The notes under the pieces were generated by a model. That model was not told where the DNA came from. It worked only from the letters and a program-made list of their open reading frames with translations, and did not search any database. Of a stretch of DNA of 47,797 bases, positions 1-47,797 are shown piece by piece. The position numbers and the translations under genes are program-made. Source of the DNA: a virus; the UHGV virus genome UHGV-0368429. One strand, 5' to 3'. Every line of letters begins with the position of its first letter. Position 1 is the first letter of the stretch.

Positions 1-63
1 GCAGCTGCGCTGGATGAAATGATACCGGGGTTGCTGAGTGAATATATCGAACAGTCAGGTTAA
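1..63 (+). CDS. nu1: Terminase small subunit Nu1, C-terminal 20 codons plus stop
   Basis: Frame 1 translates [20 protein letters not shown], matching the lambda Nu1 C-terminus; overlaps the start of gene A as in lambda. Confidence 0.9.
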   Translation, partial: AAALDEMIPGLLSEYIEQSG

Positions 64-1960
64 GGGGCTACAGCACTCCGCGCGCTCGGGGCTCCGTTCG
101 TTGTACCGGCCAGAACCGCAAACGGCGGTTGAGTGGGCAGACGAAAATTATTACCTTCCAAAAGAGTCTGCTTATCAGGAAGGGCGCTGGGAAACGCTGC
201 CGTTTCAGCGTGCGATAATGAATGCGATGGGTAATGACTATATCCGCGAGGTCAATGTCGTTAAGTCTGCCCGAGTAGGCTATTCAAAAATGCTGCTCGG
301 CGTGTATGCGTATTTCATCCAGCATAAACAACGTAACTCGCTTATCTGGTTACCTACCGACGGTGATGCAGAAAACTTCATGAAATCCCATGTCGAACCG
401 ACAATCCGGGACATCCCCTCACTGCTGGCGCTGGCGCCCTGGTACGGTAAAAAGCACCGGGACAACACGTTGAGTATGAAACGTTTCTCGAATGGGCGAG
501 GTTTCTGGTGCCTCGGTGGTAAAGCTGCAAAAAACTACCGTGAAAAATCTGTTGATGTGGCGGGTTATGACGAGCTGGCGGCATTTGACGATGATATCGA
601 GAAAGAGGGCTCTCCAACGTTCCTGGGGGATAAACGTATTGAAGGGTCGGTCTGGCCTAAATCGATACGAGGATCCACACCCAAAATTAAAGGGACATGC
701 CAGATTGAACGTGCCGCCAAGGAGTCAGAGCATTTCTTGCGCTTCTATGTTCCCTGCCCACATTGTGGGGAGGAGCAGTTCCTTAAATTCGGCGATAAAG
801 AGACGCCATTCGGGTTCAAATGGACGCCGGGCGATCCTGCCAGCGTTATATATCTGTGTGAACACAATGCCTGCGTAATTAAACAGCAGGAGCTCGATTT
901 TTCGCAGGCGCGGTACATCTGTGATGAAACCGGGATCTGGACGCGAGACGGACTTTGCTGGTTTTCATCATCGGGTGCCGAAATTGATCCGCCTGACAGC
1001 GTAACCTTTCATATCTGGACGGCCTATAGCCCCTTCACAACCTGGGTGCAAATCGTCAAGGACTGGATCAAGACCAAAGGGGACACGGGAAAGCGTAAGA
1101 CGTTCGTCAACACAACGCTTGGTGAAACGTGGGAGCCTAAAATTGGTGAGCGTCCTGATGCTGAGGTGATGGCCGAACGTATTGAGCACTTCGGTGCCAG
1201 GGTGCCGGAGCGCGTGGCCTATCTTACTGCCGGTATTGACTCACAGCTTGACCGTTACGAAATGCGTGTCTGGGGCTGGGGGCCTGGTGAGGAAAGCTGG
1301 CTTATCGACAAAATTATCATTATGGGGCGACATGATGATGAATCCACGCTTCTGAGGTTGGATGAGGCGATCAACAAAACCTATCCGAGGCCTAACGGTG
1401 TTGAGATGCTTATTTCCCGCATCTGCTGGGATATCGGTGGCATAGACCCAACGATTGTTTATAACCGCTCGAAAAAGCATGGTCTGTTTCGTGTCATCCC
1501 CGTTAAAGGCGCATCTGTCTACGGCAAGCCCGTGGCGAATATGCCTCGTAAGCGTAACAAGAACGGCGTTTATCTCACTGAGGTAGGAACAGACACCGCG
1601 AAAGAGCAAATTTATAACCGTTTCACGCTGGTGGCAGAAGGCGACGAACCGCTGGCGGGAGCGGTTCACTTCCCTAATAACCCTGAAATATATGATTTAG
1701 CTGAGGCTCAGCAGCTTACGGCTGAAGAGCAGGTTGAGAAGTGGGTAGACGGGAAGAAAAAAATCGTCTGGGACAGTAAAAAACGACGAAATGAGGCGCT
1801 TGACTGTTTTGTCTATGCACTTGCAGCTCTGCGGATAAGTATCTCCCGCTGGCAGCTGGATCTGGATTCTCTTCTGGCCAGCTTACGGGAAGAAGACACT
1901 GGCCGTAAAAATAATAAATCTCTGGCGGATTATGCCAGGGCATTAGCGGGAGATGAATAA
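38..1960 (+). CDS. A: Terminase large subunit gpA
   Basis: 640-aa ORF; N-terminus [50 protein letters not shown] and most of the length match lambda gpA as recalled. Confidence 0.95.
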
Positions 1961-2166
1961 TGGCAACACAGGCTGAACTGGATGCCGCGCGCGCAGCGTT
2001 ACATGATCTGATGATGGGAAAACGGGTTGCGACGGTACAGAAAGACGGTCGAAGGGTGGAATTTACGGCGACGTCAGTCAGCGATCTGAAAAAGTACATC
2101 GCCGATCTAGAGTCACAGGTCGGTACCACTTCACGACGCCGCGGGCCGGCAAGGTTCTACGCATGA
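1960..2166 (+). CDS. W: Head-tail joining protein gpW
   Basis: 68 aa; ...[41 protein letters not shown]... matches lambda gpW; start overlaps the A stop. Confidence 0.9.
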
Positions 2167-3752
2167 AAATTCCTTCTTTAGTTGGCCCCGACGGGAAAAC
2201 CTCCCTGAGGGAATATGCAGGCTATCACGCCGGTGGCGGCGGATTCGGTGGGCAGCTAAATGCCTGGAATCCCCAGAGTGAAAGTGCCGACGCCGCACTT
2301 CTGCCGAACTTCGCCCGGGGGAATGCCCGTGCTGATGATCTGGTCCGTAACAATGGTTATGCGGCAAACGCCGTTCAGCTTCACCAGGATCACATCGTCG
2401 GGTCTTTTTTCAGACTGAGTTACTGCCCGAGCTGGCGTTATCTCGGCATTAAAGAAGAGGAAAGCCGAGCATTTGCCAGGGAGGTGGAGGCCGCCTGGTA
2501 TGAATATGCGGAGGATGACTTTTGCGGGATTGATGCCGAGCGCAAGCGTACCTTTACGATGATGATCCGTGAAGGCGTTGCGACGCACGCATTTAACGGT
2601 GAACTGTGCGTCCAGCCCACCTGGGACAGTGATTCATCGCGACTTTTTCGCACGCAATTTAAAATGGTTAGTCCAAAACGCGTGAGTAATCCCGGTAATA
2701 CAGGTGACACGCGTAACTGTCGCGCGGGTGTCAAAATCAGTGATAGCGGCGCAGCGCTGGGGTACTACGTCAGTGAAGACAGCTATCCTGGCTGGATGTC
2801 GCAAAAATGGACCTATATACCACGGGAACTGCCGGGCGGAAGGCCATCATTCATCCATATTTTTGAACCGCTTGAGGATGGACAGACCCGCGGCGCAAAC
2901 GTGTTTTACAGCGTGATGGAGCAGATGAAAATGCTCGACACCCTGCAAAATACTCAGCTCCAGAGCGCAATTGTAAAAGCTATGTATGCGGCGACAATCG
3001 AGAGCGAGCTTGATACCGATACGGCGATGGACTTTATCCTCGGCGCGGATAGTAAGCAGCAAAATAAGCTGACGGGCTGGCTTGGCGAAATGGCAGCATA
3101 CTACGCTGCAGCGCCGGTTCGCCTCGGTGGCGCGAAAGTGCCTCATCTTATGCCGGGCGATTCCCTGAACCTTCAGTCAGCACAGGATACCGATAACGGT
3201 TATTCCACCTTTGAACAATCACTCCTGCGCTATATTTCGGCCGGTCTTGGTGTTTCGTATGAGCAGCTTTCCCGTAACTACTCTCAGATGAGCTATTCGA
3301 CGGCGCGCGCCAGCGCCAATGAATCCTGGGCGTTCTTTATGGGGCGTCGCAAGTTTGTCGCGGCCCGGCAAGCCTGCCAGATGTTCGTCTGCTGGCTCGA
3401 AGAGGCGATTGCGCGCCGGGTTGTCACGCTCCCGTCCAAAGCCAGGTTTAGCTTCCAGGAGGCGAGAACTGCCTGGGGTAACGCCAACTGGATTGGCTCG
3501 GGGCGCATGGCTATTGATGGGCTGAAGGAGGTGCAGGAGGCCGTGATGCTGATTGAGGCTGGTCTCAGCACATATGAGAAGGAGTGTGCCAAACGCGGAG
3601 ATGACTATCAGGAGATATTTTCTCAGCAGGTACGTGAAACTATGGAGCGCCGGAGCGCGGGACTTAAACCTCCGGCATGGGCGGCAGCTGCATTTGAATC
3701 TGGGCTGAAAAAATCAAATGAGGAGGTAAAAGATGACGCCAGAGCTGCGTAA
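2163..3752 (+). CDS. B: Portal protein gpB
   Basis: 529 aa in the position and size of lambda gpB; overlaps W stop and C start. Confidence 0.9.
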
Positions 3753-5076
3753 TCTCCCGCATATTGCCAGCATGGCCTTCAATGAGCCGCTGATGCTTGA
3801 ACCCGCCTACGCGCGGGTTTTCTTTTGCGCGCTGGCAGGCCAGCTGGGTATCACCCGACTGACTGATTCCGCTTCTGGCGTCTCGCTCGGCGCTGAACAA
3901 ATTGCAGAGCCGCTGGCGCTGTTTGGCGATGACGAGGAAATGGGGCCCCGGCCAGCGCGGAGCTATCAGGTAACAAACGGGATCGCGGTGCTGCCCGTTT
4001 CCGGGACGCTGGTCAGCAAAACCCGGTCACTGCAGCCTTATTCCGGTATGACGGGCTATAACGGGGTCATTGCCCGACTGCAGCAGGCAATGAGTGATCC
4101 CGGCGTAGACGGTATTCTGCTGGATATGGACACGCCGGGCGGGATGGTGTCCGGGGCTTTCGATTGTGCCGACATTATTGCCCGGATGCGGGATATCAAG
4201 CCCGTTTGGGCGCTGGCAAATGATATGAACTGCAGCGCAGGGCAGCTAATTGCCAGTTCTGCATCGCGACGGCTTGTCACGCAAACGGCCAGAACCGGCT
4301 CCATCGGCGTCATGATGGCGCACAGTAATTATGGCGCTGCGCTGAAAACTAACGGCGTTGAGGTCACGCTGATTTACAGCGGCGATCATAAAGTCGACGG
4401 AAATCCCTACGAAAAACTACCAAAGGACGTTCGCGCTGATTTTCAGACGCGTATCGATGCCACTCGTCAGATGTTTGCCGAAAAGGTTTCCGCTTATACC
4501 GGAATGTCAGTGCAGGCCGTACTGGACACCGAAGCGGCCGTCTTCTCCGGCCAGGAGTCCGTGGATAACGGTCTGGCGGATGAACTTGTTAACAATACCG
4601 ACGCGCTCAGCGTGATGCGTGAAGCACTCGACAGACGCAAAAAAACAACCACTGGAGGAACTATGCCATCACCTTCTGCATCTGCAGCGACCAATCAGCC
4701 AGCTGACCAGGCAGCAACACAGACGACTGCACCGGCTGAGCAGGTCACCACCGTTGACACAACAACTGCTGCCTTAACGGCCCCGGCAGACCTCAGCGCT
4801 CAGGTATCGGCAGCCGTAGCTGCCGAGAATGGTCGCATCATGGGTATTCTGAACTGCGAAGAGGCAAAAGGTCGCGAATCACAGGCCCGTGCGCTGGCCG
4901 AAACGCCGGGCATGACGGTCGAGAATGCACAGCGCATTCTGGCCGCGGCGCCGCAAAGCGCCCAGGCGCGTACCGATACGGCGCTGGATCGCCTGATGGA
5001 AACCGCGCCAGGCGCTCTTTCAGCAGGGAATGCCTCTGCTGAAGCTGGCGACGATTTGTTAAACACCCCCGTTTAA
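3733..5076 (+). CDS. C: Head maturation protease / scaffold gpC (Nu3 scaffold expected as an in-frame internal start)
   Basis: 447 aa; [40 protein letters not shown]... matches lambda gpC over its length. Confidence 0.9.
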   Translation: MTPELRNLPHIASMAFNEPLMLEPAYARVFFCALAGQLGITRLTDSASGVSLGAEQIAEPLALFGDDEEMGPRPARSYQVTNGIAVLPVSGTLVSKTRSLQPYSGMTGYNGVIARLQQAMSDPGVDGILLDMDTPGGMVSGAFDCADIIARMRDIKPVWALANDMNCSAGQLIASSASRRLVTQTARTGSIGVMMAHSNYGAALKTNGVEVTLIYSGDHKVDGNPYEKLPKDVRADFQTRIDATRQMFAEKVSAYTGMSVQAVLDTEAAVFSGQESVDNGLADELVNNTDALSVMREALDRRKKTTTGGTMPSPSASAATNQPADQAATQTTAPAEQVTTVDTTTAALTAPADLSAQVSAAVAAENGRIMGILNCEEAKGRESQARALAETPGMTVENAQRILAAAPQSAQARTDTALDRLMETAPGALSAGNASAEAGDDLLNTPV

Positions 5077-5085
5077 GAGGCTAAC

Positions 5086-5418
5086 ATGGCAATCACCGAA
5101 GTATTTACTCATACCCAGCCGCTCGGTAACAGCGATCCGGCACACACCGCGTATGCACCGGGCGAACTGACAGCATCCACCCCGGCAATGACCCCGCTCA
5201 TGCTCGATGTTACGTCCGGCAAGCTAACCGTCTGGGACGGCGAGCATGCAGGTGCAGCAACCGGCATTCTGGCGGTTACCGCTGACCAGAGCAGTGCTGA
5301 ACTGGCATTTTATAAATCCGGTTCTTTCCGCATCGAAGATGTGCTCTGGCCGTCTGCCGTTACCGACGAAAATATCAAGCGTAACGCGTTCGCCGGTACT
5401 GCGATCAGCATCGTTTAA
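5086..5418 (+). CDS. D: Head decoration protein gpD
   Basis: 110 aa; ...[34 protein letters not shown]... and C-terminal [10 protein letters not shown] match lambda gpD. Confidence 0.9.
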
Positions 5419-5436
5419 TCACCCTCAACTTTCATA

Positions 5437-5460
5437 AAAGCCGCTTATGCGGCTTTTTTT
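5437..5460 (+). terminator. Hairpin plus T-run between D and E (terminator/attenuator-like)
   Basis: AGCCGC-TTAT-GCGGCT followed by seven T; lies in the D-E intergenic gap. Confidence 0.4.
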
Positions 5461-5473
5461 ACGGGAAAAATCT

Positions 5474-6499
5474 ATGTCAGTTTACACAACAGCCCAGCTT
5501 CTGGCGGTCAATGAGAAGAAATTCAAGTTCGATCCGCTCTTCCTGCGTATCTTCTTTCGCGAAACTTATCCCTTCAGTACAGAAAAAGTCTACCTGTCGC
5601 AAATTCCGGGCATGGTCAATATGGCGCTGTACGTATCGCCGATTGTCTCCGGGAAAGTGATTCGTTCCCGTGGTGGCAGCACGTCGGAATTTACGCCGGG
5701 GTATGTGAAGCCAAAACACGAAGTGAATCCGCTGATGACCCTCCGCCGCCTGCCTGATGAAGATCCACAGAATCTGGCCGACCCTGCCTATCGCCGCCGA
5801 CGCATCATTCTTCAGAACATGAAAGATGAAGAGCTTGCAATTGCGCAGGTAGAAGAAAAGCAGGCCGTTGCTGCAGTCCTCAGTGGTAAATACACCATGA
5901 CCGGGGAAGCGTTTGAGCCGGTTGAAGTTGATATGGGACGCAGTGCCGGTAACAACATCACCCAGGCGGGTGCAGCTGCCTGGTCTTCTCGCGACAAAAA
6001 AACGTACGACCCGACCGATGATATTGAAGCGTACGCGCTTAACGCCAGCGGTGTGGTCAACATTATCGTCTTCGATCCAAAGGGCTGGGCGCTGTTCCGC
6101 TCCTTTGACGCGGTGAAGGAAAAGCTGGATACGCGTCGCGGTTCAAGCTCTGAGCTCGAAACCGCCGTAAAAGACCTGGGAATGGCCGTCTCATATAAGG
6201 GGATGTATGGCGACGTTGCCATCGTTGTGTACTCCGGTCAGTACATCGAGGATGACGTCAAAAAGAACTACCTGCCGGATCTGACAATGGTGCTGGGAAA
6301 TACCCAGGCGCGCGGTCTGCGTACCTATGGCTGCATTCTGGATGCAGATGCACAGCGCGAAGGCATTAATGCTTCAACGCGCTATCCGAAAAACTGGGTG
6401 CAAACGGGCGACCCGGCTCGCGAGTTCACCATGATTCAGTCAGCTCCGCTGATGCTGCTGCCAGATCCGGACGCGTTCGTTTCAGTCAAGCTGGCATAA
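5474..6499 (+). CDS. E: Major capsid protein gpE
   Basis: From the internal ATG at 5474: MSVYTTAQLLAVNEKKFKFDPLFLRIFFRETYPFSTEKVYLSQIPGMVNMALYVSPIVSG... matches lambda gpE; the listed ORF start at 5447 is an upstream in-frame extension. Confidence 0.9.
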   Translation: MSVYTTAQLLAVNEKKFKFDPLFLRIFFRETYPFSTEKVYLSQIPGMVNMALYVSPIVSGKVIRSRGGSTSEFTPGYVKPKHEVNPLMTLRRLPDEDPQNLADPAYRRRRIILQNMKDEELAIAQVEEKQAVAAVLSGKYTMTGEAFEPVEVDMGRSAGNNITQAGAAAWSSRDKKTYDPTDDIEAYALNASGVVNIIVFDPKGWALFRSFDAVKEKLDTRRGSSSELETAVKDLGMAVSYKGMYGDVAIVVYSGQYIEDDVKKNYLPDLTMVLGNTQARGLRTYGCILDADAQREGINASTRYPKNWVQTGDPAREFTMIQSAPLMLLPDPDAFVSVKLA

Positions 6500-6544
6500 C
6501 TTTCCCCAGTGGCCCTGTTGGGCCACATTTCTGGAGTATTTCCC

Positions 6545-6958
6545 ATGACAGAAAAAGAAACCCTTATCGCCCGACTGAAAGAGCTGGGCGTAAAGCTTGA
6601 TCGTGAGGTCAACGTCACAGGCACCATCCAGGAGCTTACGTTACGTATTTCTGAGCTCGAAGAGGAACTCGACGAAGACGGAGAAGAGGGCGCTGAGGTG
6701 TCCGTTGCCAGCACTACTGCTATCAGCACCTCGGGCCAGCCCGGCCCAGAGAACACCTCTGGCTCTATTACCGAGAATCCTGCGTCAAATGAGCCCGGCG
6801 AGCTGGTGGCGGTTGAGACACTGGTGACCTTGCACATTGATGCACTTCACGCCACACGCAACGAGTCCCTCTCTATTGTTGAGCCTGGTGTCGTTATTCG
6901 CGTGACCGACGCGGAGGCTACCGAACTGATTTCTCAGGGGCTGGCCCGGGAAGTCTGA
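6545..6958 (+). CDS. FI: DNA packaging protein gpFI
   Basis: From ATG at 6545: MTEKETLIARLKELGVKLDREVNVTGTIQELTLRISELEEELDE...; similar to lambda FI at both ends; GGAG upstream. Confidence 0.8.
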   Translation: MTEKETLIARLKELGVKLDREVNVTGTIQELTLRISELEEELDEDGEEGAEVSVASTTAISTSGQPGPENTSGSITENPASNEPGELVAVETLVTLHIDALHATRNESLSIVEPGVVIRVTDAEATELISQGLAREV

Positions 6959-6969
6959 CAGGGGGCTTA

Positions 6970-7323
6970 ATGGCTGATTTCGATAATCTTTTTGATGAAG
7001 CGATGGCGCGCGCGGATACCACTATACGTGGAGTGATGGGCGCAGAGGCAAGGATAACCTCTGGATCTTTATCCGGCGTCACGCTCCGCGGGGTCTTTGA
7101 CGATCCAGAGAACATCGGTTTCGCAGAAGCGGGGATCAGAATTGACGGAACCAAGCCGACGTTTTTTGTGAACTCATCGGATGTAAGCGGGCTGGAACGT
7201 CTGGACACGCTGAAGGTAAACGGGCGTGAATTTTGGGTTGATCGCGTGGGCCCGGATGATTGCGGTTCCTGCCATGTATGGCTGGGTAGTGGATCACCTC
7301 CCGGCGGATCGCGGCGTCGTTAA
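6970..7323 (+). CDS. FII: Head completion protein gpFII
   Basis: 117 aa; MADFDNLFDEAMARADTTIRG...GVFDDPENIGFA... matches lambda FII. Confidence 0.9.
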   Translation: MADFDNLFDEAMARADTTIRGVMGAEARITSGSLSGVTLRGVFDDPENIGFAEAGIRIDGTKPTFFVNSSDVSGLERLDTLKVNGREFWVDRVGPDDCGSCHVWLGSGSPPGGSRRR

Positions 7324-7332
7324 GGAGCATTC

Positions 7333-7917
7333 ATGTCGATAAAAGGTCTTGAGCAGGCGATTGCTAACCTGAATAGCCTGGACAGAAATATGGTTCCCAA
7401 TGCCAGCGCATGGGCTGTGAACCGGGTTGCTGCTAATGGCGTCTCGGTTGCCGTCCGAAGAGTGGCGAAAGAAACGGTAGCCGGTGATAACCGCGTTTCG
7501 GGGATACCTGTAAAGCTGGTCAGACAAAGGGTGAGAATCAACAAAGCCTCGGCGTCAGGGCACTCAGCGGCCCGAATTAAGGTTAACCGGGGCAACCTTC
7601 CCGCCATCAAACTCGGTGCCGCGCAGGTCAGGGCTACGAACCGAAAAGGCCCGCTGGTTCGAAAAAGTAGCGTGCTGAGAATTGGCCGTTATGTTTTTCG
7701 CGACGCCTTTATCCAGCGCCTGGCGAACGGCCGCTGGCACGTCATGAAGCGCATTGCAGGAAAAAGTCGTTATCCCATCGACGTGGTCAAAATCCCATTG
7801 TCCGCGCCCCTCACTACTGCTTTCGAAGCAGAGAAGAAACGCATGCTTGAAGAGGAAATGCCAAAACAACTTGGCTATGCCCTCAGGCAACAACTGAGGT
7901 TGCATCTGACACGATGA
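7333..7917 (+). CDS. Z: Tail completion protein gpZ
   Basis: 194 aa; MSIKGLEQAIANL...RIKVNRGNLPAIKLG...NGRWHVMKRIAGKSRYPIDVVKIP... matches lambda gpZ. Confidence 0.9.
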   Translation: MSIKGLEQAIANLNSLDRNMVPNASAWAVNRVAANGVSVAVRRVAKETVAGDNRVSGIPVKLVRQRVRINKASASGHSAARIKVNRGNLPAIKLGAAQVRATNRKGPLVRKSSVLRIGRYVFRDAFIQRLANGRWHVMKRIAGKSRYPIDVVKIPLSAPLTTAFEAEKKRMLEEEMPKQLGYALRQQLRLHLTR

Positions 7918-8312
7918 AACACACTCTCATTCGCCAGAAAATTATTGATGTGCTTGAAGAGGCCATCGGGATCGACGTCATGTTTTTTGACGGGCGTCCG
8001 GCTGTCATTGAGGAGGAGGATTTTCCTGCCGTCGCGGTCTATCTGACCGATGCGGAGTATACCGGCGAAGAACTTGATGCCGATATGTGGGCGGCAACGT
8101 TACATATCGAGGTCTTCCTGTCATCGCAGGTACCAGATTCCGAACTGGATGAATGGATGGAAAGCCATATCTATCCGGCCCTCGCTGATGTTCCCGGCCT
8201 CGATTCACTGTTAACGCTCATGGTTCCACAAGGCTTCGATTACCAGCGCGATGATGCGATGGGGCTGTGGACCTCCGCCGATATGAAATATTCAATCACT
8301 TACGAAATGTGA
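7914..8312 (+). CDS. U: Tail terminator protein gpU
   Basis: 132 aa; ...[29 protein letters not shown]... matches lambda gpU. Confidence 0.9.
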
Positions 8313-8319
8313 GGAAAAC

Positions 8320-9063
8320 ATGCCAACACCAAATCCACTTGCTCCTGTAAAAGGCGCCGGTACCACCCTCTGGCTTTACACCGGAACGGGCAACGCTTTC
8401 GCTAACCCACTCTCTGATATCGACTGGAATCGCCTGGCGAAAATCAAAGAGCTGACGCCGGGCGAAATGACCGCCGAATCGTATGACGACACTTACCTCG
8501 ACGACGAGGATGCCGACTGGAACGCGACGGCCCAGGGGGCAAAATCTGCTGGCGATACCTCGTTCACCCTCGCCTGGAAGCCGGGCGAAGAAGGGCAAAA
8601 AGACCTGGTCGCATGGTTTATTGATGGCTCAGTACGCTATTACAAAATTAAATACCCGAACGGTACCGTCGACGTTTTCCGCGGCTGGTGCAGCAGTCTG
8701 GGTAAAGCCATTCCGGCAAAAGAGGTCATTACCCGTACAGCGAAAATCACCAATACCGGCAAGCCGGAGCTGGCTGAAGAAAGCGGGACCCCGAATATCC
8801 CCGTGACCGGCGTTACGCTCGATAAAGCCACGGCAAGCGTGGTCGTGGGCGCAACCACAACGCTCAATGTGACGGTTAACCCTGCCAGTGCCTCAGATAC
8901 CTCGTTCCGCGTGGCAACCTCCGACGGGGCAAAAGCAACGGTCACCGTTAGCGGCAACGCGATCACCGTCACCGGCGTGGCGGCAGGTACCGCTGACGTT
9001 ATTGTTATGACCAGCGATGGTAATTTCGTAGCGGTCTGCAAAGTCACCGTAACTGCAGCGTAA
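8320..9063 (+). CDS. V: Major tail tube protein gpV with C-terminal Ig-like domain
   Basis: 247 aa, size and position of lambda gpV; C-terminal [33 protein letters not shown]... looks like a Big_2-type domain. Confidence 0.85.
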
Positions 9064-9073
9064 GGAAGGACGC

Positions 9074-9505
9074 ATGTTTCTGAAAAAAGAGAAGTTCACC
9101 TGGCAAACAGAATCCCTGACCATCTTCGAGCTGTCGGCGCTGCAGCGTATTGAGTACATCACGTTTATGGCCGCAGAGGAAAAGGCCGTCAGCGCTGACA
9201 GCGACGGCATCAGCGATCAGGAAATGACGGCCAGGCTGATTGGCTCAAATATTCGCTGCGGTGCGCGTTTGATCGCGATGTCTTTGTGGCATAACGATCC
9301 GGCTGGCACGGATGTGGAGACGCTTTATCAGCAGGTGCTTAGCGGCTGGCCGCCGGAGGCGATCGGTAAAGCAGAAATGGAAATAAAGCTGCTCTCCGGC
9401 ATGCTCGTTCCGGTTGATGATGACAACGTTGCCGATCCGGATGCCTCCGCGGAGGCCGAAAGCGCTGAACCCGTTACGGCGGAAAAGCCCTTGCCAGCGA
9501 GCTGA
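9074..9505 (+). CDS. G: Tail assembly chaperone gpG
   Basis: 143 aa in the gpG position; ends at TGA 9503..9505. Confidence 0.85.
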   Translation: MFLKKEKFTWQTESLTIFELSALQRIEYITFMAAEEKAVSADSDGISDQEMTARLIGSNIRCGARLIAMSLWHNDPAGTDVETLYQQVLSGWPPEAIGKAEMEIKLLSGMLVPVDDDNVADPDASAEAESAEPVTAEKPLPAS

Positions 9506-9828
9506 AGTTTGTCCTGAATCTGGCGCGCGAGTTCGGGCGACCCGACTGGCGCGCCATGCTGGCTGGAATGACTTCCAGTGAGCTGGGCGACTGGCACCAG
9601 TTCTACCGGGAGCATTATTTTCAGGACGCGCAGCTCGATGCGCATTTCTCAGAGCTGCTTTATTCCATCTCCACTCTTTTCTTCCGCGACCCGGAACTTA
9701 CCCCCGCACATTTCAGCCTGCTTTCTCCTTCGGATGTCGTCATCAGCGATGACGAGCCGGATGATGACACGCTGATGACCGCAGCTGAGGGGATAACAGG
9801 AGGTATCCGATATGGCCCAGCAGATTAG
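9074..9828 (+). CDS. T: Tail assembly chaperone gpG-T fusion made by programmed -1 frameshift near 9481..9487
   Basis: The -1 frame is open from 9469 and reads ...[31 protein letters not shown]... through the listed 9556..9828 ORF, matching lambda gpT; candidate slip heptamer GGAAAAG at 9481..9487. Confidence 0.7.
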
Positions 9829-12800
9829 CGATCTGGTTATTAAGCTGGATGTTGACCGCGCAACCTTCAGCGAGCAGGTCGCCCGAATCAAAGGGCAACT
9901 GACAGGAATGGCGGATGAGTCTGATAAAGTTCAGGCGCGAATGCAGCGTGCTGCGGACCGTCAGAGCGCTGCACTAAAGAGCGTGGGCGACGCTGGCGCG
10001 GCGGCCGCCGCAGACATGAAAGCCCGTCAGTCAGCCGCAACGGAAGGGCTGACAAAAGACTGGCAGAACGTTTCCAGGTCCGTTGATGAAACTCATCGCC
10101 GCGTGACCGAACTTAACCAACGCATGCGTGAGAATGACGGACAGGCTGCAGCGCTTGCCCGCCGACAGGATGAACTGGCGGCATCATTTTTCCGCCAGAT
10201 TGACGGCGTTCGCCAGCTCAATGGTGAAACACAGTCGCTTGCGAACGTGCAGGCGCGCTTTCGCGCAGCGAGGGCACAGGGCAACATAACCCAGCAGGAT
10301 TATCTCGCCCTTATTTCCCGCACCACGGCCCGGCAAAAAGAACTGCAGATCGTGGAGGAAAAATCGGCCGCAGCGCGCACGCGATTCCTCAGCCAGCTGA
10401 AGCAACAGGTTGCAGAGCAAAAGCTCTCCGGTACCGAGCTGCTGCGCATGAAGGCGGCGCAGGTCGGTGCCAGCGATGCGGCTGAAGTTTATATCCGCAA
10501 GCTTGAAGCTGCCAAAGTGGCCACGCACGGTCTGGGGCTGCAAAGTGCTGCTGCCCGGCAAGAGCTGGGGGTACTTATCGGCGAGGTCATGCGCGGTAAC
10601 TTCGGTGCGCTGCGCGGCTCCGGGATCACACTGGCGAACCGGGCAGGATGGATAGACCAGCTGCTGTCGCTGCGCGGGCTTGGGATCGCCGGCTTGGTTG
10701 GTGGGATTGCCGCGGCGGTATTCGGACTGGGTAAGGCCTGGTATGACGGCAGCAAAGAGTCTGAGGAATTTAACAGGCAGCTGATCCTGACCGGGAACTA
10801 CGCGGGGAAAACGTCAGGGCAGCTGCAGGCGCTGGCGCGCTCGCTGGCAGGTAATGGCATCACGCAGCATGCCGCTGCAGGCGTGCTGGCGCAGGTCGTT
10901 GGCAGCGGCGCGTTCAGCGGGAATGACGTCAGCATGGTCAGCAATGTTGCCGCCAGGCTGCAGCAGGCTACCGGACAGGCCGTCGACGAAACCATAAATC
11001 AGTTTAAGCGCCTGAAGGATGATCCGGTTAACGCGGTCGCGACGCTCAACGATTCCCTTCATTTTCTGACAGCCACCCAGTATGAACAGATAGCTTCTGC
11101 TCAGGCGCTGGGGGATTCTCAGAAGGCCGCCGAGCTGGCCATGCGGGCATATTCCGACGCGGTCATTCAGCGCGCCGGTGCGGTCGAGGATAATCTCGGA
11201 ACCCTCGAAAAAGCCTGGAACTGGGTGAAGAATGCCGCCTCCGGTGCGTGGGATGCGATGCTTGGCATAGGGCGTAATCCTGACACCGCGATGAAGCGCC
11301 AGGACTCTTTTGCTGAATGGCAGGCAGCAGAGAAGGAGTACCGCGCGCTTTCCAGCAATCTTAAGGTCGACCCGGATTATGCCGGTAACAACGTTCTGCA
11401 GAAAGCTGATGCGGAAAGGCTGAGAAACGCGCGCCAGCAGGTGGAGCTGAAAAAGCAGGCTTACGATCTTGCCGATCAGCAATACGCTCAGGAAGGGCTG
11501 GCAGCCGCGCGGGAAAAAATGCGGACAGACCAGCAGGCTCAGGCAATCCGCAACCAGCAGCAGTTTAACCAGCTGGTGGAGTCCGGCGCGACGGCGGCAG
11601 AAAAGCGGGCTTCAGCAGAGAAAAAGCTCAGTCAGCTTATTGAGAAAAACCGCCAGGATGCGAAAGACGGTGTCGCCACGCTGTGGACTGAAAAGGACAT
11701 TGCCGCGGCCCGCGCCGGGATTGAAAAGCAGTGGAAAGATCCAAAAACGCCGAAAGGCAAAAGCTACTCAACGCCCGCCGGGGACAAAGCAGAGGAAAAG
11801 GCGCAGGCCGAACTTCTCACCCTTCAGGCCCAGCTTAAAACGCTTGAGCAGCATACCAGCGTGAATGACGTCATAAGCAAACAGCGTCAGGATCTCTGGC
11901 AGACTGAAAATCAGTTCACCGTTCTGCAGGAGGCTGCAGGGCGTCGTCAGCTTACGGCGCAGGAAAAATCCCTGCTGGCGCACAAGGAAGAAACGCTCGA
12001 GTACAAGCGGCAGCTGGCCGATCTGGGCGATAAGGTTGCCAGCCAGCAAAAGCTCAACCAGCTGGCCGATCAGGCCGTGAAGTTTGAGCAGCAGCAAAAA
12101 GCGGCCAGGGCGGGTCTGCAGGCTCAGTCTGAGGGGGTATCCACCCGGGAAGCCGGGCGACAAACTACGCTGCAGCGTCTCAGCGAAAGCTATTCGTACA
12201 ACCCTCAGGCGCAGCAAAAGGTTCTCGAAGAGCAAAGGGCGACGTTCGAGGCTGAAGATGCTCTGCGCGCAAACTGGCTGGCCGGTGCGAAACAGGGCTG
12301 GGCCGAATATCAGGATTCAGCGACAAACGTTTTCAGCTCTGTTCAGCAGATTTCGCAGGCTACGTTCAGCGGGCTGGCGGGCCAGCTTACCAGCCTGACG
12401 ACAACCGGGAAGGCGAGCTTCAGGGACTTCACCAGCTCGATCCTTAAAATGATAGTGTCCGTTATCAACCAGCTGCTGGTGGCTTACACCATCCAGAGCG
12501 CAATGGGCTGGGTTAGCGGCGGGGCGAAAATCTCCTCTGCAGGTCAGTCATTCGCGGTCCCGTCATACCGGCCACAGGGTTTTGACGTGGGCGGTTTTAC
12601 CGGGCACGGCGGCAAGTACGAGCCAGCCGGTATCGTTCACCGCGGGGAATTCGTCTTCACCAAAGAATCAACCAGCCGTATCGGCGTGGCTAATCTCTAT
12701 CGCCTGATGCGCGGGTATGCCTCGGGTGGTCTGGTCGGCGGCGGTAGCGCAGCCGGTGCTGGCATGGGCGGGATCAGTGTTTATGCCCCAGTCAGCATCA

Positions 12801-12949
12801 GCCAGCAGGGGAGTGACGGGAGCATAAATCAGGCGAACGCCACGGGGACGGCGAAACAGCTGCAGGCGATTGTTCAGCAGACAATCACCGAGCGACTGAA
12901 AAAAGAAATGTCCGCAGGTGGCGTGCTTTATTCGAGGAGGACACAGTGA
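9812..12949 (+). CDS. H: Tail tape measure protein gpH
   Basis: 1045 aa, coiled-coil-rich with a Gly-rich C-terminus, between G/T and M; AGGAGG SD before ATG 9812. Confidence 0.9.
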
Positions 12950-13284
12950 CGGACACGTTTACCTGGCGCACGCGAAAAACAGCGCAGGGTACTGAAACCG
13001 CCCGAACGCTGCAGGCCCAGTTCGGGGATGGCTACAAACAGATAGCGGGGATGGGGATCAACGACAAACAGGAAACGTGGAACCTGGACTGGACGGGCAC
13101 CAGACAGGAGGCGGCTGCGCTGCGCGCTTTCCTGATGTCTCACGTTACTAAATCGTTCTGGTGGACCACTCCATGGGGTGAAAAAAAGCTGTTCAGAATG
13201 AAGGCCGATTCGTTCAGCGTTTCTTTCCCTACCGGGAAAAAAGCCACTGTGGCCTTCACTTTTGAACAGGCGTTCGCGCCCTGA
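12946..13284 (+). CDS. M: Minor tail protein gpM
   Basis: 112 aa in the lambda M position; start overlaps the H stop. Confidence 0.8.
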
Positions 13285-13339
13285 TTTTCTCGACAAACAC
13301 TGAAAGCTGCCTCCGGGCGGCTTTTTTTATGGGGGGAGT

Positions 13340-14077
13340 ATGAGTTTTACGGCAGACATCCAACAGCTTGAGCCCGGCAGCGTTATTCAGCTGATTGAGA
13401 TCGACGGCACTGAATTCGGTATGGATCAGGTGCTGCGTTTTCATGCGCACAATATTCAGGAAGAGGGGTGGGCAGCCTTCGCCGCAGCAAATCTGCCCGC
13501 CATTATCTGGCAGGGAAACCAGTACGATCCCCATCCCTACGAACTGAAGGGGATGGAGTTATCGAGTACAGGTTCCCAGCCAACGCCCACGCTGTCCGTC
13601 GGGAACGTCGGAAACTATGTCACCGCGCTGTGTCTTGAATATGACGATATGGTCAGGGCTAAGGTCAAAATCCATACCACGCTTTCGAAGTATCTCGATG
13701 CCGCCAACTGGAAAAACGGTAATCCGGGTGCCAGCCCGGCCGATGAGCGCGTACAGCTCTTTTACGTCAATGCTAAAACCGCAGAGACGCGGGTAAAGGT
13801 TGATTTCGAGCTGTGTTCTCCTTTCGATATTCAGAGCCTGCAGCTGCCGACACGGCAGATTACGCCTGTCTGCACCTGGTGTATGCGGGGCTGGTACCGA
13901 AGCGGGACCGGATGCGATTACAACGGCACGAAATACTTTACCAAAGACGGTACGCCGACCGATGACCCGTCGAAAGATGTTTGTGGCGGCCGCCGGCAGG
14001 ATTGTCAGGATCGTCACGGCCCGGACGCGCCGCTGCCGTTCGGCGGTTTTCCGGCTGCAAACCTGCAGGGGAAATAA
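13340..14077 (+). CDS. L: Minor tail protein gpL
   Basis: 245 aa; C-terminal Cys-rich region (CTWCMRGWYRSGTGCDY...) resembles lambda gpL. Confidence 0.85.
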   Translation: MSFTADIQQLEPGSVIQLIEIDGTEFGMDQVLRFHAHNIQEEGWAAFAAANLPAIIWQGNQYDPHPYELKGMELSSTGSQPTPTLSVGNVGNYVTALCLEYDDMVRAKVKIHTTLSKYLDAANWKNGNPGASPADERVQLFYVNAKTAETRVKVDFELCSPFDIQSLQLPTRQITPVCTWCMRGWYRSGTGCDYNGTKYFTKDGTPTDDPSKDVCGGRRQDCQDRHGPDAPLPFGGFPAANLQGK

Positions 14078-14079
14078 AA

Positions 14080-14799
14080 ATGCGTGAAAAATTGCTGGAT
14101 GCTATCCGTCAGCACGTCGCTGCTGAATACCCCAAAGAAGCCTGCGGCCTGATTGTTCAGTCAGGCCAGCAGCAAATCTATATTCCCTGCCGCAACATTG
14201 CCGATAAACCCGAGGAGACATTCACGCTCTCCCCGGAAGACCAGCTCGCTGCCCGCGCGCGCGGTGAGATCATCATGCTCATTCATTCACATCCGGATGT
14301 GGTTCGGCTGGTGCCCTCAGAGCTGGACCGGATCCAGTGCGACTGGTCGGGTATTGAGTGGGGGATCATGTCCTGGCCGGACGGGGACTTTTGTACGATC
14401 TCCCCGCGTGAAGACCGGGATTATGCCGGGCGGCAGTGGGTGCTGGGTTACGCGGACTGCTGGTCGTTAATCCGTGAATATTATCTGCGCGAATACGGCA
14501 TTGTTCTCGGGGACTATTCGGTACCTTACGAATGGTGGGAGAGCGGCAAGGAGCGGCTCTACGACGACAACTGGGAGCGCGAGGGATTCGTTGAGATTGC
14601 CGCCGGTGCAATGCAGCCCGGTGACATCATCATGATGAGTGTGCAGGCATCGGTGACTAATCACGCCGCGGTATATGTGGGTGACAACATCATTCTCCAT
14701 CATCTGTTCGGGCATCTTTCTTCGCGAACGCCTTATGGAAAATATTATCGCGACAGAACGGTCCGGGTGGTCAGGCATAAGGACCGAATGCATGGTTAA
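14080..14799 (+). CDS. K: Tail tip assembly protein gpK (NlpC/P60 + JAB-like)
   Basis: From ATG 14080: MREKLLDAIRQHVAAEYPKEACGLIVQ...HSHP... matches lambda gpK; the listed ORF start at 13981 lies inside L. Confidence 0.85.
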   Translation: MREKLLDAIRQHVAAEYPKEACGLIVQSGQQQIYIPCRNIADKPEETFTLSPEDQLAARARGEIIMLIHSHPDVVRLVPSELDRIQCDWSGIEWGIMSWPDGDFCTISPREDRDYAGRQWVLGYADCWSLIREYYLREYGIVLGDYSVPYEWWESGKERLYDDNWEREGFVEIAAGAMQPGDIIMMSVQASVTNHAAVYVGDNIILHHLFGHLSSRTPYGKYYRDRTVRVVRHKDRMHG

Positions 14800-15409
14800 G
14801 ACGCTTATTCTCGAAGGGAAAATGGCTAAAAAATTCGGTAAACGCGTTCAGTTTGATGTTGCCGATCTGCGCGAAATGCTCAGGGCCATGTGTTCACAGG
14901 TTCCCGGATTCAAAAAATATATGTCGGAAGCTCATATGAAGGGGATCCGTTTCGCCTTTTTTAACGGTGACAACAATATCGGGCTGGAAGAGTTTGATAT
15001 GACCCGCGGTGGAAGCGTGTACCGGATCGTGCCCGTTTATGAGGGGGCCAAAAATTCAGGCGTCCTGCAGATAGTTGTCGGTGCCGTTGCGCTGGTCGCT
15101 GCATTCTTTACCGCCGGTGCGAGTATGGCAGCCTGGGGGGCTGCGATGAGTGCAACAGCCATCAGCGCCACGTCAATTTTGACCGGGGTCGGGGTGTCAA
15201 TGATGCTGGGTGGCGTTGTCCAGATGCTTACGCCCCAGCCATCCTTCGGCGCGGGTAAATCCTCCAGCACGGACAACACGCCTAACTACGCCTTCGGGGC
15301 GCCGGTTAATACCGTCGCTATGGGGCATCCAGTCCCCCTGGCCTATGGTCTGATCGAGGCAGGGGGAGCGATAGTCAGCGCCGGTATGTACTCGAGCGAT
15401 CAGCAATAG
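14792..15409 (+). CDS. I: Tail tip assembly protein gpI
   Basis: ...CSQVPGFKKYMSEAHMKGIRFAFFNGDNNIGLEEFDMTRGGSVYRIVPV... matches lambda gpI; ATG 14792 overlaps the K stop; exact start uncertain (alternative 14822). Confidence 0.8.
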   Translation: MVKTLILEGKMAKKFGKRVQFDVADLREMLRAMCSQVPGFKKYMSEAHMKGIRFAFFNGDNNIGLEEFDMTRGGSVYRIVPVYEGAKNSGVLQIVVGAVALVAAFFTAGASMAAWGAAMSATAISATSILTGVGVSMMLGGVVQMLTPQPSFGAGKSSSTDNTPNYAFGAPVNTVAMGHPVPLAYGLIEAGGAIVSAGMYSSDQQ

Positions 15410-15488
15410 TGAAATGCAACCTAATAAGATGAACGTTACATTGCGATCACCCTTGGTTATCATGTCCAAAAAGATGCCAATCAAGGAG

Positions 15489-15971
15489 ATGAAAGTGAAA
15501 AAATACGGTTTGGTCTTATTAGGTGTGCTGTTTATTTCAGGTTGTGCCCCCCAAAATCAGAACAACAATTTACAAAAACAATACGCTGACTTAGCAAAGT
15601 GTGAAGATAACATCACGATGCCAAAACAAATGCCGCAAAGTAAAAAGGAGTTTGCGGAGTTTTTATCCAAGGCTGCGCTTAGTGCCTCGGCAGATCAGTT
15701 TGTTACCCAGAAGCGTATAGAAATTCTGCAATTAGTTGGGTGGGATAATTCAGTAGCTGATGCAATAACGACATGTGGAGCTACCAGAAAGAGCAAGCTA
15801 AAAGATATTGGGTCGAATGTGTTTGAAACGATGAAAGCAAACACTAAAGATACAGAAGAGCGTCGCGCTCTTGTTGAGGCTTATAGTTCGTGGGAGGCTT
15901 ATGTAACCAGCCAAACTCCGCTCGCAAAACAGGACTTTGACTCTAAAGTTAGCTATTACAAAAACATGTAA
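15489..15971 (+). CDS. AT-rich moron: predicted lipoprotein of unknown function inserted between I and J
   Basis: Signal peptide with lipobox MKVKKYGLVLLGVLFISG|C; AAGGAG SD; visibly lower GC than flanking tail genes; start uncertain (ATG 15489 or GTG 15495). Confidence 0.6.
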   Translation: MKVKKYGLVLLGVLFISGCAPQNQNNNLQKQYADLAKCEDNITMPKQMPQSKKEFAEFLSKAALSASADQFVTQKRIEILQLVGWDNSVADAITTCGATRKSKLKDIGSNVFETMKANTKDTEERRALVEAYSSWEAYVTSQTPLAKQDFDSKVSYYKNM

Positions 15972-16000
15972 TAAAACGCCATCATTAATACTAACAATTA

Positions 16001-16024
16001 ACCCAGCTCAGGCTGGGTTTTTTA
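16001..16024 (+). terminator. Rho-independent terminator after the I-J moron
   Basis: ACCCAGC-TCAG-GCTGGGT followed by TTTTT, just before the J start. Confidence 0.6.
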
Positions 16025-16035
16025 ATGGGGTAAAA

Positions 16036-19000
16036 ATGCAACTTCTCCATGGTGAAACCATCATTCAGGGTGCTAAAGGGGGCGGTGGGAGCGCGCATAC
16101 TCCGGTTGAGCAACCTGACGATTTGCTGTCGGTCGCAAAATTAAAAATGCTCATTGCCGTTTCTGAGGGGGAAATACAGGGCGACCTGACCGCACAGAAC
16201 ATTTTTCTCAACGATACGCCGCTTGCAAACGACAGCGGGGAATACAACTTCAGCGGCGTGAAATGGGAATTCCGGAAGGGCACACAGGACCAGACCTATA
16301 TTGCCGGGATGCCCCAGGTCGATAACGAGCTGGCGGTTGGCACAACTGTCACCACCACCGCGCCATGGACGCGCCAGTTTACCAACCTTTCCCTGGATGC
16401 CATCCGCATCAAGCTCAGCCTTCCGGTCCAGTATCTCTATAAAGATAACGGCGATATGGTGGGCACGGTCACCGAGTATGCGATCGATTTATCAACGGAT
16501 GGCGGCGCCTGGAAAACGGTTGTAAACGGCAAGTTTGACGGAAAGACCACGACGGAATATCAGCGTGACCACCGTATTGATCTGCCAAAATCCACGTCCG
16601 GCTGGTCTGTCAGGGTCAGGCGTATTACGGCTGATGCCAGCGGATCAAATTCGAAACTGGTTAACGCCTTCAAGGTGTTTTCGTATGCGGAAGTCATCGA
16701 CAGCAAGCTTCGTTATCCTTTAACCGCGCTCCTGTATGTCGAAGTGGACAGCAGCCAGTTCAACGGCAGCGCGCCGAAAGTGACCTGTAAGATAAAAGGC
16801 AAGCTGATTAAGGTTCCGGATAATTACGATCCGATAACCCGAACCTATTCTGGTTCATGGTCCGGCGGGTTCAAAATGGCCTGGTCCAATAACCCTGCCT
16901 GGATCTTTTACGATCTGGTTCTGGATGAAATTTACGGCATGGGCACGCGCGTGGATGCGTACATGGTGGATAAGTGGGCGCTGTATTCAATTGCACAGTA
17001 TTGCGACGAAATGGTTTCCGACGGCGCCGGTGGTACCGAACCGCGTTTCACCTGCAACGTTTTCATTCAGAGCCAGGAGGACGCCTGGCAGGTACTTAAC
17101 GATCTCGCCGCGGTATTTCGTGGAATAACGTTCTGGGGCAACGATCAGATTTATGTCCAGGCAGACGTCCCGCAGGACGATGTTGACTGGGTTTATAACG
17201 CCTCAAACGTTATCGATGGGCTGTTTACTTATGCGGGCGGCTCATACAAGAATCGCTACAGCTCCTGCCTCGTGTCCTGGTCCGATCCGCAGAACCATTA
17301 CAGCGATACCGTTGAGGGAGTCTACGATTCAGAGCTTGTAGAGCGTTACGACGTCAGGCAAACGTCCCTGACCGCAATCGGCTGCACCTCGCAAAGTGAA
17401 GCGCACCGGCGCGGTCGCTGGGTATTACTCTCCAATGCCAAAGACGGGACCGTATCGTTTGGGGTGGGGCTGGACGGCTATATTCCTCTGCCCGCTGAAA
17501 TTATCGGTGTCGCCGATCCTTTCCGTTCCGGAAAGGAGAACGGGGGCCGCATAGTGGCGGTCAATGGCCGCCAGATTACGCTGGATCGAGAAATAGATTA
17601 CGCAGCGAAAGACCGGCTGGTGGTTAACCTGCCCGACGGAAAAGCCCAGACGCGGACAATCAGCGCGGTGAGCGCCGATAAAATAACGGTGACGGTGGCT
17701 ACGGCCTTCAGTCAGGCACCTGCCGCTGGTGCTGTCTGGGCGATAGACAGTGATAACCTCGCGATACAGTACTTCCGGGTCACTTCAATCGCGGCCAACG
17801 ATGACAGCACAGGCGGTTTCACAATTACGGCCGTTCAGCACGATCCAAACAAATACCGTTACATCGATGACGGCGTTCGGATCGAGTCGCCCCCGATCAC
17901 CGTCACGCCGATAAGCGTCCTGTCTGCGCCGAAGAATATCGTGGTGACTGAGAGCGATCATGTGTCTCAGGGTCTGACGGTAGCAAGCCTTGACGTGTCA
18001 TGGGACAAGGTTGAGGGCGCAATCCGGTACGTTGCCCAGTGGCGCAAGGATAACGGGGACTGGATCAACGTTCCGGTTACCAGCGCGCAGGGGTTCTCGG
18101 TTCAGGGCATTTATTCAGGCAGCTATGATGTGCGCGTCCGGGCGCTGAATGCGCAGGATACGTCGTCACCATGGGGATACGCCGAAACAACGTACCTTTC
18201 CGGAAAAACGGGAAAACCGGGTACCCCGCTCAACTTCCTGGCGACCGAAGATGTGGTCTGGCATATCGATCTGACCTGGAAATTTCCGGATGGCTCAGGC
18301 GACACGGCCTATACAGAGATTCAGCGCGCCACAACCTCTGACTACGCCAATCCTGAACTGCTGGTCCTGGTGCCGTACCCGGCTGCAGATTATCAGCATG
18401 GCCCCATGCCTGCTGGCGTTCGCCAGTGGTACCGCGCGCGCCTGATTGACCGTATCGGTAATGTCGGTGACTGGACCGACTGGGTCATGGGCACGTCCTC
18501 GATAGATGTCAGCGAAATAACCAATGACATTCTGGAGGACATGAAAGATTCCGACACGTTCAAAGACCTGATCGAGAACGCGGTGGACAGCAATGAAAAA
18601 GTTGCAGGCATGGCGGATGACATCAAAAAGCATGCCGACGAGCTGGAGCAGCAGGCGAAAGACATCCAGGAGAACGCTGACGGGCTGGCGCAGGCCGAAG
18701 TGAAGATAGACGAGATTTCAGTGTCGATGGACGGCATGACGGGAGGTGTGAAGAACTCGGCAATTGCGATAATCCAGGCCAACCTTGCTCAGGTGGCCAC
18801 GCGTAAAACTCTGTCGGCATCGGTAGCCGGTAACAGCGCACAGCTGGACCGCATTGATGAGGTGATCGTCACTGACAGGGAGGCAACGGCACGCGCATTG
18901 CTGAGCCTGCAGACGAACGTCAACGGTAATACGGCATCCATCAACAGTCTGAGCCAGACGGTTTCGAATTATCAGCAGGCCACGGCGACGCAGATCAACG

Positions 19001-19500
19001 CCATCACTGCGACCATAAACGGTAATACGGCGGCGATAACAACAAACGCCCAGGCCATTGCGAACGTAAACGGCCAGCTCAGCGCGATGTACAACATCAA
19101 GGTTGGGGTAACGAGTAATGGCCAGTATTACGCCGCAGGCATGGGGATCGGGGTGGAGAATACGCCATTAGGGATGCAGTCGCAGGTTATCTTCCTGGCC
19201 GATCGTTTTGCCGTGACTACTGCAGCCGGTAACAGCGTGGCGTTGCCGTTTGTTATTCAGAACGGGCAGACGTTCATCAGGGCCAGCTTCATTCAGGACG
19301 GTACCATTGAGAACGCTAAAATCGGCAACTTTATTCAGTCCAATAACTATGTGGCTGGATCTGTAGGCTGGAAGCTTGATAAGGGAGGAACGTTCGAAAT
19401 TAACGGTGTGGGCGGAGGTGGAAGGATGCTGATATCGAGCACTCTCATTCAAATCTACGACAGCAATAACGTGCTGCGCGTCAGAATGGGGTTATGGTAA
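16036..19500 (+). CDS. J: Tail tip / central fibre host-specificity protein gpJ
   Basis: From ATG 16036, about 1154 aa; broad similarity to lambda gpJ (e.g. ...AWSNNPAWIFYDLVLDEIYGMG..., FTITAVQHDP); C-terminal roughly 250 aa diverge from lambda. Confidence 0.9.
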   Translation: MQLLHGETIIQGAKGGGGSAHTPVEQPDDLLSVAKLKMLIAVSEGEIQGDLTAQNIFLNDTPLANDSGEYNFSGVKWEFRKGTQDQTYIAGMPQVDNELAVGTTVTTTAPWTRQFTNLSLDAIRIKLSLPVQYLYKDNGDMVGTVTEYAIDLSTDGGAWKTVVNGKFDGKTTTEYQRDHRIDLPKSTSGWSVRVRRITADASGSNSKLVNAFKVFSYAEVIDSKLRYPLTALLYVEVDSSQFNGSAPKVTCKIKGKLIKVPDNYDPITRTYSGSWSGGFKMAWSNNPAWIFYDLVLDEIYGMGTRVDAYMVDKWALYSIAQYCDEMVSDGAGGTEPRFTCNVFIQSQEDAWQVLNDLAAVFRGITFWGNDQIYVQADVPQDDVDWVYNASNVIDGLFTYAGGSYKNRYSSCLVSWSDPQNHYSDTVEGVYDSELVERYDVRQTSLTAIGCTSQSEAHRRGRWVLLSNAKDGTVSFGVGLDGYIPLPAEIIGVADPFRSGKENGGRIVAVNGRQITLDREIDYAAKDRLVVNLPDGKAQTRTISAVSADKITVTVATAFSQAPAAGAVWAIDSDNLAIQYFRVTSIAANDDSTGGFTITAVQHDPNKYRYIDDGVRIESPPITVTPISVLSAPKNIVVTESDHVSQGLTVASLDVSWDKVEGAIRYVAQWRKDNGDWINVPVTSAQGFSVQGIYSGSYDVRVRALNAQDTSSPWGYAETTYLSGKTGKPGTPLNFLATEDVVWHIDLTWKFPDGSGDTAYTEIQRATTSDYANPELLVLVPYPAADYQHGPMPAGVRQWYRARLIDRIGNVGDWTDWVMGTSSIDVSEITNDILEDMKDSDTFKDLIENAVDSNEKVAGMADDIKKHADELEQQAKDIQENADGLAQAEVKIDEISVSMDGMTGGVKNSAIAIIQANLAQVATRKTLSASVAGNSAQLDRIDEVIVTDREATARALLSLQTNVNGNTASINSLSQTVSNYQQATATQINAITATINGNTAAITTNAQAIANVNGQLSAMYNIKVGVTSNGQYYAAGMGIGVENTPLGMQSQVIFLADRFAVTTAAGNSVALPFVIQNGQTFIRASFIQDGTIENAKIGNFIQSNNYVAGSVGWKLDKGGTFEINGVGGGGRMLISSTLIQIYDSNNVLRVRMGLW

Positions 19501-19802
19501 TGCCACAGGGTTTACAGTGCTGGGACGGCGCCGGGCGTATTGCCGTTGATTTAAGTGATTACGCTATCCGGTATATTGGAAGCACTTCTGTAACATTTGC
19601 CGCGGGGGAAACGGCGAAAGACGTTTCCTTTTCCGGTGTAACGCAGGATGGATCATTTATATCAATCGTATCGGCGAGTTCGGCAGGAGTAATAAATGAA
19701 TATTATTGCCGGGCTTTTAATGGTGGATTTACCGTTTTTTATTTACCGAGCGGCGGCAGTATTTCTATCACTCTCAATATGGAGGTTTATAACTTTCAAT
19801 GA
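19494..19802 (+). CDS. Hypothetical protein translationally coupled to J (possible tail-tip accessory)
   Basis: ATG overlaps the J stop (ATGGTAATG); 102 aa; no recognisable family. Confidence 0.5.
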   Translation: MVMPQGLQCWDGAGRIAVDLSDYAIRYIGSTSVTFAAGETAKDVSFSGVTQDGSFISIVSASSAGVINEYYCRAFNGGFTVFYLPSGGSISITLNMEVYNFQ

Positions 19803-20440
19803 GTGGATTCGAAGTTTATAACAGTGCTGGAAAATTGCTGGTTGATTCACAAAACAGATCAACACTTTTTTATGATCAGCGTGTGCTCGGCGCAGTGACT
19901 GACAAAGGACATTACCGTGTGGATAGTCCGTTCGGAAACGGAAGCACACTGGGCTTTACCCAGCCGCAGTTCTGGAATGATGGGAATTTGCGTTGGCTGC
20001 AGCTGGATACTAATAAGTATGGCTTACCAGGCGCTGACCTTCTGGAAGACAATGCGGGCAGTATGATACGCACGTCCAGAAACGTTGGAATGCAAAGCGG
20101 ATATCTGGATGTTTTCGACAGCGCGGGGAATCTTATCTGGAGCGCCGCCTCGGCATCGAAAATGCCGCGCGTGGTGGGCTTTTTCGACGTGCCGGCCAAT
20201 TACGATCTACAGAACAATACCTTTGCGGTAAACCTGAGTTTTAACCCGTGGATTCTGGTTAACAACTGCCCTGGTAACCTCAGTGACGACGGTACGGTTG
20301 TTGGTTATTCAGGAATCGTTCTCAAATGGACAGGCTCACAGCTGCAGGGGAGGTACATCACAAAAAATCAGCGCAACTGGAGCCAGACACTTCAGGGGCG
20401 AGGGCTACGAATTCCCATCGCTCAGTTTGTCGGAATTTGA
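19799..20440 (+). CDS. Hypothetical protein coupled to the preceding ORF (possible tail-tip accessory)
   Basis: ATGA overlap with upstream stop; 213 aa; contains motifs FEVYNSAGKLL and LDVFDSAGNLIW that echo the J C-terminus IQIYDSNNVLRV. Confidence 0.5.
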   Translation: MSGFEVYNSAGKLLVDSQNRSTLFYDQRVLGAVTDKGHYRVDSPFGNGSTLGFTQPQFWNDGNLRWLQLDTNKYGLPGADLLEDNAGSMIRTSRNVGMQSGYLDVFDSAGNLIWSAASASKMPRVVGFFDVPANYDLQNNTFAVNLSFNPWILVNNCPGNLSDDGTVVGYSGIVLKWTGSQLQGRYITKNQRNWSQTLQGRGLRIPIAQFVGI

Positions 20441-20767
20441 TACGGGCGGGACGCGGGGGTATTGAGTAGCGATCATGTTTTGCTTAACACCTTTTGCAGG
20501 TTCGAAGCGGTATACGACATCAAGCTTATCCGTTTTCTTATAACAGATGTTGCTGAGCCGCTTATTTATATGTCGGCTGAAAATGCCATTGCTGCTGTCT
20601 GAAATTACGTTAACTTCCCTCGTGGCACAGTCGATATTTACGTGAATATCTCCCCCCAGAGATAAGCGCGCCGCATCCACCGGGTAATCCATTCTGAAGG
20701 CATAGTCTCTGTCTTTGTCGGCACAGCCAGCCGCCAGCAAAAGTGCCACGGCAAATAATCGTTTCAT
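20405..20767 (-). CDS. Predicted lipoprotein, convergent with the tail operon (possibly a Cor-like exclusion protein; inference only)
   Basis: MKRLFAVALLLAAG|C lipobox signal; 120 aa; 3' end overlaps the preceding plus-strand ORF by 36 bp. Confidence 0.5.
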   Translation of the reverse strand: MKRLFAVALLLAAGCADKDRDYAFRMDYPVDAARLSLGGDIHVNIDCATREVNVISDSSNGIFSRHINKRLSNICYKKTDKLDVVYRFEPAKGVKQNMIATQYPRVPPVSNSDKLSDGNS

Positions 20768-20834
20768 TTCTACATTCCTGTATCTGCGGGAATATCCATT
20801 TTATTTGAGTTTAAAAAATAGTCAGATTGATATG

Positions 20835-20875
20835 AGCGATCATTTTTACATTATTGATCGCTTTAAACGATCGTT
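20835..20875. promoter_or_regulatory. Divergent intergenic region with two palindromes (candidate operator)
   Basis: AGCGATCA (20835..20842) and TGATCGCT (20855..20862) are a perfect inverted repeat; AACGATCGTT (20866..20875) is a perfect palindrome; sits between the lipoprotein start and the tail fibre start. Confidence 0.35.
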
Positions 20876-20893
20876 ATTATCGTGAGGTAGTTC

Positions 20894-22213
20894 ATGCTTT
20901 ATAACACTGGAACCATTGCTGTCAACGGAAATACCGCCACAGGGACGGGTACTAACTGGACGGCACCTGCCAGCCAGGTCCGCGCTGGCCAGACGATTAT
21001 CGTCATGTCGAGCCCGGTTCAAATTTTCCAGATCTCAAGCGTGGACAGTTCCACCTCGATGACGGTTACACCTGCCGCCGCTCCGGCACTTAGCGGTCAG
21101 AAGTATGGAATCCTGGTGTCCGACAATATCTCTGTCGACGGACTGGCACAGGCCATGTCGCAGCTCATCAAAGAGTATGACGAGAATATTGGCGCGTGGG
21201 AGACGTTCGCCACAACCTTAGCCAATCAGAGCATTACCGTAACCATTAACGGCACCCCTGTAACGATCCCCGGCATCGGCAAACTGGCGCAAAAAGGGAG
21301 TAACGGTGCGCTGGCTGTTGCTGACGGCGGCACTGGGGCCACGAAGGCAGAGGACGCTCGCACAAACATCGGTTTGGGAGACAGCGCCACCAAGAGTGTT
21401 GGGACGGTAACTGGTACCGTAGCTGCCGGCGATGATTCTCGCATCACTGGTGCCCTTCAAAAAACTGGCGGGAAACTTACAGGACAACTGGATTTGGTAA
21501 GTGCACCGCTTGTGGCAGACGGTAACTCGGTTATTGTTGCAAATGGTGGTCTTGATGTTGATTTAGCAAAAGGACTAGCGTTAAGAGGAAGAGTGCAGCA
21601 GGGGGCGGGCAAAAACAATAATATACTTGTGGTATCTGGAGATGGTGATACAGGCGCGACGGGATATGTAGGTGCATTCCAGTATAACTGGTATACCGAT
21701 GGCTGGATTACAGGGATTACCCGTGGTTCAGGAACTAACACGCTGACGTATTCGATTTACTATAACGGTGCATCTTATGGTACAGGGGATAAACGATGGA
21801 GCTTCAATTATGATGGTTCCGCCACTTCTCAGGGGGCCTGGGTTAATGGTTCTGACGAGCGTCACAAGTCCAATATAAAGCCGGTGTCGACCCCACTAGC
21901 CGCCGTACTATCCATGCGTGGTGTCACGTATGACGTTCAGGATGGTGGTCGGGGTGTAGGACTTATTGCCCAGGATGTTGAAAATTGGTGTCCGGATGCC
22001 GTTAAGACATATGGAGATCGTGAATTCAGTGATGGCACTGTGATTGAGAATTTCAAATTTCTCGACACATCAGGCGTGTCTGCCGCATACCACACCGAAG
22101 CAATCAAAGAACTTTTTACCCTGGTGGAACTGGTACTTATCGATCCGGAAAAAGCACGTGATGTAATCAACGTGGTTAAAGAAGCCACTAAGCCTAGCCA
22201 GTCAGGTTTGTAA
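20894..22213 (+). CDS. Tail fibre / tailspike with C-terminal intramolecular chaperone (peptidase S74-like) domain
   Basis: 439 aa, Gly/Thr-rich repeats; C-terminal ...WVNGSDERHKSNIKPVS...LSMRGVTYD... fits the S-D-x-R-x-K auto-cleavage motif of S74 chaperone domains. Confidence 0.6.
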   Translation: MLYNTGTIAVNGNTATGTGTNWTAPASQVRAGQTIIVMSSPVQIFQISSVDSSTSMTVTPAAAPALSGQKYGILVSDNISVDGLAQAMSQLIKEYDENIGAWETFATTLANQSITVTINGTPVTIPGIGKLAQKGSNGALAVADGGTGATKAEDARTNIGLGDSATKSVGTVTGTVAAGDDSRITGALQKTGGKLTGQLDLVSAPLVADGNSVIVANGGLDVDLAKGLALRGRVQQGAGKNNNILVVSGDGDTGATGYVGAFQYNWYTDGWITGITRGSGTNTLTYSIYYNGASYGTGDKRWSFNYDGSATSQGAWVNGSDERHKSNIKPVSTPLAAVLSMRGVTYDVQDGGRGVGLIAQDVENWCPDAVKTYGDREFSDGTVIENFKFLDTSGVSAAYHTEAIKELFTLVELVLIDPEKARDVINVVKEATKPSQSGL

Positions 22214-22417
22214 ACAATACTCAGGCATCTAACAAGTAAAACGCCGCCCATCGCATGCAAGAATTTGCGGCGGCTAAAATCTGCTCATTAAGAGTTACTG
22301 CCATAAAATTTACAAAACTCATAATTCGAAACGACATAGAAACTTAGAAACGAAACGGCGAAGCTTTAAGCATTCATCACAGACCCTCTGTCTTGCGTGC
22401 ATACTCAAATGAAACTA

Positions 22418-22433
22418 CTGTATATAAAAACAG
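22418..22433. promoter_or_regulatory. LexA (SOS) box upstream of umuD
   Basis: CTGTATATAAAAACAG = CTGT-N8-ACAG with AT-rich spacer, 18 bp before the umuD ATG; identical in form to the E. coli umuDC operator. Confidence 0.85.
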
Positions 22434-22450
22434 TGTTTGAGGTATGCAAC

Positions 22451-22870
22451 ATGGAATTTATCAGGCCTGCAGAACTGCGAGAAATTATAGCTCTCCCGCT
22501 TTTCAGTGACTTAGTGCAGTGTGGTTTCCCAAGCCCAGCGGCTGATTACGTTGAACAGCGCATCGATCTCAATGAGTTACTTGTTGCTCACCCGAGCTCA
22601 ACGTATTTCGTCAAAGCCGCGGGCGATTCTATGATCGAAGCCGGGATCAGCGACGGTGATCTGCTGGTAGTGGACAGCTCCAGGACTGCTGAGCATGGTG
22701 ACATTGTCATCGCTGCGGTGGAAGGGGAGTTCACTGTTAAACGCCTGCAGCTGCGCCCGAACGTGCAACTAAACCCTATGAACAGCGCCTACAGTCCGAT
22801 AGTTATTGGCTGCGAAGATACGCTGGACGTTTTCGGCGTCGTGACTTTCATCGTTAAATCGGCGAGCTGA
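22451..22870 (+). CDS. umuD: UmuD-like error-prone polymerase accessory subunit (S24 peptidase)
   Basis: [45 protein letters not shown]...KAAGDSM... closely matches E. coli UmuD as recalled. Confidence 0.9.
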
Positions 22871-22872
22871 AC

Positions 22873-24141
22873 ATGTTCGCGCTCTGTGATGTGAATTCGT
22901 TCTACGCATCATGCGAGACGGTGTTTCGGCCTGATTTGAGGGGGCGCCCGGTTGTCGTTCTCTCGAATAATGATGGCTGCGTAATTGCGCGCAGCGCCGA
23001 GGCCAAAGCCGCCGGAATTACCATGGGTGAGCCTTTCTTCAAGCAAAAGGAGCTTTTCCGGCGCGCTGGCGTTGTTTGCTTCAGCAGCAATTACGAGCTG
23101 TACGCTGATATGTCGAACCGGGTAATGACGACGCTGGAAGAAATGAGCCCTCGCGTCGAAATATATAGCATCGATGAAGCTTTTTGCGACCTTACTGGTG
23201 TTCGAAACTGCCGGGACCTGACAGAGTTTGGCAAAGAGATCCGCGCGACGGTTCTGAAGCGTACGCACCTGACTGTCGGGATTGGCATCGCGAAAAGTAA
23301 GACCCTTGCAAAGCTGGCAAATCACGCCGCCAAAAAATGGCAGCGTCAGACGGGCGGAGTTGTTGATTTGTCCAATATCGATCGCCAGCGTCGGTTGTTG
23401 GCTATTGTGCCTGTGGAGGACGTATGGGGCGTCGGCAGGCGCATCAGTAAGAAGCTGAACGCCATGGGCATCAAAACGGCTCTGGACCTCTCAGAACAAA
23501 GCACATGGATTATCCGTAAACACTTTAACGTGGTACTCGAGCGAACGGTCCGGGAGTTGCGCGGCGAGCCTTGTCTTGATCTGGAGGAGTTTGCACCAGC
23601 TAAGCAGGAAATCGTCTGCAGTCGGTCATTCGGTGAACGCGTTACCGAATACGAACAGATGCGGCAGGCTATTTGCAGCTATGCGGCGCGTGGTGCTGAA
23701 AAGCTTCGCGGCGAACATCAGTATTGCCGTTTTATCTCTGCGTTCGTGAAGACGTCACCTTTTGCCCTGAACGAGCCGTATTACGGCAACAGCGCGTCAG
23801 TGAAGCTTCTCACCCCCACTCAGGATTCCCGCGACATCATCAACGCCGCGGTAAAGTGCCTGGACAAAATCTGGAAGGATGGGCACCGCTATCAAAAGGC
23901 TGGAATTATGCTGGGAGATTTTTTCAGTCAAGGGGTGGCACAGCTGAACCTTTTCGATGAGCACGCGCCGCGCGCTGGAAGCGATAAGTTGATGGATGTG
24001 CTCGATCACTTGAACGCGAAAGAAGGGAAAGGAACACTCTTCTTTGCCGGGCAGGGCATTCAACAGCAGTGGCAGATGAAGCGGCAGTTGCTTTCACCCC
24101 GATATACTACTCGCATATCAGATTTATTAATTGTGAAGTAA
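22873..24141 (+). CDS. umuC: UmuC-like Y-family translesion DNA polymerase (Pol V catalytic subunit)
   Basis: 422 aa; [41 protein letters not shown]... is the Y-family N-terminus; immediately follows umuD. Confidence 0.9.
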
Positions 24142-24166
24142 AAAGGCTGCTTAACGCAGCCTTTTT
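24141..24166. terminator. Bidirectional rho-independent terminator (umuC and convergent small ORF)
   Basis: AAAA-GGCTGC-TTAAC-GCAGCC-TTTTT; A-run on one side, T-run on the other. Confidence 0.7.
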
Positions 24167-24172
24167 AGTTAA

Positions 24173-24322
24173 TTAAGCAGCTTTTTTCTCGCTGCATTTG
24201 CAATGAGGGATAACAAAAACTTTCGCCTTTTTAGGGCGGATGATTTTACCATCCTTCATTACATAGGGCGTGAAGGTTACTTCACACGAATTCCCACATT
24301 TTGGACAATAGCCAGTTTTCAT
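24173..24322 (-). CDS. Unlisted small ORF (49 aa): zinc-ribbon-like protein, putatively SOS-regulated
   Basis: Translated by hand (below the 60-aa listing cutoff): MKTGYCPKCGNSCEVTFTPYVMKDGKIIRPKKAKVFVIPHCKCSEKKAA*; CPKC...HCKC; GGAG about 7 nt before ATG; LexA box 28 bp upstream; terminator downstream. Confidence 0.5.
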   Translation of the reverse strand: MKTGYCPKCGNSCEVTFTPYVMKDGKIIRPKKAKVFVIPHCKCSEKKAA

Positions 24323-24349
24323 GTGAGATCTCCTATGTAAATGTACAGC

Positions 24350-24365
24350 CTGTAAATCTAAACAG
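24350..24365. promoter_or_regulatory. LexA (SOS) box upstream of the small zinc-ribbon ORF
   Basis: CTGTAAATCTAAACAG = CTGT-N8-ACAG with AT-rich spacer. Confidence 0.65.
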
Positions 24366-24476
24366 ATTGCACCTTGTTAGGAGAACCACTATACTTTTAG
24401 CCGTCAAGCATTTTGTGTAGCGGTAGATTTCTCCATACACACCGAGTTATGCGTCAACATAGCTCGCCCCCTAAGA

Positions 24477-24500
24477 AGCCCTGCGTCAACAGGGCTTTTT
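24477..24500. terminator. Hairpin terminator just past the ImmA-like gene
   Basis: GCCCTG-CGTCAA-CAGGGC followed by TTTTTT on the plus strand, preceded by A-rich sequence. Confidence 0.5.
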
Positions 24501-24983
24501 TCAATAAAATTCAAAGCAAAGCTGTGCTGTTTGATAGCCCAATTTATCGAGCATCGTTTCTGCGAAAAGATCCGCCTGCCATTCAGAATCTTCATTTTGT
24601 TCCGGCATGGCATTCGCAAAGTGTAAGGCTGGCTTATGTTGTAGTAGCAAGTGCCCGAGCTCATGGAATATAACAAATAACGCTGATCGTTCACCGCCAC
24701 ATGCCATTTCATAGATATGGTTTGGAACCCTGATAGTCAGTTTGTCAGGTTCACAGTGTCCAATCGTTAGACCCAGCGTTTCCTGAAACCATTCGTCATC
24801 ATCCATTGGATCGAGGACAATATTCCATTGAGATAATGTTTCCAGCGCTACGTCAAATCTGCGCGGTCTACGCCGGTATTTATACTTACTAGTAAATCCG
24901 AGTGCAAAGCAAGCATTTACAGCTATCGCTTTAATTTCCATTTCACTCAGAGGACGAACACGTGTACCGCGCATTAAATGCAT
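24501..24983 (-). CDS. ImmA/IrrE-family zinc metallopeptidase (COG2856-like)
   Basis: 160 aa with HEXXH motif (FHELGHLLLQH); immediately downstream of an XRE HTH gene in the same orientation; AT-rich. Confidence 0.7.
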   Translation of the reverse strand: MHLMRGTRVRPLSEMEIKAIAVNACFALGFTSKYKYRRRPRRFDVALETLSQWNIVLDPMDDDEWFQETLGLTIGHCEPDKLTIRVPNHIYEMACGGERSALFVIFHELGHLLLQHKPALHFANAMPEQNEDSEWQADLFAETMLDKLGYQTAQLCFEFY

Positions 24984-25000
24984 AACAGTTTCCTAAGCAG

Positions 25001-25360
25001 TTATTTTTTGTTGATTTCTGCAAGTAATTCTGCAAATTTTTTTAATTCTTCATGGGTGAATTCCGATTTTGCAAAACCAGCAACAAGCATTTGTTGTTGC
25101 TTTGGTAAACCTTCAATAGGTACCAATTCATTCGCGATAGAAGCTAAAACATCGAGATCATCAATGTAATAACCTTGCGCTGCAAAAAGTTCATTGATTG
25201 CCGTTACCCATTTCTCTGGTATTTTTTTAGTCCCTGTTTCGAGCCCGCTTAGAAAAGCAGGTGTTGTTCCTAAAGCCTTTGCCATTGTAAGCAAAGTATA
25301 ACCAGTATCGATCCGAGCTTTCCTTACGGCCTTTCCGAAATCAGTAAGAGCCATAGTCAT
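25001..25360 (-). CDS. XRE-family helix-turn-helix transcriptional regulator
   Basis: 119 aa; N-terminal HTH (…FGKAVRKARIDTGYTLLTMAKALGTTPAFLSGLETG…); paired with the ImmA-like gene. Confidence 0.7.
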   Translation of the reverse strand: MTMALTDFGKAVRKARIDTGYTLLTMAKALGTTPAFLSGLETGTKKIPEKWVTAINELFAAQGYYIDDLDVLASIANELVPIEGLPKQQQMLVAGFAKSEFTHEELKKFAELLAEINKK

Positions 25361-25459
25361 ATCCTCAGTGCTTTCATTGTGGCTTACGCCAGATGTTCTA
25401 AATATACTCTAACCATAAAAAAAGTAAACTCATCAAGAAAAATAAATTAACCAAAAAGG

Positions 25460-26131
25460 TTAAGTTATTATTTCTATTAGATTTTTACCTTGATTTCTGG
25501 CGTTTCCAACCGCGCGTGTAACAGCGTGCCAGATAAACTTGTCGGCAGGCACTGCGCCGTCGGCTGCTATCTCTTCAGCTTCTTTCCCGCCTATATCCTG
25601 ACGTATCCACTCGCGAGCCGCTTCCGGTGACAGAACCAGTGGCCGGCGATCGTGAATATCGACCAGACCTTTATCAGCTGCAGATGTCACGATGAGAAAA
25701 CCTTCAGCTTCGTCTCCACGCTCAAATGGTGTGCTGCCGATAGCCGCCATAAATATTGGCTGGCCGTCGGCCCGGTGAATGAAGTAGGGCTGTTTCTTGT
25801 CTGCTTCCTTCTTCCATTCGAACCAGCCATCCGCAAAGCAGATCGCCCGGCCATGTTGCCAGAGAGGCTTGAACATTCGGCTGGTGGCCGCCGTCTCGAC
25901 GCGTGCGTTAATCAGTGGCGGTTTATCCCACCACTCGGGCGCGTAAGACCACAGGACTGGATCAAGATGCAGCTGCTCGTTGCGTTCGCTCAGGAGCAGC
26001 ACCTTGGTACCGGGCGAGACGTTGTACCGGCCTATAGGTTCCGGGTCATACGCAATGTCACGATCGGCTTCATCGGCCAAGTATGCCAGATATTCTTCAC
26101 GGGTTTGGGCTTGTGCAAAACGTCCACACAC
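25460..26131 (-). CDS. yedK: SOS-response-associated peptidase (SRAP; YedK/HMCES family abasic-site processing protein)
   Basis: 223 aa starting MCGRFAQAQTREEYLAYLADEADRDIAYDPEPIGRYNVSPGTKVLLLSERNEQLHLDPVLWSYAPEWWDKPPLINARVETAATSRMFKP..., matching E. coli YedK with the catalytic Cys2. Confidence 0.85.
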   Translation of the reverse strand: MCGRFAQAQTREEYLAYLADEADRDIAYDPEPIGRYNVSPGTKVLLLSERNEQLHLDPVLWSYAPEWWDKPPLINARVETAATSRMFKPLWQHGRAICFADGWFEWKKEADKKQPYFIHRADGQPIFMAAIGSTPFERGDEAEGFLIVTSAADKGLVDIHDRRPLVLSPEAAREWIRQDIGGKEAEEIAADGAVPADKFIWHAVTRAVGNARNQGKNLIEIIT

Positions 26132-26311
26132 AGGAACCTCCAGTCAGTAAGACTGAAAGTATAGGGCAGGGAGAAAAAGTAGTGTGCGCTGGTTAAGTCC
26201 TACAAACGGATTCGCGCTGATTATGCTAATGAGGATGAAATGCGTAAAGCGATGCGTTGTGAAACTGGAAGGAGCTACGCAAAGTTGCGACAATGCCAAA
26301 AGAGAAAGCTA

Positions 26312-26335
26312 AACCCGGTAGGGGATCCGGGTTCG
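26312..26335 (-). terminator. Hairpin terminator downstream of dinI
   Basis: Inverted repeat AACCCGG-TAGGGGAT-CCGGGTT; T-containing tract follows on the minus strand. Confidence 0.4.
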
Positions 26336-26356
26336 CTGTGATGACAATATGGAAAT

Positions 26357-26596
26357 TCATTCATTAGTAAGCCACATATCAGACTCTTCAAACATATCCT
26401 CCAGCATACGGTTCAACTTTTCACGGTCACTTTTGCTGGCATCACTATTCAATCCGTTAGCCTGCATAGGTTTCACCTTCACTTCAGCATCAGGGAATAT
26501 GCTATGCACTCGCCTCGTCAGCTCAGCCAAAATAATTTCTCTGGCGCCATCCAAGCCCTGGACATTTCGCTTATCGTAAACCAACTCAACAAACAT
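26357..26596 (-). CDS. dinI: DinI-family DNA-damage-inducible protein
   Basis: 79 aa; ...GAREIILAELTRRVHSIFPDAEVKV...EESDMWLTNE follows the E. coli DinI pattern; LexA box 42 bp upstream. Confidence 0.8.
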   Translation of the reverse strand: MFVELVYDKRNVQGLDGAREIILAELTRRVHSIFPDAEVKVKPMQANGLNSDASKSDREKLNRMLEDMFEESDMWLTNE

Positions 26597-26637
26597 AACA
26601 GTCTCCTTAATCTCTGTGAGAGGAAGCTATATTTTTA

Positions 26638-26653
26638 CTGTAAATATATACAG
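26638..26653. promoter_or_regulatory. LexA (SOS) box upstream of dinI
   Basis: CTGTAAATATATACAG = CTGT-N8-ACAG. Confidence 0.8.
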
Positions 26654-26767
26654 TGTCAAGCGAGTGATACGATCTACACGATGGGATTTTTCGTCCGGTT
26701 GAACAGAAATTACCGGTAGTTATTCCCCAGTTATTCCCCAATATTTCCCCGTAAGAAAACTACCAAT

Positions 26768-26797
26768 AAAAAAACCAGCCATAAGAGGCTGGTTTTC
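26768..26797 (-). terminator. Rho-independent terminator adjacent to attP (would follow the reconstituted tRNA in a lysogen; tI/sib-like position)
   Basis: AACCAGCC-ATAAGA-GGCTGGTT flanked by an A-run (plus) and T-run (minus); 10 bp from the CCA end of the tRNA fragment. Confidence 0.6.
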
Positions 26798-26807
26798 AAT
26801 GTATTTT

Positions 26808-26853
26808 TGGTCGGCACGAGAGGATTTGAACCTCCGACCCCCGACACCCCATG
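26808..26853 (-). other. attP core: 3'-terminal 46 nt of a tRNA-Pro-like gene (partial tRNA, not intact)
   Basis: Reverse complement CATGGGGTGTCGGGGGTCGGAGGTTCAAATCCTCTCGTGCCGACCA has T-arm, acceptor 3' strand and CCA and matches the 3' part of E. coli proL as recalled; the 5' half is absent; int is adjacent. Confidence 0.65.
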
Positions 26854-26904
26854 TCACTGCGTTAAAGCCGCTGCAACCCTTGTAAATACTGGTGCTACGG
26901 CATG

Positions 26905-26940
26905 TTTGACTGTATATGCAAACAGTGCATTTTTTGCAAA
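26905..26940 (-). promoter_or_regulatory. LexA-box-containing promoter-like element between int and attP, oriented toward attP
   Basis: CTGTATATGCAAACAG (26910..26925); on the minus strand TTGCAA-17-TATACA flanks and overlaps it. Confidence 0.4.
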
Positions 26941-26989
26941 ATCCGCACTATATACATCAATGAGTTACGGGTAGGTTTTTCCCCATACA

Positions 26990-28183
26990 TCACCCGGCTT
27001 TAAAGACAATTTCAGCATGAGGAACTTCTACCCATTCCACATGGTTCTGGGTATAAACTTTTGTCGATTTTGCATCACTATGGGCCATCCTTGCCTGCGG
27101 ATCGATACCTTGTCTTTCGAAAATATGAGCCGCCAGCGCTCTAATCTCGTGGAAAGTTGGCCTTTCTTTGATAGGTAATTCTGCCGCTACACCTATCCGG
27201 TCCCGCAGCTCTGAAAATGCCCTGCTCAAATAATCAGGGGCCACCTGTGTTGGGTGGTTAACTTCCTTGCTTATCGGATTGCTTCTCTTTTCCAGAAGCC
27301 GGTGAATAACATAAGGACTGGCCACATTGTCTCTGCTGTTGTCGATGATCTCTTTCAGGGCCCTGCCGATCGGAATAGCGACGTGTGAAGCCTCTTTGTG
27401 CTGCACTTTTTGCCGATGAATGTAAAGCGTTCCGAATATGCCAGCCTCCTCCTGATCGAACCATACACAGCCGCAAACCCCTTCTTGAGGTTCCTTGATC
27501 GAGTACCGGATCCGGGAAACTTCCAGGCGCGCTTGCGTAGTTTGTATGGCAAGGTCCATTGCAGTCTTCAGCCAAGGTTCAGCAGCTGCATGTATGGCCA
27601 GGAACTGTTCCAAAGTAAGTCGCCGGCGGACCTTTTTATCGACACGCCGCATTTTTTTCCGTGTTGCAGGGTTATCCATCATTAGCGATTCATCAACAGC
27701 ATAAGAGAATAGCTTTTTCAGGAAGCTAACTTTTCGGTTCTGAACATTGGCCGACGATTCAGAATGGTAATTTCGTATGTAGGCATTTACGTGCTCAAGC
27801 TCAATATCGCATGCGGGTATGTTATTAAAAAATTCTTTAACCCTGATGGCATCATTATTCCAATCGTCAAGTGTGCTTTTAGACGGCTGCTCATCTTTGA
27901 TTGCTCTCTCCATAATGCGATCAACATGTTCAGAAAACGGGTGGGCTTCACCATTCAGCCCTCCCGATTCCCGAATTAATGAATCTATCGATGGTGTATT
28001 TTCAGGGCGCATCCTCAGGTTATATTCTCGGGCGATGGCGATAGCCATTACTCGATCCGAACCGAGAGTTTTCTTTTTCCCAGTTATAAGCGTGAACTTA
28101 TACACGCCACGATCTTTATCAAAAAAAAGATAATCAGGAAGGTGGCGGTATTCTTTTTTTCGTGGCCTTGCTGCCATGGTCAA
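26990..28183 (-). CDS. int: Tyrosine integrase
   Basis: 397 aa next to attP on the same strand; lambda-type position; C-terminal region typical of tyrosine recombinases. Confidence 0.85.
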   Translation of the reverse strand: MTMAARPRKKEYRHLPDYLFFDKDRGVYKFTLITGKKKTLGSDRVMAIAIAREYNLRMRPENTPSIDSLIRESGGLNGEAHPFSEHVDRIMERAIKDEQPSKSTLDDWNNDAIRVKEFFNNIPACDIELEHVNAYIRNYHSESSANVQNRKVSFLKKLFSYAVDESLMMDNPATRKKMRRVDKKVRRRLTLEQFLAIHAAAEPWLKTAMDLAIQTTQARLEVSRIRYSIKEPQEGVCGCVWFDQEEAGIFGTLYIHRQKVQHKEASHVAIPIGRALKEIIDNSRDNVASPYVIHRLLEKRSNPISKEVNHPTQVAPDYLSRAFSELRDRIGVAAELPIKERPTFHEIRALAAHIFERQGIDPQARMAHSDAKSTKVYTQNHVEWVEVPHAEIVFKAG

Positions 28184-28389
28184 CCCTCAATTATTAACTG
28201 ACGTACCGCCTGATTAACAATTGAGTCAACTCCCCACTTTTCGGTTTCATAGACAAAAACTGAACCATCTACAATCCTTCCCATGAGTAATCCGTTTTCG
28301 ACCCAACGTTTAATTGTACGGTTGTCAGGAATGGAGTCTTTGGTAAATTCGCGCTTACTCCAGAGACTCGCTTTCATTAGCTTTGCCAT
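28180..28389 (-). CDS. xis: Excisionase (Xis/AlpA-like DNA-binding protein)
   Basis: From ATG 28389 with GGAGAAGGA SD: MAKLMKASLWSKREFTKDSIPDNRTIKRWVENGLLMGRIVDGSVFVYETEKW...; directly upstream of int with 4-bp overlap; the listed ORF start at 28473 is probably an extension. Confidence 0.7.
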   Translation of the reverse strand: MAKLMKASLWSKREFTKDSIPDNRTIKRWVENGLLMGRIVDGSVFVYETEKWGVDSIVNQAVRQLIIEG

Positions 28390-28433
28390 GGTTTCCTTCT
28401 CCATAAAGCCCGGCTGCACCCGGGCTGAGTGGT

Positions 28434-29006
28434 TTACTCGTTGGTGCTGGTGGCAGGGATAATTTTCTGCCAAATTGCTGACACATATTTTGCCTGATGG
28501 CGCGCATCAGCCAGGGCGTTGTGAACATCGCCAATGAAAGGCATGTCACGCTTCGGATCGAAACCAACACTGCGACCGAGGGTAACAATCGTGCGTACAT
28601 CATGATCGTTCCAAAATTCCCAAGGGCATATGCGTCCGGCGCGTTCGTAAGCTCCGCGCAGAATCACATTGTCAAAGGTGGCCCCGTTACCCCAGACCTT
28701 CATGTATTTGAGATTATATGCATGCCGGTGAATGAAATGGCTAAGTTCCGACAGTGCATCAGTGATAGGCATCGCATCATCAACACAAATAGCTGAGCGC
28801 GCTTCAGGGCTTTGTTTTAGCCACCAAAGAATTGTATCTCCATCCGGTACCGCGCCTTGAGCCATTGCGCTTTCAAGCGAGACGGCCGTGTAAAATTCTT
28901 GGCCAAGTTCACCTGTTTGGGGGTTAAAAAAGACGGCACCAATTGAGACGATCGGCGCGTTTGGCTTTTTCCCCATTGATTCGAGGTCAATCATTAAATC
29001 GTTCAT
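28434..29006 (-). CDS. DnaQ-like 3'-5' exonuclease
   Basis: 190 aa; N-terminal MIDLESMGKKPNAPIVSIGAVFF (DxE motif) and C-terminal H...D consistent with the DEDDh fold. Confidence 0.6.
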   Translation of the reverse strand: MNDLMIDLESMGKKPNAPIVSIGAVFFNPQTGELGQEFYTAVSLESAMAQGAVPDGDTILWWLKQSPEARSAICVDDAMPITDALSELSHFIHRHAYNLKYMKVWGNGATFDNVILRGAYERAGRICPWEFWNDHDVRTIVTLGRSVGFDPKRDMPFIGDVHNALADARHQAKYVSAIWQKIIPATSTNE

Positions 29007-29008
29007 CG

Positions 29009-29185
29009 TTAGCTCTCAAATTTCCATGAATGGTTTATTACTTCAGTGGCATCGCCACGGCAGGGGTTATCTAATTTTTGTCCACCACACTGCCCGTACT
29101 CGACGTCTACCCAATCTGATATGTCGCTATCGGTAGCGTGATCCGGAACATCAATATCGATGGTTATGATGATTGTCTTAGGCAT
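29009..29185 (-). CDS. Unlisted small ORF (58 aa), hypothetical
   Basis: Hand-translated MPKTIIITIDIDVPDHATDSDISDWVDVEYGQCGGQKLDNPCRGDATEVINHSWKFES*; ATG overlaps the upstream stop (TGATG). Confidence 0.4.
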   Translation of the reverse strand: MPKTIIITIDIDVPDHATDSDISDWVDVEYGQCGGQKLDNPCRGDATEVINHSWKFES

Positions 29186-29424
29186 CAGGCATCATCCTCT
29201 TTATGGAAATTTACCCATTCAGTGTCCTCAGGTATTCCAGGGGATAGTAAAGGGTTTGTTGCAGCCAGCATTTCACCGGCTGCACCACTCCGCTGGATTC
29301 GGCGAAGCACTTCATAAATCTCGAACATCTCTATTCGTTCATCGCCTATGTCCAGCTCACAGGCCAACTTATGGCATTCACCGGCCAGCACCGCTACCTT
29401 CTGGAGGAATTCTGATTTAGTCAC
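29185..29424 (-). CDS. Hypothetical protein (probable GTG start coupled to upstream stop)
   Basis: AGGAGG SD followed 7 nt later by GTG 29424 overlapping the upstream TGA (GTGA); the listed ATG at 29472 is in-frame upstream. Confidence 0.5.
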   Translation of the reverse strand: MTKSEFLQKVAVLAGECHKLACELDIGDERIEMFEIYEVLRRIQRSGAAGEMLAATNPLLSPGIPEDTEWVNFHKEDDA

Positions 29425-30017
29425 AGCTTCACCTCCTGTTGTGGTGCTGCTGAGATCATCGCTGCCCAGCATAACTTGGCCCGATGCGCCGCTTGTTCGC
29501 AGCTACTCATTTTCTGATACGCCTCCCACACTTCAGATTTACTGAAGAATTCGTCTGGCTCCGACTCGAAGCCTTCGATAACCATCTTCTCCGTCGGCAC
29601 AATCGGTACCAGTTTCCAACCATCCGGAATCACCGGAGAGTTGCTGCAGCGCGAATCGGCATTTGAGGGCAAAGAATCTAATGCTGACGCGGGCTGCATG
29701 GTGCAGCGCGACTCGGTGTTTTCGGCACCCAGATGTATGGCGGTGCGGCAGGCGCTCCAGATTTTCTGTGCCAAAAATTTATCCCCGATGTTATGCGCCA
29801 GAAGACTGACAATCTGACCAGCCAGACCTTTTGGCATTTCTTCTGGCAATACCGGCGTTGGCGGGGCGGTGTAAAGCATCACTTGGCGGTGCGGATCAGC
29901 AAATTTATTGGCCTCACCACCAATAGCAAACAGATAGCCGCTGCCTCCATTCTTTACATCACGCAATTCATCCCCATCAGTCCACGCCACAGGCTCCACT
30001 TCAAGTGACGCCAGCAC
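29421..30017 (-). CDS. Hypothetical early protein
   Basis: 198-aa ORF in the leftward early operon; no recognisable motif. Confidence 0.5.
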   Translation of the reverse strand: MLASLEVEPVAWTDGDELRDVKNGGSGYLFAIGGEANKFADPHRQVMLYTAPPTPVLPEEMPKGLAGQIVSLLAHNIGDKFLAQKIWSACRTAIHLGAENTESRCTMQPASALDSLPSNADSRCSNSPVIPDGWKLVPIVPTEKMVIEGFESEPDEFFSKSEVWEAYQKMSSCEQAAHRAKLCWAAMISAAPQQEVKL

Positions 30018-30134
30018 ACGCTTAGCCAGCCAGCATTTCTCTTCGTCACCGTATGGATGGCCGCTATTTCTTTGAGGCGGCCAGTGCTTATATCGCCGCC
30101 GTCAGCGCGAAAAGGTTTAGGTGTTGATGGGCAG

Positions 30135-30491
30135 TTAGTCATTCCAGGCCTCCAGCTCGTTCTGAATCTCTTCGTCTATTTCGTCGTTGCTGGCCTCTTC
30201 ATTGAGGTAGCTCAGTGCTTCTTTCCTGTACTGCTCACGACGGCTGCTGTCGTACCAAACTGAGAATTCTGGAGACCAGCCACGGTCATCGCCGTTTTCA
30301 GCAAAAAAATCATGCATTGCGTTGTTATAGGCCAGGCTCTCTACCATGCATTCAGCAGTTGTCAGGGCGCATTCACGGATATAGCCGCGGAGATCGCGCT
30401 TATTCCACCACGGACTCACCTTCGAATCACAAAGGCCTTTGAACTCAACTTCCCAGCGGCGGATACAGCGTGCATTTAATGATTTGCTCAT
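30135..30491 (-). CDS. Hypothetical early protein
   Basis: 118-aa ORF; start overlaps the upstream gene stop. Confidence 0.5.
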   Translation of the reverse strand: MSKSLNARCIRRWEVEFKGLCDSKVSPWWNKRDLRGYIRECALTTAECMVESLAYNNAMHDFFAENGDDRGWSPEFSVWYDSSRREQYRKEALSYLNEEASNDEIDEEIQNELEAWND

Positions 30492-30700
30492 GCTGCACCA
30501 CCTTCGATCGGCTTTATACTGCTCAGAATCAAACGGCGTGATGTCAGCGGTGCGCCGCTTCGGCGGCCATCTTCTTTCCGGTAAGTTTCAGTGCGACCAA
30601 CACACCAGGTCGTTGGAGTCTCGCGCAACTGCACGGTTTTCTCGCCATCTTTGGTGATGATGGTTCCGGTATGGGTTTTTATTTTCTGGTTTATTGCCAT
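30488..30700 (-). CDS. Hypothetical early protein
   Basis: 70-aa ORF packed between neighbouring genes. Confidence 0.4.
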   Translation of the reverse strand: MAINQKIKTHTGTIITKDGEKTVQLRETPTTWCVGRTETYRKEDGRRSGAPLTSRRLILSSIKPIEGGAA

Positions 30701-30706
30701 TGTCGA

Positions 30707-30928
30707 TTACCCCTTACGCTGCTTTATCATGAGCTCTAAAACTTCCTGGCAACTGGCGCATGTTTTGCAGCCAGGCATTGCAACCCGGCGCGCCTCAGGA
30801 ATGTCCTCTTCGCATTCTGAACAGTGCTCTGCAGAGACTGCATTCTGATCAATACGGTGTTTTTGTATGGCCAGCTGCAGGCGGTGCTCTACCAGCTCGT
30901 TTGCCTGATCGATGATGTCTGAACTCAT
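30707..30928 (-). CDS. TraR/DksA-family C4 zinc-finger protein
   Basis: 73 aa with CSEC...(17)...CKTCASC, a four-Cys arrangement typical of phage TraR/DksA-like proteins. Confidence 0.65.
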   Translation of the reverse strand: MSSDIIDQANELVEHRLQLAIQKHRIDQNAVSAEHCSECEEDIPEARRVAMPGCKTCASCQEVLELMIKQRKG

Positions 30929-31428
30929 ACGGCACGCTCCTGGCGAAGTAACGCATCATGCAGTGCCATAGCACCCGCTTCACGGAGTGCTGCATCTTCA
31001 TAACTGATGCCGTTCGAATCCATGATGCAGTCCCTATCGAGGCACTCCGAGCAATCGTTGAGGGCAGATTTGATAGCGTGGGCACGCACTTCATCCAGTA
31101 CAGCGTCGGTCACATTGCCTGAATGGTCTGGGTCGGTGAACTCGATAAGGACTTCATTTCCTCTCTGAAGAAGTTCTTCATCAGATGCATAGGGGAGTTC
31201 ATCAGCAGTATTAAGGTGCCCATGATTATACCCAGCTGAATAAACCTGCCCGGCAGCCCATCGCACCGCCTGAACTTCCGCAGCTAGCGCAGCTACCTGC
31301 TTCTCAGCGTTTGACAGTTGAAGGAGGAGTTCTTCAACTAACGTCACACGCATCACTACCTTCTGGCAGTCGTTGCGTTTAGCTCTGGCGATTGTGCCGC
31401 GCAGAGTCGCGTATTTGTAGGTGGTCAT
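30925..31428 (-). CDS. Hypothetical early protein
   Basis: 167-aa ORF overlapping neighbours by 4 bp at both ends. Confidence 0.5.
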   Translation of the reverse strand: MTTYKYATLRGTIARAKRNDCQKVVMRVTLVEELLLQLSNAEKQVAALAAEVQAVRWAAGQVYSAGYNHGHLNTADELPYASDEELLQRGNEVLIEFTDPDHSGNVTDAVLDEVRAHAIKSALNDCSECLDRDCIMDSNGISYEDAALREAGAMALHDALLRQERAV

Positions 31429-31622
31429 TGGACGGACTCCTGACGAAGATGGTTAATTTCGGCGTCAAGGCTCATTCGCTGGTCCATCGATTCCGTCAAG
31501 GCGGCAAATGTAACGTCCAGGCGAGTGGCTACCTCACGCATCAGAGAGGCTTCTGCTGGTGGCAGTTTCCCCGCCGCAGCATGGGCTGCGGCTACCAGTT
31601 CTTTTATCTTCATGCGAGGCAT
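31425..31622 (-). CDS. Hypothetical early protein
   Basis: 65-aa ORF, translationally coupled. Confidence 0.4.
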   Translation of the reverse strand: MPRMKIKELVAAAHAAAGKLPPAEASLMREVATRLDVTFAALTESMDQRMSLDAEINHLRQESVQ

Positions 31623-32149
31623 GCGCGTGATTCCGTAAGCTCATTGAAACGGTTAATGAACAAGCCATATGCCTGGCCTGGGCGAAGAGGAACAATCTGG
31701 ATAATGTCGCTGGCCGGAATACCTTCGAGGCAAGGCCAGAGTGAGCCGTCGTCGATATCCAGATCGCGGCGTTCCGTGGCAAGCATCACCAGATCGGCGT
31801 ATTTCACTACCGCTGACATATCAGGGGTGATGCTGAATTTGGCCCGGATCAGCTGTTCTACCCGCTCTTCAATGCGACGGTAATCTGGAAGCAATGCTTT
31901 CAGGGGGGCAGGGATGTCCTGGCAATAGGCTTCAGCTGCGTCATGCATCAGGGCTTCAAAGGCAAACTCTGGCGGCACAATTTGGCTGCACAGTACCGAG
32001 TGCTGGGCCACGCTGTAAAATTCCGGCAGATGACCGCTGAAGCGGCAGATGTGGGAAAGTGCGGTCGCAATATCCTCGATCTCTACGTCGTCAGTGGTTG
32101 AATTGAGGTAATCGAATTTCTTACCTGAAAGTGTCTGGATATAACTCAT
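31610..32149 (-). CDS. HD-domain phosphohydrolase (YfdR-like)
   Basis: 179 aa; H...HD...D spacing (…VAQHSVLCSQI…ALMHDAAEAY…); YfdR-like assignment from memory. Confidence 0.55.
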   Translation of the reverse strand: MSYIQTLSGKKFDYLNSTTDDVEIEDIATALSHICRFSGHLPEFYSVAQHSVLCSQIVPPEFAFEALMHDAAEAYCQDIPAPLKALLPDYRRIEERVEQLIRAKFSITPDMSAVVKYADLVMLATERRDLDIDDGSLWPCLEGIPASDIIQIVPLRPGQAYGLFINRFNELTESRACLA

Positions 32150-32284
32150 CGTATTTTCTTCTCCATATTTGGCAGCTGCACCTGCGCCAGTTTTTGGTTG
32201 TACGAATCCCTCGCCATTGGCGATTAATAAAGGGAATTACGCTTCAATAAATCCCCGCGGCGCCGGGGATTTAATGCAGAGAAA

Positions 32285-33115
32285 TTACGCTTTAAAGTTA
32301 CCGATAAAGGTTTCAACCGGCTTGTCGGTGAACTTCTCGATCAGCAGGTCACGGAACTCGTTGGCGATAGCTTCTTCCTGGGCTTCCAGTTGAACGATGC
32401 GGAGTACAAACACCGGTTCACCGCTTTTAAGCAGGCTGTTACGCAGGCTAAAGCGGCGTTCGCCCAGGCCTTCATATGGCACGCATTTGAACTCGAAGGC
32501 GACAGGCATCACGTCTTTACTGCTGGCTTCAACGCTCTGCATCAGGGACTTTCTGCCGCCAAAATCTTCGTCTTCATGAGCTGCTTCCGAGACTTGTTTG
32601 ATATTGACGCGACGAACGGCACCAGCTGCCTGCGCGATGGACAACACATTCCCGTCGGCATCAAATGCGCTCAGGAAGTCGGCCCAGTCCTCCAGCCATT
32701 CAGCAATTTCCTTCTGGCCCAGTCGATCGCCATTTACCTGAAGTAGGGCTCGGAATGGCGCTGTCTTTTTGAGGGTGATAGATGCGACGTTATCAGCATG
32801 GCCAGGGTTAGCCAGAGTACCGATATTGAACACGGAGCGTGCGGTCATGTTGTCAGCATCGATAAAGCATCGCGCTGGTTCAGCTTCGTTGGCGTAGCCT
32901 GCTGCGTAACGCACAAAGTCAGGAATGCTGGTTGTAGTCATGGCACCGCGGAAACGAAAACGCTCAAACTCGAAACGCTCGAGGCTTTCTACGTGAACCC
33001 CTTCAGGAAGCAGGGCAGTCGGGCATGCCGTAACTTTTGCTGCATCCAGGTGGTAACCGGAAAGAACCAGGTCTTTCACCTGCTGCAGGGCGTTGCCGTC
33101 TAAAATCTGGGACAT
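32285..33115 (-). CDS. Phage protein, YfdQ/DUF2303-like (tentative)
   Basis: 276-aa ORF; family assignment from position and memory only. Confidence 0.45.
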   Translation of the reverse strand: MSQILDGNALQQVKDLVLSGYHLDAAKVTACPTALLPEGVHVESLERFEFERFRFRGAMTTTSIPDFVRYAAGYANEAEPARCFIDADNMTARSVFNIGTLANPGHADNVASITLKKTAPFRALLQVNGDRLGQKEIAEWLEDWADFLSAFDADGNVLSIAQAAGAVRRVNIKQVSEAAHEDEDFGGRKSLMQSVEASSKDVMPVAFEFKCVPYEGLGERRFSLRNSLLKSGEPVFVLRIVQLEAQEEAIANEFRDLLIEKFTDKPVETFIGNFKA

Positions 33116-33168
33116 AAAATTTCCTTAATATGTGATCAAATGGGTGTCAGTGATTTGTCTGCTGCGGA

Positions 33169-33540
33169 TCACTGTGCCGCTTTAAGCTTTCCGTCAACGC
33201 CGCCGTTGATCCCGAACAGCTGCCCCTGATCTTCCTGCAGTATGGTCAGCTTGCCGCCTTTGTTAACCCACATTGGTGTTTCGGTGGTGTCTTCTTCGGA
33301 GGCTTTACCGCGCGGGGTTGGGGTGACGTAGTTCAGCTTGTGCTTGATCTTGACGCGCTTCTCTTCGACGGAGTTACCCATACGCTCAATATCAAAGGTG
33401 AGGACTACTTTGCCTTTGGTACCGTTGTTCAGAACGCCAAGCGCGGTAGTGTTTAAAGCTGCCGCGATCTTGTTCATGAACACGCCGGCATCCAGTTCGC
33501 CCAGGAAATCGGGCACTACGGTCATGCGGTCACTACTCAT
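33169..33540 (-). CDS. Hypothetical early protein
   Basis: 123-aa ORF; ATG overlaps the stop of a small upstream ORF (ATGA). Confidence 0.5.
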   Translation of the reverse strand: MSSDRMTVVPDFLGELDAGVFMNKIAAALNTTALGVLNNGTKGKVVLTFDIERMGNSVEEKRVKIKHKLNYVTPTPRGKASEEDTTETPMWVNKGGKLTILQEDQGQLFGINGGVDGKLKAAQ

Positions 33541-33749
33541 GGTTTAACCCTCTCTGAGGCGGCTGCCACCGCCAGTGGAACTTCTCCATACACAACAGAA
33601 AAGGGCACCTGCGCTTCGGCTATGGTTAGGAGGTCCATTTCCATAGCGCCCGGGTGGATTGGGGAATGAGCCCGTCGCCCGGTGATGCCCTTGTCTCTTG
33701 TGTAAAAAAGGTGCCCACCGATGTGATGGGCAAAGACTACACACAGCAA
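33537..33749 (-). CDS. Small ORF coupled to the downstream gene (start uncertain)
   Basis: Frame ends with TGA overlapping the next ATG; listed product begins at a TTG; a 35-aa ATG-initiated version (MEMDLLTIAEAQ...) is possible. Confidence 0.25.
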   Translation of the reverse strand: MLCVVFAHHIGGHLFYTRDKGITGRRAHSPIHPGAMEMDLLTIAEAQVPFSVVYGEVPLAVAAASERVKP

Positions 33750-34079
33750 TGATTTTGTTGTGGCGGTGGTGCCTCCACCTGCCGGGCCGGCCAGAACCGG
33801 CGACGCTACACCTCAAGAAACGTATTCATTTCAAAAGTTGAAATAAAAACTTGTTGGCCTCGTCACGTGCGCAGAGCCGCATTACCACAACTGGAAGCGC
33901 ACTACTTCGGTAACAAACCTGCCCCCGCAGTGAAAGAGAGAAGGAGTGCGCTTTCACGTTGTGCCCTTAAAAAGCTGGCTGTCACCCTCAAGGGGAAAGT
34001 GAGCAGCCAGAACAGGGATCACGTCTTATTGCTTTGGCCTGCTTTTAACCACATCAGGCGCGGTGGTTTGGTGTCGACA

Positions 34080-34168
34080 GAAAAAAATCTAACTTAACTT
34101 AGTTTATTGGTCAAGTGAAAACATCAAACTAAACTTAGCTTGATGCTTAGAGGAAGAGCGGGAAGGGA
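34080..34168. promoter_or_regulatory. oL/pL region: leftward early promoter with operator repeats
   Basis: On the minus strand TTGACC-17-TAGATT; repeated CTTAG/CTAAG half-sites; directly downstream of the cI stop. Confidence 0.55.
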
Positions 34169-34795
34169 TTAGAGTTCGTACTGAACGCCTTTAACTACGC
34201 CAATAATGAGGCAGTTACCATTGATCGGGATGTTGGGGTAGCGAGGATTTAGTGGGACTAAAAATTTTTGTGGGCCATCAATGACCAGTTTTTTAACAGT
34301 CGCTTCGTTAGTGCCATCAATACGCGCAACAACAATCTTGCCATGAAGGGGTTCGGCATCTGGATCAACAATAACGGTTGCCCCTTCAGGGATTGTTGGG
34401 AGGCCATTTGGATTGGTCATTGAATCCCCTTTGACCTCTAAAGCGAACGAGCTATCCCCAATGCGTAGTGATGTTTCAACCCATTTATCAACATCACTGA
34501 ATAAATCAGCGGCCTTACATTCCGTAAACTGCCCAGCTTGAACCCAGGAAATCACGGGCACACGCCTCATTTTAGTTATGAGGGTACCTTCAAATTCAGT
34601 GCCGTAAAGAATGTAATCTATTGATGTATTGAAGAATTTAGCCAGCTTAACCAGCGATTCTCCGTTTGGGATATTCACATCCTTTTCCCAATAACCCACC
34701 GCTACGTCACTAACCCCGCAGAACTTACCCAGTTCTTTTTGAGAGGTTTTTGTAACCCTGCGTAGGGCTTTAATGCGCTGACCAACCGTTTCCAT
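34169..34795 (-). CDS. cI: CI-like repressor (HTH + LexA-like S24 self-cleaving domain)
   Basis: 208 aa; N-terminal HTH; C-terminal ...AG...GDSM...K... catalytic motifs; divergent from cro across the oR region. Confidence 0.85.
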   Translation of the reverse strand: METVGQRIKALRRVTKTSQKELGKFCGVSDVAVGYWEKDVNIPNGESLVKLAKFFNTSIDYILYGTEFEGTLITKMRRVPVISWVQAGQFTECKAADLFSDVDKWVETSLRIGDSSFALEVKGDSMTNPNGLPTIPEGATVIVDPDAEPLHGKIVVARIDGTNEATVKKLVIDGPQKFLVPLNPRYPNIPINGNCLIIGVVKGVQYEL

Positions 34796-34894
34796 GAAAG
34801 CACCAAATTTAAAAAAGACTAAGTAATCTTAGTTTTTATTGACCAAAGTTAGATTGGTTATTAATATCTAACCAAACTTAGCTAAGGAGGCTTC
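34796..34894. promoter_or_regulatory. oR region: pR (and presumably pRM) with palindromic operators
   Basis: TTGACC (34839..34844)-17-TAATAT (34862..34867) reading toward cro; palindromes ACTAAGTAATCTTAGT (34818..34833), ACCAA..TTGGT (34842..34858), CTTAGCTAAG (34877..34886); AGGAGG SD before cro. Confidence 0.65.
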
Positions 34895-35110
34895 ATGACA
34901 ACCGACGAGATTGAACAACATTTCGGCAGCACTGAGAAAGTTGCCGAATTTTTTGGCATCACCAGTGAGGCCGTTTACCAGTGGCGTAATCGCCCCGGAC
35001 GCTTAATCCCTAAAGGACGAGCTGCTGAAGCTGCGTATCGAACTGCTGGTGAACTGGAATTCAACCCAGAACGTTATGGCAAGAATACATCGCCTAACGA
35101 TCAGAAATAA
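34895..35110 (+). CDS. cro: Cro-like HTH regulator
   Basis: 71 aa with HTH (…EKVAEFFGITSEAVYQWRNR…); first gene rightward from oR. Confidence 0.75.
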   Translation: MTTDEIEQHFGSTEKVAEFFGITSEAVYQWRNRPGRLIPKGRAAEAAYRTAGELEFNPERYGKNTSPNDQK

Positions 35111-35132
35111 CCACAGAAGGGAGGACCTAGCC

Positions 35133-35681
35133 GTGGGTATAGAACCTGAATGGAAAGTAGATAAGCAGCCAGCCTGGCTGGTGGCCGCAATCAAAAAAAC
35201 GATCACCGAGCTGCCTGGCGGATATTCAGAAGCTGCTGAGTGGTTGGGTGTGACCGAGAACGCGCTGTTTAACCGGCTGCGTACCGATGGTGATCAGATC
35301 TTCCCGCTCGGTTGGGCGATGGTGCTTCAGCGTGCTGGTGGTTCAAACCACATCGCGAACGCTATTGCACGTCACTCGAACGGTGTTTTTGTGCCATTGG
35401 CTGATGTTGAAGAGATTGAGAACGGCGATATCAACCAGCGTCTCATGGAGTCAGTTGAGTGGATCGGCAGGCATTCGCAATACGTTCGTAAAGCTACCGC
35501 TGACGGCGTTATTGATGCTCAGGAACGCGCCCAGATCGAAGAGAACAGCTATCAGGTGATGGCTAAGTGGCAGGAACATTTGACGCTGCTTTTCCGTGTG
35601 TTTTGCGCGCCGGAAAAGAGTGACGCCCGCGAGTGTGCAGCTCCGGGCGTCGTGGCAGACAAATCTTGTATGGAGAAGTAA
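35133..35681 (+). CDS. CII-like / YdaT-like regulatory protein (tentative)
   Basis: GTG 35133 after GGGAGG SD; HTH-like segment (…SEAAEWLGVTENALFNRLR…); occupies the cII position; the listed ATG at 35049 lies inside cro. Confidence 0.4.
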   Translation: MGIEPEWKVDKQPAWLVAAIKKTITELPGGYSEAAEWLGVTENALFNRLRTDGDQIFPLGWAMVLQRAGGSNHIANAIARHSNGVFVPLADVEEIENGDINQRLMESVEWIGRHSQYVRKATADGVIDAQERAQIEENSYQVMAKWQEHLTLLFRVFCAPEKSDARECAAPGVVADKSCMEK

Positions 35682-35853
35682 TCCGCATGACCAGTTTAAC
35701 GGCTTTTAACCGTTTACCGCAACTGAGGATGATCCCGGTACCGGGCGCTCCGTTGTTTCGGTATGAACGCAGAATAGCAAACCGCTGGGTGCCATGTAAC
35801 CACAGTCGGGCGGTCGCAATTGTGGGGGTTTACTACAGGAAGGCGAAACGCTT

Positions 35854-36033
35854 ATGCGCGAAGTTAACCGAAGGTTCAAAGACCACAGAGGGATCCCCGT
35901 TCGGGTTATCCGGTGGGAGCCAGAGACTCAACGAGTTATCTACCTGCGGGATGGTTATAACCACGAATGTTTCAGCCCGCTCGAACAATTCAAGCGCAAG
36001 TTTACAGAGTTAAAGGACGACCATGAGCACTAA
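35854..36033 (+). CDS. Unlisted small ORF (59 aa), hypothetical
   Basis: Hand-translated MREVNRRFKDHRGIPVRVIRWEPETQRVIYLRDGYNHECFSPLEQFKRKFTELKDDHEH*; AGGAAGG upstream; overlaps the O-like gene start by 11 nt. Confidence 0.3.
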   Translation: MREVNRRFKDHRGIPVRVIRWEPETQRVIYLRDGYNHECFSPLEQFKRKFTELKDDHEH

Positions 36034-36886
36034 ATTAACGGGTTACGTTTGGGACGCTTGTGCCGCTTCTGGCATGAAGCTGTCCAGCGTTGCCATCATG
36101 GCGCGTCTGGCAGACTTCAGCAGTGATGAAGGGGTTAGCTGGCCTTCCATCGCTACCATCGCGCGCCAGATTGGTGCCGGTGAGAGCACGGTTCGAACAG
36201 CCATATCTCAACTGGAAAAAGACGGGTGGTTAACCCGCCAGCAGCGCCGTAAAGGCAACCGCAATGCATCGAACGTTTACCAGCTCAATGTTGCGAAATT
36301 ACAGGCTGCTGCCTTTTCTCACCTGTCAGATTCTGACGCATCAAAATCTGATGCCTCAAAAACCGACGCGTCAAAATCTGAGGCATCAAAAAACGATGAA
36401 AAAGACGGTTTTCACCCGTCAGAATCTGGGGGGGATCCGTCAGTAAATACAACTACTGATCCATCAGATAAAAAACATTCTTGTCCGGTTGCTGCGCAAC
36501 CCGACCCTGTGGTGGTTATCACCGATCAGGCGAAGCAGGTTTTATCACATCTGAACAAGACCACCGGATCACGGTATCAGGTCTGCAAATCGTCCTTGGA
36601 AAACATCCGGGCTCGCCTGGCTGACGGGTTTACGCCCGATGAGCTGCTGTTGGTGGTGGATTACAGCGTCGAGAAGTGGGGCGAAGATCTGAAAATGGCC
36701 GAATATCTGCGCCCAACAACGTTGTTTTTGCCATCTAAATTCCCAGGTTACCTGCAATCCGCAAATAAGTGGAACGCAGCAGGACGCCCAGAACGACAGT
36801 ACTGGGGCTCAATTCGTAAGCATGATCCGATGAAATTTGGTGGGCCAGATAAAGCCATCCCAGCTGGCTTCAGGGGAGCGAAATGA
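36023..36886 (+). CDS. Replication initiator (lambda O-like replisome organiser)
   Basis: 287 aa; N-terminal winged-helix-like region; central repetitive linker encoded by the iterons; occupies the lambda O position. Confidence 0.65.
   Translation: MSTKLTGYVWDACAASGMKLSSVAIMARLADFSSDEGVSWPSIATIARQIGAGESTVRTAISQLEKDGWLTRQQRRKGNRNASNVYQLNVAKLQAAAFSHLSDSDASKSDASKTDASKSEASKNDEKDGFHPSESGGDPSVNTTTDPSDKKHSCPVAAQPDPVVVITDQAKQVLSHLNKTTGSRYQVCKSSLENIRARLADGFTPDELLLVVDYSVEKWGEDLKMAEYLRPTTLFLPSKFPGYLQSANKWNAAGRPERQYWGSIRKHDPMKFGGPDKAIPAGFRGAK
36335..36400 (+). repeat. Four 15-bp direct repeats (candidate ori iterons) inside the O-like gene
   Basis: TCAAAA[TA]C[TC]GA-type units starting at 36341, 36356, 36371 and 36386 with exact 15-bp period; flanked by palindrome GTCAGATTCTGAC; encode (DASKS)n. 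Confidence 0.5.
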
Positions 36887-37782
36887 TGAGCATGAATGCT
36901 GATAACAAATATTGCCGCGCGCTGGCTGAACTGCGCTCAAAGCCAGCGCATGAATTGAAAGAAGTTGGCGATCAGTGGCGCACTCCGGATTTGTTGTTTT
37001 GGGGCATCAATTCGATATTTGGGCCGATGGTTCTGGATCTGTTTGCAGACGATAGCAATACTAAATGCCCTGCATGGTACACCGCCGAAGATAACGCGCT
37101 GACGCAGGACTGGTCAGAGCGTCTGGCAGAACTCGGTGGCGCCGCGTTTGCAAATCCGCCATATAGCCGTTCTCAGTACCATGAAAAGCAGGCCATCACT
37201 GGCATGACCCACATCATGAATCACACAATGGCGATGCGTGATAAAGGTGGTCGTTACATATACCTCGTGAAGTCAGCCACAAGTGAAACATGGTGGCCGG
37301 AAGATGCCGATCACATCATGTTTATTCGTGGTCGTATTGGGTTCGATCTTCCTATTTGGTTTGTTCCCGCTGACGAGAAGCAGCAACCCACCAGCGCATT
37401 TTTTGCCGGGGCAATCGCTGTCTTCGACAAAACCTGGCGTGGTGAAAGCTTCAGCTATATCAATCGCACCGAACTGGAAGAAAAAGGGCGTGCAGCATTG
37501 TCATTGGCTCAATTCGCCGCGGCAAAAATGGCCCTTTCGTCGGTGCCGGAAAAAGCAATGCCTACTCCCATTGCAACGGCTGATGCAGAGTCGCGCATCT
37601 GGCCGCTGGAGGTTGGTCTGGTATTCAATCAGGTCAAGGGGGCGGATTCTCTGGGCGTGAACCAACAGAACAAGTTGAAGGCCAACATCAACCAACTCTG
37701 GCTGGAGCGTGTGCCTACCAGCGAAATAATTAGCGTGGCCGGTGGTCTGGTTAGCAGCATGCAGGGGGCCGTCAATGCGTGA
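36883..37782 (+). CDS. DNA N6-adenine methyltransferase (phage Dam-like)
   Basis: 299 aa with NPPY motif (…AAFANPPYSRSQ…); start overlaps the O-like stop (ATGA). Confidence 0.75.
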   Translation: MMSMNADNKYCRALAELRSKPAHELKEVGDQWRTPDLLFWGINSIFGPMVLDLFADDSNTKCPAWYTAEDNALTQDWSERLAELGGAAFANPPYSRSQYHEKQAITGMTHIMNHTMAMRDKGGRYIYLVKSATSETWWPEDADHIMFIRGRIGFDLPIWFVPADEKQQPTSAFFAGAIAVFDKTWRGESFSYINRTELEEKGRAALSLAQFAAAKMALSSVPEKAMPTPIATADAESRIWPLEVGLVFNQVKGADSLGVNQQNKLKANINQLWLERVPTSEIISVAGGLVSSMQGAVNA

Positions 37783-39712
37783 AATCATCGTTGATAACTT
37801 TGCCGGTGGTGGCGGCGCGAGTACCGGCATTGAACTGGCCATCGGGCGTAGCGTGGATATCGCTATCAACCACGACGAAAACGCTATTGCGATGCATAAG
37901 ACGAATCACCCGGACACGCTGCATTATTGCGAGTCGGTGTTTGACGTTGACCCAAGCGCAGCCACCAGCGGTAAACCTGTCGGTCTGGCCTGGTTTAGCC
38001 CTGACTGTCGCCACTTTTCCAAAGCGAAGGGCGCTAAGCCGGTTAAGAAAGAGATTCGCGGGCTGGCGTGGATTGTCCTGCGCTGGGCGCTGGCAGTACG
38101 TCCCCGCGTCATGATGCTGGAGAACGTCGAAGAATTTAAGACATGGGGACCGCTGCTGGATGAAGAATTACGCCCGGATCCTGAGCGTGCAGGTGAAACA
38201 TTCGAGGCATTTGTCGGCATGTTGTCGACTGGTATCGCGGCGAATCACCCAGCACTGGCTGAGGTTTGTGAATTTCTTGCCATTGAGCCGCACGGCCAGC
38301 AGGCGCAACAGCTGATCGCCGGGCTTGGCTATGAGGTCGATTATCGTGAGCTGCGCGCTTGTGACTACGGCGCGCCGACGATCAGAAAGCGTTTCTTCAT
38401 GGTCATGCGCTGTGACGGCCGCAAGATTCATTGGCCTGAAGCGACTCATGGGGATCCAAAATCACTGGAAGTACAAAGCGGCAAGCTGGCGCCATGGCGT
38501 ACCGCGGCGGAGTGCATTGACTGGAATATCCCGGCCCGGTCCATCTTCGACCGCAAAAAGCCGCTGGCGGAAAATACGCTCAAACGTATCGCACGCGGCA
38601 TCCAGCGCTTTGTTATCGAAAGCGCATCACCTTTCATCGTGAAGTGTAACCACACCACGACGAAAGGAGGTTATGACTGTTTCCGCGGGCAATCGTTGTT
38701 AGAGCCATTGCAGACCATCACTAAAAAGCATGGCTACGCGCTGGCCGTACCGCATCTTACTAAATTCCGCACCGGGGCCACCGGGCAGCCAGTGACCGAG
38801 CCAGTTCCAACTGTCACCGCTGGTACGTCGGCGCGCCCGGGCGGGAATGGGCATGCGCTTGGCGTAGTTGAGGCCGCCCTGACACCGTTCCTGGCTGGCA
38901 ATGGCGGCAGTGAGTACCAGGCAAAGCCGCGCCCACTGGATAAACCCGCTCATACAATCCTCAAGCAGTCCCGCGCGTGCGTGGTTGCGCCGGTCATCGC
39001 CCGCCAGTTTGGCGCCAGTGTTGGGCATAGGGCTGACGAACCTAGCGCAACGATTACTGCAGGTGGTGGCGGTAAGTCGCAGCTGGTAACTCCAACACTG
39101 ATCCAGATGGGGTACGGCGAACGCCCAGGGCAAGAACCGCGTGTTCTTCAACTGAATAACCCGCTCGGCACGGTCACTGCTGGTGGTAATAAGTTTGCAA
39201 CGGTGAGCGCGTTCCTGGCGAAGCACTATGGTGGGAATTACACGGGGCCGGGTGTTGGTATGGATGAGCCTGCCCACTCAGTCACTACTGTTGATCATCA
39301 CGCGGTAGTTGCGTCGCACCTGGTGAAGCTGCGCGGAACCTGCCGCGACGGTCAGACCATGGATACACCTATGCCGACGATTACCGCTGGTGGCCAGCAT
39401 GTTGGTGAGGTCCGGACATTCCTCGAAACCTACTGCGGTGATAGCGAGGATGAATGGCTGGTGACGATCGAGGGGGTTAAGTACCAGATCGTCGATATCG
39501 GAATGCGCATGCTGCAACCGCATGAGCTTTATAAGGCACAGGGCTTCCCTGACGGCTACGTTATCGATCAGGACTATCGCGGCAATCGTTACGCCAAAGA
39601 CAAGCAGGTAGCGCGCTGCGGTAACGCAGTACCGCCGCCGTTCGCTCGTGCGCTGGTAGAAGCAAATCTTCCTGAATTATGTGCAAATCAAAAGGCGGGT
39701 GCAGCCGCCTGA
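37775..39712 (+). CDS. DNA cytosine-5 methyltransferase with extended repeat-containing variable region (candidate multispecific)
   Basis: From ATG 37775: FAGGGG (motif I), SPDC (motif IV), ENV (motif VI), RKRFFMV (motif VIII), C-terminal GNAVPPPFARAL (motif X); between VIII and X five repeats of the T-[IV]-T-A-G-G type. Confidence 0.8.
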   Translation: MREIIVDNFAGGGGASTGIELAIGRSVDIAINHDENAIAMHKTNHPDTLHYCESVFDVDPSAATSGKPVGLAWFSPDCRHFSKAKGAKPVKKEIRGLAWIVLRWALAVRPRVMMLENVEEFKTWGPLLDEELRPDPERAGETFEAFVGMLSTGIAANHPALAEVCEFLAIEPHGQQAQQLIAGLGYEVDYRELRACDYGAPTIRKRFFMVMRCDGRKIHWPEATHGDPKSLEVQSGKLAPWRTAAECIDWNIPARSIFDRKKPLAENTLKRIARGIQRFVIESASPFIVKCNHTTTKGGYDCFRGQSLLEPLQTITKKHGYALAVPHLTKFRTGATGQPVTEPVPTVTAGTSARPGGNGHALGVVEAALTPFLAGNGGSEYQAKPRPLDKPAHTILKQSRACVVAPVIARQFGASVGHRADEPSATITAGGGGKSQLVTPTLIQMGYGERPGQEPRVLQLNNPLGTVTAGGNKFATVSAFLAKHYGGNYTGPGVGMDEPAHSVTTVDHHAVVASHLVKLRGTCRDGQTMDTPMPTITAGGQHVGEVRTFLETYCGDSEDEWLVTIEGVKYQIVDIGMRMLQPHELYKAQGFPDGYVIDQDYRGNRYAKDKQVARCGNAVPPPFARALVEANLPELCANQKAGAAA

Positions 39713-39726
39713 TATGGAGAAATAGC

Positions 39727-40419
39727 ATGAATCAGTTAACCGCAAAGGGTGTTGTGACAATGTCCAGCCGTGAAATTGCCAGGCTGGTGCAGAGCAAACA
39801 TGGTGATGTGAAGCGCTCAGCTGAGCGCCTTGCATCTGCTGGTATTTTAACCGCGCCGTTGGCGCACACCCCCTACACACACCCGCAAAACGGGCAAACA
39901 TACGAGGAGTATTGGTTCAACAAACGTGATTCTCTGGTGATCGTCGCCCGGCTGTCGCCAGAATTTACCGCCGCTGTTGTCGATCGCTGGCAAGAGCTGG
40001 AGAACAGTCAGGCCGTAAGTGTCCCGCAAACATTGCCGGAGGCATTACGTCTCGCCGCGGATCTGGCCGAGCAGAGAGAACAACTGGCCCAGCAGTTAGC
40101 CGCTGCCGCGCCGAAAGTTGAGTTTGTCGATCGGTATTGTACTGCTAAAGGCTCAATGTCTTTCCGCCAGGTGGCAAAGCTGTTGCAGGCCAAAGAGACC
40201 GATTTCCGCTTGTTCCTCATTGAGAGCGGCATTTTGTACCGGCTCAGTGGAGTGCTGACACCGCGGCACCAGCACATTGCTGCCGGGCGGTTTGAAGTGA
40301 AAACTGGTACCACGAGCGAAACAAACTACGCCTTTAGCCAGGCACGTTTTACACCCAAAGGCATCGAGTGGATCGGCGGCCTGTGGACGGCACACATCGC
40401 TAAGGGGCATGCCGCGTGA
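39727..40419 (+). CDS. Antirepressor (Rha / KilA-C-type)
   Basis: From ATG 39727 (GGAG SD): MNQLTAKGVVTMSSREIARLVQSKHGDVKRSAERL... resembles phage Rha N-terminal DNA-binding domains. Confidence 0.6.
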   Translation: MNQLTAKGVVTMSSREIARLVQSKHGDVKRSAERLASAGILTAPLAHTPYTHPQNGQTYEEYWFNKRDSLVIVARLSPEFTAAVVDRWQELENSQAVSVPQTLPEALRLAADLAEQREQLAQQLAAAAPKVEFVDRYCTAKGSMSFRQVAKLLQAKETDFRLFLIESGILYRLSGVLTPRHQHIAAGRFEVKTGTTSETNYAFSQARFTPKGIEWIGGLWTAHIAKGHAA

Positions 40420-41477
40420 GAGGACTGTTTACAGCCGAGACTGTTCCGCGCCTTGGCCTGGTAGTGTTAAAGCCGGGCAGCGAACTGATGTCTCTGTTTC
40501 AACAGGGGCGTGTGCTGGTGGAGCCTCAGCCAAAAAGCATGGCTGGGCTTCCGTCGGGCCTCGTCCCTGATGCCAGGCAGCCGCTGGCAGAAGATAAGTC
40601 CCTCGAGGAATTCTTCACCGACGAGAGAGTAATCCGTGCTGCAGGCGGTTTGACCGCGTTGGAATCCTGGTTAGAACGTAACGTGAAGGAATGCCAGTAC
40701 CCGCACACTGATTATCACCATCATGAGCTGGTAACGATGCGACATCCCCCTGGATCAATGTTGCTCTGTTGGCATTGCGATAACCAGCTGCGCGAGCAAA
40801 CCACCGCGGCGCTGGCAGAACTGGCCCGGCGTAATCTCATTAACTGGCTGATCAGTTCCATCCTGTCTTCGCTTGGCTACAACAACGAGCGTGAACTATC
40901 CCTCGGTGAATTGTGCTGGTGGGCTGTTTATTCAGGCATTGCTGATGCAATCACGGAAAGGATGGCCCAGCTTGCGCTTCGATTACCGGATGAGCCGTTT
41001 TTATCCGTATATCGAGAAAGTGACATTGTGCCGATGCCCCCGGCAAAAAGCATTTTGCAGAAGAAGGTCACCCCTGCGGTCACGGCTGCGAAATTAAATC
41101 ATGGAGCAAATCAGGAAGTAGCATATGAACTGCCAAAGGTTCTGGCTCTGCATGCGGATCCTGAATCCCCTGAATCATTCATGTTGCGCCCAAAACACCG
41201 CAGGTGGGTGAATGAGGAATATACCCGGTGGGTTAAAACCCAGCCCTGTGAAGCTTGCCGGCGGCCAGCGGATGATCCACACCATGTCATTGGTCACGGC
41301 ATGGGCGGTACCGCCACTAAAGCCCACGATTTGTTTGTGATCCCTCTGTGCAGAGAGTGTCATGACAAATTACATGCTGATGTTGCAGCGTTCGAGAAAA
41401 AGCACGGTACCCAGCTGGAGCTGCTATTCCGGTTTATGAATCGAGCGCTGGCGATCGGCGTAATAACAAAAGCGTAA
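40416..41477 (+). CDS. Phage protein with C-terminal Cys/His cluster (DUF968-like, tentative)
   Basis: GTG start overlapping upstream TGA; C-terminal ...TQPCEACRRPADDPHHVIGHGMGG...IPLCRECHDKLH... suggests a zinc-binding/HNH-like fold. Confidence 0.45.
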   Translation: MRGLFTAETVPRLGLVVLKPGSELMSLFQQGRVLVEPQPKSMAGLPSGLVPDARQPLAEDKSLEEFFTDERVIRAAGGLTALESWLERNVKECQYPHTDYHHHELVTMRHPPGSMLLCWHCDNQLREQTTAALAELARRNLINWLISSILSSLGYNNERELSLGELCWWAVYSGIADAITERMAQLALRLPDEPFLSVYRESDIVPMPPAKSILQKKVTPAVTAAKLNHGANQEVAYELPKVLALHADPESPESFMLRPKHRRWVNEEYTRWVKTQPCEACRRPADDPHHVIGHGMGGTATKAHDLFVIPLCRECHDKLHADVAAFEKKHGTQLELLFRFMNRALAIGVITKA

Positions 41478-41498
41478 TTGTATGGAGCGCTGAGCATA

Positions 41499-42191
41499 AT
41501 GAATTTACAAGAACTGGAATATACGCGGATTGAACTGCGCCGTGCGCTGGCGGATTTATCAGGATCGACAAAAGGGCAGCTGCAGGCGTTCAGTGAGCAT
41601 CCACCAGCAGATAAGAATAAATACCCCCGGCACCATCCTGAAATCGTCATGGAGGGTGGGGAAGGTTGTGGATCGAAGGTTGTAAAAACTCTGGCCACTC
41701 CGCTTTATGTTCTTGAGACAAGGAGCCGTCGCCGACCTTTACCGCCTATTAAGGATGCGGAGTTCGCTTGTTCAGCATGGCGTCGTTCGGTCAATGGTCT
41801 GGGGGAGCATTTGCAGGCATGGGTGCGGTACTGCTATGGGCATGACCTTGCTTTCCGGTACCAGAGGTTAATGTGCCAGCACGTATGGGAAGAGTTCCAG
41901 CGTCAGCATAGCGGCAAAAAAATCCAGGACCGTGTCACTAAAAAACTGGTTGGGCTTGTCTGGCTGGCGGCGCAAGAAGTTGCTGCCTCGCGTAATAACG
42001 ATACCTATCAGGAGTATGCTGGTGCAGCTCTGGCGCGCATGGTCAGCGTTGAGCGTTCCACCTGGCTTAGAGTGTATTCAGGCCACTGGGCGGCTTTCAA
42101 AGCGTCGTTTGCTGAAATGGACAGCCAGGCACTAAGCGAAATTTTGTCACGGTACGAAGGGTACCAAGAACTGAAAGTGGCGGAAATGTGA
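41499..42191 (+). CDS. Q: Late-gene antiterminator Q (tentative family assignment)
   Basis: About 230 aa, last gene before a promoter-terminator pair and the lysis region (lambda Q position); ATG 41499 with GGAG upstream. Confidence 0.6.
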   Translation: MNLQELEYTRIELRRALADLSGSTKGQLQAFSEHPPADKNKYPRHHPEIVMEGGEGCGSKVVKTLATPLYVLETRSRRRPLPPIKDAEFACSAWRRSVNGLGEHLQAWVRYCYGHDLAFRYQRLMCQHVWEEFQRQHSGKKIQDRVTKKLVGLVWLAAQEVAASRNNDTYQEYAGAALARMVSVERSTWLRVYSGHWAAFKASFAEMDSQALSEILSRYEGYQELKVAEM

Positions 42192-42221
42192 GATAACTTT
42201 CACTAACTCCCTCAATTGGGC

Positions 42222-42250
42222 TTGCAAAATGCAACAAAATGAGCCATATT
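42222..42250 (+). promoter_or_regulatory. Candidate late promoter pR'
   Basis: TTGCAA (42222..42227)-17-CATATT (42245..42250), immediately downstream of Q. Confidence 0.45.
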
Positions 42251-42288
42251 TGAAGCTAATTTGATATTTTGTCATAATTATATCTTAC

Positions 42289-42310
42289 CTCGCCTCGGCG
42301 GGGTTTTTTT
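42289..42310 (+). terminator. Candidate tR' terminator (target of Q antitermination)
   Basis: CCTCGC-CTCG-GCGGGG hairpin (6-bp stem with one G-U pair) followed by seven T, about 40 nt after the candidate -10. Confidence 0.6.
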
Positions 42311-42389
42311 ATGCCTTTTGTATCTAAAGCTTGATGCAAAAATGAACCAGAGTTATCTGTGTGTCACACGATAAAAAAGGGGAAAAGGC

Positions 42390-42581
42390 ATGCAAAATCA
42401 ACCTTATATGACAGAAGAAGCAAAGGCGGTTTTTAACGAACTCAGCGCTTCACCAGCGACAGCTGGGGAAATTGCACAGAATACGCACCTAAGCCGAGAG
42501 AAATGCCAGCTCATCCTGACGCAGCTGGTTATGGCGGGGTTATCAGATTACCAGTTTGGATGTTACAAACGCCTCCACTGA
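42390..42581 (+). CDS. Hypothetical small late protein
   Basis: 63-aa ORF with purine-rich SD-like sequence upstream. Confidence 0.45.
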   Translation: MQNQPYMTEEAKAVFNELSASPATAGEIAQNTHLSREKCQLILTQLVMAGLSDYQFGCYKRLH

Positions 42582-42731
42582 AGGGGGCATTCTGCTGTGG
42601 AAATGGGCGGCTGGTGGGTGTTGTAGCACCCAACCAGCCATTAGCTCATGCTTTCAGGTCACAAGCTAACCAAGGCCCACTGCTTTAGCGCAAAAGCATA
42701 GTGAGCCTATCAGAGTTACGCTTACGGATCT

Positions 42732-43784
42732 ATGAAAAATACTGTAAATATAAACAGTGTTGAGCTTGTCAACGCTGACTGCCTGCAATACCTCGCAACC
42801 CTCCCAGATAACACCATCGACCTTATTGTTACGGATCCGCCTTATTTTAAGGTGAAGCCGAACGGCTGGGATAATCAGTGGAATGGTGACGCCGACTATC
42901 TTCGCTGGCTTGATATGTGTCTTGCCCAGTTCTGGCGAGTGCTTAAGCCTGCCGGCAGCCTGTATTTGTTTTCAGGTCACCGACTTGCATCCCATATTGA
43001 GATCATGATGCGTGAACGCTTCAACGTCATGAACCACATTATCTGGGCGAAGCCATCAGGGCGCTGGAACGGGTGTAATAAAGAAAGCCTGCGCTCTTAC
43101 TTTCCCGCGACGGAACGCATCCTTTTCGCTGAGCATTATCAGGGGCCATATAAGCCGAAAAGCGACGGATTTGCTGAGAAAAGCAACGAGGTCAAACAGC
43201 ACGTCATGGCTCCGTTAATCACCTACTTTCGGGAAGCACGAGCCGAACTGGGGGTCACGTCCAGGCAAATAGCTGACGCCACCGGAAAGAAAAATATGGC
43301 GTCTCACTGGTTCGGTGCCAGTCAGTGGCAACTACCGAACGAGCAGGATTACGAAAAGCTGCAGGAATTGTTCACTCAGATCGCCATTGAGAAGCACCGC
43401 GCCTCTGAACTCAAAGCACCGCATCACCAGCTGGTGGCCACATGGCATTCGTTGAACCGGAAATACCTTGATCTGCTGGAAGAGTACAAATCTCTTCGGC
43501 GGCATTTCTCTGTGACAGTAGCCGTGCCCTATACAGACGTCTGGACACATAAACCCGTCCAGTTCTATCCAGGCAAACACCCGTGCGAAAAGCCCGCTGA
43601 TATGTTGCGGCAAATCATCAACGCCAGCAGCAGGCCCGGCGATGTGGTAGCTGATTTCTTTATGGGCTCGGGATCAACTGTTAAAGCAGCCATTGAACTG
43701 GGCCGCCAGGCTATCGGCGTAGAACTGGAAGAGGAACGTTTCAACCAGACGGTAAGTGAGGTAAGGCAGCTGGCAGGGGAATAA
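42732..43784 (+). CDS. DNA methyltransferase, DPPY class (N6-adenine or N4-cytosine)
   Basis: 350 aa; motif order ...IDLIVTDPPYF... (catalytic) before ...FFMGSGST... (SAM-binding) is beta-class. Confidence 0.8.
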   Translation: MKNTVNINSVELVNADCLQYLATLPDNTIDLIVTDPPYFKVKPNGWDNQWNGDADYLRWLDMCLAQFWRVLKPAGSLYLFSGHRLASHIEIMMRERFNVMNHIIWAKPSGRWNGCNKESLRSYFPATERILFAEHYQGPYKPKSDGFAEKSNEVKQHVMAPLITYFREARAELGVTSRQIADATGKKNMASHWFGASQWQLPNEQDYEKLQELFTQIAIEKHRASELKAPHHQLVATWHSLNRKYLDLLEEYKSLRRHFSVTVAVPYTDVWTHKPVQFYPGKHPCEKPADMLRQIINASSRPGDVVADFFMGSGSTVKAAIELGRQAIGVELEEERFNQTVSEVRQLAGE

Positions 43785-43786
43785 AA

Positions 43787-43812
43787 GCTTGGGTCGCTAT
43801 CGCGGCCCTTTT
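43787..43812 (+). terminator. Terminator-like hairpin after the third methyltransferase
   Basis: GGGTCGC-TAT-CGCGGCCC followed by TTTTT. Confidence 0.4.
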
Positions 43813-43854
43813 TATTACCTCAACTGGACACCCGCAACGTAGCGAGGTGAGAGC

Positions 43855-44070
43855 ATGTATCGAATGGAAAAAATCACGACGGGTATTGCATACGGCGCAT
43901 CGGGAGGGGGGACCGGATACTGGTTGCTTCAGCTCCTCGATAAAGTCTCCCCATCTCAATGGGCGGCTATTGGTGTGCTCGGTAGCCTCATGTTTGGTTT
44001 GCTGACGTGGTTAACGAGTCTGTACTTCCAAATCAAAGCGGATCGCCGCAAAGCTGCGCGGGGTGAATGA
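43855..44070 (+). CDS. S: Pinholin (phage 21 S-type) with dual-start motif
   Basis: [45 protein letters not shown]...[11 protein letters not shown] closely matches S21 as recalled. Confidence 0.9.
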
Positions 44071-44606
44071 TGTCGAACAAAGCAAAGCTCAGCGCAGCAG
44101 TGCTGGCGCTAATCGCGTCAGGGGCATCTGCGCCACTCATTTTCGACCAGTTCATCAGCGAGAAAGAAGGAAACGCGCTGGTGGCCGTTGTTGATCCTGG
44201 CGGGGTCTGGTCTCTATGTCACGGCGTGACCGTTATCGATGGCAGGCGTGTTGTTAAAGGCATGACGGCCACTGAGGAACAATGCCGGAAGGTTAACGCT
44301 ATTGAACGCGATAAGGCATTAGCCTGGGTTGATCGCAATATCAAAGTGCCTCTGACAGAGCCACAGAAGGTGGGTATCGCATCCTTCTGCCCGTATAACA
44401 TCGGCCCCGGTAAATGCTTCCCATCGACCTTCTATAAGCGTATCAACGCAGGTGACCGCATCGGTGCATGCGAGGCAATCCGCTGGTGGATTAAAGATGG
44501 TGGCCGTGATTGTCGTCTAACCAAAGGCCAGAAGAATGGCTGCTATGGTCAGGTTGAGCGACGGGACCAGGAAAGCGCGCTGGCGTGCTGGGGGTTAGAC
44601 CAATGA
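44067..44606 (+). CDS. R: SAR endolysin (phage 21 R-type lysozyme)
   Basis: 179 aa; N-terminal signal-anchor-release domain followed by lysozyme core (E...D...T: …[25 protein letters not shown]…); overlaps holin stop and Rz start. Confidence 0.85.
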
Positions 44607-45118
44607 AAATTAATCCGGGTCTTTTAGGCGTTGTTGTTATTGCCGTCCTTTCGGTCGCTCTCGTTAAGAGTTGCTCCAACGCCAGTAGTCTTCAGAGCGA
44701 TATCGACGTTCTGCGAAGTGACAACTCTATGCAGGGGCAGGTGATCGCCACCCAGGCATTCAACTTCAATCGATTCAATCAGGTTGCAGAACATGCCAAC
44801 AGGCTTAACTCCCTGATCGACACTAGCACCGAAGAAACCGTAATCGAATACCGGGAGATACTCCGCCGTGAAAAAACCTGTGATCTGCCTGTTCCTGCTG
44901 ACATTGCTGGTGGGCTGCTCGAATACGCGTACCGTTTACGTTCCAGCGCAATGCACGCCGATACCGACGGAACTGACGCAGCCGATGATAGTACCGCTGC
45001 CGCCCGTTCAATAACGTACTGCCAGGCTGTGCTCTGGATTAAGCCGTTGCTGGCCGTAATAGAGAAGGGCAACAATAACTTCGCTGGCATTCGTCAAGTA
45101 GAACAGGAGCGACAATAG
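44603..45118 (+). CDS. Rz: i-spanin Rz
   Basis: From ATG 44603: N-terminal TM helix ([21 protein letters not shown]) then charged helical region; ATGA overlap with the endolysin stop. Confidence 0.8.
   Translation: MKINPGLLGVVVIAVLSVALVKSCSNASSLQSDIDVLRSDNSMQGQVIATQAFNFNRFNQVAEHANRLNSLIDTSTEETVIEYREILRREKTCDLPVPADIAGGLLEYAYRLRSSAMHADTDGTDAADDSTAAARSITYCQAVLWIKPLLAVIEKGNNNFAGIRQVEQERQ
44868..45014 (+). CDS. Rz1: o-spanin Rz1, embedded in Rz in the +1 frame (unlisted, 48 aa)
   Basis: Hand-translated from GTG 44868: (M)KKPVICLFLLTLLVGCSNTRTVYVPAQCTPIPTELTQPMIVPLPPVQ*; lipobox LVGC and Pro-rich C-terminus. Confidence 0.7.
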   Translation: MKKPVICLFLLTLLVGCSNTRTVYVPAQCTPIPTELTQPMIVPLPPVQ

Positions 45119-45274
45119 GTATGGGCAAATCCTAACGTGAAAATCTGCAGCAGCATTTCCATTATGTTTGGCTGTAAATTATCTATCACCATAGGTTTCT
45201 TGCGTCATCAGGTAATAGACCGACCTCATAAAAAGAGGTAAATTATTACTTTACGTTGCGCTCAGGTAGACGAG

Positions 45275-46063
45275 ATGGAAGAACGTCATCACAGCTATAT
45301 CCTTAAAACTATTGAAGAAATAGGAAGGGGTGGGTTCGGTTACGTTGAAAAAATTGAACTTTTCAATGTTAACGGTCACAAATGCGGTGACTACGCCAAA
45401 AAGATTTTGGCGCAGGATCATGGGCTTAGCAAAGAGGACTTCAAAAGAAGATTCAAACGGGAAGTGGATTATCAGGCTAGGTGTACGCACTCGAATATAG
45501 CGCCTATATATCTACACAATCTTCAGGTTGATAGTCCTTGGTTTGTTATGGATCTCGCTGAAAGTGATTTAAGTACAGATTTAGCCTCAGGCACGCTCGA
45601 TAATGCAAGCAAAATGCATATTGCAGAAATGATCCTTTCAGGGGTACGTTTCATGCATACAGAGAAAACTAATGATCCAGGACGTAAGCCAGTATATTTA
45701 CACCGTGATTTAAAGCCATCTAATATTCTTCGTTTTAAAGATGGAGTTTACAAAATTTCCGATTTTGGTTTAGTAAAAAATGCAGGAAAAGAAAGACCAG
45801 AATCTGAGCTTTTAACAAGAGTCGCTACAGCCATGGGAACGCTCAAATACATGGCTCCTGAGATAACAACAGCTGGGCATTACTCAGAGCAAACTGACAT
45901 TTTTGCTCTCGGAGTAGTTATTGATGATATGGGGTTTGATAACGTTAATGGTATTAGACAGTTAATCGATAAATGCACCGCCTGGAGAGCTGCAAGCCGA
46001 TACAAATCGGTTGATGATATGATGCAGGAACTGGCTGATATAAAAATAAGGAATGGGCTATGA
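45275..46063 (+). CDS. Hanks-type Ser/Thr protein kinase (AT-rich moron)
   Basis: 262 aa with GRGGFGYV (P-loop), YAKK (Lys), HRDLKPSN (catalytic loop), SDFG, APE. Confidence 0.85.
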   Translation: MEERHHSYILKTIEEIGRGGFGYVEKIELFNVNGHKCGDYAKKILAQDHGLSKEDFKRRFKREVDYQARCTHSNIAPIYLHNLQVDSPWFVMDLAESDLSTDLASGTLDNASKMHIAEMILSGVRFMHTEKTNDPGRKPVYLHRDLKPSNILRFKDGVYKISDFGLVKNAGKERPESELLTRVATAMGTLKYMAPEITTAGHYSEQTDIFALGVVIDDMGFDNVNGIRQLIDKCTAWRAASRYKSVDDMMQELADIKIRNGL

Positions 46064-46809
46064 TTACCCTACTTTCAAGTGGTCTTTTCTCTTACGCTAA
46101 AAGTTCTTCGCGTACTAATCAGGATTCTATTCTTGCTCCACAGTGCATCGATAATGGCTATTTGATTGCTGTCGCTGATGGCGTTGGCTCGTACTTGGGC
46201 GCAGAACACGCTTCACAAACAGCAATTAAATATTTAGCGAACCTAATCAATGCTTCTTCTATCCAAGATCTTGATAGCCTCTTCGCCACAATAAAAGAAA
46301 AGATTTCTGCGTTATCTGACGCTGATGAATCCTATTTAGAAGCTGCAACGACGTTGACGTTTGCATATGTAAACAATCAAGGTTTGTACATTGGTCATGT
46401 TGGTGATTGTCGTTTGTATATTAAAAAAGATAATAAACTCAAACAACTAACGAAAGATCATACCCAACATCAAAAACTGTTGGATCAGAAGATTTTCAAT
46501 AAAAAAGAACTTAAGGATATGGGGGGGAAAAACACCCTAACAACTGCGATTTCTAAAGTTATCCCATTGGAATTTCAACAAACGTTTATTCCTGCGTCTG
46601 AAGTTTTCGAAGACAACGAAGAGGCCACTCTCTACATTCTTTCAGATGGAGCACACCACTTCTGGGATAAGAGACCAAGATTCTCAATCACTACTTTGAG
46701 CAATCCAAACTGTTTTGCAGCTAGCTTGCATAAACGAATTATTCGTAATGGGCCTATAGATGATTTTTCTTTGGTTGTAGCCAAGTTCAAGCGCAGCAGT
46801 GTTAACTAA
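46060..46809 (+). CDS. PP2C-family Ser/Thr protein phosphatase (AT-rich moron, coupled to the kinase)
   Basis: 249 aa; metal-binding motifs VADGVGS, HVGDCRLY, ILSDGAHH; ATGA overlap with the kinase stop. Confidence 0.75.
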   Translation: MITLLSSGLFSYAKSSSRTNQDSILAPQCIDNGYLIAVADGVGSYLGAEHASQTAIKYLANLINASSIQDLDSLFATIKEKISALSDADESYLEAATTLTFAYVNNQGLYIGHVGDCRLYIKKDNKLKQLTKDHTQHQKLLDQKIFNKKELKDMGGKNTLTTAISKVIPLEFQQTFIPASEVFEDNEEATLYILSDGAHHFWDKRPRFSITTLSNPNCFAASLHKRIIRNGPIDDFSLVVAKFKRSSVN

Positions 46810-46924
46810 TGGTGTGGTTGAACTTGTAAGACTTACGGCTCAATAAAGGTTCGGGCATACGTAGTTCGTGTTGAACATAAGGGCTGAAATTCTGATTACA
46901 TAGTTGAACAAACTCCATACCAGG

Positions 46925-46952
46925 GCCACCAGCAATCACTGGTGGTTTTTTT
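46925..46952 (+). terminator. Rho-independent terminator after the kinase/phosphatase pair
   Basis: CCACCAG-CAATCA-CTGGTGG followed by eight T. Confidence 0.8.
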
Positions 46953-47126
46953 TGCGTATCGCACGCGCACATCAAGGAAAGTCTTTCAGTTGTGAGCCCG
47001 GGCAAACCGTTAACTTTCGGCGGTTTCGCCTTGCGATAGGCGCAATATGGGTTCAACAAAGAGCGCGTTGATGCTGTCCCGCAGAGCAGGGGCCGCGGGT
47101 CCTTTCCGGCTATCTGACATGTTACG

Positions 47127-47138
47127 GGGCGGCGACCT
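47127..47138. other. cosN cohesive-end site (lambda-type 12-nt overhang)
   Basis: GGGCGGCGACCT followed by CGCAGGTTCTCGCTATTTATGAAAATTTTCAGG, near-identical to the lambda left end; Nu1 starts about 180 bp downstream. Confidence 0.9.
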
Positions 47139-47314
47139 CGCAGGTTCTCGCTATTTATGAAAATTTTCAGGATTTTGCCTTTTCCGTTCTTCTTCTTGCT
47201 AAGTATCTGTCTTTACTGGGTATAACCCACCACAAGAAAGGAAGTGTTAAAGCCTGGTAGTAGTCATTTTACCCGGCATGGTTTCCTTACCCTGTGTTTC
47301 GCCTGGAGTTCGTC

Positions 47315-47797
47315 ATGGAGGTCAATAAAAAACGCCTTTCAGAGATTTTTGGTGTCAGCATCCGCACGATCCAGAACTGGCAGGATCAGGGAATGCCAGT
47401 TGCGCGCGGTGGTGGAAAAGGGAATGAAGTGCTTTATGACTCTGCCGCCGTAATCGAATGGTATTCCGCCCGTGACGCAGCGATAGAAAACGAAAAGCTG
47501 CGCAAAGAGGTTGAACAGCTGAGAGTTGATTCAGAATCAGACCTTGTGCCTGGCACGATTGATTATGAGCGCCATAGGCTTACCCGAGCCCAGGCTGATG
47601 CTCAGGAACTAAAAAATGCAAAAGAGTCCGCTGAGGTGGTGGAGACCGCATTCTGCACGTTCGTGCTGTCGCGGATAGCCGGAGAAATTGCCAGTATCCT
47701 TGATGGAATACCTCTGTCGGTTCAGCGGCGCTTTCCGGAACTGGAAAATCGACATATTGATTTCCTCAAGAAGGACATCATAAAAGCCATGAACAAA
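47315..47797 (+). CDS. nu1: Terminase small subunit Nu1, N-terminal 161 codons (continues at 1..63)
   Basis: ATG at 47315; translation MEVNKKRLSEIFGVSIRTIQNWQDQGMPVARGGGKGNEVLYDSAAVIEWYSARD... closely matches lambda Nu1 as recalled; located about 180 bp downstream of cosN. Confidence 0.9.
   Translation, partial: MEVNKKRLSEIFGVSIRTIQNWQDQGMPVARGGGKGNEVLYDSAAVIEWYSARDAAIENEKLRKEVEQLRVDSESDLVPGTIDYERHRLTRAQADAQELKNAKESAEVVETAFCTFVLSRIAGEIASILDGIPLSVQRRFPELENRHIDFLKKDIIKAMNK

Follow-up and report, generated by a model that had tools for sequence, protein, structure and literature searches.

What might a pair of genes for a protein kinase and a protein phosphatase do for the phage that carries it? 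A temperate lambdoid phage that occurs in Enterobacter and Citrobacter has such a pair between Rz and cos. The window, that is the whole stretch of DNA analysed here, comprises 47,797 nt of UHGV virus genome UHGV-0368429. The features of its last part are as follows.

44585..45118, + strand: Rz-like i-spanin, left border of the cargo slot (phrog_214, E 4.2e-57)
44868-45014: probable Rz1/o-spanin, a lipoprotein ORF of 48 aa with an LLVGC lipobox, embedded in the Rz-like gene
45119..45274, + strand: AT-rich region 5′ of the kinase, 156 bp, with two copies of GTAAATTAT
45275..46063, + strand: minimal Hanks-type Ser/Thr protein kinase, 262 aa (Pfam Pkinase E 2.7e-34; phrog_2361 E 1e-67)
46060..46063, + strand: ATGA overlap of kinase stop and PP2C start, read from the sequence
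46060..46809, + strand: PPM/PP2C-family Ser/Thr phosphatase, 249 aa, catalytic domain alone (PP2C_2 E 7.6e-16; PP2C 2.5e-9)
46922..46953, + strand: terminator-like hairpin with T run, 11-bp stem and 6-nt loop, from folding (hairpin proper 46922-46949)
46946..47044, + strand: lambdoid junction element of about 95 bp, right border of the cargo slot, shortened here (86-90% identity in 86 phage records)
47127..47138, + strand: cos cohesive end, GGGCGGCGACCT, from the sequence and from the start of the phi80 record alignment
47315..47797, + strand: start of the terminase small subunit Nu1, which continues past the window end (PF07471 Phage_Nu1 in the identical prophage L003)

Borders, origin and transcription of the cassette

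The positions of the Rz-like gene and of cos agree with the location between Rz and cos given in a preliminary description of this DNA. The annotation of the phi80 genome record gives its first 12 bases as sticky end; this record begins to align at 47127-47138, and Nu1 of the window showed 82-85% identity to Nu1 of phi80 and HK225. Rfam at gathering thresholds matched no RNA family in the window. Close relatives of the window phage were 94-97% identical to it until the Rz stop at 45118 and carried unrelated cargo beyond. Homology to Phi06_2987 S, LLS and mEp237 ended exactly at this stop and resumed at 46946, and the slot between Rz and cos of these three phages held other ORFs instead of the pair. 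The alternative cargo of the sister phages had no Pfam match, so the slot itself gives no clue to function. On its right side, the junction element was aligned with Phi06_2987 S, mEp390 and HK639; the 95-bp element folded only marginally better than its shuffles (z -1.9).

The GC content was 0.36-0.42 over 45050-46850; the lysis genes had 0.50-0.56, and the sequence past 46850 had 0.46-0.53. For the cassette it was 39% against 51-54% in the flanks, in line with the earlier claim of a lower GC than in the flanking lysis and packaging genes. A slot filled differently in related phages and a deviant base composition, the marks of a moron sensu Juhala/Hendrix, were both found, and the sequence comparison supports the view of the pair as acquired cargo in a variable slot. 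The independently acquired moron of the preliminary description stands in these respects; a promoter and a terminator of its own are only putative, as set out below. A megablast search with 45119-46952 found no near-identical DNA, neither among 50,697 phage records nor among 5,426 complete genomes of E. coli, and we do not regard the cassette as an element of E. coli. Proteins identical to those of the window came from Enterobacter asburiae, E. hormaechei and Citrobacter; in all, 81 assembly blocks of Enterobacter and Citrobacter contained them.

The two copies of GTAAATTAT upstream of the kinase lie at 45171-45182 (GCTGTAAATTAT) and at 45235-45246 (GAGGTAAATTAT), the second of them 40 nt ahead of the kinase ATG. 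Many cassettes in differing contexts have a GGTGTAAATTTT-like motif 40-44 nt 5′ of the kinase ATG, with a score of at least 10 in 12 of 50 cassettes (0.45 expected from shuffles). The conserved motif contains a -10-like TAnnnT, with a TCAATAG / TTGAYA box 21-23 nt upstream at a spacing that is not standard. We regard it as a putative cis-element and only infer a promoter role. A consensus scan of 45119-45274 at a 9/12 threshold found no sigma-70-like site; at this threshold a standard sigma-70 promoter ahead of the kinase was set aside, and an independent promoter is not established. No terminator was found between Rz and the kinase in the window, and both genes point the same way as the late operon. 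Judged from the sequence, the late lysis operon of the window phage certainly includes the pair in its transcript; expression in a lysogen would depend on the upstream element at 45235-45246 as a putative promoter. Because of the late-operon location without a consensus promoter or an upstream terminator, the pair may be made mainly in lytic growth.

Downstream, the hairpin of 11 pairs (-18.7 kcal/mol, z -2.4) starts 113 nt beyond the PP2C stop. Its stem resembles that of mEp390, and its T run is common to many lambdoid phages. Since the T run and the following sequence are a lambdoid backbone element, the hairpin is not assignable to the cassette alone. The strong terminator described earlier thus exists as a terminator-like hairpin with a T run, but in part it belongs to the backbone. 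With this hairpin, the result of the promoter scan and the open junction to the late operon, an independent transcription unit is a candidate reading only.

Two enzymes reduced to their catalytic domains

The kinase is a kinase domain alone, of the RD type. The Pfam scan matched Pkinase and PK_Tyr_Ser-Thr and nothing else, with Pkinase above its gathering score; relatives of 243-293 aa have the same two Pfam families. The P-loop (G17-G19-F21-G22), the catalytic Lys K43 (second K of YAKK) and E63 were found in the N-terminal part, followed by H143-R144-D145, N150, D163-F164-G165 and A194-P195-E196. These motifs were invariant or nearly so across 33-118 relatives, and T181 of the activation loop was conserved. 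By its HRDLKPSN loop and its GT..Y.APE segment, both typical of Ser/Thr kinases, the window kinase is predicted to belong to that type. AlphaFold predicted a bilobal protein-kinase fold (pLDDT 89, pTM 0.87) with a short C-lobe, in which only two helices follow alpha-F, and Foldseek placed the model at TM 0.70-0.79 to structures of TGF-beta receptor, IRAK4, CTR1 and PknB. The motifs and the fold of Hanks-type kinases (PF00069) were both recovered. The kinase lacks a sensor domain, and its sequence therefore suggests no trigger.

The phosphatase has the metal ligands D22, D40-G41, D116, D196-G197 and D234-D235, which were invariant in 34 relatives. Its AlphaFold model (pLDDT 92.7) matched M. tuberculosis PstP at TM 0.79-0.82. 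Both marks of the PPM/PP2C family were recovered, the PPM fold and the aspartates that bind metal in motifs I, II, VIII and XI. The NCBIfam Stp1/IreP-type model matched at E 5.9e-29, under its equivalog cut-off. By their sequences and models, both enzymes have complete active sites, and their canonical folds are confident; the complete catalytic motifs claimed for the two proteins in the preliminary description were all found. Structure searches with either protein gave generic kinase or PPM neighbours only and no clue to substrate or trigger. The ATGA overlap noted earlier is present, and a Shine-Dalgarno AAGGA lies ahead of the PP2C start at 46048-46052. The overlap indicates that kinase and PP2C are translationally coupled.

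A family of kinase-PP2C cassettes

Sequence comparison places the pair in a large gammaproteobacterial family in which a bare kinase is followed by a bare PP2C. The PP2C search gave 585 clusters at 90% identity. The PP2C directly followed the kinase on the same strand in 78 of 80 IMG/VR viral loci, the other two being contig ends, and a 4-nt overlap was present in 50 of 61 distinct loci (49 ATGA, 1 GTGA). Pairwise distances of kinases and of PP2Cs were strongly correlated (Mantel r 0.85), a value that 0 of 2000 permutations reached. The comparison indicates that kinase and PP2C form one conserved, co-evolving unit, inherited and exchanged together. In 54 of 55 loci the cassette had a lower GC than its flanks.

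Members of the family were found after Rz, after Q, directly after cI, in P4-like satellites and in islands near restriction or toxin-antitoxin genes. The pair lies after Q or after lysis genes, co-oriented in the late operon, in 25 of the 61 distinct loci. In 8 distinct loci it lies directly downstream of a CI-type repressor (HTH + S24 peptidase, or CI HTH), again co-oriented, with a divergent cro-type gene upstream and, in one locus, Kil downstream. This slot, at which the pair would be expressed in a lysogen, is the position of rexAB in lambda, and also that of stk in 933W. Klebsiella P4-like or PICI-like satellites with one cassette variant accounted for 885 assembly blocks. The cassette was located beside a type I restriction system in an island of Pseudomonas, next to an AAA_15/21 ATPase and ParE/Phd in Xanthomonas, and in integrase islands in E. 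coli and Aeromonas. Such a distribution of related sequences indicates that the cassette hops among cargo slots of temperate phages, satellites and genomic islands. The occurrence of one cassette in three classical lambdoid cargo slots (after cI, Q and Rz) is relevant to the question of how prophages trade and express their cargo.

The kinase was broken or missing in 5-6 of about 36 PP2C-seeded genome loci and the PP2C in 0 of 61 kinase-seeded distinct loci (Fisher p = 0.005, for few events in two differently seeded samples). Gene decay was one-sided: the kinase was lost with the PP2C intact, and the reverse was never seen.

Known kinase systems and the proposed role of the pair

KKP (PfpC-PfkB-PfkA), the kinase-kinase-phosphatase module of Pf6 and other prophages, is a kinase/phosphatase toxin-antitoxin system with a defence activity against T4 and T-odd phages (Guo et al. 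2024, PMC11341870). Like the window pair, it is carried by prophages and satellites, combines Hanks-type Ser/Thr kinase with PP2C and is widespread in Gram-negative mobile elements (PMC11341870). The proposed logic would also be alike, with the kinase as toxin, the phosphatase as antidote and infection as the trigger of defence. The three KKP genes follow one another as PP2C, kinase, kinase, whereas the window has two, kinase then PP2C. Both KKP kinases are needed together and have C-terminal CSD and FHA domains (PfkA-like cold-shock, PfkB-like FHA); the Pfam scan found neither a cold-shock nor an FHA domain in the 262 aa of the window kinase. The KKP genes measure 900-1300 bp, with additional C-terminal sequence in PfpC, while the window kinase (789 bp) and PP2C (750 bp) are both bare. 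No second kinase was found in the window region or in the 61 distinct related loci, and no KKP-type neighbour in any locus examined. Gene number, gene order and domain content rule out that the pair is KKP itself. KKP, which the preliminary description did not name, is nevertheless a closer precedent than the 933W Stk that it did name.

933W Stk of a Shiga-toxin phage excludes HK97 (PMC3681748). It resembles the window kinase as a kinase of eukaryotic-like fold from a lambdoid prophage, and shares its slot with the 8 post-cI relatives of the pair; its exclusion function (PMC3681748) would be a further likeness under the role proposed below. It differs in its length (348 aa), in having HFD for HRD and in being a reported tyrosine kinase; it has no adjoining phosphatase and lies in the cI (pM) operon, not between Rz and cos. 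In a two-sequence BLASTP the two kinases showed 22% identity over 230 residues with 28% gaps (E 7e-8), and 933W was absent from the tblastn matches at E <= 1e-5. At 22% identity the window kinase was ruled out as a homologue of 933W Stk, which is left as a remote analogue.

Stk2 of Staphylococcus and PD-T4-6 of E. coli share with the window kinase a Hanks-type core and, with the role proposed below, an abortive-infection-type defence. Each is a single gene with no phosphatase partner and encodes a longer protein with extra regions. The PADLOC models matched the window kinase at 3e-34 (PD-T4-6) and 3.6e-24 (Stk2). The PD-T4-6, Stk2 and MADS mad6 matches as a group (E 1e-37 to 4e-24) were confined to the kinase core of profiles that are longer, such as positions 53-246 of 659, or 13-205 of 327 (193 positions). 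The bit score for PD-T4-6 was 116 against 119 for Pfam Pkinase, mad6 was also at about the Pkinase level, and NCBIfam MAD6 gave 50.6 bits against a cut-off of 460. Since these matches represent a generic kinase core only, we do not class the pair as PD-T4-6, Stk2 or mad6. Operons of the housekeeping Stk1/PknB and Stp1/PstP pairs likewise have an adjoining Hanks kinase and PP2C, and PstP and Stp1 were the closest structures to the window PP2C (TM about 0.8). Their kinases, however, are membrane receptors of about 560-650 aa with PASTA or other sensor domains, the phosphatase gene usually comes first, and the operons belong to the chromosomal core of Gram-positive bacteria and actinobacteria. 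Scores against the NCBIfam models of these types were far under the equivalog cut-offs (98 vs 450 bits; 101 vs 230 bits). Lambda rexA-rexB is an analogue in position and concept: two exclusion genes that travel as prophage cargo and share a transcript with cI, an arrangement that the 8 post-cI relatives also have. Its proteins and chemistry are unrelated, and the window pair lies in the Rz-cos slot.

By analogy with KKP, we favour, with a probability of about 0.5, the reading that the pair is a mobile, self-contained phosphorylation-based toxin/antidote anti-phage module (exclusion or abortive infection) serving the cell that carries the prophage. The comparative evidence, namely cI operons, satellites, defence-type islands and one-sided decay, fits a toxin/antidote or exclusion role. 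Context alone gives no direction between defence and anti-defence, because mobile elements also carry anti-defence genes. In the proposed mechanism, kinase and phosphatase would be made together, and the PP2C would strip phosphate from cellular targets and from the activation loop of the kinase (candidate site T181), which would let the cell grow normally. An infecting phage would tip the balance of the two enzymes. It might inhibit the phosphatase, as T4 Gp59 does with PfpC of KKP, activate the kinase directly, as HK97 does with 933W Stk, or alter the relative levels of kinase and PP2C. The freed kinase might then phosphorylate host and/or phage proteins broadly, which would arrest growth and block production of the invader.

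A literature search found the KKP papers and no paper on a two-gene kinase-PP2C phage module, and the DefensePredictor paper contains no PP2C system. We tentatively suggest, at less than even odds, that the bare-kinase/bare-PP2C pairs are a distinct minimal family of two-gene phosphorylation-based defence, separate from KKP, Stk2, PD-T4-6 and 933W Stk and spread in gammaproteobacterial prophages, satellites and islands. The phosphatase would be the guarded component, whose inhibition or titration by a phage would unleash the sensor-less kinase, and the portable upstream cis-element would provide expression wherever the cassette lands. Few systems of bacterial kinase-based immunity are known (Stk2, 933W Stk, PD-T4-6, KKP), and the cassette would be the simplest of them, one catalytic domain against another without sensor or adaptor domains. 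For this reason it could be a clean model for how infection tips a phosphorylation balance. The 2023 PADLOC model set did not recognise the cassette as a system, and defence inventories of clinical Enterobacterales would therefore miss it.

The late-operon layout of the window and of the 25 loci mentioned above also agrees with a function in the lytic cycle. The pair would then be expressed late under Q and reprogram the dying host or neutralise its defences by phosphorylation, with the phosphatase limiting or timing the kinase. A preprint reports that T7 kinase disarms defences (bioRxiv 10.1101/2024.12.20.629319). Against this, expression after the onset of lysis-gene transcription would be poorly timed for takeover or anti-defence. 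The same cassette also occurs after cI, in satellites and in non-phage islands, all without a late operon, and the conserved non-coding motif upstream travels with it. We consider a lytic role unlikely.

The loci beside cI in the immunity region point in another direction, to a switch that would set the phosphorylation state of a regulator encoded by the phage, or of a nucleoid or regulatory protein of the host, and so tune prophage induction or host physiology. A reversible enzyme pair would suit signalling, and KKP has a second role of this kind, via MvaU, in which Pf lysogeny is controlled by phosphorylating an H-NS-family protein. The window kinase, however, has neither of the domains (CSD and FHA) on which KKP depends. 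Moreover, the carriers are very diverse (lambdoid phages, P4-like satellites and islands without phage), which makes a carrier-specific regulatory target unlikely, and a switch of this type seems improbable.

Compared with the favoured toxin/antidote defence, pure addiction, in which the pair would stabilise its mobile element by post-segregational killing without an anti-phage role, is very doubtful: the overlapping two-gene operon, the one-sided decay and the constant location on mobile elements would suit it, but a folded enzyme of 249 aa is no obvious candidate for a labile antidote, addiction brings little benefit to prophages integrated in the chromosome, and the characterised kinase modules of such kind (KKP, Stk2, 933W Stk) defend against phages.

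The gene pair and its enzymes

The preliminary description had read a kinase gene and a PP2C phosphatase gene at 45119-46952 as an AT-rich moron and possible exclusion module. This reading was largely sound overall: the best-supported explanation of the pair is a phosphorylation-based toxin/antidote module defending the carrier cell against other phages, to which we give a probability of about 0.5. The two genes, their overlap, their low GC (0.36–0.42 over the two genes vs 0.50–0.56 in the lysis genes) and their flanks were confirmed, and therefore the observation was correct in place.

Features of the cassette and its surroundings in the window
Upstream, spanin ending at 45118: holin, endolysin and Rz-like spanin
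45275-46063, + strand: kinase gene, 262 amino acids (ORF listing and direct reading; Pfam Pkinase, E 2.7e-34)
46048-46052: AAGGA ribosome-binding site, within the 3′ end of the kinase gene
46060-46063: ATGA overlap, 4 bases common to both genes (direct reading)
46060-46809, same strand: PP2C gene, 249 amino acids (PP2C_2, E 7.6e-16; PP2C, E 2.5e-9)
46922-46953: hairpin and T run downstream of the pair
47127-47138: cohesive-end sequence GGGCGGCGACCT
47315 to window end: Nu1

The window covers a complete lambdoid genome in circularly permuted form: it opens in the large terminase subunit (38-1960) and closes inside Nu1 (from 47315), and so its two ends join. Exact copies of both proteins were found in Enterobacter asburiae, E. 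hormaechei and several Citrobacter species (81 assembly blocks).

Alignments covered 117 relatives of the kinase and 119 of the phosphatase and were repeated on curated subsets. They confirmed that both enzymes carry complete catalytic motifs. All residues that define Hanks-type kinases are present and are invariant or nearly so among the relatives (G17/G19/G22, K43, E63, H143-R144-D145, K147, N150, D163-F164-G165, A194-P195-E196, R242). The HRDLKPSN catalytic loop is typical of Ser/Thr kinases, as is the GT..Y.APE segment. The enzyme belongs to the RD class, and its activation loop has a threonine, T181, that hardly varies among the relatives. The PP2C protein keeps all metal ligands (D22, D40-G41, D116, D196-G197, D234-D235). 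AlphaFold models were confident (pLDDT 89 for the kinase, 92.7 for PP2C); the kinase superposed on solved kinases with TM 0.70–0.79, and PP2C on bacterial PPM phosphatases such as PstP and Stp1 with TM about 0.8. Only two parts of the kinase model were poorly ordered, the activation loop and, ahead of HRD, a 9-residue insert. This insert, TEKTNDPGRKPV, lies between helix E and the HRD loop (45659-45694, kinase residues 129-140; pLDDT about 65); it is found in the window kinase and its closest relatives and is absent from the family consensus. Neither protein contained a domain besides the catalytic one. The kinase has no sensor, so control must lie with the phosphatase, with relative dosage, or with a foreign protein acting directly on either enzyme.

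Conservation of the pair

About 150 cluster-level relatives of the kinase were detected, nearly all of 243–293 amino acids, and the PP2C search gave 585 clusters, the best 120 of which were nearly all of 244–259 amino acids. Their hosts are Enterobacterales, Pasteurellales, Pseudomonas, Xanthomonas, Vibrio, Aeromonas, Acinetobacter and Shewanella. In an IMG/VR profile scan PP2C directly followed the kinase on the same strand in 78 of 80 loci; the other two were contigs ending just past the kinase. A 4-nt overlap joined the genes in 50 of 61 distinct loci (49 ATGA, one GTGA). Pairwise divergences of kinase and phosphatase were strongly correlated (Mantel r 0.85; none of 2000 permutations as high), and the cassette was AT-richer than its flanks in 54 of 55 loci (mean GC 38% vs 48%).

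Outside the window's 90% cluster, an Aeromonas integrase island holds the nearest relative that is concordant in both genes, 70% identical in the kinase, 64% in PP2C and about 66% at the DNA level over 1.6 kb. Three viral loci (L013, L014, L019) match the window at 71% in the kinase and at just 54–56% in PP2C, and the opposite holds for an E. coli island (kinase 51%, PP2C 60%). Such mosaicism suggests occasional recombination between the two genes. Distant PP2C genes (24–31% identity) from Deltaproteobacteria, Binataceae and other MAGs have a kinase ORF of about 338 amino acids downstream. This opposite order, PP2C and then kinase, was seen in loci L150, L151, L155-L157, L162, L163, L168-L171, L174, L180, L182, L187 and L189, which possibly form a separate family of kinase-phosphatase modules.

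Cargo slots, carriers and transcription

The sister phages Phi06_2987 S (97%), LLS (95%) and mEp237 (94%) align with the window as far as the final base of Rz; beyond it they differ, with unrelated small ORFs lacking assigned function in the Rz-to-cos slot. Homology resumes at 46946 with a non-coding element of about 95 bp, 86–90% identical in 86 phage records (window 46946-47044; L190:591-689, minus strand; L110:2501-2621; L111:2501-2599). In other phages a GC-rich hairpin, different from case to case, and the same T run stand before this element. After it come the Shine-Dalgarno sequence and start codon (AAAAGGAAAT-N4-ATG) of unrelated cargo genes, among them a 155-amino-acid ORF, a glycosyltransferase and HK639_13. 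The window has a shortened copy, with cos next. No Rfam family matched the element, and its RNA fold z was only -1.9; cargo genes may use it as a portable leader or promoter, or as a recombination junction. Both borders are conserved and the content differs, thus the cassette is an exchangeable insert. With its low GC and the other cargo of the sister phages, this upholds the moron claim in its compositional and comparative sense.

The cassette may also be an independent transcription unit. A consensus scan found no promoter in 45119-45274. Nor did it find a terminator between Rz and the kinase gene, and therefore late transcripts must read into the pair. A motif near GGTGTAAATTTT, with a -10-like TAnnnT, nevertheless lies 40–44 nt before the kinase start in many cassettes in different contexts, scoring at least 10 in 12 of 50 cassettes vs 0.45 expected. 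The window has GAGGTAAATTAT at exactly this distance (45235-45246) and a second copy at 45171-45182. The GTAAATT-containing motif occurs in L001, L002, L007, L015, L023, L027, L029, L053, L058, L060 and others, with TCAATAG or TTGAYAT 21–23 nt further upstream in a subset. A non-coding element travelling with the genes is what an own promoter would look like, but this upstream box is off standard -35 spacing and does not fit a standard sigma-70 promoter.

The most informative result of the analysis is the distribution of positions. Neighbours in the 61 distinct loci were classed by clustering and by PHROG/Pfam searches on representatives.

Genomic positions of the cassette in 61 distinct loci
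13/61: after lysis genes, before small terminase (e.g. the window, Escherichia phage Flotzy)
12/61: after antiterminator Q, before holin (e.g. Cronobacter phage phiES15)
8/61: directly downstream of a CI-type repressor, co-oriented
28/61: unclassified

The eight post-cI loci have a divergent cro-type gene on the repressor's other side, and one has kil further downstream. This is the position of rexAB in lambda and also of 933W stk, and genes there are made in the lysogen. Klebsiella P4-like or PICI-like satellites (integrase, AlpA, D5_N/DUF927 primase) carry the pair as well, one variant in 885 assembly blocks. It further occurs in an E. coli integrase/resolvase island, beside a type I restriction-modification system and integrases in Pseudomonas viridiflava, beside an AAA_15/AAA_21 ATPase, a ParE/Phd pair and a DEAD-helicase/MZB gene in Xanthomonas, and in a small island in Vibrio parahaemolyticus. 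The cassette is therefore independent of any one carrier or lytic programme, and a late lytic function, with which read-through from the lysis genes would agree, seems unlikely.

The Q-to-holin slot of the window holds an N6/N4 methyltransferase gene (42732-43784) common to phages Flotzy, LLS and Eeyore. It is one of three DNA methyltransferase genes, of Dam-like, C5 cytosine and N6/N4 types (the other two at 36883-37782 and 37742-39712), which are likely anti-restriction cargo.

Known systems and decay of the kinase

The closest functional precedent is KKP, the PfpC-PfkB-PfkA prophage module, in which two kinases are jointly toxic and the PP2C phosphatase is the antidote; T4 Gp59 inhibits this phosphatase, and KKP both guards against T4 and T-odd phages and adjusts the induction of the Pf prophage (PMC11341870). 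The window's pair has the same two chemistries in the same kind of element but none of KKP's own structural criteria (PP2C-kinase-kinase triplet, CSD and FHA fusions, 900–1300 bp genes); it would work in the manner of KKP but is simpler and a separate family. A regulatory switch, recalling the induction effect of KKP, is a doubtful reading of the pair. The preliminary comparison with 933W Stk stood in that Stk excludes HK97 (PMC3681748), but Stk is only 22% identical to the window kinase, is non-RD (HFD), lacks a partner phosphatase and is reported to be a tyrosine kinase. PADLOC models for PD-T4-6, Stk2 and mad6 matched the kinase core only, with scores like those of the generic Pfam model, and NCBIfam equivalog scores were far below cut-offs. 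Full-text searches, of incomplete coverage, gave no publication describing a two-gene kinase-PP2C module in phages. After KKP the pair would not astonish a specialist, but the cassette is common, has apparently escaped characterisation and is passed over by the 2023 PADLOC models, and it is simple enough for a good experimental model.

Decay of the cassettes bears on toxin/antidote defence. In a PP2C-seeded sample of one genome per species (about 36 family members), PP2C was intact and the kinase split, truncated or absent in 5–6. Among the 61 kinase-seeded distinct loci, PP2C was never lost and the kinase was damaged in three. If a kinase without its opponent does harm, it should be the first gene to go, and the phosphatase never. 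The asymmetry (Fisher p = 0.005) comes from small numbers and two differently seeded samples, and is therefore no more than supportive of the poison/antidote idea. Pure addiction, a poison/antidote pair without defence, is less probable still than a lytic or regulatory role. No viral or genome locus examined had an intact kinase with a damaged PP2C. The decayed cassettes were viral loci L050, L062 and L087 and genome loci L117, L129, L130, L141, L142 and L143; the kinase was broken or missing and PP2C intact, except in L142, where both were degraded.
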